A DNA stretch of 64,000 nt from Pristiophorus japonicus (Eukaryota), in contig NC_091999.1 of the NCBI RefSeq assembly GCF_044704955.1, positions 20,212,001 through 20,276,000 of the forward strand, written 5' to 3'. The translations under genes were made by a program, and so were the position numbers. Under the pieces are notes generated by a model, which was not told where the DNA came from, did not search any database, and saw only the letters and a list, made by a program, of their open reading frames with translations. The first letter of the stretch is position 1, and each line of letters begins with the position of its first letter. Positions 1 to 64,000 of the stretch are shown here, piece by piece.

Positions 1-102
1 GGCCCCTATCTTTTTTCGAGAAGATTTCAAAATGTCCACCATAAATAACCCCCGGGATTTATAAAAATCCGATTTCATAAACGAAGTCGGACGTCTGTTC
101 TC

Positions 103-503
103 AGTGTCAGCTGTGGCTCAGTGCTAGTGCTCTCGCTTCTGTGTGAGAAGGTCGTGGGTTCAGAATCCCACTTCAGAGACTTGAGCACATGAATCTAGGC
201 TGAGAGTCCAGTGCAGTGCTGAGGGAGCGCTGCACTTTCGACGGTGCCGTTTTTCAGATGGGATATTAAACCGAGGCCCCATCTGCTCGTTCCTCTGGAC
301 ATGAAAGGTCCCATGACAATATTTCGACTAAGAGCAAGGGCTTGCGGGGTGGGGTTATCCCTGCTGTCCTGGCCAATATTTATCCATCAATCAACGTAAC
401 TAAAAATAGATTATCTGGTCATTTTCACATTGCTGTTTGTGGGAGTTTGCTTGCATGCAAACTGGCTGCTGCATTTTGTACATTATAGCAGTGACTACAC
501 TCC
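103..503 (+). mobile_element. tRNA-derived SINE with Deu-type core (SacSINE1/DeuSINE-like)
   Basis: A-box TGGCTCAGTG and B-box-like GGTTCAGAATCC head. Central cagtgctgagggagcgctgcact...taaaccgaggcccc core. Near-identical layout at 35557, 45085, 50153 and (minus) 32055. Confidence 0.8.
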
Positions 504-504
504 A

Positions 505-992
505 AAAGAAGGGGTGCAACAAATGTTCACGGGATTGATTCCTGGGATGCGAGGGTTGTCCTATGAGAAGAGATTGAGTAGATTGGGCCTATATTCTGTG
601 GATTTTAGAGAATGAGAGATGATCTCCTTAAAATGTATGAAATTCGTAGAGGAAATTCGCAGAATAGAGCCTTGGATGCTGTTTCCCCTGGCTGATGTGT
701 CTAGAACTAGAGTTCATAGTCTTTGGATATGCCATTCAGGTTAGAGATGAGGAGAAATTTCCTCATTCACAGGGTTGCGAATCTTTTGAATTCTATACCT
801 CAGAGAGCTGTGAATACTCAGCCGTGGAGTATATTCAAGACAGAGATAGATAGATTTTTGGGCACTAAGTGAGTTAAATGTTTTGGGGATAGGGCGGGAA
901 AGTGAAGTCGAGGTCATAAAACCACCATGATCTTATTGAATGCTGGAACAGGCTCGAGGGGCCGTATGACCTACTCCTGCTCCTATTTCTTA
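505..992 (+). mobile_element. CR1 LINE 3' fragment
   Basis: FTGLIPGMRGLSYEKRLSRLGLYS (CR1 ORF2 C-terminus) followed by the CR1 3' UTR hairpin ggctcgaggggccgtatgacctactcctgctcc. Confidence 0.85.
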
Positions 993-1032
993 TTTTTTGG
1001 GATGGATCAATCCAGCCACAGCTGCGTTGATA

Positions 1033-1069
1033 TATTTTCGACGGCAGAGTCCGCTGTCTGCTCATTGAG
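1033..1069 (-). other. Degenerate recombination signal sequence of the NAR-like V pseudogene
   Basis: Minus strand CTCAATG (decayed CACAATG, 1063-1069), ~21-bp spacer, TCGAAAATA nonamer-like (1033-1041), just after the YRCKA motif. Confidence 0.4.
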
Positions 1070-1338
1070 ATTTACCTACCCATCTCTAAGCTTTGCATCG
1101 GTATGTGGCAACTTATTCAATTCTCAGAACCTTCACTTCCAAAACAAACAACTTTATTTATTTTTTGACTGATTCAACAAATTGTCCTCCAATAGGAATG
1201 GTTTCTGACTGTGATCCCCTTCTCGAAAACGACACTAGCCCATTTTACCCAATATATAGCTATTGTGAAAAAAACAAGTGCTGGTGATAGACTGGCAATC
1301 CTTCCTACTCACTATAATTATTCTGTGACTGAAGACCA
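1070..1338 (-). pseudogene. IgNAR-like V exon (NAR-TCR V type), pseudogene
   Basis: After the acceptor ccctttcAG the manual translation is xVFSHRIIIVSRKDCQSITSTCFFHNSYILGKMG*CRFREGDHS, a frameshift, then ETIPIGGQFVESVKK*IKLFVLEVKVLRIE*VATYRCKA*RW. This matches the VNAR pattern [36 protein letters not shown]. The canonical Cys codons (1274-1276 and 1095-1097) are ~60 codons apart, so there is no CDR2. Confidence 0.8.
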
Positions 1339-1475
1339 CTGAAAGGGAAACAAGTCCAGCAAGTCTATTTAAAGAGTCTTCAATGTCCAATATTACTGAC
1401 AGACCAATAGCAAGAGAGTGCTACAATCCAAGTATATTATATTCTTGTTCAACATTTACTGCATTGAATACTCAC

Positions 1476-1530
1476 ATTATAATTGGGTCAACAGGATGGA
1501 GTCACTGCAAAGCGTCATTCGGACGCACAT
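1476..1530 (-). pseudogene. Leader exon of the NAR-like V pseudogene
   Basis: ATG at 1530 gives MCVRMTLCSDSILLTQL* plus 1 nt, then a GTGAGT donor (phase 1). The 137-bp intron leads to an exon starting xVFS, like the IgNAR leader end LLAWLPN/VFT. Confidence 0.6.
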
Positions 1531-2469
1531 GACTCCTAGTTTAAACAGTAGCTCTCTAGGTAAGCTTAGTGTGTACTGACTAAGGGTAGTTGTGTTTAAA
1601 GAGCGCGGGGACTATTCCAATCCTTTTGATGGATTGGTGGGGGCAGAAGCATTGCCTAAGCTTTCCATGAAATACCCACAGATGTTTCATCTGGTTATTA
1701 TGTGTGAAGGATATCGTTGCTATTACCAGCAAGGTTTACGATTTCCCTTAGATTTCGCCAAAGCATAATGCATTTTTAAGAGTGCTCTCAGAATTTCGCA
1801 AAAAAAACACCACGAATATACATCTTTCAGTTACGTTAACATGATCCCTAATAATGACCAGCAGAACATTATTACCTCAGTGATTAGTTAAGACAAAAAG
1901 AAATGGCCAGTTGAAGAATTTGCCTTTTGTTCAGGACAGCAATTAAAATACTGATGCGGACTTCTTAACTGATAGGAATTTTTTTACACCAAAGGTTCGG
2001 TCAGAACCGATCTGGTGCATTACTACCGAAATAACCTGTGACATTATAACGTTGTTTTGAGAGAACAAAGAGCCTGAAGAGTTTTTCATGTGCATTGTCA
2101 TTCAAGTTCTAGTCGTTGTATTAATATATGGAATCTAGATAGAAACACATATCGGAACTGAATGGACTCTGGCAATGTATAACTGGCAAAGAGTAAAATA
2201 AAAGCCTATCCCAATATCACTTCATAGAAAATGAGCCACGTTCATTTCTGACAGCAGAAAATAATATAGTTGAACTGTCCTGTAATTTACCTAAATTTTG
2301 CAAAATAAAATATTTCAAAAGCAGAAATGATAACTCAACCTTCTGTATTTGCGTCATATCTCATGTAGCTCTTCTTTCTTAAGAAATGTACATAATCGCC
2401 TTTTTAATATTTCCACTGTCTCTTTCAAATCTTGGTTTGTAATATATTCTGCTAGTATAATAAATGCAG

Positions 2470-3560
2470 CAACTAGTCAGGTGCCACATGGATCAGTGCT
2501 GGGACCCCAACTATTTACAATCTAAATTAACGACTTGGAAGAAGGGACTGAGTGTAACATTGCCAGGTTTGGTGACGATACAACGATGGGAGGTAAAGGA
2601 AGGCGTGAGGTGGACACAAAAAATCTACAAAGGGACATAGACAGGCTTAGTGAGTGGGCAAAAAGTTGGGAGATGGAGTATAATGTTGGAAAGTGTGAGG
2701 TCATGCACTTTGGCAGAAAAACTATCAAACAGCAAGTTATTATTCAAATGGAGAAAGTTTGCAAAGTGCTGCAGTACAGCAGGACCTAGGGGTACTTGTG
2801 CATGAAATACAGCAAGTGATCAGGAAGGCCAATGCTTCCTTTGTTTCCATAGGCAGCTTCTCCCACAGATTGACCACTCACTCACTGAAATATTGTTTCC
2901 GTGTATTGGCTTGAATGTACTCCCGTCAACCTGCAGCCTTAAAGCAGGGAAGTCTTGCTACAGCTGTACAGGGTATTGGTGAGGCCGCGGCGGGAATACT
3001 GCGTGTAATTTTGGTTTCCATATTTACGAACGGATAACATTGCTTTGTCGGTGGTTCGGAGAAGGTTCACATGTTTGATTCCGGAGATAAGGGGGTTGAC
3101 TTATGAGAAAAGTTTGATAGGTTGGGTCTCTACTCATAGAAATTCAGAAGAGTGAGAGGTGATCTTATCGAAACGTATAAAGTTATGAAGGGGCTTGACA
3201 AGTTGGAAGCAGAGAGGATGTTTCCACTGATGGGGGAGATTAGAACAAGAGGACATCATATTAGAATAAGGGGCCGCCCATTTATAATTGAGACGAGGAG
3301 AAATTTCTTCTCTTAGAGAGTTGTAAATCTCTGGAATTCACTGCCTCAGAGAGCTGTGGAAGCTGGGACATTGAATACATTTAACACATAAATCGACTGT
3401 TTCTTAAACGATAAGGGAATAAGAGGTTATGGGGTGCGGGCAGCGAAGTGGACCTGAGTCCATGATTAGTTCAGCCATGATCGTATTAATTGGCGGAGCA
3501 GGCTCGAAGGGGCCGTATGACCTACTGCTGCTCCTATTTCCTATGTTTTTATGTTCTTAT
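2470..3560 (+). mobile_element. CR1 LINE, 5'-truncated (RT to 3' UTR)
   Basis: VPHGSVLGPQLF and IARFGDDTTMGG (FADD motif), LQRDIDRLSEWAKSWEMEYNVGKC; 3' UTR hairpin and ctatgttt tail. Confidence 0.9.
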
Positions 3561-3594
3561 ATTGAAGAGGCTGCTTTATGGCTTAATGGACATT

Positions 3595-4037
3595 GGAACA
3601 TAGGAATATATGAATCGCTAGATGGAAAAAGACCAAGGTGCATTTAATAGGGTTTCTACCATCCTGGTACTCAAAGTATACTACGATAATTCAGTTGTTG
3701 ATTAATCATAGCAATCAATCTCTATCAATGATTCTACAATAGACATTAGGCGAAGAAAACTTCAGTGGTGGATAACTTAACAACCAATCGACCAAAGTCA
3801 CCTGCTCCTCCCAAACATACTACATTCACCAGACGTCTTGTCTCAAAGTACTCGCATAATGTGTCCTACATTTTATTCTGTGAAATAATTCTCTCTAATT
3901 CGCATTTGAATGAATCAACACGAACTGCTTCCATCGTTTCCCTAGGGAGCCTGCCCCACAGATTGACCACTCACTCACTGAAATATTGTTTCCGTCGATT
4001 GGTTTTGAATTTACTCCATTGAACCTGCACCCTTAAA
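3595..4037 (-). mobile_element. CR1-like LINE 3' fragment
   Basis: gaacatagga-type tail at the left end; antisense FSE.VVNLW (cacagattgaccactcactcactgaa) typical of the CR1 C-terminus. Confidence 0.55.
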
Positions 4038-4386
4038 ATAAGCGAACCTAATATTTATCTCGGTTCTTATTGTTGTGATCTTGCTTGCCGCAAATTATCG
4101 GCTGTGCTTGCATGCAGGGAACCGTAATTATTCTTCAGATTGCAATTCAGCAATTTGAAAGCGCTTTGGAGCATGCTATATTCTTGAAATAAACGCGCAC
4201 TTGTGTACATTCTGTGATTGTGCTAAAGAGTAAACCGCTGATAGCGATTTTTTAATGGAACTACAAATCAGCACAAATGTAAAACGGGCTGCCGATTTGC
4301 TATCGCCGTGTTTATACAATTGCACGTTGTGAAAATCTATCCCATTCGATCTTCTTTCTAAACATTCCATCCTAAAAGCAGCCCCG

Positions 4387-4425
4387 GGTTTTTGTGCACA
4401 CTCTGTCACTCATTATCACACTGTG
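4387..4425 (-). other. Consensus 23-RSS of TCR V segment 1
   Basis: Minus strand CACAGTG (4419-4425), exactly 23 bp spacer, ACAAAAACC (4387-4395): perfect consensus. Confidence 0.97.
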
Positions 4426-4696
4426 TGAACGACACAGAAGTAGGTCGCTGTGTCTGTCAGATGTAAGTCCACGATAGTCAGGGAGCTGCGCTTCTCCGAA
4501 CTTTGACTGACGGCTGTAAATCGTCCTTTATGTTCAGCATTTTCCGATGCCAACATCACCATCTTTGTGCTTTGGATTGGATGCTGGACCCACCAGAATA
4601 TCGCAGAGAAGGAAATGGTTGTGTGACAGTTAATCGATATGGTTTTCCCTTCACTGGCAGTCTGTGACGGAAATGTTCGTACAATTTCCTCTTTAC
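4426..4696 (-). CDS. T-cell receptor alpha/delta variable segment 1 (V exon; leader exon not identified)
   Basis: Acceptor gttatAG. Open frame GKEEIVRTFPSQTASEGKTISINC..FWWVQHP..GRFT..SSLTIVDLHLTDTATYFCVVH with both canonical Cys, the Trp and DTATYFC, ending at a perfect 23-RSS. Confidence 0.9.
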
Positions 4697-4917
4697 CTAT
4701 AACAACCAATCTTATTAATGGAGAAAAGCAGACAAAACCAGTCAGTTCCAAAAGGTATGTCAGGAACATAGCAGTTCCCAATCAGAGGAAATAGTTTCTG
4801 CATATCTAACTGATCGAATACACTTAACATTTAAAACATCGCATTTGTTTTTACTCACTAGCATCCAACAAACGTTTCTGTAACCTGTCCTTATAATTTA
4901 ATATTCTGCGACCCATT

Positions 4918-5250
4918 CATCATCATCACAGGCAGTCCCTCGAAATTGAGGAAGACTTTCTTCCACTCTAAAAGTGAGTTCGCAGGTGACTCTACAGTTC
5001 AATATGGGAATTACATTCTCTGTCACAGGTGGGACAGACAGTGGTTGAAGGAAAGTGTGGGTTGGGAGTCTGGTTTGCCACATGCTCCTTGCGCAGCCTG
5101 CGTTGATTTCTGCATGCTCTCGGTGACGAGACACGAGGTGCTCAGTGCTATCCCGGATGGTCTTCCTTCACTTCGGATGGTTTTGGGCCAGGTATTCCCA
5201 GGTGTTGGAGTGGATGTTGCACTTTATCAAGGAAGCTTTGAGGGTATCAT
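4918..5250 (-). mobile_element. RTE-clade LINE 3' fragment
   Basis: (CAT)n tail. Antisense DTLKASLIKCNIHSNTWE.LAQ.. and SRHREHAEI, resembling the RTE/BovB-type ORF C-terminus. Confidence 0.7.
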
Positions 5251-5254
5251 TCTG

Positions 5255-5690
5255 GTGATTCTGCGCTGTACCCGCTCCGAGGACAGTATATCTTTCCTGA
5301 GGTGCGGTGCCCAGAACTGAATGCAGTTACTCCAGAAGCAGACAACCAGAGTTTATACAACAGAAGCGGGACTTTCCTTCCTTTGTATTCCAGCTCCCTC
5401 GCGATAATGACCTCGATTACATTGGCCCCTTTGATTGCTCTTTGTACATGTCTAGTTGTTTTTAATGATTTGTGTATTTGGACTCCTAAATCACTTTGCT
5501 CCTCTACAGCAACTAGCTTCACACTATTTAGAAAATACTCCGATTCATCATTTGTTGGTCTAGAGTGGATGTCTTCTTATTTGCCCACATTAGCTTCAAT
5601 ATGCTCGAGTTCTTCCCACTGATTTAATCTATCAACGTCCTCCTTACATCTGCACTACTTACTCGCCCTCGTAATTTAATGTCATCTACA
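5255..5690 (-). mobile_element. CR1 LINE fragment
   Basis: ORF 5247-5522: VEEQSDLGVQIHKSLK..ARELEYKGRKVPLLLYKL. Confidence 0.75.
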
Positions 5691-6949
5691 AACAATCCAA
5701 GTTATTAATAACTATGATAATAAATATCTGTACCCCTCTCTCGGGACACAATATAAGGTAACTTTACACGAGTTGTCACTGTTAGCTCACACATGTAAAG
5801 CTCACTGGAAAATAAAGCATTATAGACATCTGAAACACTCTTTGCATCTTATGCACTGACAGCTTCGGTAACAATCCGATCAGAGTATTGTGGCAGGAAT
5901 TACTGAGAGATATTACGAGGACAATAATATTCAAATGCTTCGTTGGTTTATCATGCAGAAAAAAAAACACATGTGGAACCTCGATCTGATTTGACATCAA
6001 CATGTACTGACCACGTGGTCCAATTTCATCATTTCGTACTGTGACACCATTCGAGGAAAAATAAACGATATCATTGTATGCAAGCCATATGTTATTGTAG
6101 GTGGATTGGTCGAGTAATTGAAGTGTTACCCGGATCAAATTAAAAGACTAACATTTCCATTAAATCCAATGGACAAATAGATATTTTATCGACAAGTTGC
6201 TCATTGATCTGCTAACATCCCAACAGCTATTGCTAAGGCTTGTTTGATTGCTACCCTACGGTTTCTTTTTATTCCACTTTTTTCATGTATAATATTGAAA
6301 AACAACAGTAACTCGAAATATGACCAATAATTTTTTGTACCTTTTACAAATCATGCATTTAGTTCTCCTGAACATGGTAGCTGATTTATATTTAATTAGG
6401 TTTTTGGCAGCCATCCCATGTCTGGTTACCAGGACTAGGCTGCTATCAACAGAGTTTTGAAGGGGTCTTTTTACCGGTAGTCGACGTGACACTTGCAGGA
6501 CGTAACCTCCATACCCATGCTATTACTAGTGACTCTCCAGTGACATTCCCACGTGGAATCAAGGCCAGCGTATTCTTCCAGACACAGGTTAAAGGGCAGT
6601 GAATTAGTGGACCTGGGGGCGCAGATATAAATTTCCCTCATGTTATCTAATAAAAATAATAATTATTATTGTTATTATTATTTGTGGTTAAATAGCAAGA
6701 CCGGTATTATTTTGGAGCGAGGAAGTGCAGTTCACTGGAGCCGAGCCGTTTTTCTCCTATGCTGTGGAATTGGGAAACACAGAACTGAAGCGCTACAGCA
6801 CCATCACAGGCTGAAGGTGTAATTACATTGATATAAGTTTCAATTATAAATATAGTTAAAATTATTTATAGTCGAAATGTTAACACAATAATTACAGGAA
6901 TAAGGCACATATTTAATATTTGACTAGGTGATATTCGTGGTGTTGTAGG

Positions 6950-8650
6950 TGGTGAATGAGGTCCATTACCAGCGATATTTTTGCCACATGGGAACTGCAG
7001 GTCGCTCCATGTGCCCTGGGCGTGTACAAGAAGTGCTTCCAGATTCTCAAAGTCGAGCTCAGGGTTTCTGAGCTTGAAGAGCGGCTTTAATCACGGCACG
7101 GCATTCGGCAAGCTGAGAGTTTCCTGGAGAGCATTGGGCATAATTTCAATGGGTACAGCGGCCATAATTTCAAAGTTTGCAGATAATATAAAACTCGGAT
7201 AAGTAGTAAGCAATGAGGATGATAGTACACAGACTTCAGGACGATATATACATCCTGTTGATATGGCAGACGCAAGGCAGATGAAATTTAACTCAGAGAA
7301 GTGCGCAGTGATATCTTTGCGTAGGAAGAATGAGGAGAGGCAATATGAACTAAATGGTATAATTTTAAAGGGGGTGCGCATCAATCTTGCTGTGTATGTA
7401 CATACAGCTTTGAAGGTGACAGGACAAGTTGAGAAGACTATTAAAAAGCATTTTGATCCTTGGCTTTATTAATACCAGACTAGAGTACAAAGACAAGGAA
7501 ATTATGCTAAACCTTTATAAATCACGTGTCAGGAGTCCTCGCCGAAAGGAAAATCCATGATAGGGGTCGGTCAATTAGAACTGAGAAGAGAAGAAATTTC
7601 TTCACTCAGAGGTTTGTGAGTCTTTGGAATTGTCTTCCCCAGAAGGGTTGTGGATGAGCAATCGGTGAGTATATTCAAGACAGCGATTGCTAGATTTTTG
7701 GACACTCACGGACGTTGAGTATATTCAAGGCTGAGATCGTTAGATGCTTGGACTCTAACAGAATCAAGGGCGGTGGAGATGGGGCAGGAAAGTGGAATTG
7801 TGGTAAATGATCAGCCATGATATTATTGAATGGCAGAGTCAGCTTGAAGGGACGTATAACCTACATTCTGGCTCCTAATCCTTATGATCTTATGTTCTTA
7901 CGACGTCGATAGATTCTTGGATGCAAAGGGAATCAAGCGAAGTGAGTTTGAAGCAGAAATTCAGCCATGATCTCAGTGAATGGCTGAGCAGGTTGGAGGA
8001 GCGGTATGGCATACTCCTGCTCCTATTTCTTATTTCTTACGTTCTTATGAATATAGTACAAAGCAAGAAAGTTATTCTAAATTCTTATAATGCAATGGCC
8101 AGGCCTCAGCTGGAGTATTATTTTCAGTTCTGGGTACCGCACTTTGGGAAAGAAATTAAGCCTTAGAGAGGGGCGCAGAAAAGATTTACTAGAATTGTAC
8201 TAGAAACTGATGAGGAACTTCAGTTATGTGGAGAGACTGGAGAAACTGGGTTTGTTCTCCTTAGAGCAGAAAAGGATAAGAGGAGATTTGATAGAATGTT
8301 GAAAATCATGAATTGTTTTGATAGAGCAAATAAGGAGAAACATTTTCCCGTGGCGGAAGGGTCAGTAACCATAGCACACAGATTTAAGTGATTCGCAAAA
8401 GAACCAGAGGCAAAATAAAAAACCTTTTTTAAACAGCGAGTTGTTGTGATCTGGAATGCACAGTCTGAAAGGGTGTGGAAACAGATTCAAAAGTAACATT
8501 CAAAAGAGAATTGGATAAAGGCTTGAAGCGAAACAAATTATAGAGCTACATGAGAGAGCAGGGGAGTGGGATTACTTGGACAGCTCTTAATTGGAGATCC
8601 GGAAAAGCACGACAGACTGAATGGCCTACTTTTGTGCTGTATCATTCTAT
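6950..8650 (+). mobile_element. Cluster of CR1 fragments (ORF1 zinc-finger remnant, RT and several 3' ends)
   Basis: CHMGTAG/KKCFQILKVELRVSELEERL-like ORF1 remnant at ~6980-7130. SKFADNIKLG, MKFNSEKC, RPQLEYYFQFW.P and repeated 3' UTR hairpins. Confidence 0.75.
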
Positions 8651-10479
8651 GATTTTTAAAAGCAAGTACATTGTTTTCGATTATTTTCCGCATTTCCGTG
8701 TTCATGAAAGGGAGGGGATTCGGTGTGAGATTGTGCTGAATTGCGGACGGTTCTGTGGGTCCATGCTCACTCGTGGAGTGATTTTTATTCACGACATTTC
8801 GTGCATCCGAGGAATTAGTTTAAACCACAATTGGAGGGAGCTTTCCTTAAACATTGATATTTTGTGACAACATTCCTGGGGGGAGGTAGCAAAGACAGAA
8901 AATTAAAGAGCTGCTTCTGAAGCTGGTTTCTATAGTGGGGAGGAGAACTCATGGATCAGTGAAATTCAATGGACTGAATCTTCTATGTTCTTTGAAATTC
9001 GATTATCTTTCAGTTTAAGATGTTAAACAATGTTTAACCCGACATGTGAACCCATTCTCTTCCTTACTGCAACCAAATATTTAAGAACTGGAAGAGTTGA
9101 ATTATTCTCTGGTTCACGAGGGCGCTGAGATTTGAAGTTATATTTTAGCAATCGCCGACTGGACAAAAATCATTGTCTGGGTGGCGAGCAGAGATGAAAA
9201 TATGTCGGGCTGTGGCGGTGGCGGGGGGAAATTACACGCCTGTAATGAGCCCCCCTCCCCAGATTTCCTCCCATTATTTGAAATGTAAGGACATCCCGGG
9301 CTCTGCTATCAGTGGGAGGCCTTCTGGACCTGAATTGCCTCACACTCTTTTTCATTGCTTAAAATAGAAATGAAATGATGAAGTGTGGGAGATGTTCACT
9401 CTGGTTGCCTTTTGTGAGACATAACAGACGTGGGAGATATTTCCTGTTAGCGATAGGGAATGGATCGTGTCACTTGTAAGCTTATAACTTTTTCCACAAG
9501 TAAAAAGGGCTTAGGTGCATTTATTTGCAATAATGTGAATTAGGTATACAAAAATAACTATTATTATTAAAAAATACACATATAATTAAGAGAACATTTA
9601 AGGTAATAAGGTGAGAGGAGATTTATCCGTTACTGGTCCCGAGCTTCAGGGGAACGGCTGATCCGGCCTCGTCACATTCTATGTACCTATCCTGTTTTAC
9701 TCCTTTTTAATCCTTTATTTCCGACCTGCTGCGTATCACATGTTCCATAGTCTCACCTCCGTCAGTTAGCGGCATAAACTTCAGTTTTAACAAGAATCAC
9801 TCCCCAAGCTTTCACCTTGACTGAAATGCTAATCAACTCATGTAACTGGAGGCAATTACAGAGAACAGAAGCCCCAATAGGGACGTTCCACATTTCATAC
9901 ACAGCTGTCCTCGGTGGAGTCAGAATCCGGAGTTGGAGCTTCACGATCCGTGAAAACATGTCTATGGAGATGTCGCGTCTCTCACTGCTGAGAGATTGAT
10001 GGTGCTAAAGGCAGCCATCTAACAAAGAAAGCCTGACTTTGTCTCTGATGAACTTCCTTATTAGCAAAGGCTGTCTCTGCCGGAAATCGCTTTGAAATTA
10101 AATGGTTCACTGCACTTGGCTCACCATAACTCGTGTAACAGTTAAAAGCCAAGAATGAATATAAGGAAATTAATATCAAATAAACTGTTTACTTGCATTA
10201 ACACATCTGTTTCCATTTCGCTAGAAATAACGCACAGAGATATTAATTCCATGTTTACATCGGAAACAGAAAAGGAAATCGAACCCGATCCTATCTCCAG
10301 GTCACCTATGGTTACTTTGTGGGGTTTTGGGACGATTTGCAGTCAGAATGTTTCTGAGTCGCTGTAATATGTTTTCCCTGTGAGACTCAGATCACACCGT
10401 GTGCCGAGCACTGTTTCCTCTCACTGCCAGTCTGCACAGCCCAAAATAAGGATTATCTCCAGGGCACACACATCCAGCT

Positions 10480-10518
10480 AGTTTTTGTACGTGGGTCTGA
10501 CTGGTTCCCACCATTCTG
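10480..10518 (-). other. Defective 23-RSS of TCR V segment 2
   Basis: Minus strand heptamer CAGAATG (invariant CAC mutated), 23-bp spacer, nonamer ACAAAAACT. Confidence 0.85.
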
Positions 10519-10920
10519 AGACTCAGCGCGCAGTAATAGGTGGCGGATTCAGCAGGCCGCAGTTTGAAGGTGGTTAAAATGAAGATGACTTTGGCAGTGT
10601 CCAGCACAATGGCGAAACGGCTTTCAGCAAAATCCGCTTTTATTTGGCAACCGCCTGAAAGCTTGACAACAATAAACTCGGGTTCACTGCCGGCGTATTG
10701 GCACTCATGGTCGTGAAATAGATTATAATGATTCCTTCTGTCCAACTCACTGTTGGAAGCTGCTGTCTGACAGAGATTTCCTGGGACAGACCTGCATTAA
10801 ATGCAAACCAACGTCAAAAAGTAAACCATTTTTAAATTCACATTTGACCCCAAACCGTGTCTCAGAATAATTACCTGTAAGTAATGCTCCAAACACAGCA
10901 CAGATACCGATTAACCGCAT
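10519..10920 (-). pseudogene. T-cell receptor alpha/delta V segment 2, pseudogene (leader 10875-10920, V exon 10519-10791)
   Basis: Leader MRLIGICAVFGALLT-G|GTAATT and an 83-bp intron ending TGCAG. The V exon reads GLSQEISVRQQLPTVSWTEG; a deletion/frameshift then removes the first Cys and the WYxQ Trp. It resumes QYAGSEPEFIVVKLSGGCQIKADFAESRFAIVLD..LRPAESATYYCALS. Confidence 0.88.
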
Positions 10921-11074
10921 TGCTGCTTCGCCGTGCGTTTATTAAATTTGTAATCTCTGGAAACTGGCACGAATTTGCAGCTGAAACAACCCTTTTGGAG
11001 GGTCGGTTGTCGCGCTCCAGTGTCCCGCCACTTGTGCCGTGAATCTCTGGGGAAAGCACGGCCGGCAGTCGCCA

Positions 11075-11126
11075 GCCAATGACAAAAGGAATATTCCAAC
11101 TGAACAAAGCGCAACCACACAAAGGC
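11075..11126 (-). promoter_or_regulatory. Putative V2 promoter motif cluster
   Basis: About 160-200 bp upstream of the leader ATG: CCAAT, AACAAAG (TCF/LEF-type) and AACCACA (RUNX, 11113-11119). These are short motifs only. Confidence 0.3.
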
Positions 11127-12324
11127 CAAACAGGACAGGGATTTTATTCAGAATAAAGAGTGAATGGTTCTAAGGCATCAATTTACATTGCCGTGATTCG
11201 TTCTCCATGTGTGAGTATGAACTTGCTGAAATCGCTAACACTGCTCCAAAATATGAAATTTCAAATTAGTTTATTTATAAATAAAACATTAAAGTTCACT
11301 AAATTTTTTTGTAAGAAACGGTGTATAGTTGAGTGTAGCAGAAAGGAGTAACTTAGAGGGTATATTTCAATAAATATTGTGGCTTTCCTTGGTGTTAGGT
11401 TCCTGCGATGCACCAGGACTTTTAGGGTCCTGGGTGACTTTCACGAAAAATAAACAACTCATATTTAAATAACGTTATCTCCCCTCTAGATAATTCTGTT
11501 ATATCTTTATTTTGCCACCTGTTCACCTGGACGTTTTTTTTTGGTATTTACCTGCAAAATTATTTATACAATGAATTAATCGCACCTTTCAACGTGATAT
11601 ATATTTTCTGAGCAACCGTCCAACTTTAACAGGTTTTTAACCGTTGAGGTTATGTTGAAAACATTGCTTGAGGTCGAGTTTGCTGCTGCTATAACCTGCA
11701 GTGACAGTTGTGGTGTGAGCTATGGCATGTCGATACAGGTGCACTTCCGGTTCCATCTGAAACATCTGATCTCCGACTGACTCGAGACAGAAATGGGACT
11801 GAATGGAGCATAGAGCAATTCTAGGATGGTGATGATGATGATGATGTATAATAAATGACCCAGAAACTGCACAACACTAGTGACGCCACATTTGAAACAC
11901 TCAGCTCATGTTTGGTGACCTAATTATGGAGAGAATATTGAATATAGATATATAGATTCATTAAGGTCTAACCAGGAAGGGGCAGAGTACGGATGAAAAA
12001 TGTGAAAATTTCGAGCTGCTTTTGCTGCAACACAGATAATTAAATCTATTTTTCGATATTAAGATGATTATTCTAGCGCAAATAGTGAAAGCTATTGGAG
12101 GGAAGATTTGATGAAGATATTTAAGATTTTAGCCACTGTGGAGAATTTGGATTCAGGGTGTCGCAGATTTATGGGACTAGGGGACAAGGCTTAATGTTAA
12201 GGGTGTTGAAGGAAAGTGTCAATGTTTAATAACTTGTATGATTAAAGGAACTTACTGGGGGATGGAACAGAAAGCCAAGATAATATTTGTAGGAAGGGGA
12301 AGAATTCAATTCAATAAAGGAGAG

Positions 12325-14040
12325 ACATAAGAACAGAAGAAATAGGAGCAGGGATAGGCCATTTGACCCGTCGAGCCTGTTCAGCCTTTTAATAAGATCA
12401 TGGCTGATCTGATCATGGAGTCAGTTCCACTTCCCTGCACGCTCCTCATAACGCTTTATTCCCTTACCACTCAAAAATCTATTTCCGCCTTAAATATATT
12501 CAATGAACCAGCCTCCACATCTCTCTGAGGCAGAAAATACCATAGATTTACAACCCTTTGAGAGAAGAAATTCCGTCTCATCTCAGTTTTAAATCGGCGA
12601 CCTCTTATTCTGAGACTATATCTCGCAGTTTTAGTTTCCTCTGGAAGTGGAAATATCCTCCCTGCATCCACCTTGTCGAGCCCCCTTATGATCTTATATA
12701 TTTCAATAAGATCACTTCTCGTTCTTCTGAACTGCAATGAGTATAGGGCCAACCTTTCTTCATAAGCCAACCCCCTCACCTCCAGACTCAACACAGCGAA
12801 CCTTCTCTGAACAGCCTCCAATGCAAAAATATATTTCCTTAACTACGGTGACCAAAACTGTGCACAGTACTCGAGATGTGCCCTCACCAATACTTTATAT
12901 AGTTGTAGCAGGTCTTTTCTGCTAATAACCCATCCCCCTGCCAATAAAGGCCAACATTCAATTTGCCTTCTTGATTACTTGCTGTACCTGCATACTAACT
13001 GTTTGTATTTCATGCACAAGGACCCCCAGGTCCCTCTGTACTGCAGCACTTTGCAATGTTTCTCCATTTAAATTAGAATTTGCTTTTCTATTTTTTATGA
13101 CAAAGTTGATAAACTCACGTTTTTCCACATAATACTCAAGCTGCCAATTCACGTAGCCTGTCTATATAACTTTGCTGATTTTTTTGTGTCCTCCTCACAA
13201 CTTGCTTTCCCACACATCTTTCTATCATCAGCAAACTTGGCTACATTACACTACGTCCCTTCATCCACGTCATTAATATATGTTGTAAATAGTTGACGAC
13301 CCAGCACCGATCCCTGTGACACCCCAGTAGTTACTGTTTGCCTATCGGAATATGAATAATTTTTCCCGACGCTCTGTTTTATTTTAATTAGCCAATCCTC
13401 TATCAATTCTAATATATTACCCCCACACTTGTGAACTTTAATCTTGTGCAGTAACCTTTTATTTGGCAACTTATCGCATGCATTCTGGAAATCCAAATAC
13501 ACCACATCCACTGGATTCCCCTCATCCACCCTGCTCGTTACATCCTAAAAGAACTCCAGCAAATTTGTCAAACCTGATTTCCCTTTAATAAAACCATGCT
13601 GACTCTGCTTTATTGAATCATGCTTTTCAAAAAGTCCTGCGATTGTTTCCCTAATAGTGGTCGACAGCATTTCCCAACAACAGATGTTAAGCTAACTGGC
13701 TTATAGTTTCCTGCTTTCTTCCTGCCTCCTTTCTTTAATAGGGACGTTATATTTGCAGTTTTCCTATCCGTTGGGACCTCCCCAAAATCCAAGCAATTTT
13801 GGTAGATTAAAACTAATGCATCCACAATATCTGCAGCCACTTCTTTTAAAACACTTGGATGCAAGCCACCAGGTCCAGGGGACTTGCCCACCTTTAGTCC
13901 CATTGTTTCACCTAGTACTACTTCTTTAGTGATAGAGATAGTGATTGTGTTCAGTTCCTCCCTCTATATAGCTCCTTGATTATCCACTATTGGGGTGTTT
14001 TTATTGTTTTTAGTATTTCCTACCGTGAAGACCGGAAAAT
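12325..14040 (-). mobile_element. CR1 LINE, 5'-truncated
   Basis: KSPGPGGLHPSVLKEVA, VDVVYLDFQNACD, VSQGSVLG, RRNFFSQRVVNLW; acataagaac tail at 12325. Confidence 0.92.
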
Positions 14041-14199
14041 ATATTTATGATAGCGTGATTTCACCATTCACTAAGTGCAGTCATCAACCTGACTGAAATC
14101 AGCACGGCCCTCGTCTTGGAATTAAGATCTTAACCTGCTTAGCCTTCAAATCAATCATGGAAGTATCTCCCTAAACAGGAGCGAAGATACGGTATTAAA

Positions 14200-16465
14200 T
14201 ATATCAAACAAACATGATACAAGGGCTGAAGGACTTCAGTTTTTGGAGAGACGGTGATAACAGGATTTTTCTCCTTAGAACAGAGAAGTTTACGCTATAC
14301 AATATGTTTTTCGTGATCAGAATGTTGAGAAACCAACTAGGGAACAGGCTATTTTAGATCTATTATTGTGCAATGAGAACGACTTAATTAATAACCTTGT
14401 GGTAAAGTGGCCAGGGAAGAAAGCCCATAATATTATTAACAAAATTACTTAGTTTGAAAGTGGTTTAGTTAAATCCAAAACTAAGGTCTTAATTCTATAC
14501 AAAGCAAACCACGTAGGCATGAGAGGAGAGTGGATGAAAGTAGATTGGGAAAGTACATTTAATGAATGATGGTAGATTAGCAACGGATTTCTTTTAAATA
14601 ATTAATGTAGGATTCACAACAAGGATACGTTCCTTTAAGGCACAAAAACCCCATAGGAAAAGTGATCCAACCATGGCTTGCAAGAGAAGTTAAAGATAGT
14701 ATTAGAGCAAAGGAAAGGATTATAATGTTGCTAAAAAGAGTAGTAAGCCGGAGGATTGTGAGGATTTTAGAATTCAGGAAAGGAGGACCAAGAAATTGAT
14801 TTAACCAAAGGAAAATAGAAAACGAGGGTAAACTAAAGAGACATAAAACAGATTGTAAAAACTTCTATATGTATGTAAAAAGGAAAAGATAAGCGAAAGT
14901 AAACGTGGTTACCCTACAGGCTGAGATAGGATAAATTATAATAAGGGAATAAGTAAATGGCAGCGAAATTAAACAAATACTTTGTGTCTCTCTTCATGAA
15001 CGAGGATATAAAAAACCTCACGGAAATAGCGGAGAACCAAGGGTTTAGCGAGAATGAGGAACTGAAAGAGATTAGTCTGTGTAAAAAAAATAGTGCTGCA
15101 GACATTATTGGGACTGAAGCCGATAAATCCTTTGCATCTGATGGCCTACATCCTAGAATTTTGAAAGAGGTGGCTATAGAGATAGTAGATGCATTGGTTC
15201 CCATCTTCCAAAATTCCATAGATTCTAGAACGGTTCCCACAGTTTGGAAGGTAGCAAATGTAACACTGCTATTTAGAAAAGGAAGGACAGAGAAAACGGG
15301 GAACTACAGACCAGTTCGCTCATGGGTTTGGTGGTAATATACTAGCATCAATTGAGGAGTGTTTAACGGACAGAATACAGAGAGTAGGAATAAATCGGTC
15401 AGTTTCGAGTCGGCAGGCTGTAACTAGTGGCATGCCGCAAGGATCGGTGCTTGGATCCCAGCTATTCACCATCTATATAAAGGATATGGATGAGGGGACC
15501 AAATGTAATATATCCAATGTAATATACGTAATATATCCAAGTTTGCTGATGATACAAAGCTACGTGGGAATGTAAGTTATGAGGAGGATGCAAAGAAGCT
15601 GCAAGGGGGTATAGACAGGCTAAATGAGTGGGTAATAACATGGCAAATGGAATATAATGTGGAGAAATATGAATTTATCCAGTTTGTAGAAAAAATAGAA
15701 AAACAGAGTATGTAATAAATGATGAGAGATTGGGTAATGTTGGTGTTCAGAGAGACCTGCATGTCCTGGGACACGAATCATTGAAAGTTAGCATGCAGGT
15801 AGAGAAAGCAATTAAGAAAGCAAATGGCCTGTTGGCCTTTATTACAATAGGATTTATGCATCAGAGTAAAGATGTCTTACTGCAATTATACTGGGCTTTG
15901 CTGAGACCGCACCTGGAGTATGGTGTATAGTTTTGGACTCCTTACCTAATGAAGGATATACGTGCAATAGAGGGAATGCAATGAAGGTTCACCAGTCTGA
16001 TTCCTGGGATAGAGGGATTGTCCCATGAGGAAAGATTGAGTAGACTCGGCCTAAATTCTCTAGAGTTTAGAAGAGTGTGAAATTATTTAATTGAAACATA
16101 CAAAATTATTGCAGGGCTTGAAAAGGTAGATGCAGGGAGGATGCTTCCTCCAGCTGAGGAGTCTAGAACCAGGGGTCACAGTCTCAGGATAAGCGGTTGG
16201 CCATTTAGGACTGAGATGAGGAGAAACTTGTTCCTTCAGAGGGTGGTGAATCTTTGGAATTCTCTAGTAGAGATGGCTGTGAAGCCTCAGTCTTTGAGTA
16301 TATTTAAGACTGAGATCATAGATTTTGTGTTACTAAAGGCTTCAAGGGATATGAGGAGAGTGCAGGAAAGTGGAGTTGAGGTAGAAGATCAGCCATGATC
16401 TTATTGATTGGCAGAACAGACTCGAGGGGCCAAATGGCCTACATCTGCTCCTAATTCTTATGACA
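14200..16465 (+). mobile_element. CR1 LINE (endonuclease end through RT and 3' UTR, internally deleted)
   Basis: DGLHPRILKEVAIEIVDAL..GNYRPV, SKFADDTKL, RPHLEY, RTEMRRN..QRVVNLWNSL. Confidence 0.9.
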
Positions 16466-17019
16466 CACCGGGGTCTCAGTTACAAGGTCACTGTTAGACT
16501 ATTTATTACTCTATCACTGTTAAAGTAGTGTATCAGTTAAAATGTTAGACCGGAGTGTCCACTTTATGGTCACAATTAGATCATGTTTTCAGGTGAAATC
16601 TTTATGTGCCTCAATTTTACATTTTACGTTAACTTCCTATGCCTAAGCAATAAGACCAGGGACATGCTACTCGCTGAGTCTCACACGCTCCCTACTGTAA
16701 GACAGCGCTCGGTACGCAGTCTCAATCCCAATATTGACGAATATCGGCAATTATTTTAGCTTCTCCAGGAATCTCAGAACTGTTTAAATTTTTTTAATCA
16801 TGCCTTAAGATACTGAGGCAATATCGCGCTGACAGAGAAAAATAAGAGTGTTTAATGGATATGTATTACATTATGAAAGGTTTTGATAACATGAAGTGAG
16901 AATAACTGCTTGTTTTCTTTCAGGGAGTTATTGACGAGGGGTCATTAATTTAAAAATGTTAATATGAATCAGAAAATAGGTTAGGAGAATTAATTTATTC
17001 AGATAATAACAGAAGGATC

Positions 17020-18770
17020 GAATAAGTAGGAATATGAGTAGACCATGTGGCCATTCAAAATATCAGGGCTGATCTTCGACCACAACTCTACATTCCTGCC
17101 CAATCCCCATATACCTTCATTCCCCTAGTGTCAAAATTCTACCGATCACATCCTTGAATATTCTCAGCTTCCACATAGCTTTGAAGTAGGGAATTCCAAA
17201 TATACACAAACTCTGAGTGAAAAAATTCCACCTCATCTCAGTCTTAAACAGCCGACCCTTATGCTGAGACTATAAGAAATAATAGCAGGAGGAAGCAATT
17301 AGGCCCCTTCAACCTGCTGCTCTTTCAATAAGATTATGGCTGATTTTCTAACTCAACTCAACTTTTCTGCACTGTCCCCATATCCCTTGTTTCCGTTAAT
17401 ATCCAAAAATCTAGCGATCTCTTTTTTGAATATAAACAACGACTGAGCCCCCTCACCCCTCTGCAGTAGAGAAATTCAAAGATTCATCACCTTATGAGTA
17501 AAGAAATTTCTCATTATCTCAGTCCTAAATGACCGACCCCTTATTCTGACATTGTGACCCCAGGTTCGAGACTCCCCAGCCAGGGGAAACATTCACGTGG
17601 TATCTATCCTGTCAAGCCCTGTAAGAATTTAGCATGTTTGAATTAAATCACCTCTCATTCTTCTAAACTCTTAACAATACAGGCCTAGTTTACTCAATCC
17701 CTCCTCATAAGACAGTCCCCCTATCCCAGGAATCAACATGAGAACGTAACAACTAGGAGCAGGAGTAGGCCATACGGCCCCTCGAGACTGCTCCACCATT
17801 TAATAAGATCATCGCGAATCCGATCAAGGATTCAGGTCCACTTCCCTGTCCGCTCCCCATAACTCCATGTTTCCTTATCGGTTAAGAAACTTTCTATCTC
17901 TGTCTTAAATTTATTCAATGACTCAGCTTCCACAGCTCACTGAGGCAGCGAATTCCACAGATTTACAACGCTCTGAGAGAAGAAAATCCTCCTCATCTCA
18001 GTTTTAAATGGGCGGCCGCTTATTCTGAGATTATTCCCCCTTGTTGTAGTCTAGTGGAAATATCCTCTCTGCATCTATCTTTTCAAGCCCCCTCATAATT
18101 TTATACGTTTCGATAAGATCACCTCTCATTCTTCTGAATTCCAATGAGTAGAGGTGCAACCTACTCAACGTTTCCTCATAAGTCAACCCCCTCATCTCGG
18201 GAATCGACCTAGTGAACCTTCTCTAACTGCCTCCAAAGCAAGTATATCCTTTCTTAAATATGTAAACCAAAATTGTACGCAGTATTCTAGGTGTGGCCTC
18301 ATCAATACGCTGTATAACTGTAGCAAGATTTCTCTGCTTTTATACTCCGTTCGCTTTGCAATAAAGGCCAAAACCCCATTAGCCTTTCTGATCACTTGCT
18401 GTACCTGCATTCTAGCCTTTTGTGATTCGTTCACCAGGACCCCCAAGTCCCGCTGCACTGCAGCATTTTTCAATTTTTCTCCATGTAAGTAATAACTTGC
18501 TATTCGATTTTTTTCTGCCACAGTGCATAACCTCACTCTTTCCAACATCATTCTCCATCTGCAAAATTGTTGCCCACTGACTTAGCCTGTCTATGTCCTT
18601 TTGCAGTTTTTTTTTGTCCTCCTTATACTATGCCCCCGAGTTCTCGATTCTCCAGCCAGTGGAAATTACCTTTAAGTACCTACTCTGTCAGTTCCCCTCA
18701 GTGTCTTGTATATTTCAATAAGATGCTCTCTCATTCTTCTAAACTCCTAAGAGTATAGACCACTAAACAC
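17020..18770 (-). mobile_element. Stack of nested CR1 3' ends
   Basis: At least three successive antisense 3' UTRs starting near 17022, 17272 and 17735, plus ORF 18192-18551 (VQRDLGVLV..RPHLEYCVQFW). Confidence 0.85.
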
Positions 18771-19524
18771 AGAGAATATTATCGAGAAGAATTATTCAGG
18801 CAATTAGCTATTGAATAGATGTACTGATGCAGATAGTTATTAAAGAGGAAGCTAGATAAGCATATGAGGAAGATGGGAAAAGTGGATTAAGCTGATCGAG
18901 TTGGATGAGGAAGGACGGGGGGGAGGCTCGAGTGGAGCAGACAAGCTAACTTGGACTCGTTGGGCCGAATGGTCTATTGCTGTGCTGTTTATTCTATGTA
19001 ATTCAATATAAAGAGATTTAGTGATGCATATAGTAATTAAATAGCTTCATTTATGCAGCTGGTTATTAAAGGTTTTTAGCCCTCTGCCACAAGGAGTAGT
19101 TATCTTTTCGAAATCTGTAAGCTGGTTGCATTTTTAGCAGAGGATACAGAACCATGGAGACAGTGGATTAGTTTGACAAGATTTGGATTGCTGTAGCAAA
19201 GGCCTGGCACAAACATAGTGGGCCGAATGGCATCTTTCAGTATTGAGGTGGAAGACGGCCTACTTCAGCGCGGCAAACTTCAGCGGCTCTTAGGTTCAAA
19301 GAAGAAGACGTGCCAATCTGCACTTCCCTCAGGAAACCAGGAGCAGGTATCGCAGCGATCTGCTTTATTTCATTGGATTCACAAGTTAGGACCTGACCCT
19401 TGATTAGCCTTTATGATTACAGATACTATTACAACGTTTTCTAAGAGAGAATGTAGGCGAGGGAACGCAATCAGCGCTCTGTGATTAGAAATTAGGAATA
19501 CAAGTGACTAAAACTGTAATGGGA

Positions 19525-19950
19525 GTTGTATTCACTGGAGTTTAGAAGGATGAGAGGGGATCTCACTGAAACTTACAACATTCTGACGGGACTCGGCAGG
19601 TTAGATGCAAGAAGAATGTTCCCGATTTAGGGGAGGTCCAGAAACAGGGGACACAGTCAAAGGATAAGGGGTAAGCCATTTAGTACTGAGATGAGGAGAA
19701 ACTTGTTCAACAGCGAGTTGTTAACCCGTGGAATTCTCTACCACAGAGAGTTGTTGATGCCAGTTCATTGGCTATATTCAAGAGGGAGTTAGATCAGGCC
19801 CTTACGGCTAAAGGGAGCAAGGGGTATGGAGAGAAAGCAGACAAGGGGTGCTGAGGTGAATGTTCAGCCACGAACTCATTGAATGGCGGTGCAGGCTAGA
19901 AGGGCCGAATGGCCTACTCCTGCATCTATTTTCCATGTTTCTATGTTTCA
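19525..19950 (+). mobile_element. CR1 LINE 3' fragment
   Basis: YSLEFRRMRGDL.. C-terminus, 3' UTR hairpin and (tttctatg) tail. Confidence 0.85.
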
Positions 19951-20855
19951 AGATATCTTTGTGGAGCAATATGTTATGCAACCAACAGGAGGACAAGCCT
20001 TACTAGATTTAGTAAGGAGTAATGCATCAGAATTAGTAATAATCTAACAGTAAGGGAACATTCATTCAACAGTGATTACAATACGATCGAATTCATTGTT
20101 TGAAAAGAAGAACCGTAACAAAGTTACTAATATTCTACCTTTGCTGAGGCTAAAACTGAACAACTAATGCAAAATGCTGCAGTTGCTATTTGAATTTGCA
20201 AAAAATAAGCGCAGAAGTGCCTCCGTGCGCTTCGTATATATCAGAAGTAATTCCCTTTCTTGTCCCTCTGTTCTCTCAGTCAGTGAAGAGTGGCGCCACA
20301 TTCACTTTAATCCATACGTTTGTCACGTAACTATGCACACGAATGTTACCAAGTCACTCCAAAGTCCTTGCCCGAAGTTCCTTATGTACAGCAGGCTTTA
20401 AATTGCCCTTAACTGTGGGAGCGCCATTTGTGGTGGCTCTGGGAACTGTTCGTTTGGATGGATATTCTGGTGTCCATCACGGTTACTTCTGGAGATCATG
20501 AATATTTGAGCATGCCTTTTCCCCGGGAGAAAATGAGCTAGGTGGACTCTGCAGCAGGGAAGCTCACACTTGGTCTGTACAGGGATTCGGTATGAGCACC
20601 CGAATATTCTTGAGCTGGTCAATTATATTTGTAACTCTAATTATAATGTATACGTTTAAAAATTGAAATAACTCTAACCCATTAGTGAAGAAACACAGAC
20701 TATTGATCGCTGCCCTAAATACCATGAGGCAACTGTTCTGTATTATTAATCAAGATGAATATATGTGAAATCTATTATTTTAATTGAACTATTAACTGAC
20801 AAAGTCGAATGATAGAGCAATTGCACCATTCTCGAAGACAAGACCTGGAACTGGC

Positions 20856-20894
20856 AGTTTTTGTAGCAGTGTCAAGAGTTCATGTAACGCCGTG
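20856..20894 (-). other. 23-RSS of TCR V segment 3
   Basis: Minus strand CACGGCG (CAC intact), 23-bp spacer, ACAAAAACT. Confidence 0.9.
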
Positions 20895-21202
20895 CTACAT
20901 AGCTGCGCAGTAATACACGGCGGAGTCAGACAGCTGGGTGGGTGTGATGTTCAAAGGGATGTTTTTGTTCATTCTGTCCTGTACGGCAGAAAACTGCTTT
21001 ATAAAGGCTGGTGCGTTCTCTTCATTCCCAGCAGTGTGTCTGGCGAGCATGTACTGAAGGCCTCTTCCCAAGTACTGTACATACCAGAATAGGTTAGCGG
21101 CTGTGTATGTGGTGGAGTAGTTACAGGGCAACACCGCCGTACCTCCTTCACTCGCTGCTGCTGCTGAAGGTCTTTGGTAAAGTTCACCCTGCCGGCTGGG
21201 TG
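20895..21202 (-). CDS. T-cell receptor alpha/delta variable segment 3, V exon
   Basis: Acceptor gtttgcAG. Open frame APSRQGELYQRPSAAAASEGGTAVLPCNYSTTYTAANLFWYVQYLGRGLQYML..LNITPTQLSDSAVYYCAAM, then TAG abutting the heptamer. Confidence 0.92.
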
Positions 21203-22080
21203 CTGCAAACAAAGAGGAGGTTATCAACAGAACATTTCGATATAAAGTGTTTTTGTACCTTAGAGCAAACACACAAACTCAGATATACAATGACACACGC
21301 ATTCAGACATCTCCCCGCTGATTCAGATATTAACTGCACTGCCAATGTGAAACAGAATGGGAAAGTCCAAATCTTTAGCACCTCATTGAGCTGATCGCAG
21401 GCTGCGACTGATTTTATGGGCCAGCAGGTTGAGATCATAGTTCCATCTCCAGGCTCATACTGGTGCCAGTTGGGTTAATGGCTGCGATTAGCGAATGGTG
21501 AAATCACTCTGTCAGTTAATAGTTCAAGTTGAAATTATAGACATTATACATATTCATCTTAATCAATAACACAGAACAGATGCCCTTGGTGTTTAGGGCA
21601 GCGAATAATAGCCTGTGTTTCACCAATAATAACTGATACGTTGGGTTAGAATTATTGAAATTTATAAACATATTAATGAATATTGGAATTACAAATATAA
21701 TTGGCTTGCTGAAGGACATTCGGGTTCGCAGACCAGTTCCGTGTACAGACCAGGTGTGAGCTTCCCGACTGCAGACACCGCCTCACACATTTTATCCCAG
21801 GGAAACAATGGTCTCAGTGTCCGGGAATAAGTGCGTTAAGCAGCCAGGGTCTCGGTCCCGCGAGAAGATGCACCTCTGCGGACCTGCCATGTTTACAGTA
21901 ACAAGCCATGTTGCAGCTATTTGGAATAGTCTATGGACACTCACTGACGGGTGGGCAAATCCCGAGGAACCGCGCATCAATTTGACTCCGCCGTCAACAG
22001 TAGACACAATAAACATTAGAAAATAAACAAAAGCTTCATTAATAAACAAAATAACTATTATAATCTTATGAAATACCTAC

Positions 22081-22168
22081 CCGGTAGAACGGTTAGGAGG
22101 AAAAGTACTGCATTGACGGGCACTGTTGTGATCCATAACGCACTCTGTGAATTATGAGCTGTGTTCAT
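22081..22168 (-). CDS. Leader exon of TCR V segment 3
   Basis: MNTAHNSQSALWITTVPVNAVLFLLTVLP + G|GTAGGT (88 nt, phase 1). Splices in frame across an 878-bp intron to the V exon (G|CA = Ala). Confidence 0.75.
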
Positions 22169-22437
22169 GTTTTATTCCATGTACAAGTACCAGACTGTAT
22201 GGAGATATACGCTGCACATACAAGAAGGTTATTATACACAACTACCGCGTTTGCGGTTACATGGACATGCATATAGCAATAATGGGAAAATGTAAATAAC
22301 ATCTGTCAGTTTTCTACACTGGGTGTCTCCCAAAAGCCGATAGGTCCGGTGTTGAAAAGGGCGGGACAGCAAAAAAAGTGAAGATACTAGAACGGAGATC
22401 CTAATTCACAACTACAGCTCAGCCCAGCGTCAGCGTC

Positions 22438-25270
22438 GATGGGCATCAATGATCATTGTTATTTGATGGACACCAATGACCATTGTTATTTGATGGACAC
22501 CAATGACCATTGTTATTTGATGGACACCAATGACCATTGTTATTTGATGGACACCAATGACCATTGTTATTCGATGGACACCAATGACCATTGTTATTTG
22601 ATGGACACCAATGACCATTGTTATTTGATGGACACCAATGACTATTGTTATTTGATGGACATCAATGACCATTGTTATTTGATGGGTAGCAATGACCATT
22701 GTTATATGATAGGTAACAATAACCATTGTTATTTAATGGACACCAGTGACCATTGTTATTTGATGGACACCAATGGCCATTGATATTTTAATGGAAACCA
22801 ATGACCATTGTTATTTGATGGACATCAATGGCCATTGTTATTTAATGGACACCAATGACCATTGTTATTTGATGGACACCAATTACTATTGTTATTTGAT
22901 GGACATCAATGACCATTGTTATTTGATGGGTAGCAATGACCATTGTTATATGATAGGTAACAATAACCATTGTTATTTAATGGACACCAGTGACCATTGT
23001 TATTTGATGGACACCAATGGCCATTGATATTTAATGGAAACCAATGACCATTGTTATTTGATGGACATCAATGGCCATTGTTATTTAATGGACACCAATG
23101 ACCATTGTTATTTGATGGACACCAGTGACCATTGATATTTGATGGACACCAATGACCATTGATATATGATGGACACCAGTGACCATTGTTATTTAATGGA
23201 AACCACTAACCACTGTTATTTAATGGACAGCAATGACCATTGTTATTTGATGGACACCAATGACCATTGTTATTTAATGGAAACCACTGACCATTGTTAT
23301 TTGATGGGCACCAATGACCATTGTTATTTGATGGGTAGCAATGACCATTGTTATTTAATGGACACCAGTGACCATTGTTATTTAATGACGCCAATTACCA
23401 TTTTTATTTAATTGATGCCAATGGCCATTGTTATTTGATGGACAGCAATGACAATTGTTATTTAATGGACACCAGTTACCATTATTATTAGATGTGTAGC
23501 AATGACCATTGTTATTTAATGGACACCAGTGACTTGTGTTATTTAATGGACACCAGTGACCATTGTAATTTGATGGACACCAATGACCATTGTTATTTAA
23601 TGGACTCCAGTTACCATTGTTATTAGATGGGTAGCAATGACCATTGTTATTAGATGGGTAGCAATGAGCATTGTTATTTGATGGGCACCAATGACCATTG
23701 TTTTTTGATGGGCAGCAATGACAACTCTTATTTGATGAACACCAATGACCATTTTTATTTGATGGGTACCAATGTCCATTGTTATTTGATGGGTACCAAT
23801 GACCATTGTTATTTTATGGACTCCAATGACCATTGTTATTTCATGGACAACAATGACCATTGTTATTGATGGGAAGCAATGGCCATTGTGATTCAATGGA
23901 CACCAACCACGATTGCAATTTGATGGGCAATAATGACCGTTGTGACTTAATGGACACCAGTGACCATTGTTATTTCATGGACACCAGTGACCATTGTTAT
24001 TTGATGTTTAGCAATGAACATTGTAATTGGATGGTCAGCAATGACCATTGTTATTTGATGGACATCAATGGCCATTGTTATTTAATGGACACCAATGACC
24101 ATTGTTATTTGATGGACACCAGTGACCATTGATATTTGATGGACACCAATGACCATTGATATATGATGGACACCAGTGACCATTGTTATTTGATGGACAC
24201 CAGTGACAATTGATATTTGATGGACACCAATGACCTTTGTTATTTGATGGACACCAGTGACAATTGATATTTGATGGACACCAGTGACCTTTGTTATTTA
24301 ATGGACACCAGTGACCATTGTTATTTGATGGACACCAATGACCATTGTTATTTAATGGAAACCACTGACCACTGTTATTTAATGGACAGCAATGACCATT
24401 GTTATTTGATGGACACCAATGACCATTGTTATTTAAAGGAAACCACTGACCATTGTTATTTGATGGGCACCAATGACCATTGTTATTTGATGGGTAGCAA
24501 TGACCATTGTTATTTAATGGACACCAGTGACCATTGTTATTTAATTGACGCCAATGACCATTTTTATTTAATTGATGCCAATGGCCATTGTTATTTGATG
24601 GACAGCAATGACAATTGTTATTTAATGGACACCAGTTACCATTATTATTAGATGTGTAGCAATGACCATTGTTATTTAATGGACACCAGTGACTAGTGTT
24701 ATTTAATGGACACCAGTGACCATTGTAATTTGATGGACACCAATGAACATTTTTATTTAATGGACTCCAGTTACCATTGTTATTAGATGGGTAGCAATGA
24801 CCATTGTTATTAGATGGGTAGCAATGAGCATTGTTATTTGATGGGCACCAATGACCATTGTTATTTGATGGGCAGCAATGACAACTCTTATTTGATGAAC
24901 ACCAATGACCATTGTTACTTGATGGGTACCAATGACCATTGTTATTTGATGGGTACCAATGACCATTGTTATTTTATGGACTCCAATGACCATTGTTATT
25001 TCATGGACAACAATGACCATTGTTATTGATGGGAAGCAATGGCCATTGTGATTCAATGGACACCAACCACGATTGCAATTTGATGGGCAATAATGACCGT
25101 TGTGACTTAATGGACACCAGTGACCATTGTTATTTCATGGACACCAGTGACCATTGTTATTTGATGTGTAGCAATGAACATTGTAATTGGATGGTCAGCA
25201 ATGACCATTGTTATTTGATGGGTAGCAATGAACATTGTTAATTGATGGACAGCAATGACCATTGTTATTT
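22438..25270. repeat. 27-bp minisatellite (~105 units), consensus GATGGACACCAATGACCATTGTTATTT, with higher-order duplication
   Basis: Unit read directly (translates as MDTNDHCYL). Diagnostic variants recur at 1160-bp (23531/24691, 23881/25041) and 244-bp (22681/22925) periods. Confidence 0.97.
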
Positions 25271-26410
25271 AAGAACATAAGAACACAAGAAATAGGAACA
25301 GGATTAGGCCATAGGGCCCTGCGAGCCCGTTCTGCCATTCAATAGCATCATGGCTGATCTGATCATGGACTCAGCTTCGCTTCCACGCCCGCTCCCCATA
25401 AACCCTGATCCCCTTATCGGTTAAGAAAGTGCCTATCTCTGTCTTAAATGTGTTCAATGTCCCAGCTTCCACAGCTCTCTGAGGCAGCGAATTCCAAGGA
25501 TTCACAAACCACGAAGAGAGGAAATTCCTCCTCATCTCTGTTTTAAATGGGCGGCATCTTATTCTGAGATCATGCCCTCTAGTTTGAGTCTCCCCCATCA
25601 GTGGAAACATCATCTCTGCATCCGCCTTGTCAAGCCCCCTCATATTCTGATACTTTTCAATAAGATCACCTCACATTTTTCTGAATTCCAATGAGTAGAG
25701 GCCCAAGCTACTCTATCTTTCCTCATAAGTACCCTCATTACCAGAATCAACCCAGTGAACTTTCTCTGCACTGCCTCCAAAGCAAGTATATCCATTCCTA
25801 AAAATGGAAAACAAAGCTGTACGCAGTATTGCAGGTGTGGTTTCAGCAATACCTTGCATAGCTGTAGCAATATTTCCCTGCTTTTATGCTCCATCCCCTT
25901 TGCAATAACGGCCAAGATACCATTGGCCTTCCTGATCTCTTGCTGTACCTGCACACTATACTTTTGTGTTTGACACACAAGTACCCACAGGTCCCACTGT
26001 AATCCAGCACTTTGCAATCTTTCTCCATTTAAATATTATCTTGTTATTAGATTTTTTCTGCCAACGTGCACGACCTCGCACTTTCCAAAATTATACTCCA
26101 CCTGCAAAACGTTTGCGCACTCACTTAACCTTTCTATGACCTTTTGCAGATTTTTGGTGTCCTCGTCACACATTGCATTTCCATCCATCTTTGTATCATC
26201 AGCATACTTGGCGAGGTTTCACTCAGTCCCTTCTACCAAGTCGTTAATATAGATTGTAAATAGCTGGGGTCCCAGCGCTGATCCCTGTCGCACCGCACTA
26301 ACTACTGGTTGCCAACCACAGAATGAACCATTTATGCCGACACTCTGTTTTCTGTTAGTTAGACAATCCTCTAACCATGCTGATATTTTACCCCAACCTC
26401 GTGAACTTTT
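25271..26410 (-). mobile_element. CR1 LINE, 5'-truncated
   Basis: aagaacataag tail; ORFs 25371-25643 and 25640-26017 with CR1 RT/C-terminal motifs. Confidence 0.9.
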
Positions 26411-27411
26411 ATCTTGTGCACTAACCTTTTATGTGCAAGCTTCCTTCTGCTCTGGTCCCTGGAGATTGTGTTTTGTATATTCCCTTTCGCCTCTTCCTTC
26501 ATGCTTTTGCAGACTTTGAAGATGGTAAGACATTGTATAAGCATTCAATTTTCTCAGGATGTTTACTGTATTCATTTTCGATACTGAGTAGATCAAAATG
26601 AGGTAATCCCATCCATCGAGCCTTCGCCAGCTCTTGGTAGAGGTGTCCAATTCGTCCCTGGTGCAGTGATGAACAGGGGCCAAGAGTCGGAATCATGAAT
26701 CCATGTACGGACCTTGGGGCTTGTTAGAATTTCAAAATGCCATTTGTGTTTTGGGTCAAGGAACAAATTTGTGGGGACATGGAAGCCATTTGAGAGGTTT
26801 TGATAGAATAAATAGGGGCAATCTTTTTCCAGTGGCAGGAGGAGGGTAACCAAAGAAAACGTTTAAAATAATTGTTTAAAACAGGGGTGGGATGAGATTT
26901 AATTTTTCATACAGCGAATGCACTGCCTGAAAGGTTGGTGGAAGCAGATTGAATTTTAACTTTAGAAACAATTTGCAGACCGATGGGTTCAGGGTGGGTC
27001 TAATTAACAGCTCTCTCCAAGAGCCGGCACTGGCATGATGGGATGAACAATGCTAAATGATACAATGATATTGCTACAAGTTTATGTCGATCATTTTGCA
27101 GCAGTTTCATGCTGGCCATTTTGCAGCAGGTTCATGGTGGCCATGTTGTGACAGATTCATGGTGGACATTTTGCTGAGTCCCAGCTGAGCTATTTTGCTC
27201 GCAGTCAATCTCACCTTATTGAGTATATTGCATATCCAGCTTGCCAAGTAAGACCCACACGATTCAATACAAAGACCGGTCACACCTGAAATGCCATTTG
27301 GAGGAGGCGAGATGTAGCGTCCAGGAATCTTTATTCAATATTTGAAAACAATGAAGCCAGTTTTTATAAAAATAATGAGATCAGGCGTGTGCTGAATTAA
27401 GACAGTGCAGG

Positions 27412-27720
27412 GACGACAACAATAACTTGCATTTATGTAAAGCCTTTTTTGTTATGAACTGTTCCAAAAGATTCGCAGGATTGATTATCAGATAACATTT
27501 TACTTTGAGACATATTAGGAGATATTGGCTGAGTTGACCAAATCGTCAAAGGGGGAGGTTTTAAGAACTGCTTAAAGTAGGAAGTGCTGAGAGTTTTAGT
27601 GCGGGAATTCCAGAGCTTCGGGTCTAGGTAGCTGAAGGCACGGCCACCAATTGTCCAGTCATTAAAATAGGAGGTGCTCAAGAGGCCAACATTGGAGGGA
27701 TGCAGAGATCTTGTAGAGTT
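27412..27720 (-). mobile_element. L2 LINE 3' fragment
   Basis: TIGGRAFSYLDPKLWNS..FKQFLK (L2 C-terminus); ttgcatttat tail followed by (aac)-like repeats. Confidence 0.75.
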
Positions 27721-27731
27721 GTTGGATCACT

Positions 27732-28250
27732 AGTTACAGAGTCCGACTCCATACTAGGAGAGGCACACTGTACACAGAAACATTTGTTAGTGTCTGACTC
27801 TATACTGGAGGAGACACACACTTTATACAGGAACACTTGTTACAACTTCCATCTTAACACTGGGAGAGGCACACTGTACACAAGGACACTTGTTAGCTAG
27901 TCTGACTCCACACTGGGAGAGGCACATACTGTTCACCAGGACACTTGTTACAAAGTCTGACTCCACACCGGGATAGAAACATTGTACGCAGGGAGATTTG
28001 TTACAGAGTCTGACTCCACGCTTGGAGGCACATACTGTGCACAGGAACACTTGTTACAGAGTCTTACTCCTCACTAGGAGAGACACACACTGTACAGAGG
28101 AACACTTCTTAGAAAGCCTGATTCCACACCGGGATATGCACACTGTACACAGGGACATCTGTTGCAGCGTCGCACTGCACACTGGGAGAAAGGCACACTG
28201 TATGCAGGGCGACTAGTTACAGACTCCACTTACAACTGGGAGGGACACCC
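27732..28250. repeat. ~53-bp minisatellite (~9-10 diverged units)
   Basis: Unit like ttacagagtctgactccacactgggagaggcacactgtacacaggaacacttg; starts at 27733, 27786 and so on. Confidence 0.85.
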
Positions 28251-29069
28251 AGGAATGCCGATTGCAATTGTCAATGTCCCACTCAGCTCAGACTGAGCCC
28301 CATCCTAGGCCCTTCCTGTCTGTGCATTTCGTGGGTGCCCCATTGGCGCACATTCAGCCCCAGTTATCCTGCAGAAGCAGGTGCTGTGGGGCGGGGTGGC
28401 TGAGTCACGGGACCCTGTTGCTGGACCTCCGACGTCACAATGGGCTCAACTCGAGCGGAAAACCCTTAAAGGGCCATCAGGATTTAAACCTGTTGAGGTC
28501 GGTTAAAGGGGAGGGGCAGAAAAATCAGTCAAAATTTTCCATATGAGAGTCGTGATCTTTATGAAGTGAAATTTTCACAGTTTCACGCTTAGTCTGGGTC
28601 TGGATTCCTGCAGCGACCTCCGATGTCTATGAGTTTCAACTGAACGAATTCCCGCACAGCCTGAAACAAATTAAAGACTAAATAGGAAATAAACAGACTG
28701 AAGAACAGTGAAAATAACAGGCAGCCCGGGCTTAATTTTTCAAAAATAATTACAAAAAAATATTCCCCATAAGAGTGACTGATTCCCATATATATTGTAT
28801 TTATTACATTAACCGTTAATACAAACACTCACCAGGTCCGCTCCAGACTCCTGCAGGTCAGTATGAGCCGGCAGCGAGCGGGGACAGATTGGTCGGTGAA
28901 GGAGTTTGATTCCAGGTTCAGATGCGTCAGTGACGGGATTGGACCCAGAGTATCAGTGAGAACCTCGGCACAAGAATCTGTGAGACCGACATCATCCAGC
29001 CTGGAGATTAGCAACAAAGATGAAAAGGGAGACAGACAAAGAGAGATAGAAAATGATAACAGGATTTAG

Positions 29070-29490
29070 TGTTTTTCATAAAACGATTGCTGATATTAAT
29101 AAATGTGAGTGTTTATTAATAACACTATTACATATGCTAATCAATGTCAGTGTTTATTAATAGTACGATTACTGATAATAATGTACAGTGTTGTTTAATA
29201 ACACTATTATATGTACTAATAATAATATACAGTGTTTTTTAATAATACTATTACTCATACTAATGTACATTTTTTAACGTTATGGATATTAATAAACACT
29301 ACAGTACTAATACTATTACTGATACTAAAGTACAGTGTTTAATAATACCTACTGATATTAATAAACTCAGTACATTATTCGTATCAGTATTATTATTTTA
29401 CACTGCACATTATTAGGATCAGTAATAGTGTTACGAATGAACACAGTACATTATTATTAGTAACACTATTACTGATAATAATTTATTATA
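29070..29490. repeat. AT-rich degenerate tandem repeat in NLR intron (continues at ~30575-30640)
   Basis: Recurring actattactgata/gtacagtgtttattaataac units, partly inverted. Confidence 0.6.
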
Positions 29491-30570
29491 TTTATTCGTT
29501 CCTGGGATGTGGGCATCGCTGGCAAGGCCAGCATTTATTGCCCATCGCTAATTACCCTTGAGAAGGTGGTGATGAGCCGCCTTCTTGAACCGCTGCAGTC
29601 CTTATGGTGAAGGTATTCCCACAGTGCTATTAGGGAGGGAATTCCAGGATTTTGACCTAGCGACGTTGAAGGAATGGCAATATAATTCCAAGTTAGGATG
29701 GTGTGTCACTTGGAGGGGAACGTGCAGGTGCTTGAGTCTCCAGGCGCCTGCTGCCCTTGTCTTTCAAGTGGTAGAGATCGCGGGTTTGGGAGGTGCTGCC
29801 AAAGAAGCCTTGGCGAGTTGCAGCAAAGTAACTTGTTGATGGTACAAACTGCAGCCACGGAGAAGCAGTGGTGGAAGGCGTGGATTGTTGACGTGTTGAA
29901 TGGAGTGCCAATCAAATGGGCTGCATTGTTCTGGTTGGTGTCAAGCTTCTGGAGTGTTGTTGGAGCTGCACTCATCCAGGCAAGTGGAGATTATTCCATC
30001 ACACCCCTGACGTCTGCCTTGTAGGTGGTGGAAAGCCATTGGGGAGTCACGAGGCAAGACACTCGCCGCAGAATACTCAGAATACCTACTCTTGTAGCCA
30101 CAGCATTTATGTGGCTGGGTCAGTTAAATTTCTGGTCAATGGTGACCTCCAGGATGTTGATGGTGGGGGATTCAGCGATGGTAATATCGTTCACTGTCAA
30201 AGTGTGGTTGTTAGTCGCTCGATTGTTGGAGATGGTCATTGCCTGGCATTTGTGTGGCGCGAATGTTACTTGGCACTTATCAGCTCAAGCCTGAATGTTA
30301 TCCAGGCCTTACTGCATCGAGCATGGAAAGCTTCATTATCTGAAGAGTTGCAAATGGAACTGAACACTGTGCAAACATCAGCGAACAACACCAATTCTGA
30401 CCTTATGATGGCTTGAAATTCATTCATGAAGCAGCTAAAGATTGTTGAGCCGAGGATGTTCAAGGGCTGTGATAATTGCTCTTCAATAACGACAACCATC
30501 TTCCTTTATGCTAGGTATGACACCAGTCACTGGAGAGCTTTTGTCCTGATTCCCATTGACTTCAATTTTA
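29490..30570 (-). mobile_element. Non-LTR retrotransposon 3' fragment (CR1/L2 superclade, clade uncertain)
   Basis: Antisense IIRSELVLFADVCTVF (FADD-like) and MSAAPTTLQKLDT..AAHLIG..HHCFSVAAVCTI C-terminal motif. Confidence 0.7.
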
Positions 30571-32054
30571 AAACTTACTGAATAAAGTTCAGTGTTTATT
30601 AATAACACTGTTACTTATACTAGTAATATTGTACAGTGTTAGACATCCAGCTATTATAAACACAATCTCACACAGAGTATTTTTCAGTCCGGTTCCATCA
30701 GAGCGTCAGACAGCAGTCTTATTCCTGTATCGCCCAGATTTTTCTGACTGAGTCTAAACACAAATAGACAGAGTCTGAGAAACAAATTGAAGCAAACCCA
30801 AATCTGATACAATTCTCTCTCTCTCTCGGATATTACAGAAAGTATTGAAAGCATGTCAGGAAATTAAGAACCAGATTTTCCGGTCACTGACAATGAATCT
30901 CACTCTGTCCAACTCCCTGTACATTCAAGACATGCCAGGAAATGCATCAATTCAATAAAGAGCTTCTTGTGTGAAGGCTTGAAATGTCCCTCAGTCTGGG
31001 CTCATTCCCTGATGATCAGAAATATCCACATGGAGCTCAGTGACCAGCCCCATCATGTTTCGGGAAACTTGTCTCATTTCTGCTGCTTCTTAAATCGGGA
31101 TTTTATGGGAATGGGGCGATTTTCCTGAATGAAACGATAAAGCGATCATTCTCTGTAGTTTATATTCTGTGCATTACCTGAATCTGTGTAAAATCTCGGG
31201 GTGCGTTATATTGTGAAATGGATCTAACTGCTCCTGTAAAATCCATTCCCACAGGATTTTATGTAACAACGAGGTGTCATCCCGTCCTTTTAACAGTTTC
31301 ATATGTCCGTGTATTCCTAGTTGATAGGGGAGGCGGGCCTCTCACTTTAATCCCCATTAAAATGGCTCTACATTTAGTTCAAGTGGAACTGGCCCGAAAG
31401 CTTGGGGGAAATATTCACACAAAGGGGGTAGATTATGGGAAATTCCTGGTCAAGCTGGATTCCGAGCTAGGGGTCTGAATCCAAGACCTCCTGACTCAGA
31501 GGCGCGAGTGCTCTCAGCTGGGCGAAGAGAGGGTGCTTGTATTGGAGAGCGTGAAGACCTGTTCATTGATGGGTTACGGTAACGTTCTGGCACCCTGCGG
31601 AGAGAGATCAGCTTGCCCATTGGCAGCTCACTGCCCAAAAGCTGGGCTTTGCTCTTTGTTACTGAATGTTTGGTGTTTCTGCTTCCCTCTCCTACGCAGG
31701 TCGACAGTCCAGTCCAGCTTGCACCTACACCTCGGGAAAAGGGTGCGATGCTACGACACATGAACTACTGCAGTTAATGTCAGCCTATGGGTCAGGAACC
31801 TCCTCAATGGGCGCCTCTTAGGCAGAGCGAAAAACAGATATATAGCTGATTTATTGCAATTGAATTATCAGGCGATTTCAGTGAGCTGTATTTATTGATC
31901 CAGTAAAGAATGTGAAATCCCTACTTGTGCACAAGGATCCTTTTAATTTCTTTAGTCCTCAGGGAATTACTAACCGATCCTCTAATAATTTTTTTACTTG
32001 AGTTGAATCTGCTGCTCTCTGTTTTAACTGAACTGTTGGTTTCCCTTCATTAAA

Positions 32055-32458
32055 AAGAAAGAAAGGAACACTTGCTTTTATATCGCGCATTTCATGATCA
32101 CTGGACGTCTCGAAGCGTTTACAGTCAATGAAGTACTTTTGGAGTGTAGTCACTGTTGTAATTTATGAAACGCGGCAGCCAACTTGCACAGAGCAAGCTC
32201 CCATAAACTCCCACAAACAGCAATGTAATAATGTCCTGATAACCTGCTTTTGTTATGTTGATTGATATATATATATATATATATATATTGCAAGGACACC
32301 GGCGATAACTCCCCTGATTTTCTTCAAAATATTGCCATGGGATCTTTTACGTCCATCTTAGAGGGCAGACCTCAGTTTAACGTTTTATCTGAAAGACAGC
32401 ACCTCCGACCATGCAGCACTCACTGAGCCCTCAGCACTGTACTGGTTTGTCAGCCGAG
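32055..32458 (-). mobile_element. Deu-type SINE (3' part) with internal (TA)n
   Basis: Reverse complement of the SINE at 35557, including the tail; (TA)n at ~32265-32288. Confidence 0.8.
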
Positions 32459-34439
32459 ATTTTTACAGAGCAACAACACAATCCTTGGGTCTTCACTCAA
32501 CGGTTCGAGACAAATAAAACGTTTTGTCAACACCTGACATTTGTACAGTTCAGGTCCCATACGCTTGAGTCCTTCTTACTGAAGTGTACCCGATCGAGGT
32601 GATTTATTGCATCGAAGAATCCAATGACATGAGACAGCACCATAAAGTAAATTGGGCTCAATAGAAATCCATTAAATGTAAGTGCTTCCACATATACGAC
32701 TGTGCCCCGAGAGAATTCCATATTCTGAGATTCAAACACGTAGTGCAATGTGTTCAGGAGATCCCTTCTACGAGTTTTAATCCATGTGTTTTTAACCTTT
32801 CCTTCAAACTTCTCCATCACCCAGTCAATCATTTGGCCGATTTTTGATGAAGAAATGAACCCAGAAACTCCTCCAGGTGCCGAGCTGCTCTTGGGTAAGT
32901 GAGACCAGCAGCAAAACAGAAAGATATCTTAAATCACCCATCATTCTTGCTGCGGGCTTCACTGGAGAGTTTCCAGATGTCCGTGGGAACTTGAGTCAGG
33001 AATTGTGCGTGTGCAGCTACAAACTCTTGGATGGTGAGGTGATGGAATGTGTGCACCAAGCTCTGCGTTGAATTATGTTTCTCCAAATGTTCCATCATGA
33101 ATCCAGACAGGAACTGGGAAGGTTGCAGATTATACTCGATCAAATCTCCATATCTGAACAATCTTCTTCTCGGAGACTCCTGTCAAGGCCATCTCACCGA
33201 TCTTCAGTAACACATCACGGGGGCTTTCAATTTCTCGGCCATGGCATCTCAGAATGTTGTAAATATAGGAGGAATATAGTTGGGTGGCTGTCTTGAGAAC
33301 TTACTGCTGTTTCTGTCTCTTTGTGTAAAGAAGGGTCCCAGTGACAGCCCGAGAATCCAGCAGTAGGAAGGGTTGCAGCTCATGGTGTACAGGATGTTGT
33401 TCTCCTCCACGTCTCTGAATATAGCTGCTGCGACCACCTGATCTTCTAAATGCCTGTTGAAATAATCCTTCTGTTTTTACCAACAAATCCCAGGATTTCT
33501 GCCCAGACACTAATCTCAGCCTTTTTCAATAAATGTAATGCAGTGGGATGGTTTGTCGCGAGCACTGAACATCCTGGGAGCAGATTGGTGCTGTATTAAA
33601 CTGTACACAATGTCAGACACTTCACACCAATCTTCAGCATTTTGCACATGTGCTTAGGTTCTGTATTTCTCCGACTATCAGCAAAATCAATTCTCTCCTT
33701 GAATTCATCCAAACCGTCGAATATGAACAGCACTCTCTCTGGGTTCTTCTAGCGCTCTCCCAGAATATTCCCAAAGTAAGGATAGAGATCCAGTATCAGA
33801 TTCCTCAAGTATATGCTATAGCTAATAGAATTCAAATCCCGGAATTTAATATTGAAAACAAATTTAATGTGTTAGTATATTTTACCAGTGGCCTAGCCAT
33901 AGACAACTTTTGGTACCAATCTTATCTATCCAATTCCTGGTACTCTGCTCACTGCTGATGAACTCGCAGAATTTGAGTTTGTCTGGGAAGTATTGCTCTG
34001 GAACAATTGACCAGTTCGAATTTTTTTCCAGACGATGTATCTCTCTCCACTCTTCATGGTCTTGGCCTCTAGCCAGCAGTTCATGTTCAACAATTATCCG
34101 ATCTCGAACAGTAGGAATGACCGTTAGCTTAGCGTATCGATCTACCAGCTAGAAAATATCAAACTTCTCCTTTATTAGGGTCGTGTTCTCTCTCAGTGTT
34201 TCAGCTTGTATCCGGAGTGTTTCCTTGTGTTGCTGTTGAATAACTTCAATTGGAGTAGACAGAAAGTGGTTCTCATTGTTAGGTGCATTGTCATAAAACA
34301 ACTTCACAATACTATATTACTAAAATGTTGCAAGATTTAATTCACAGCTTCAAATTAAAACTCGGCGAATGAAGGTGAACAACGGCCAAGAAAGTTTCAA
34401 GTCCTCATTTGCTTCAAATATTTAAGTCGCAAACTCCAT

Positions 34440-34920
34440 GCCCTATCCACTAATTCCGTCTCTCTCCCCGGCAATTGTCAAAGCCTCACCAAGTCTGTTC
34501 GCAACATTGGTGTCATATTTCATCACGAATTGAGCTTCAAACTCCATATCCTCTACATAACAAAAACTGCCGAATTCAATCTCTGTAATATCGACCGTCT
34601 CCGCTCCTGCCTCAGCTCATTTGCTGCTGAAATCATCCATGTCTTTTATTACCTACAGACTCGACTATTCGAATGCTCTGCTGGCCGTCCTCCCACCTTG
34701 ACCCTCTTTAAATTTGAGCTCATTCAAAACTCTGCTGCCCTTAGCCTAACTCACAGCAAGTCCCGTTCACCCATCATCCCTGTGCTCGTTGACAAACGAG
34801 CGCTTCACAGGAGTGTTATGAGACAAAAATAACTAAATTTGACACCGAGACACGTAAGAAAAAATTACGGTAGATGAACAAAAGCTTGGTCGAAGAGGTA
34901 GGGATTAAGGAGGTTTTAAG
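34440..34920. mobile_element. L2 LINE fragments in both orientations
   Basis: Plus-strand ELIQNSAALSLT..RSPIIPVL (L2), then an antisense L2 3' UTR piece (tttgacaccgag..aaaagcttggtc). Confidence 0.65.
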
Positions 34921-35556
34921 ACAGGAGTTACATTGCTGTTGTTTCAGGACTCGTGCAGTTTGTCTGGGATATTACCTGCGCTTCTATAGTCACGTGATCA
35001 CAGCGACGATTTCTGCTATTCTAAAGGTACAGAGGGAAATTTGAAAGAGGATTTAAGGTATTAGGGGCAGGATTTTCGGCTTGCTGCCGTCTCTATTTTC
35101 ACTCTGGAGTGGCAGTAATGGCGGAGGGATGCATTTCTGCGCAGCTGGTGAGTTTCCAGTGTCCCGCCGGGATATTCGGTGCAGGGTTTGCGGCGGAGCA
35201 GAGCAGTGCCGCCTGGGAGAGGTGAGCCGGTGTGCAACGCCCCCAGTTACGACACCGGCTCGATCTTTGGTTCTCACCCAACTGCAGCGCCCCCTAGTGC
35301 GAAGAAAGCTGCTTCCAGAGATCTCACAATCCAGTGAACTCTGTGGAGAGATGTTTGCCTCAATCGACTTTCAATTGATTTCAGTGCTCTGCAGTCGGAA
35401 TGACTTTGTGCGCTTCACTTGTGAAGTCAACTAGCTCTCTAAGCAGCCAATCACGTTGCAGAATATTCATAGCCAGGAAACCAAGAAATGAGAAGCTGCT
35501 TTCTTCCGGATTTTCGTAAAATTTTACAGAAAGCATTACACATTTACATGGGCATC

Positions 35557-36020
35557 GTGTCAGCTATAGCTCAGTCGGTAGAAGTCTCGCTTCTGAACCA
35601 GAAGGTTCAAGTCACACATCAGGGACTATAGCATGTTAATCTAGGCTCACGCTCAAATGCAGTGCTGAGGGAGTGCTGCACTGTCGGAGGTGCCGTCGTT
35701 CAGATAATCCATTCAACAGAGGCACTGTATGCTCTCTCAGGTTGATGTAAAATATCCCATGGCAATATATCGAAGAAGAGCAGGGAAGTTATCCCCGGTG
35801 TCCTGGCCAATATTTATCCCTTTATCAACATAACGAAAACAGATTATCTGGTCATTATTATATCGCAGTTTGTGGGAGCTTGCTGTGCACAAATTGGCTG
35901 CTGCGTTTCCTACATTACAACCGTGAATACATTCCAAATTTCATTCCTTCGCTGTAAAGTGCTTTGAGACGATCGTGGTCGTGATAGGGGCAATAGAAAT
36001 GCAAATCTTCTTTCTTTCTT
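35557..36020 (+). mobile_element. Near full-length tRNA-headed Deu-type SINE
   Basis: Head gtgtcagctatagctcagtcggtag..ggttcaagtc, Deu core, tail aaatgcaaatcttc(tttc)n. Confidence 0.85.
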
Positions 36021-36769
36021 TCAACAAAAAGCTGAAACATCATAAGCAAACTTATTAAAACAATAGGGGTAAAGTCCCAGCCTTGCCGGGTCTATACAGA
36101 ATCCGTATGGACACGGATAGGCCTCGCAAAGTCGGCTTTTCCGATCTGTCAAGATTTCGCGTGCATTCCCACAGGAAGGATGTTGGCATGGGAGGAATTG
36201 GGCTATCCACCAGCCCACCGAACGTCCTTGAAACATTTACACATGGTAAAAGCAGCTGCACAGCCTACTTTACCAGCGCAAGAGTTTAAAAACATATCAA
36301 AATTAAGTTTATTACACATTGCTACAGAAAAACCCTTGTCTATTAAGGTCAGTTTATTTTAAACGCTATTACATTAAAAAATTACGTTAAAAAAATCCCC
36401 CAAATATTTTTTTTTCGAGTACATCTAACTAATTTTAATTTCAATTAATTTTAAATATGTGAGGGTTTTTTTATTTATAATGTGTTCATGTATTTTAGGT
36501 TTTACGCTCATTGATAGTAATGGAAACATGGAGAAACAGACTTCCCATCAATATCAATGAGAATTCAGCAATGATTGGTAGTCCAGGCCCACGTGACTTC
36601 CAGCTTTTTTGTGCGAGTGAGGAAGTCCCCTTCCCGTAGGAGAATCCAATCTATGCCTTCGAACGGAAACTAAGGCGCCTCTGGAGTCACTAGGTACATT
36701 CGTAGAAAAAGTTCAGATCTGTGGCATTCATCCGAAGGAAGCCTCCTATCGGACTTTTGGCCCATAAAG

Positions 36770-37167
36770 ATATTAAAATGTAAAGCTTTTGTCATAATGT
36801 CGAAATTGATACGCCACAAATATAAAAATTAGTTGTTCAGGGCCAGAACGGATATTAAGCAGTCGACACGCTATTAAAACACCAGATACACATATTCCTA
36901 CAAGTCTTCATATTTAATGGGGTGTTTAACAGTGATATTACAGTGGAAAGCTCTAGTTTTCATCCATTTCACTGATTTCACTGATTTCCAGCTATGAGGA
37001 TTTCCACAGCGCAGCCAATGTTGAAGCAGCGAATGACTGTCCACAATTTCACCGATTCCGTATTTTGACGCACATGCGCTACATCCTGTGGTTGCTGTAG
37101 TTTCAAAGGTGCAATAACGGCAAATGTTGTTAGTTTGCCAAAGCTTACTCAACACAAATTCTGGCCA
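36770..37167. mobile_element. Old non-autonomous DNA element (MITE-like) remnant
   Basis: Its end (..caaattctggcc) resembles the end at 60800-60972 (..aaaatcctggcc) and the reverse-complement termini at 58366 and 59388. Confidence 0.4.
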
Positions 37168-37187
37168 TAAGAATTAAATGACTATTA

Positions 37188-39020
37188 AACATAGAAACAT
37201 AGAAACATAGAAAGTAGGTGCAGGATTAGGCCATTCGGCCCTTTGAGTCTGCAGCACCATTCAATATAATCACGGCTGATCATGCAACTTCAGTAACCCA
37301 TTCCTGCTTTCTCTCCATACCCCTTGATCCCTTTAGACGTAAGGGCCACATCTAACTCCATTTTGAATATATCTAACGAACTGGCCTGAATAACTTTCTG
37401 TGGTAGAGAATTCCACAGGTTCAAAATTCTCTGGGTGAAGAATATTCTCTTGATCTCGGTGCTTAGACTGTGACCCCTGGTTCTGGTCTTCCCCAACATC
37501 GGGAACATTCTTCCTGCATCTGACATGTCCAATCCTATCAGAATTGTATATGTTTCTAAGAGATCCCCTCTTATTCTTCTAATTTCCAGTGAATATAAGC
37601 CGAGTCGATCCAGCCTTTCTTCATATGTCAGTCCTGCAATCCCTGGAATCAATCTGGTGAACCTTCGCTGAACTCCCTCAATAGCAAGAATGTCCTTCCT
37701 CAGATTAGGAGACCAAAACTGCACGCAATACTTAAGGCGTGGTCTCACCAAGGCCCTGCACAACTGCAGTAAGATTTCCCTGCTCCTATAATCAAATCGC
37801 CTCGCTAAGAAGGCCAGCATGCCATTTGCTTTCTTTACTGCCTGCTGTACCTGCATGCCTACCTGCAATGGCTGATGTACCATGACACCCAGGTCCCGTT
37901 GCACTTCCCCTTTTAGTAATCTGTCGCCATTCAGATAATAATCTGCCGTCTTGTTTTTACCACCAAAGTGGTTAACCTCATATTTATCCACATTATACCG
38001 CATCTGCCATGCATGTGCCCATTCACCTAACATGTCCTAATCACCCTGCAGCTTCCTAGCATCCGCCTCGCAGCTCGCACTGCCACCCTGCTTAGTTTCA
38101 TCTGCAAACTTGGAGATATTACATTCAATTCCTTCGTCTAAATCATTAATGTATATTGTAAATAGCTGGGGTGCCAGCACTGAACACTACGGCACCCCAT
38201 TACTCACTGCCTGCCATTCTAAAAAGGATTCGTTTCTTCCCACTCTTTGCTTCCTGTCTGGCAACCAGTTTTTTATCCATGTCAATACATTACCCCCAAT
38301 TCCCTGGGCCTCAATTTTGCACACCAATCTCTTGTGTGGGACGTTGTTTACAAGCCTTTTGAAAGGCCAAATGCACCACATCCACTGGTTCTCCCTTATC
38401 CACTCTATTAGTTACATCCTCATAAAACTCCAGAAGATTTGTCAAGCATGATTTCCCTTTCATAAATCCACGCTGATTTGGACCGATCCTGTCACTGCTT
38501 TCCAAATGCCCTGCTATTTCATCTTTAATAGTTGATTCCAGCATTTTCCCCACCACCGATGTCAGGCTAACTGGTCTACAATTCCCTGTTTTCTCTCTCC
38601 CTCCTTTTTTAAAAAGTGTGGTTACGTTAGCTACCTTCCAATCGATAGGAACTGAACCAGAGTCCATGGAATGTTGGATAATGAACACCAATGCAACTAC
38701 TATTTCCAGCACCACTTCCTTAAGTACTCTGGGATGCAGACTATCAGGCCCTGGGGATTATCGGCCTTCAGTCCCTTCAATTTCTCTAACAACATTTCCT
38801 GACTATTAAGGATTTCCCTCAGTTCACCCTTCACGCTTAGACCCTCGGTCTCCTAGTATTTTCGAGTGGTTATTCGTGTCTTCCTTAGTGAAGACAGAAC
38901 CAAATAAGTTGTTCAATTGGTCTGCTATTTCCTTGTTCCCCATTATGAATTCACCTGATTCTGACTGGAAGCGACCTACATTAGTCTTCACTAACCTTTT
39001 TCTCTTCCCATATCTATAAT
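37188..39020 (-). mobile_element. CR1 LINE, 5'-truncated, relatively young
   Basis: (ACATAGAA)3 tail; 247-aa ORF 37290-38033; GNCRPVSLTSVVGK, GFMKGKSCLTNLLEF. Confidence 0.95.
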
Positions 39021-39179
39021 AAGATAGTGTATACACTTTTAAACCTTGCTTATCAGATTTCACATTTTATCTTAATCCTGAGTGCACGTGTCAATTTTTA
39101 TTTCATTCTCTATAGAATTTATAAAAAGGACAATTATAATCTATGCAGTTTACTTCGTGGTTTGCTGACTGTGAGAATA

Positions 39180-40660
39180 TGAGAATAAGAGTCTAAATTG
39201 GGCAGTGGGGCAAAAAGATCTGGGGGTACAGATACACAGATCATTAAAAGTAGACGCACAGGTTAATAATTCCATGAAAATGCACTAGTGTTCATTTCTG
39301 GAGAGATATATTGACAAGCAGATAAGTTATTTTAAACCTGTATCAAACCGTGGTTAGACCACACGTGGATCACTGTGCACAGTTCTGATCGACATATTAT
39401 AACGGTTATTTAGGCACAGGCGAAATTGCAAAAATGATTCATGCGATGAGAAGGATGATACCAGAACTGGGAGGATCTATTCATAAGGAAAGGCTGAACA
39501 GGCTCTGGCTTATTTCTGCAGTAAATAGAAGGCTGAGAAGTGACCTGGTAGAGGTCTTTAAGATTATGAAAGCTTTGATAGGATAGATGTAGGGAGGTTG
39601 TTTCCACTTGTGGGGAAGGACTAAAACTCGGGGGCATAAATATAATATATTCACTTATGAATCCAATGGGGAATTCAGGAAAAATGTCTTTACCCACAGA
39701 CTAGCGAGTGTGTCGAACTCGCTACACAGGGAGTGGTTGAGATGAATAGTATAGATGCATTGAAGGCGAAACTAGATTATAACCAATAAAGGAATAGAAG
39801 GATATGCCATTAGGGTTCGATGAAGAGGGGTAGGATGAGATTCGTTTGGAGCATGATTCCCGCATAGACAAGTTGGACTAAACTGCACAGAAGACACATT
39901 TCCTTCTGTGCTGTAGACCCTGTGTAACTCTACGTGATTATGTCATGGTACATCAGTCATTGAAGGTTGGCATGCAGGTACAGCAGGCGGTTAAGAAAGC
40001 AAATGGCATGTTGGACTTCATAGCGAGGGGATTTGAGTACAGGGGCAGTGCGGTGTTACTACATTTGTACAATGCCTTGGTGAGGCCACACCTCGAGTAT
40101 TGTGTACAGTTTTGGCCTCCTAATTTGAGGAAGGACATTCTTGCTATTGAGGGAGTGCAGCGAAGGTTCACCAGATTGATTCCCTGATGGCGGGACTGAC
40201 ATATCAAGAAAGACTGGATCAACTGGGCTTGTATTCACTGGAGTTCAGAAGAATGAGAGGGGATCTCATGGAAACATTTAAAATGTTGATGGGTTTAGAC
40301 AGGTTAGATGCAGGAAAAATGTTCCCAATGTTGGGGAAGTCCAGAACCAGGGGTCATAGTCTAAGGATAAAGGGTAAGCCATTTAGGACCGAGATGAGGA
40401 GAAACGTATTCACCCAGAGAGTGGTGAACCTGTGGAATTCTCGACCACAGAAAGTTGGTGAGGGCAATTCACTAAATATATTCAAAAAGGAGTTAGATTT
40501 GTCCTTACTACTAGGGGGATCATGGGGTATGGCTACAAAGCAGGAATGGGGCACTAAAGTTGCATATTCAGCCATGAACTCACTGAATGGCGGTACAGAC
40601 TCGAAGGGCCGATTGGCCTACTCCTGCACCTATTTTATTTGTTTATATGTTTCTATGTAT
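39180..40660 (+). mobile_element. Two CR1 3' fragments
   Basis: RPHVDHCAQF at ~39355; ORFs 39945-40187 and 40187-40732 (RPHLEYCVQFW, RRMRGDL, QRVVNLWNS). Confidence 0.88.
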
Positions 40661-40904
40661 GTAGTGTTCACGGCTCCGTTCCATCATGGGAACTGCATGA
40701 CATTTTCCAATAGATGTCTGCATTACACTTGAAAACATATTCTATTTCAGGAAACATCAACGTGAAAGCGAATTGTTTGTTCAGATGACTGTAACTAATA
40801 TGCAAGGTGAAACAATCTAATTGTATCTCTGGGGTTTAACACAAATCATAAATAAGGGACCATTTACGTTGGAAAGATCTCGAGCAGATCGGCTCTTACA
40901 AAAA

Positions 40905-40974
40905 ATGCATTCACCAGCAAATGGTCAGATATTTGCGATTTACTATCCTGTCCTTGCAGCTATCGGGGTTCCAG
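40905..40974 (+). CDS. GPR139/GPR142-like GPCR gene 1, exon 1
   Basis: ATG..MHSPANGQIFAIYYPVLAAIGVP + G|GTGAGA (70 nt, phase 1) supplies the missing TM1 start. Homologous to the 70-nt exon at 58918. CATAAA at 40847. Confidence 0.85.
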
Positions 40975-41238
40975 GTGAGATATGAAGGTAATTCTAGAGC
41001 TCAGCATTTAACTGTCTGGACTGGGATTTTCTGAATGTGTTCTCAATGTTTTTCTGTAACCCAACCTTCTATTTTTATTAGGAAGGGTATTTTATTGAAA
41101 TTCTTAAATGATCCGCATCTGCAAGTAATTTTTCAACCAGCCAGACCCGCACCACCTGGAGGCTATACATTTATGTTCATACAGTGAGTTAGCATTTTCA
41201 AAAATGGACTGGTGTGAACACCCGCACAGAGTGAAATA

Positions 41239-41550
41239 GACCTACCTGAACACCGAGCTGACAATCGGAATGTAACTGTGTCTGAATACTGATACACAGG
41301 AACAGACCTGCCCGAACACCGAGCTGACAATCAGACTGTAACCTTCTCTAAATACTGACAAACAGTGAGACAACCCGAACACCGCGATGACAATCAGACT
41401 GTAACCGTGTCTGAATACTGACACAGTGACAGACCTACCCGAACACAGAGCTGACAATCAGACTGTAACTGTGTCTGAATACTGACACAGTGGCAGACCT
41501 ACCCGAACACGGAGCTGACAATCAGGCTGTAACCATGTCTGAATACTGAT
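41239..41550. repeat. ~64-bp minisatellite (~5 units)
   Basis: Unit gacctacccgaacacagagctgacaatcagactgtaactgtgtctgaatactgacacagtggca. Confidence 0.88.
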
Positions 41551-44192
41551 AAAAGATAGAAAGAAGAAAAGTAAAAGTGGAGGGCAAAAGGGGCCACATT
41601 ACAGCAACATTCTAAACGGGCAAAGGGTGTTAAAAAGTCAAGCCTGAAGGCTCTGTGCCTCAATGCGACTAGTATTCGGAATAAGGTGGACGAATTAACT
41701 GCGCAGATAGCAGTTAACGGATCTGATGTAATTGGCATCACAGAGACATGTCTCCAGGGTGACCAAGTATGGGAACTCAACATCCAGGGATATTCAACAT
41801 TTAGGAGCAATAGACAGAAAGGAAAAGGAGGTGGGATGCCGTTGCTGGTTAAAGAGGAAATTAATGCAATAATAAGGAAGGACATTGGCTTGGATGATGC
41901 GGAATCTGTATGGATGGAGCTACGGAATAGCAAAGGGCAGAAAACGCTAGTGGGAGTTGTGTACAGACCAACGAACACGAGTAATGAGGATGGGAACAGC
42001 ATCAAACAAGAAATTAGGGATGCATGCAATAAAGGTACAGCAGTTATCATGAGCGACTTTAATCTACATATTGATTGGGCTAACCAAACTGGTAGCAATA
42101 CGGTGGAGGAGGATTTCCTGCAGTGTATTAGGAATGGTTGTCCAGAGCAATATGTCGAGGAACCAACTAGAGGGCTGGCTTTCCTAGTTTGGGTGATGTG
42201 TAATGAGAAAGGACTGATTAACAAACTTGTTGTGCTACGCCCCTTGGGGAAGAGTGACCATAATATGATGGAATTCTTTATGAAGATGGAGAGTGACACA
42301 GTTAATTCAGAGACTAGGGTCCTGAACTTGGGGAAAGGTAACTTTGATAGTATGAGACATGAATTTGCTAGAATAGACTGGCGAGTGATACATAAAAGGT
42401 TGACGGATAGGCAGTGGCAAACATTTAAAGATCACATGGATGAACTTCAACAATTGTACATCCCTGTCTGGAGTAAAAATAAAATGGGGAAGGTGGCTCA
42501 ACCTTAGCTAACAAGGGAAATTCAGAATAGTGTTAAGTCCAAGGAAGAGGCATATAAATTGGCCAGAAAAAGCAGCAAACCTGAGGACTGGGAGAATTTT
42601 CTAACACGGCAGAGGAGGACAAAGGGTTTACTTAGGAGGGGGAAAATAGAGTATGAGTGGAACCTTGCTGGGAACATAAAAACTGACTGCAAAAGCTTGT
42701 ATAAATATGTGAAGAGGAAAAGATTAGTGAAAACAAACGTCGGTCCCTTTTATTCAGATTCACGTGAATTTACAATGGGGAACAAAGAAATGGCAGACCA
42801 GTTAAACAAATACATTGGTTCTGTTCTCCCGAAGGAAGACACAAGTAACCTTCCAGAAATATAAGGGGACCGAGGGCCTGGTGAGAAGGAGGAACTGAAG
42901 GATATCCTTATAAAGTGGGAAATTGTGTTTGGGAAATTGATGGGATTGAAGGCCGATAAATCCCCGGGGCCTGATAGTCTGCATCCCAGAATACTTAAGG
43001 AAGTGGCCATAGAAATAATGGATGCATTGGCGATCATTTTCCAACATTCTATCGAAGCTGGATCAGTTCCTATGGACTGGAGGGCAGCAAATGTAACACC
43101 ACTTTTTAAAAAATGAGGGAGAGAGAAAACGGGTAATTATAGACCAGTCAGCCTGAGATCAGTAGTGTGCAAAATGTTGGAATCAATAATTAAAGATGAA
43201 ATAGCAGCGCATTTGAAAAGCAGTGACAGGATCGGTCCAAGTCAGCATGCATTTATGAAAGGGAAATCATGCTTGACAAATCTTCTGGAATTTTTGATGA
43301 TGTAACTAGTAAAGTCGACAAGGGAGAACCAGTGGATGTAGTGTATTTGGACTTTCAAAAGGCTTTTGACCAGGTCCCACCCAAGAAATTGGTGTGCAGC
43401 ATCAAAGCATATGGTATTGGGGGTCAGGTACTGACGTGGGTAGAGAACTGGTTGGCAGACAGGAATCAGAGAGTCGGGATAAACGGGTCCTTTTCAGAGT
43501 TGCAGGCAGTGATTTGTGGGATGCCGCAGGGCTCAGTACTCGGACCCCAGCTCTTTAGAATATACATTTGTGATTTAGATGAAGTAATTGAGAGTAATAT
43601 CTCCAAGTTTTCAGATGACACTAAACTGCGTAACGGTGTGAGCTGTGAGGAGGACGCTAAAAGGCTTCAGGGTGATTGGACAGGTTAGGTGAATGAGCAA
43701 ATGCATGGCAGATGCAGTATAATGTGGATGAATGTGAGGTTATCCAATCTGTGGTCAAAAACACGAAGGCAGAATATTATCTGAATGGTGGAAGATTAGG
43801 AAAGGGGGAGGTGCACTGAGACCTTGGTGTCATGGTTCATCAGTCGTTGAAAGTTGGCATGCAGGTGCAGCAGGCAGTGAAGAAAGTAAATGGTACGTTG
43901 GCCTTCATAGCGAGGGGATTTGTATTGGAGCAGGGAGGTCTTACTACAGTTGTACGGGGCCTTGGTGAGGCCTCACCTGGAATATTGTGTTCAGTTTTCG
44001 TCTCCTAACCTGAGGAAGGACGTTCTTGCTATTGAGGGAGTACAGCAAAGGTTCACCAGACTGATTCCCGGCATGGAGGGACTGACATATGAGGAGAGAC
44101 TGGATCAACTGGGCCTTTATACATTGCAGTTTAGAAGGATGAGAAGGGATCTCATCTAAACTTACAAGATTCTGACGGGACTGGACAGGTTA
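41550..44192 (+). mobile_element. CR1 LINE ORF2 (AP endonuclease + RT), disrupted, 3' end missing
   Basis: CLNATSIRNK, DVIGITET, VGVVYRP, MSDFN, LGKSDHN endonuclease motifs; VYLDFQKAFD, PQGSVLGP, SKFSDDTKL RT motifs; several stops and frameshifts. Confidence 0.95.
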
Positions 44193-45084
44193 GCTCCAGC
44201 ATATCTTTCGTCACTGAAAGAGCTTCAAAAAGATTACACGAGGTCCACAATAAAACGATTCTGTGCTTTACAATTATATTTAAATTCATCTGTTTATATC
44301 CATTGCTTTGAATTCGGCGTCAGTTTAATGCTCATCTGTCATTGCTCTGGGGATCTCGTTCACAATCGGGCTGACTTTCTTCCATCTACTGCTGCTGTCT
44401 CGGTGTAATCAATTCAAACTGGTTGTAAATGGAGATTCTTTTATAGCACTTTGAGTGTAAATGTTGCATTGTTATAAATTAGCAATGTTGCTGGGCCTTA
44501 TTTCCAGTTATCTAATTTGGTACAGAACGATTCATAATGGCTTTAGTTTCTGAGGTGCGAGTCTACGGATAACTTGGCTATCCCTTGTGTTAAAGTTGAT
44601 TTAATTCAATTACTGAGGCAACTCGAAAGATGCATTCAGATATGTATATCTGTGTACTGGCCTGATACTTTTTTGGTACAAATGACGCGCACGTTTCCTG
44701 GACAGTAACTATTGAGTGTTAGTGATCTTATTGCACAACATGACCTGAAAAATTGATTTATTTCTAGACGTGACAGTGTTCGTTAAAGTAAGTTTGCATT
44801 AGAGCTTTCATTGCTTACTTTCAAACGTTTAATAATTAAGAAGCTACTCGCTAAATGTAATAAATACTTCAAGGAATTACTCACAAGATTAGGTAATGGT
44901 AACTTCATGTTGATAACTATCTTCAGCAAACTATCACTTAACTGATTGGTTTGATAATGAAATATCAGTGACTGAGTGTAAGTAGTGCATTTACTGATAA
45001 TGTGTTAGCTCAGCGTTATTGACAACCGTTAACTAAGAATGAAAAATTCGCAGTTTCTATTAATTACGCTGTAGAACCATCAGA

Positions 45085-45497
45085 AGATTATGGGTTGAAG
45101 TCCACGCCAGAAGGTTCACCACAAAATCAAGTCTGACACTCCAGTTCAGTGCTGGGAGAGCGTGGCACTGTCAGAGGTGCTGTGTTTCAGATGAGACGTA
45201 AAACTGAGCCACCATCTGCTCTCTCAGGTAGATGTTAAAGTTTCCATGGCAAGAAGAGCAGAAGAGTTATCGCCGGATTCCTGGGCAATATTTAACCCTC
45301 AATCAACAAATCTAAAAAAGAAAATCTGTTCATCATCACATTGCTGTTTGTGGAAGCTTGTAATATGGTAATTGGCTGTCCCGTTTCTTACATTACGAAA
45401 GTGAATACACTTCAAAAGTACTTAATTGGCTTAAAACGTTTTGAGACATCGTGAGGTCGTGAAAGGTGCAATATAATTGCAAGTCTTTCTTTCTTTT
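45085..45497 (+). mobile_element. Deu-type SINE
   Basis: Same core and tail as 35557-36020. Confidence 0.8.
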
Positions 45498-45669
45498 TGT
45501 CGCCATCGTTCAGTGAAATCTTGTCCTGCTCTTGGAATGAGCTACTCTGGGATTCTCTTTTTTAAATGCTGTTCAACTCCACTTGTTACTTCTATTCTTT
45601 GCTAATGTTCCAGACCGTTGCCCTCTCCAGTCAACCCTCCATTGCTATCCATGGCACCGGTCCAAAGAC

Positions 45670-46100
45670 CGGGATGAGGGACTTCAATTACTTGCAGAGA
45701 CGAGAGAAACTCGGCTAGTGGCCCTTGGAGCAGAGAAGGTTAAGGGTAGATTTAATCGATGTGTTCAAAACCATGTAGGGCTTTGACAAACTAAATCATG
45801 AGAAACGGTTTACAGTGGCAGAAAGGTCGGGACCCAGAGGTCACAGATTTAAGGTGATTGGCAAATAAAACAGAGGTGAGATGAGGAATCATTTTTTATG
45901 TAGCGTGTTGTTGTGATCTGGAATGCAATGCTGAAAGGGTGGTGGAGGCACATTCAATAGTAACATTCTAAAGGGAATTCGATAAGTACTCTAAGGTGGA
46001 AATAGCACGGTTCCGAGAGGAGAACAGGGGATAGCTCTGTCAAAGAGCCTGCACAGGCACGATGGGCCGAATGGTTAACTTCTGTGCTGTATCATTCTCT
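45670..46100 (+). mobile_element. CR1 3' fragment
   Basis: Similar to the CR1 end at 8210-8650 (gagcagagaaggttaag..gcgtgttgttgtgatctggaatgc..tgtgctgtatcattct). Confidence 0.75.
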
Positions 46101-46354
46101 GCTTGGCCCGCGGCCTCCTACTTCATTTTGGAGCAACCCCTTGGTCATTTTACTGGAGCCGGTCAACCAGTGGCTCATTTGCTCCTCCACGATGTTTCCG
46201 TGTAACTCCTAATCCCATCTTCAAACCGGGAGCCAAAATCCAAATTTAACCCGACCGTTCATCATCCCTGGTGGCACGGTCCACATTCACCACCTCTGAA
46301 ATGATTCACAACATTTAACGTGTCTTTTACAATCTGCTTCTTGTTGCATGTCCG

Positions 46355-48152
46355 ATTCTGAATGGATGGCTCACATTAAACACTCCGTCACCACCTATCC
46401 CGCAGGCTTTAAGCTCATTCCCGACTGTCTCTTAGTGGCTCCCATTAAACGCTCCCTCAACACGTTTCACGCAGGTTCTAGACAGACCCCGGCTCTCACT
46501 GAGTGGCTCCCATTAAACGCTCCCTCACCAACTATGCCGCAGGTTATAAGCTCACCCCCGGCTGTCACTGAATGACTCACATTAAACGATCCGTCACCAC
46601 CTATCCAATGAGTTTTAGACTCACCCCCAGCTCTCACTGAGTGGCTCACAGTAAACGCTCCCTCACTACCTATCCCACAAGTTATGGACTAACACCCGGC
46701 GCTCACTGACTGACTCACACTAAACGCTCCCTCACTACCTATCCCACAAGTTATGGACTCAGCCCCGGCTCTCATTGAGTGGCTCACACTATACTCTCCC
46801 TCACCTTCTATCCCACAGGTTATGGACTCACCCCCAGCTCTCATTAAGTGGCTCTCATTAAACGCTCCCTCACCACCTATCCCGCAGTTTATAGGCTCAC
46901 CCCCGGCTCTCAAGGAGTAACTTACACTATACACTCCCTCACCACCTATCCCGCAGTTTATTGGCTCATCCCCGGCTCTCAAGGAGTGCTTAATCTATAC
47001 GCTCCCTGACCACCTATGCCACAAGTTATAGACTCAACCCCGGTTCTCACTGAGTGGTTCGCATTAAACACTCCCTCACCACCTATCCCGTAGGTTATAG
47101 ACTCATCCCCGGCTGTCACTGAGTAGCTCCCATTAAACGCTCCCTCACCACCGAACCCACAGGTTATGGACACACCCCCGGCTGTCACTGAGTGGCTCAT
47201 GTTAAACGCTCCCTGAACACGTATCACGCATATTATAGACTGACCACGGCTCTCACTGAGTGGCTCCCATTAAACTTCCCTCACCAGCTATTCATCAGGT
47301 TATAAACTCACCCCCGGCGGTCACTGAATGGCTCCCATTAAACGTGCCCTCACCACCTATCCAATGGGTTATAGACTCACCCCCAGCTCTCACTGACTGG
47401 CTGAGACTAAACGCTCCCTCACCAACTATCCCGCAGTTTATAGACTCACCTCAGCTCTCATGGAGTGGCTCACACTATATGCTCCCTCACCACCTATCCC
47501 ACACTTTATAGGCTCACCCCCGGCTCTCACTGAGTGGTTCCCATTAAACGCTCCCTCACCACCTGTCCAATGGGTTATAGACTCACCACCAGCTCTCACT
47601 GAGTGGCTCACACTAAATGCTCCCTCACCACTTGTCCCGCATTTTATAGACTCACCCCCGGCACTCATTGAGTGACTCCCATTAAACGCTCCCTCACCAC
47701 CTATCCCGCAGTTTATAGACTCACCTCGGCTCTCATGGAGTGTATTACACTATACGCTCCCTCACCAGCTATCCCACAGTTTATTGGCTCACCCCCGGCT
47801 CTCACTGAGTGCTTCACATTAAATGCACCCTCATCACCAATCCCTCAGGTTATGAACTCGCACCCGGCGCTCACTGACTGGCTCCCATTAAACGCTCCCT
47901 CACCACCTATCCTACAGGTTATGGACTCACCCCCGGCTCTCACCGAGTGGCTCCCATTAAACACTCTCTCACCACTTATCGCGCAATTTATAGACTCACC
48001 CCCAGCTCTCAAGAAGTGGCTCACACTATACGCTCCCTCACCTTCTATCTTACAGGTTATGGACTCACCTCTGGCTCTCACTGAGTGGCTCCCATACAAC
48101 GCTCCCTCACCACTTATCCTGCAGTTTATAGGCTCAACCCAGCTGTCACTGA
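46355..48152. repeat. 69-bp minisatellite (~26 units) in GPCR intron
   Basis: Unit gctctcactgagtggctcccattaaacgctccctcaccacctatcccgcaggttatagactcacccccg; period 69 (46492/46561). Confidence 0.95.
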
Positions 48153-49011
48153 CAGGTTCTCTGCAATGCCGCCTTTACAGTGATACTGCATACCATGACA
48201 CTGTCTAATGTTCAAGGAACAACTGGACCGAGTTCTGGGAGTTGTGCCCTGGCCAACATTTGTCCCTCAACCAATATCACAAAGGTGCAGTTTGCTGGTC
48301 AATGATCTCATTGCCTTTTTTCACCGCCCATTAGCAGAATAGCTACTCCATTAACCAGATAGCAACAGTCGTAATTTGGAGTCATTCCATATGGGAATTT
48401 TACGATTCTCCTGAGGTGTAAATAGCAGTCGATCGCACTCTTTCTACCATCAATTTTCAAGGTGACATTATGTTTAGCTTGTCCTATTTAATGTTGGGAT
48501 AAATTATTCATTAACTATTAGTTTATTTCTGTTCTTTACTATGGTCAGTTTCGCTCTCCTTCTCTTTTTGTGCCGAGTTCAGGCGATTATAGCTTCACGT
48601 CTATCGAGCAAAACGCTTTCCCTGCGATTCCATATTGTTCCGTATTTAGTAAAGCTCTGCTGATCTGGCAAATTGATTGGATTCCATCAACTGATCAGGT
48701 AATGAACTCAGAAACCATGTCCAGTCAAACTAAGTCTTTGAATGGCTATGGAGGCTGGGTCACTGAAGATAATTAAGGCGGAGATAAACAGATTTTTGAG
48801 CGATAAGTGAAAGAAGGTTTCGGGGGGGTGGGCAAGGAAGTGGAGCTGATCCATGATCAAATCAGCCATGATCTTATTAAATGGCGGAGCAGGCCCGGGG
48901 GAGGGGGGTGCGGTTGGAGGCAAATGGCCTACTCCTGCTCCTATTTCATATGTGCTTATGTTCTTATGATGGTAGTCTGATGTGTAATTTCCATTTTGCT
49001 CCTTTTTGCAG

Positions 49012-49904
49012 CGAACATCGCGGCGATTGTGATCCTGTCCCGAGGAAGGTGCGGTCTCTCCAGGTGTATCACTCGGTACCTGGTGTTCATGGCGGTGACC
49101 GATCTCCTGGTGATTATCACCGCTGTGATATTGAATAGAATTGGTGGTATCTATTTCCGGAATAGCATTCTGTCCACCACACCAGCGTGCAGCATCAGCA
49201 CTGTGCTCATTTATTCATCAAGAGACAGTTCTGTCTGGTTAACGGTCGCGTTCACCTTTGATCGATTTGTGGCCATTTGTTGCCAGAAGCTGAAAACAAA
49301 ATACTGCACCGAGACAACGGCGGCTGTGGTGATAGGAGCGGTCTGTGCCCTGAGTTGTTTAAAAAACATCCCTTTCTACTTCACGTATGAGCCATTGTTT
49401 ACTATTAATAAGGTGGCCTGGTACTGCAACATAAAACTTACTTTTTATGTTTCACCCGCTTGGACAGCGTTTGACTGGCTGGACCGTATTCTAACCCCGT
49501 GTGCACCGTTCCTCCTGATGTTACTGCTCAATGCTGTGACCGTCAGATACATTCTAGGGGCTAGTAGGGCCCGCAGGAGACTCCGGGCCCAAAACAATGG
49601 AGAGAGTCAGAGTGATCCAGAGATGGAGAGCCGGCGAAAGTCCATAATTTTACTCTTCACCATCTCGGGAAGTTTCATCCTGTTGTGGTTGACGTATGTT
49701 ATCAATTTTCTCTATGTCCGAATTGAAAACAATAATTATTTCAATGACCCCAAATTTGTTATGCAGGAAAGTGGAAACATGCTTCAGCTCCTAAGCTGCT
49801 GCACTAACACGTTTATTTATACAGTGACTCAGAGTAACTTCAGACAGCAGTTAAAGAACGCGCTGAAATATCCATTGAATCTAGTTGTTAAATTACTTCT
49901 ATAA
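49012..49904 (+). CDS. GPR139/GPR142-like class A GPCR gene 1, exon 2 (spliced protein 320 aa)
   Basis: Acceptor cctttttgcAG|CG. ANIAAIVILSRGRCGLS, MAVTDLLV (TM2), FTFDRF (DRY-like), KYCT, LTPCAPF, RRKSIILLF, CCTNTFIY (NPxxY-like). Open to TAA at 49902-49904; 70+893 nt = 321 codons including stop. Confidence 0.9.
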
Positions 49905-50152
49905 CGAAACTAGCTATTCCAGCACTCAACCTCCATTAAGCTCTGCACTGTAGTCTTTCGTTCCAATTCTCCAAACCCGCTGGTCATTCCTATTCTCCAC
50001 AGTGGAAACATACACTTTATCACCAAATTTAATGTTGTAAACTGATTTATTTTATTTCCAAGTGACCCGTCATGTCCTATGGATGCTGACACTTACCTTA
50101 GTGCAGTAAGTCAGTTGTATCTTTAGGAATAGCTTGGTTTTTGAGGTGGATG

Positions 50153-50520
50153 CACTCAGCCGTGGTAGCCCTCTTGCACCTCAGTTAGAAGAATGTGGGT
50201 TCAAGTCCCATTACAGGTTGACCCGCCCGTGCAGTACTGATGGAATGCTTCTTTGTCAGATGGTGCTGTCTTTCAAGTGAGACTTTAAACCGAGGTTCCG
50301 TCTTCCCTCTCAGGTGGATGCCAAGGATCTGAGTGTATTATATTCAAGAAGTGAGTAAATGTTCTGCCGATGCCCTGACCAATGCTTATCGCTCAACAAA
50401 TATCACCAAAACTGATTATCTGCGCCTGTATTTATTTCTCGGTAGGTGGAACTTTGCTGAGTGCAAATCCGCTGCCACGTTTCCCTGCATTACAACAATG
50501 ACTACACTTCAATATAAAGC
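50153..50520 (+). mobile_element. Deu-type SINE whose tail runs into a minisatellite
   Basis: tRNA-like head (gggttcaagtccca), Deu core (taaaccgagg), ..cattacaacaatgactacacttcaa. Confidence 0.75.
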
Positions 50521-51748
50521 ACCTTGGAACCTCCCTGGGTGTGAGGCTCCATGGAACCTTCTTGGGAGTACATCGCCTTGGATCCTCCCTGGGAGTAAAA
50601 CACTTTGGAACCTTCCTGGGTGTAAAAAACTTTGGATCCTCCCTGGGTCTGAAATACTTTGGAACCTCCCTGGGAGAAAAACAATTTGGAACCTCCCTGG
50701 GTGTAAAACAATTTGGAACCTCCCTGGGTGTAAAACACTTTGGAACCTCACTGGGTGTAAAGCTCCAGGGAACCTCCCTGGGTGTAAATCGCCTTCGAAC
50801 CTCCTTGGGTGTAAAACATTTTGAAACCTCCCTGTGGGTGTCAAACACTTTGGAACCACCCCCCATCCCGGGTGTAATGCTCTTTGGAACCTCCCTGGGT
50901 GTAAAACACTTTGGAACCTCCCTAGGTGTAAAACACTTTGGAACCTCCCTGGGAGTAAAACACTTTGGAACCTCCCTGCGTGTAAAACACTTTGGAACCT
51001 CCCTGGGTGTAAAACACTTTGGAACCTCCCTGGGTGTAATGCTCTTTGGAACCTCCCTGGGTGTAATGCCCTTTGGAACCTCCCTGGGTGTAATGCGCTT
51101 TGGAACCTCCCTGGGTGCAATGTTCTTTGGAACCTCCCTGGTTGTAAAACACTTTGGACCCTCTCTGCATGAAAACACTTTGGAACCACCCTGGGTGTAA
51201 AACACTTTGGAACTTGCCTGGCTGTGAAACACTTTGGAACCTCCGGGTGTAAAACACTTTGGAACCTTGCTGGGTGTAAATATCTTTGGAAACTCCCTGG
51301 GTATAAATCTCTTTGGAAGCTCCCTGCGTGTAAAACACTTTCGATCCTCCCTGGGGATACATCCCTCCCTGGGGATACATCTCTTTGGAAACTCCCTGGG
51401 TGTGAAGCACTTTGGAACCTCACTGGGTATGAAACACTTTGGAACCTCCCTGTGTGTAAATATCTTTGGAAACTCCCTGGGTGTAAATATCTTTGGAACA
51501 TCTCTGGGTGTAAAGCACTTTGGAACCTCCCTCGCTGTAAAGCTCCATTGAACCTCCCTGGGTGTAAAGCCCTTTGGAACCTTTCTAGGTGTAAAGCACT
51601 TTGGAACGTCTCTGGGTGTAAAGCCCTTTGGAACCTCCCTGGGTGTAAAGCGCTTTGGAACCTCCCTGGTTGTAAAGATCTTTGGTACCTTCCTGCATGT
51701 CACACTCTTTTGGTCAACCCTGGCTGCAACGCCCTTTGGAGCCTCCCG
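50513..51748. repeat. 27-bp minisatellite (~45 units), consensus TGTAAAACACTTTGGAACCTCCCTGGG
   Basis: Unit read directly; explains the long repetitive ORFs (WNLPGCKTL, PREVPKCFT). Confidence 0.95.
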
Positions 51749-52737
51749 ATAGGTTGGACAGACAAGTTCATTACTGCTCCCAGATGAGAACAGCTTCGTT
51801 GTTCTATCCTCCTAGTGCCCACCGCTCAGCCGCAGTCCTTTGTCCGTACAGCTGAGATTGGACATTGCATCAGGAAAGGGAAAAGGATTGAAACTGCAGC
51901 GAGTGAGTTGTGTCCCGAAAATGGAATACTGTTACTTTGATTCTAGCAGAGATAAGCTATAATTTTATTATCCCTCTTTCGTTCTCCTTTTTACCAAATT
52001 TGCTGTCTCCACTTTAAACACAAGTAGCTGTATCCATTAATTAGAGAGCTACAGGCCCGAATCTTAAACATAACACTGCCAGCTCACTTGGATGTACAAA
52101 ATGGCCCTCGTTGTTTTCACTTGGAATAGCCTAAACGGGCAAGAAATAATTGCTCCATTACTGATACAGTAAATATAAGAAAATATATTCTCCATCGTTA
52201 GTTCTAGCGAAATTGAAAGAATGTTTGTACAATATTTCGCTAGAAATCTCCGAAAAATAAAACTGTAAAGTGTCTACACACAAAAGTGGGACTACACCTC
52301 GGTCGCAGCTTTTTCGTAATGTTGTTCTGTTGCATTAATCGTTGATTAATATAAACAACACGCACTTTTACATCGCAATCTCTGCATGTTGTAATTTGAA
52401 GAACAACTCTTCAGTCTTACATGTGATGAACCTCCCCTATCCATTCCAGCTGCCTCTGTTCCAATGAAATGATAAGAATATATACACTGAGACTGTGAAA
52501 TAGGAACGTGAAGGGTAAGTGTTAGAGAAAACATGGTGATGTACTGGGCCAACTGATTACCAGGCACTGACTGGCACTTCTTCAATGTATAAATATACAC
52601 TGTGAACTTTATGGCTTTAAAGGAATGTTTGCAATTCACCAAATCAACACGTTTCTCTTCCGTGTGCTATTCGCTGATACCAAAAAATAAATGCTTCGTG
52701 TCATTCTGGCTAATATATCATTCCTCTTGCGCGGTGC

Positions 52738-55600
52738 ACAACAACAATAAATTACATTTATTCAGCGCCTTTAACATAGTAAAGAATCTCAAGGCACTTC
52801 ACAGGATCTTTATCGAACAAAATGTGACAACGAGTCACTTAAGGAGATATTAGCGCAGGTGATCAAAGGTTTGGACAAAGAGGTAGCGTATAAAGAGCGT
52901 GTTAAAGAAGGAGAAGGCGTCAGAGAGGCGTAGATGTTTAGGGAGGGAATTAGAAAGCTTATGCCTTTTCAGCTGAAGGTACAGCTGTCAAAGGTTGAGC
53001 GATTAAGAACACAAGAAATAGGAGCAAGCATAGGCCATTTGGCCCGTCGAGCCTGCTCCGCCATTTATTAAGATCATGGCTGATCTGATCACGGAATCAA
53101 TTCCACTTCCTTGATCGCTCCCCATCACCCTTTACACCCTGATCACTCAAAAAGCTGCCTATCTCCGCTTAAAAATATTCAGTGACCCAGCCTCCACAGC
53201 TTTCCTTGGCAGAGAAATCCAGAGATGTAAGACACACTGAGAGAAAAATTCCTCCTCATTTCCGCTCTGAATGGGCGACCCCTTATTTTAAAACTATGCC
53301 CCCTAGCTCTTGAATAACCCACGAGGGGAAAAATCCTCTCTGCATCTACCGTGACGAGCCCTCTCAGTATCTTGTATGTTTCAATAAGATCAACTCTCAT
53401 TCTTCTAAACGCCAAGGAGTATATGCCCAACTTGCTCAACCTTTCTTCACAAGTCAACCTGTTCATCTCAAGAAGCAACCTAGTGAACCATCTCTGAATA
53501 GCCTCCAATGCAAGTATATCCCTGCTTCTATAATGAGATCAAATTCGTACACAGTACTCTAGGAGTGTTCTCACCAATACTTTACACAGTTTTTGTAGGA
53601 CTTGTCTGCTTTTATACTCTTTACACCTTGCAATACAGGTTAACATTCCATTTGCCTTCCCAATTATTTGCTGTATCTGCAGACCAAATGTTTATGTTTC
53701 ATGCACACGGACCCCAGTTCACTCTGTTCTGCAGCATTTCGCAATTACTCTCCATTTAAATAATAATTTGCTTTTTTATGTTTCCTGCCAGATTTTCTGT
53801 GTCCTCCTCACAATTTGCTTTCCCACCCATCATTGTATCATTAGCAAACTTGACAACATTACATGGACCCTTCATCCAAATAATTATTATAGATTGTAAA
53901 TAGTTGAGACACTTGCACCGCAGTCTTTATCATTTGCCAACCGGAAAATGTTGCATTAATCCAGACTCTATGTTTTCTGTTCGGTAGCCAGTCCGCTATC
54001 CATGGTAATATATTTCCCCAAACCCCGTGCAATCTTATCTTGTGCAGTAACCCTTTATGTGGCACTTTATAGACTGCCTTCTGGAAATCCAAACACATCA
54101 CATCCACTGGTTCCCCCTTTTATATCCTCAAGCAACTCCAGAAAATTTGTCGAACATGATTTCCCTTTCATAAAACACAGCTGACTCTGCTTGACTTTAT
54201 TATTGGTTTCCAAATGTCTGCTATTGCTTGCTTAATAATGAACTCCAGCAATTATCCAACGACAGATATTAGTCTAACTGGTCTATAGTTTCCTGCTTTC
54301 TATCTGCCTCCTTTTCAAATAGGGGTGTTGCATTTGCGGTTTTCCAATCCACCGAGCCCTCTACAAACTCCAGGATATTTTACTAGATTAGAACCAATGC
54401 ATCCAGTATCTCCGCAGCAACTTCTGTTAAGATCCTAGGATGCAGGCCACTAGGTCCAGATGACTTGTCCATCTTTAGTCGCCATATTTTACCGAGTGCT
54501 TTTACTTTAGTGATAAGGATAGTTTAAAGTTCCTCCCTCCCTATACCCCCTTGATTATTTTTATTGCGATGTTTTTATTCTACCATAAAAACCGATACAA
54601 AATATGTATTCAAAGTATTAGCCACTTCCCTGTTCCCCATTATTTTTTCACCAGTCTCATCATGTAAGGGACCAATATTTACTTTTGCTACTCTCCTCCT
54701 TTGTTTATACCTGTTGAAACTCTTACTATCTGTTTGTTTATATTTCTTGCTAATTTACTCTCATAATCTATCTTTCCTCTCTGAGTTTTTTTTTTAGTCA
54801 TCCTTTGCTGTTAAAAAAAATTCCCAATCCTCTGGCCTCCCAGTTCCCGGAGATATTCAAGAGGCCAGAACTGGAGCATCGCAGAGATCTCGTAGGAGTG
54901 TCGGTTGGAGGAGACTACAGAGGTCGGGAGAGGCGAGACCGTAGAGGGATTGGAAAACAAGAATTAATGTTATAAAATCGAGCATTTATCAGATGAGGAG
55001 CCAACGTGGGTCAGCGAGCACAGGGATGATTGGTAAGCAGGATTTGTAGCGAATTAAGCCATGGACAGCAGAGTCTTGGATGATCTAAAGTTTACGGTGG
55101 TGTAGAATGTAGGTAAGCTGCAAGGAGTGCATTGCAAAGTCAAGTCTAGATGTCAAAAAGCAATGGCTCATGTTTTCAGCAGCAGCTGAGCTGAGGCAGA
55201 GATAGATTTTGCGAAGTTATGGAGTTCGGAGTAGGCGGTCGTGGTGATGGAGCAGTAATGTGGTAGGGTGCACATCCAATGTTCAATTATGGCACCAAGA
55301 TTACGATCAGTCTCGTTCAGGCTCAGAAAGTTACCAGGTAGAGTCAGTAATTAGGGAACGGGGTTTGTGCCAGAGACCAAAGACAATGATATTTAGTACT
55401 GGATGTAGCACAGGCTGTTTGACAAATCTGAGAGAGTTTAGGTGTCGAGAGACCAGATGATGAGGTAAAGCGTTGTGTCATCAGCATACATGTGCAATCT
55501 GTAATATTGTGTTCGGATATAATCGCCGAGGGGCAGCACGGAGATGGGAAGCATGAGTTGCCAAGGATAGATTCTTGGGGAACTCCAGAGGTAACAGTGC
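52738..55600 (-). mobile_element. L2 LINE (52738-53004 and ~54845-55600) split by an inserted CR1 (53005-54840)
   Basis: The L2 tail and 3' UTR stop at ..gcgattaa and resume at ggagatattcaagaggccag, contiguous with the L2 copy at 27660-27690. L2 RT motifs GVPQESILG, HMYADDT; CR1 motifs LDFQKA, RRMRVDL. Confidence 0.85.
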
Positions 55601-55659
55601 TGGAATGGGAATTTAAAGAGGTCCAGAATTGAACACAATACACTAAATGTGTTTTACCT

Positions 55660-56355
55660 ACAGTCTTATATATGTACTTGTACTTCCACCTTTTTGTATT
55701 CCAGTTCGCTTGTAATAACTTGCGATAATGGCCAATATTCCATTAGCCTTTCTGAATATATTTTGTGCCTGTCCACTGAATTGTAGTGCTTCCTGTACGT
55801 GGGAACCTCTCTGTTCCTCTCAAGTTCCAAGCTTCTCACACTTTAGTAAATACTCTGATCTATCTCTCTTAGGTCCAATTGGATGATCTCAAACATACTC
55901 ACGTTAAACTCCAACTGCCACAGTTTTGCCCGGTTTTGGATTATATCTCAATGTATTGGCATTAAGTATGATCTCATTGAAAGACGTAAGATTCTCAGAG
56001 GGTTTGATAGGCTAGATGCTCAGACGGTGTTTCCCTTGCCTGGATGGTCTAGAAATAGGATGTTTCATCTCAGGAACAAGGGTCGACCATTGAGGACTGA
56101 GATGAGGAGATTTTGTTTCGCTCAGAGGGTTGCGATTCTTTGGAATTCTGTAACGCAGAGGACTGTGGATGTTCAGTCGTTGATTATATTGAATGCTTAG
56201 AGTGATAGATATTTGGACGCAAATGCAATCATGTGATATGGGGATCAGGTGGAAAATTGGGTATGAGGTCGAAGAACAGCCATGATCTTATTAATTGGCG
56301 CTCAGGGTCAAGGGGCCGTATGATCGACTTCTGCGCCTATTTATTTTGTTCTATG
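55660..56355. mobile_element. Two CR1 fragments (minus 55660-55930, plus 55965-56355)
   Basis: KILRGFDRLD..RTEMRRF.FAQRV..LWNS and 3' UTR hairpin; antisense RT-region piece. Confidence 0.7.
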
Positions 56356-57029
56356 CTATTCAGCATTCTTTGCCAGACTTTGCATCAATACAGTTCAATT
56401 CCAATAGATTGCTTTCCCATTCATCTCGCATTGTAGGCGTGTGATCTCCATTGAGCTGGGAAATCATGTTTCCCCTTGCAGATTAGGTCAAGGAGCTATA
56501 TCCAGGAACTGTGGGTTTTAGACTTTGCAACCAGACCGCATAATGCCCTCGCCCCACATCAACATAAACCAGTTAATTGCTAGATTTGCATTTAAAATGT
56601 ATTTCACATGGCTTCCTCCTGAATTTCGAGCAGGAATTTCCTGGATCCTAGTTACTTAACAATCACGCTGAACTATGAACCAGTATATGCCTCAATCTGG
56701 GCGCCAGTAACTTTCGCCCAAATTTGCATGGATCTTACAAGAGAGCATATACCCCATCCGATTTGATTCCCATTAACAAATAAATAAATTAGGGCGGGCT
56801 GTACAATCAACCTACTGCAGGATTTGATGCCCTGTAGAGGTTACAAGTTTTAATCTTGTTTTAATAAAGCTGTCAAAACTATACACCCGCAGCTAACCTT
56901 TGACTGCAGTGCATGCGTATGTCAATAATAAAACTTGTTAATAAATTAAACCTAATTTTCCACCAATCTTTGTTGGTTCTTGATAGGGGCAACTGTCAGA
57001 AACCCGAATGTGAATTTTGCTACTGAAAT

Positions 57030-57630
57030 ATTTGACACCGAGCAGCATTAGGAGAAATTAGCGCAGGTACCAAAAGCTTGGTCAAAGAGGTAGGTTTTAA
57101 GGAGCTCCTTGAAGGAGGAAAGGGAGGTAGAGAGGCGGAGAGGTTTAGGGAGGGAGATCCAGAGCTTGAAGCTCAGGGAACAGAAGGCACGGCCAACAAT
57201 GGTTGTGCGATTATAATCAGGGATGCGCAAGAGGGCAGAATTAGAGGCTGGAAGAAATTAGAGAGATTGGAGAGGCGATGCCATGGAGGGATTTCAAAAT
57301 AAGGATGGTAATTTTGAAACTAAGGCATTACTTAACCAGAAACCAATGTAGCTCAGTGAGCCCAGGGGCGATGGGTGAGCAGGAAACGGGCAGCTAAGTT
57401 TTAGATACCTATCGTTTATGTAGGGTAGAATGTGGGAGGCCAGCTATGAGTGCATTGGAACAGATACATCTAGAGGTAACAAAAACATGGATGAGGGCTA
57501 CAGCACCGGATGCGCTGAGGCAAGTGCTGTGGCCACGTCGTCAGAAGCTCATTTCAGGGTCAAAATATGATATCAAGGTTTGCTTCAGTCTCAGACAGAA
57601 GTTGGGCAGAGGGATGGAGTCAGCTGCTCC
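57030..57630 (-). mobile_element. L2 LINE fragment
   Basis: ORF 57048-57230: TIVGRAFCSLSFKLWISLPKPLRLSTSLSSFKELLKTYLFDQAF. Confidence 0.8.
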
Positions 57631-57719
57631 AAGGAAATCACGTTTCACACATTTATTTGAGTTATGATATTCTTTTATCATTTCCTCAGTTATGTATTCC
57701 AGCATGTGCCCGACGACTG

Positions 57720-58205
57720 AGTTCAGGCTACCTGGCCTGTAGTTCCCTTTCTTTTTAATCTTTGCTCCATTTCTTGAATAGTGGCCTTATATTTATTACC
57801 TCCCAATCCACTGGGCCATTCTATTATCAGAAAAGTTTGGAAGATGACAACCAATGAATCCACTATCTCTGCAATCACCCCATTTAGAACCCTAGGGTGT
57901 AGGCAATCCGGTCGAATGGATTTGTAGGCCTTTAGTCATTTTGGTTTCTCAAGTTATTTTTCTCTTCTGATATTAATGAATTTAAGTTCCTCACTCTTAA
58001 TATTCCCTTGTTTTTCCATTGCTTTTTTATGTTTTTGTGTCTACTACTGTGAAGGCAGAAATAAAATATTTGTTTAAAATCTATGCCATTTCATTATTTC
58101 ACCTGTTCCAGCCTGTAAGGAACCAACACTTACTTTTGCTAATCTCTTCCTTTTTACATACTTGTAAAAGGTCTTACAATCTGTTTTTTATCTTTCTTGC
58201 TACTT
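57720..58205 (-). mobile_element. Degenerate CR1 fragment
   Basis: Antisense of the CR1 linker region (LHPRVL..IVDSL; aaatatttgtttaa..gccatttc). Confidence 0.6.
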
Positions 58206-58868
58206 ACTCAACATTTACCAAAAGATGTAGTAGAAAAACATCTATAAACTAGAAACTAGATGTCATAAAGATTAATCGTTGCGGAATACAAAAGGTCCGA
58301 TGATGTCTAACCAATCAGCTTAATTTATTTGAGGAAGTAAATAAAGGGTAATGCAGTAGACGTAATGGCTCGTATTTTGCGGTTGCAATTGCAGCGAAAC
58401 TGTCAGCGTTCACCACGTTTATCCTGTGAATCTGACAGCAACTTCTTTCTGATTCCTCCTTTTTCTAGACTACTCTTTATTCTAACGTGCCTTCTCTCCC
58501 AGTTATATTCTTGACATGTTTCTCCTCTCTGACACATCACCCTTGTTTCCCTCCCTCTGCCAAATAGGTTTGAACAGTAACAGTGTCACTGTGACCTCCT
58601 TTCATGTTTGGCTCTTTGTTTCACCATGGCAACTCCACAACAAGCTTTTCATAGAATCTCTTAAAATCGCTTTAGGCCTGTATAATTTCTATTTGAATCC
58701 AGTCTAATGCATCCAACCCATTCGAGTAAAAGTGACTCACATCTGCTTGTTCCATTCACTGTATTCAATTCCCATACGTGACAATCATTGTTAATTTGTT
58801 TGTTTAAATAACTGACAAAAATAAATTTATGATGTGATCAAATCGTCTCTCGGACGAGTAACACCAGA

Positions 58869-58874
58869 TATAAA
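58869..58874 (+). promoter_or_regulatory. Putative TATA box of GPCR gene 2
   Basis: TATAAA 49 bp upstream of the exon-1 ATG; the equivalent position in gene 1 has CATAAA. Confidence 0.4.
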
Positions 58875-59387
58875 CAAAGGTACCTTTTTATGTGTCACAG
58901 AGAATGGCTCACAGAAAATGCATGCACCACAAAAGAGCCTGATTTATACCATTTACTACATCGTTCTTGCAGCTCTCGGAGTGCCATGTAAGTTATTGTA
59001 TTAATTTATTATTGATACAAATCGCTTACTTGTTGGAGTTAAGTTATAATTGTCTCGTTGTCTTAACCACCAATTCCTCCCTTAAAGTTGTATCCTTTGA
59101 GACAATAATGTATCCCAGCTTTCTGTTTTTTATTTTTTTGAAACAATTAGTTAACTTCCGATTCACACTCTTACACACACTCATACACACTCATGCACAC
59201 AATGGATACAGGATTATTCTCCTTCACAACCGATTTGCAGCCTCGTATCTGAACCCGCCCAGTTTATGGAACACAGCACTGATAGCCTTGCCGTTGTTTC
59301 TACAGGAAAATCCGAGACATTGTGTCTTACTTCTGATCAGTGCCTTGAAATGAGGTTTAAAAGCTTTGGCCCTGACTTTGCTAAAAC

Positions 59388-60972
59388 AATTAAAGGCGAG
59401 GCTATCAGCGCTTACTCTTATTAAAAGTAAATCGGACATCAACTTGCGGCGTCGACACATGCAGAATCAAATGGTGAAATCAGAAAGTTGCCATCCGAGT
59501 TGCTTGGCTCCTACAGGAGCTTCCTGTATCCTTTAACCGGGACTTGCCGACAGACTCGGCTTTCAAATACACGGCGTGAAGTAGGAATAGTTATGAGATA
59601 GATACACACTTTACACCGCAGAATCATTTAGGGTAAGTCAATTGATATGTAAATTATTTTTAACGGCGAGATAATTATTAATGACTGTGAAGCTATCTCT
59701 CTGGGACTGTAACATAACTTTTACATATGCAGAGTCCTGTTCCTTCAGTTGTTAATTTTTGTTGGAGATGTTCAATAAGTGTAAAAGATAAATATTTGTT
59801 ATTTCTTTCACTTTTATCTCTCTCCCTTTATCCTAGCTTTCGTTGCTTCAATTTATTTCGCTTTACATGATTGGTTTTGAAGTAATTATTCTAACTACAC
59901 TTCTTGGTTCAGATTCAGCGGATTGTTCGATCTGATTGGTTAATTGTGGACAGCGTTCAACGAACAAGGCTAGCCGTTCATTGTACTTACACTTGCCCAC
60001 AGACTTTATATGGATTTTTGCACTGGACCTTTTGGTCTGCAGAAATCCAAAACAGCGCCGATCAGTGTGTGTAGAGGACCAGTAACTGCGTATCTCCTTA
60101 ACCAACCAAACTGAAAGAAATCCTTACACAGACATGCCAAGTTTGATCCAGGAAGTGTAAGTTATAATAGTTAATCAAAAGCCAAGTCATGGACACAAAG
60201 CAAAAGAAAGTGATGGAAAAAAAGGAGAGGATAAAGGAGAGTCACGGATTTTGGAGTTAGCTGCCCTCAATTAATACTGCCCACAATCATCTAGCGATCA
60301 CTGTGGCATGGATTGCACCTTTCCCAACATTAATTTCATTCTGGTGTTACCTATAGGGGATCACTGGCGTGCAGCGACAGTGATATCATCAAGAAGGCTA
60401 AGAAGACGGTGACAATGAATAATTCTTTAAACAGCAACCCAGGAAGTAGAAAGCATGGATTATCATTCACTATTGACTCATTTAATAGCAAGCGAAAATG
60501 ATATTGGGACATAGTCATGGCATTAAGAATGAAGCTGAATTATAAATTAAAAAAACTTAAAATATATATTGTATTAATTTAACAATCTCGGATTTTTTTC
60601 ACAATGCAGAAATCTAACAGTCTACAACGTATTTATCCAATGCAAGAGAGCGTTTTCAACAGTAATTATGACTTGCTATGCCTTTAAACCCGCCGTTCGC
60701 CGCATTCAACAAGGCATAACGTTTTCAGTTTTTTAGATGCGATATTAGAGTGTAAAAGTGGAAGTTCACGTTAATTCCGATGATTTTAAGATTTATTTCT
60801 TCGAGAGCTTCATCAGTGCATCCTATGGAGGAGCAGGGTATTACTTGCAGCAACTTCCAAATTTCGACATTTAAATCTGCGTCTTTGGACACTAGAATGT
60901 GCTGGTAGTTTCATAAGTTAATGAAGGCAAACGCTGAGAGTTTCGTCATTCTTACAAAGACAAAATCCTGGC
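59388..60972. mobile_element. Possible old MITE-like DNA element(s) with imperfect terminal inverted repeats
   Basis: Left end ggccctgactttgc..ggcgaggctatcagcgctt roughly mirrors right end aacgctgagagtttcgtc..caaaatcctggcc. Confidence 0.35.
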
Positions 60973-61254
60973 CAAATTATTTGCTTGATTTTGAATTGAT
61001 GATTCATTAAATTATTAATGCTTACCTTGACGTTGAAAGCTCATTTTCTGTTTTTATATTTTCATCATTTACCGTTGCTTTTTAATTTATTGTGATTTCA
61101 CAGTTTCTTATTTTCCAATTAACTTCAATGTTCCATGTACTGCAACAAACTACCTTCACTTTTAACCCATTATTTTTCACGTTATTTTACTTTCACTCAG
61201 GTCTTTTGACAAACTTCAGTTGTAATTTCAAATGTTACTGTATTATTCCATAAA

Positions 61255-61860
61255 AACATAAGAATATGTGAAAAAGAAGCAGGATTAAGCTACCTGGCCC
61301 CTCGAGCCTGCAACGCCAATTAATGAGATTATTGCTGATGTGATCATGGACGTACCTGCACGCTCCCCATAACCACTTCCGCTCAAAAATCTGTCTCTGC
61401 CCGCCTTACATCTATTCAATGACCCAGCCTTCACAGCTCTCCGGGGTCGAGAATTCCTTAGATTTAGAACACTCTGAGAGAAGAAATTCCTCCTCACCTC
61501 AATTTTAAATGGTCGGCATTGATTCTGAATCTCTGTCCACTAGTTTAAGTTCCCCTATGAGTGGAAATATCCTTTTTGGAACACCGACTAATGCAAGTAT
61601 ATCTTTCCTTAAATACGGAGACCAAAGCTGTACGCAGTACTCCAGGAGTGGCCTCACCAATACCCTGTACAGTTGTTGGAGAACTTCTCTGCTTTATGTT
61701 CTATCCCTCTTGCAATAAAGGTCAACATTCCATTTGCCTTCCTGATTACTTGCTGCACCTGCATACTCACTCTTTGTTTTTCATGCACAAGGACCCCACA
61801 GGTACCTATGTACTGCAGGTCTTTGCAATGTTTCATGTCCTCCTCACAATTTACTTTCGC
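61255..61860 (-). mobile_element. CR1 3' fragment, internally deleted
   Basis: acataagaa tail; MRRNFFSQSVLNLRNS, GVLVHEKQRVSMQVQQVIRKANGML. Confidence 0.85.
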
Positions 61861-64000
61861 ACTTATACCACTTGGTTATATGCCATGCATCTGTATCAAT
61901 GGACACTATGTTAGTTCTGTAAAATAAAGAGGCTACTACCTTCAGACACCATTCACACAAAGTCATATTGGAATTCTAATCTGCCATTTCTCTTACTTGC
62001 AGCGAATTTTGTGACGAAAGACATCCCTTCCCAAGGAAGGTGTGGTCTCTCCAGATGTATCATTTTGTATCTGGTGTCGATGGGGCTGACCGATCTCCTT
62101 GTCATTATCATCGCTGTAATATGAAATAGGATCAGTATTACTTATTCCCCAGGTAGCTTCCTATCCATTACCCCGCTGTTTAATGTCAGTACTGTATTAA
62201 TATTTGCAGCCAGTTCGGCCTGGTTTACACATCGCTTTCACTTTCGATCAATTTGTAGCCATTTCTTGCAAAATCGTAAAACAAAATACAGCATCGAGAA
62301 AACGGCGGCTGTGGTTTTTGAACGGTCTGTGCGCTGTGCTTTACATCCATTTTGATTTTATCTATAAATCATCATATATAATTAACAAGATATCGTGTTA
62401 CTGCAACGTTAAGTTACTTTTTTATACGCCTCCTTTATGGACAGCGTTTGACTGGAGTGGCTGCATTCTAGCCCCGTGGCTCCCGTTGATTCTGATCTTG
62501 CTGCTCAATGCTCTGACCGTTAGACGCATTCTAGGCCAGTAGAGCCCGCAGGAGACTTCGAGCCCACGGCAATGAAGATACTCAGAGTGAGCTAGAAACA
62601 GAGAACCGCAGAAATTCCATCGTTTTACTCTTCGCCATGTCAGGAAGTTTTAACTTTTTATGGATGGCTATGTTGCAAAGGTATTATTTGTTGAAATTAC
62701 AAAAGGTAATTATTCCGTGGGTTTCAACTTCAATGAGCCAAAGTTTATTACAGGTTATTTGTAACTATGCTGAAGCTTTTGAGTTCCTACACCAACACCT
62801 GTATTTATGCCATTATCCAGAATAAATTCAGACAACAGTTGAAGAATATGGTGACTTTTCCTCTCAATCTACTTGTTAAATGATTTACATAATTACATAG
62901 ATTGTAACATTGATTCTGTCCAATATCTCACGGTGCAGACCTTTACCAAACATATGCACTCACTACCTTTGCTTTCACACGGAACTCCCAGATTGCCTCT
63001 CGCTCCAAGATTGTTCCACGTACACACAACGTGGGCATGTTTGAGGGTATTTTAACTATTTCTCCCAAATCGAATCTTGTAAAAGGATCTGATTAGGTTT
63101 TCAGTAATTCTATCCATTCTGTAGGCGCTGTCTTACTTTTGCACAGGTTTGAGAGCGCCAATCACCCTTGACAATCTCGACATTAATAATTGAGATAGTC
63201 AGATTATTGAATATAAGCAGATGCACGTATAGATTATGAAATAAAATAACTTAGTTGGTATTTTGTGTAATTAAACGAAAGTACTGTAAGATTGTAAGGT
63301 TAAAACACACAACAGCGAGATGCAAAGCTGTAGAAGTGAGCTTTTATCAGAGGGGAGTGTGAAGAAGGAATTTCGATTGCCAGCTTAGAAAAGAGAAAAT
63401 CAATATTATGAAATAAAGGTTTGAAGAGATAATACATCAACACATGCACAACAAATGGTAACAGTTAAACTTAGGACAAAATGAGTGCAACTGTATCAAT
63501 AGCATTTACGCAGAGAGGTAGTCCTAACATATGGTGCAAACATTCTTTAGAAAAATACCACTGTCTGAAGCTGCTGGAAAATCTTCAATCTGCTTCTTCT
63601 GAGGCTAGTGTAAAAAGCAAACGCAACACGCATGTGATCTCCTGATGACCAATCATTTGCAAATTATTTATAAATACTACCGATCTCATATGCATTGTGC
63701 ATAATTGGTGTGTATTATTATCTCTTTGAATTGATTTCCTACATTACAACAGCGATTGTACTTCAGAAGAACTTTATTGATTGTAAAGCGCTTTGGTGCA
63801 TCTGCTGTTCATGAAAGGCGCTATATAAATGCAGGAGCTTTAAATAATCTTTTAATTGTTTTCCATTTTTCGAACTTGTGTTACAGGTAAAGAATGCATG
63901 ATGAATTTTAATACCTTCATATTAAAGCAATAAGGATAAATGACAATATTCTATAATACGTCTAAACATAGGCAATACAGATACATGACAATTATCAATA

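What the first reader, a model, noticed from the sequence alone, without database searches (positions are those of the whole stretch)
1033..1530. Hidden IgNAR-like (NAR-TCR type) V pseudogene inside a TCR V cluster
Seen in the sequence: a minus-strand leader exon with a GTGAGT donor, a phase-1 intron, and an exon that reads, across stops and one frameshift, VFS..SRKDCQSITSTC..KMG*CR..ETIPIGGQFVESVKK*IKLFVLEVKVLRIE*VATYRCKA, followed by a decayed RSS. No ORF in the track shows it. Established knowledge: the I-x-I-G-G-x-F/Y-V-E-S/T-V and T-Y-R-C-K motifs and a ~60-codon Cys-Cys distance (no CDR2) are the shark single-domain VNAR signature. Sharks also place VNAR-like V-D-J cassettes upstream of leaderless supporting TCR-delta V segments to build the two-V-domain NAR-TCR. 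Inference: this is a dead NAR-TCR V, so the window is part of a TCR alpha/delta locus with antibody-like cassettes, and its D/J and supporting V should lie left of position 1.
Basis: partly seen in the sequence, partly recalled or inferred. Interest (0 to 1): 0.85.

Follow-up and report, generated by a model that had tools for sequence, protein, structure and literature searches.

The report
Dead shark NAR-type V gene relic
This is a broken, non-functional copy of the shark-specific single-domain "NAR" variable gene, most likely of the kind that sits on top of a T-cell receptor delta chain. It lies among ordinary T-cell-receptor V genes, and the gene family is already known from this kind of locus.

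Summary
I count five disabling lesions. They are a TAA in the leader, three in-frame stops and one frameshift.

The exon has the NAR-type V layout:
- The Cys-Cys span is 60 residues.
- The stretch from the Trp position to the GxF glycine is 17 residues, as in published VNARs. The two open TCR V exons in the window have 22 and 29.
- IPIGGQFVESV matches the published VNAR string IGGRYVESVN at 7 of 10 positions.
- The exon ends in TYRCKA.

A Cys in the a-b loop, a published NAR-TcR V hallmark, and the neighbouring TCR alpha/delta-type V exons favour the NAR-TCR lineage over IgNAR.

The "decayed RSS" is no better than chance. No D or J lies in the 1.09 kb downstream, most of which is LINE and SINE sequence.

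No database-wide comparison was possible. Single pieces gave nothing, and the joined read-through has no reference, so the comparison with VNARs was made by hand against sequences printed in papers.

The scan already reported a similar relic and intact NAR-TCR cassettes elsewhere on this chromosome. Known family, dead copy, low interest.

The parts
1476..1530 (-). Leader-like exon. ATG at 1518-1516 (upstream in-frame ATG at 1530-1528). It reads MTLCSDSILLTQL, then an in-frame TAA at 1479-1477. Base 1476 is the first base of the split codon (phase 1).
1339..1475 (-). Leader intron of 137 nt, with donor GTGAGT at 1475-1470 and a polypyrimidine tract plus AG acceptor at 1340-1339.
1089..1338 (-). 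V exon of a NAR-type V domain, broken by three in-frame stops and one frameshift. It ends in TYRCKA.
1295..1297 (-). TGC Cys in the a-b loop (KDCQS), seven residues before the first canonical Cys. This is a NAR-TcR V hallmark; the VNARs printed in PMC13053647 have Gly here.
   Evidence: PMC1845163; PMC13053647 Table 2
1274..1276 (-). First canonical Cys (STC).
1235..1237 (-). Stop TAG at the position of the framework-2 Trp, 13 residues after Cys1. It is one base away from TGG and from several other codons.
1209..1210 (-). Frameshift. Two leftover bases (AG) lie between frame A (..CRFREGDH) and the frame of SETIPIGG.., equal to a 1-nt loss or a 2-nt gain.
1167..1199 (-). IPIGGQFVESV, the counterpart of the VNAR HV2-region string IGGRYVESVN.
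   Evidence: PMC6576789 Table 3
1158..1160 (-). Stop TAA. It is polymorphic: the read contigs carry C at 1160 on the plus strand, which gives GAA (Glu).
1113..1115 (-). Stop TAA inside LRIE-x-VATYRC.
1095..1097 (-). Second canonical Cys (TYRC), 60 residues after the first.
999..1088 (-). Unique DNA where an RSS should lie. No heptamer plus nonamer match better than chance.
503..998 (+). 3' part of a LINE, with many copies in the window. Positions 924-998 have read depth in the millions. It fills the DNA just downstream of the V relic.
104..508 (.). SINE-like repeat, with copies at about 35557, 45082 and 32461.

Best explanation
A solitary, dead germline V gene segment of the shark NAR family, the single-domain V shared by IgNAR and NAR-TCR. 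It is most likely of the NAR-TCR lineage.

It keeps the two-exon V-gene anatomy of leader, short phase-1 intron and V exon. It can be neither translated nor recombined. The leader and V exon carry four stops and a frameshift, no recombination signal survives, and a LINE and a SINE occupy the DNA where its D and J would be expected.

Inferred history: a duplicate of a NAR-TCR V, or of a whole cassette, landed or stayed among TCR alpha/delta-type V segments. It lost selection and has since decayed neutrally. It now has no function.
For: Shown directly:
- Gene anatomy and reading.
- The composite motif is unique in the window and absent from 300 shuffles.
- Landmark spacing is Cys1 to Trp position 13, Trp position to GxF glycine 17, glycine to Cys2 30, total 60. 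The window's two open TCR V exons give 12/22/30 and 13/29/30.
- Counted by hand, the two VNARs printed in PMC13053647 Table 2 give 14/17/30, total 61.
- The relic therefore aligns to them without a gap from the Trp position to the end, with 21-23 of 84 residues identical overall. Against the second printed VNAR (H9N2-2SP4H), 15 of the last 37 positions are identical.
- IGGQFVESVK matches IGGRYVESVN (PMC6576789 Table 3) at 7 of 10 positions.
- Local alignment to the window's own V exons is not significant (z 1.4-2.7), whereas the two TCR Vs match each other at z 18.7. There is no DNA similarity to the rest of the window.

For the NAR-TCR lineage:
- Cys in the a-b loop and a leader exon (hallmarks from PMC1845163).
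- Neighbouring V exons are Pfam V-set, carry 23-RSSs and hit TCR alpha chains best among single-domain PDB chains.

Dead and single copy:
- Read contigs confirm the frameshift and two of the three exon stops at depth about 14, with 3 differences in 399 nt, as expected for neutral DNA.
- Runs X5 and X6 (kind unknown) show no coverage over the gene.
Against: - No database-level test places it with NAR V domains. Single pieces gave no hit in PDB, Pfam or the 1.84-billion-protein library, and the joined read-through could not be submitted.
- The N-terminal 22 residues match the printed VNARs poorly, at 3 or 4 of 22 positions.
- The difference in length from the nearest TCR V in the window is only 5 residues.
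- Whether the Trp is absent, the second NAR-TcR hallmark, cannot be read.
- No RSS, D, J or supporting V-delta was seen.
- In a decayed gene, the a-b loop Cys could have arisen from the Gly codon by a single base change.
Confidence: 0.75

Rival explanations
1. It is the V of a decayed IgNAR-type (IgH minicluster) gene, not of a NAR-TCR cassette. Its D, J and constant exons would lie, or once lay, to the left.
For: IgNAR V and NAR-TCR V share the features tested, namely spacing, the IGGxYVE[ST]V motif and YxCKA. IgH clusters are interspersed with TCR alpha/delta-type V exons in sharks (PMC12227049). An unchecked scan note reports an IgM-type 3' end 26 kb left of the window.
Against: The a-b loop Cys is described for NAR-TcR V, not IgNAR V, and the printed VNARs have Gly there. 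According to PMC12227049, IgH isotype clusters keep their own V(D)JC together.
Confidence: 0.1
2. It is an ordinary TCR alpha/delta or Ig V pseudogene that lost about five codons in the C'-C'' region and resembles NAR V by chance.
For: The window's V at 4434-4694 has a Cys-Cys span of 64, only 4 more than the relic. It aligns without gaps to the relic's C-terminal 38 residues at 11 identities. No statistical database test for NAR membership could be run.
Against: Similarity to the window's V exons is not significant (z 1.4-2.7). IGGQFVESV matches a VNAR-specific string at 7 of 10 positions, where the TCR Vs have KGRFTAVS or IKQFSAVQ. The spacing equals VNAR exactly, and the a-b loop Cys fits NAR-TcR V.
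Confidence: 0.1
3. It is a chance pattern produced by choosing frames across stops in non-coding DNA.
For: The reading crosses three stops and one frameshift, and single pieces find nothing in any library.
Against: The 40-codon C-terminal part lies in one frame, and its composite motif was absent from 300 shuffles. Cys1, the Trp position and Cys2 have V-domain spacing. A start codon, GTGAGT donor, 137-nt intron and AG acceptor in the right phase precede the exon.
Confidence: 0.03

Closest known systems
NAR-TcR V gene segments of cartilaginous fish (Criscitiello, Saltis and Flajnik 2006, as described in PMC1845163 and PMC12227049)
   Same: NAR-type V layout, a leader exon, a Cys in the a-b loop, and a location among TCR alpha/delta-type V segments.
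   Different: It is dead: four stops, a frameshift and no RSS. No D, J or leaderless supporting V-delta was seen. By unchecked scan notes it lies about 9-10 Mb from the intact NAR-TCR cassettes on the same chromosome. The state of the Trp position is unreadable.
IgNAR V domains (VNAR), for example the two printed in PMC13053647 Table 2 and the string IGGRYVESVN in PMC6576789
   Same: Identical spacing from the Trp position to Cys2 (17 + 30 residues). There is no CDR2/C'' stretch. The IGGxYVE[ST]V, LRIxD/E and TYxCKA motifs are shared. Overall identity is 25-27% with a single one-residue gap in CDR1.
   Different: Cys instead of Gly in the a-b loop. The N-terminal strand differs (no VDQTP). CDR1 is one residue shorter. 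No IgNAR D, J or C exons are seen, and the neighbours are TCR-type Vs.
Ordinary TCR alpha/delta V segments of the same window (4434-4694, 20907-21201)
   Same: Same strand, same leader-intron-V-exon gene type, and the same 30-residue spacing from the GxF glycine to Cys2.
   Different: Their C'-C'' region is 5 and 12 residues longer. They keep open frames and 23-RSSs. They show no significant sequence similarity to the relic.

Membership tests
NAR-type V domain (IgNAR V / NAR-TCR V) | V-set landmarks: Cys1, framework-2 Trp position and YxC Cys2 at V-domain spacing | tested here: met
   Cys1 to Trp position 13 residues, total Cys-Cys span 60. The Trp position itself is a TAG stop.
NAR-type V domain (IgNAR V / NAR-TCR V) | Missing CDR2/C'' stretch, that is, a short distance from the Trp to the GxF/Y glycine | tested here: met
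   17 residues in the relic against 22 and 29 in the window's TCR Vs. The VNARs of PMC13053647 Table 2 also have 17 (counted by hand).
NAR-type V domain (IgNAR V / NAR-TCR V) | IGGRYVE(S/T)V-type motif after the C' strand, and TYxCKA at the end | tested here: met
   IPIGGQFVESV at 1167-1199 matches IGGRYVESVN (PMC6576789) at 7 of 10 positions. TYRCKA compares with TYHCKA. The composite motif is unique in the window and absent from 300 shuffles.
NAR-type V domain (IgNAR V / NAR-TCR V) | Best database or profile match and tree position within NAR V domains rather than TCR or Ig V | not testable with these tools
   Pieces alone gave no hits. The read-through has no reference, so it was not sent to any search tool. 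No NAR sequence could be obtained (one search found one candidate only). MAFFT could not place the pieces on a scaffold.
NAR-TCR V (as opposed to IgNAR V) | Typical leader exon | tested here: met
   ATG, about 14 codons, GTGAGT donor and phase-1 intron. It is weakly hydrophobic and carries a TAA, so it is decayed.
NAR-TCR V (as opposed to IgNAR V) | Cys in the a-b loop (PMC1845163) | tested here: met
   TGC at 1297-1295, seven residues before Cys1, where the printed VNARs have Gly.
NAR-TCR V (as opposed to IgNAR V) | Lacks the canonical Trp of the WYRK motif (PMC1845163) | tested here: inconclusive
   The position is a TAG stop, one base away from TGG and also from TTG, TAT/TAC, CAG, AAG, GAG and TCG. 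The read-contig allele gives CRYRE after the stop, which allows a second register.
NAR-TCR V (as opposed to IgNAR V) | Own D and J, then a leaderless supporting V-delta with a CDR1 Cys downstream | tested here: inconclusive
   No J-like peptide and no RSS above chance in 1-1088. Positions 104-998 are LINE and SINE.
NAR-TCR V (as opposed to IgNAR V) | Lies among TCR alpha/delta V segments | tested here: met
   Three V-set exons lie on the same strand with 23-RSS or retained nonamers. Their best single-domain PDB hits are TCR alpha chains.
Functional germline V gene segment | Open leader and V exon | tested here: not met
   Stops at 1479-1477, 1237-1235, 1160-1158 (polymorphic) and 1115-1113, and a frameshift at 1210-1209.
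Functional germline V gene segment | Recombination signal sequence after the V end | tested here: not met
   The best match is 9 of 16, equal to the typical best score of random window pieces. The V at 4434 has a perfect CACAGTG-23-ACAAAAACC.

The most novel reading that the evidence does not exclude
The relic is not a stray copy of a NAR-TCR cassette. Instead it is a fossil of the exchange of a NAR V(D)J unit between the TCR delta and IgH minicluster systems, the step proposed in PMC12227049 for the origin of IgNAR. On this reading, a NAR-TCR-type V (with the a-b loop Cys) once headed an IgH-type cluster whose remnant is the IgM-like 3' end noted 26 kb to the left.
Probability: 0.05. Interest if true: 0.6.

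Novelty: new member of a known kind. Interest (0 to 1): 0.2.

Why it matters
It adds one dead copy to the catalogue of NAR-type V genes in a shark antigen-receptor region. It also shows that such copies lie outside the main NAR-TCR cassette array, next to ordinary TCR-type V exons and, by an unchecked scan note, near an IgM remnant. That fits the published picture of a large mixed IgH/TCR alpha-delta complex in elasmobranchs. It may help date duplications of the NAR V. It opens no new question by itself.

Tried and rejected
- PDB phmmer on the two longest stop-free pieces (34 and 28 aa) gave no hit at E up to 10.
- Pfam on the same pieces gave none.
- phmmer of the 34-aa piece against 1.84 billion representatives gave no hits.
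- ESM Atlas on the same piece gave no usable hit.
- The search for homologous proteins with the neighbouring V ORF found one word-sharing candidate and none scored. This library therefore could not supply shark V or NAR sequences.
- I tried to lay the five pieces on a TCR V scaffold with MAFFT, to make a profile for a PDB search. The pieces were misplaced and I dropped the approach.
- The joined read-through with X at each break was built only inside the sandbox from window.fa.
- VNAR sequences printed in papers were compared by hand only.
- Three key papers (PMC1458790, PMC7039070, PMC7909615) are not held.
- An alternative register using the TGG codons of the third frame was considered. It was rejected because it gives too short a CDR1 and no YRK-like continuation.
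- The search of earlier findings by sequence returned nothing.

Full report
**What is there**

Reading the minus strand gives a two-exon V-gene anatomy:
- a start codon at 1518-1516, with a second in-frame ATG at 1530-1528
- a short leader frame, MTLCSDSILLTQL
- a GTGAGT donor at 1475-1470
- a 137-nt intron with a polypyrimidine tract and AG acceptor at 1340-1339
- a V exon from 1338 to 1089

The intron is phase 1. T at 1476 joins TG at 1338-1337.

- VFSHRIIIVSRKDCQSITSTCFFHNSYILGKMG
- TAG (1237-1235)
- CRFREGDH
- two leftover bases (1210-1209), which mark a frameshift
- SETIPIGGQFVESVKK
- TAA (1160-1158)
- IKLFVLEVKVLRIE
- TAA (1115-1113)
- VATYRCKA

That makes five disabling lesions in about 300 coding bases.

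**Is it more than chance, and is it real DNA?**

The C-terminal 40 codons lie in one frame. The composite GG.[YF].E[ST] followed 18-26 residues later by Y.C occurs once in the six-frame translation of the whole window. It occurred in none of 300 first-order shuffles.

Public DNA runs of the same organism (coded X1 and X3) hold the stretch as a single-copy contig of depth about 14 over 969-1367. That contig has no indel and three substitutions:
- 1160 A>C turns the TAA at 1160-1158 into GAA, so that stop is polymorphic. The other lesions are shared.
- 1227 A>T changes CRFRE to CRYRE.
- 1025 C>T lies outside the exon.

Three differences in 399 nt fit neutral DNA. Two further runs of unknown kind (X5, X6) have no contig over the gene. 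This gives no sign of expression, though it proves nothing.

**The RSS claim fails**

The best heptamer plus nonamer match with a 12- or 23-type spacer in 1000-1100 is 9 of 16. That is the typical best score for random 101-nt pieces of the window.

The V exon at 4434-4694, by contrast, is followed by a perfect CACAGTG-23-ACAAAAACC. The V exons at 20907 and 10530 keep their nonamers.

**What kind of V is it?**

Landmark spacing was measured by script. The table gives residues between landmarks.

| V exon | Cys1 to Trp position | Trp position to GxF glycine | Glycine to Cys2 | Total |
|---|---|---|---|---|
| Relic (1089-1338) | 13 | 17 | 30 | 60 |
| TCR V at 4434-4694 | 12 | 22 | 30 | 64 |
| TCR V at 20907-21201 | 13 | 29 | 30 | 72 |
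| VNARs in PMC13053647 Table 2 (counted by hand) | 14 | 17 | 30 | 61 |

The relic therefore aligns to VNARs without any gap from the Trp position to the end, with a single one-residue gap in CDR1. By hand I count 23 of 84 and 21 of 84 identical residues against the two printed VNARs. Against the second of them (H9N2-2SP4H), 15 of the last 37 positions are identical.

The string IGGQFVESVK matches IGGRYVESVN from a horn-shark-based vNAR library (PMC6576789 Table 3) at 7 of 10 positions. The neighbouring TCR Vs have KGRFTAVS and IKQFSAVQ there.

Local alignment of the X-joined read-through, built only in the sandbox, with the window's own V exons is not significant (z 1.4-2.7). The two TCR Vs match each other at z 18.7. 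The locus shares no DNA similarity with the rest of the window. Its N-terminal 22 residues match VNARs poorly (3 or 4 of 22).

**NAR-TCR or IgNAR?**

PMC1845163, summarising Criscitiello et al. 2006, lists three NAR-TcR V hallmarks: a typical leader, a Cys in the a-b loop, and no canonical Trp in WYRK.
- The relic has a TGC Cys at 1297-1295 in KDCQS, seven residues before Cys1. The printed VNARs have Gly at this position.
- It has a leader-like exon.
- The Trp position is a TAG stop. TAG is one base from TGG but also from six other sense codons, so this hallmark cannot be read.

The context fits. Three V-set exons lie on the same strand (Pfam). Their best single-domain PDB matches are TCR alpha chains, and they have 23-type RSSs.

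**Downstream**

No J-like peptide and no RSS above chance lies in 1-1088 on the minus strand. Positions 503-998 are the 3' part of a LINE, and 924-998 reach read depths in the millions. Positions 104-508 are a SINE-like repeat. Only 999-1088 and 1-103 are non-repeat DNA.

Unchecked scan notes give about 1.3 kb for intact NAR-TCR V-D-J units elsewhere on this chromosome. If that holds, the D and J of this copy would be expected inside the window had the repeats not been inserted. They are either lost or pushed left of position 1.

**Wider setting**

[quoted passage not shown] It also shows that TCR alpha/delta-type V exons lie between IgH clusters, and it maps NARTCR V exons there.

An unchecked scan note reports an IgM-type 3' end 26 kb left of this window. 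The window may therefore belong to that mixed complex rather than to the core TCR alpha/delta V array.

The scan has already reported another NAR-type V relic 31 Mb away and intact or fossil NAR-TCR cassettes 9-10 Mb away on the same chromosome. This is not the first such finding in this genome.

**What could not be done**

- A database-wide or profile comparison of the whole domain with NAR, TCR and Ig V sets, and a tree, could not be run.
- Tools refuse a reference that reads through a stop.
- Single pieces are too short to score.
- The protein library gave no shark V sequences.
- A scaffold alignment of the pieces failed.
- The joined read-through has no reference, so that search step was left out.
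- Sequences printed in papers were compared by hand only.

**Verdict**

This is a real, dead NAR-type V gene, most likely of the NAR-TCR lineage. It has no RSS and no visible D, J or supporting V. The family is known, the copy is new, and the interest is low.

Noticed in passing
window 1158-1160: One of the pseudogene's stops is polymorphic. The assembly has TAA, while the read contigs of the same sample have GAA (plus-strand 1160 A>C). Two more differences lie at 1025 and 1227.
   Followed up: partly
window 4395-4694 (minus): Open TCR alpha/delta-type V exon with a perfect CACAGTG-23-ACAAAAACC signal. The only upstream ATG-to-GTGAGT stretch (4916-4858) is not hydrophobic, so its leader is doubtful.
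   Followed up: partly
window 20860-21201 (minus): Open TCR alpha-like V exon. Its heptamer is CACGGCG (5 of 7), with a 23-nt spacer and nonamer ACAAAAACT. The upstream candidate leader frame ends in TAA right before a GGTACA donor-like site.
   Followed up: no
window 10530-10745 (minus): C-terminal half of a V exon (..AESATYYCALS) with a retained ACAAAAACT nonamer and a weak V-set match (E 0.1). Probably another V relic.
   Followed up: no
window 48996-49904 (+) and 62204-62542 (+): An open 302-aa rhodopsin-type GPCR ORF (Pfam 7tm_1, E 1e-19) lies inside the V-gene stretch. A 112-aa ORF, 48% identical to its middle part, lies 12 kb further on.
   Followed up: partly
window 22438-25270, 46367-48152, 50515-51695: Three large minisatellites: a 27-nt unit x105, a 69-nt unit x26 and a 27/54-nt unit x44. 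They generate long spurious ORFs on both strands.
   Followed up: no
window 104-998: A SINE-like repeat (104-508) abuts the 3' part of a LINE (503-998, plus strand). The LINE tail at 924-998 is among the most abundant sequences in the read sets.
   Followed up: partly
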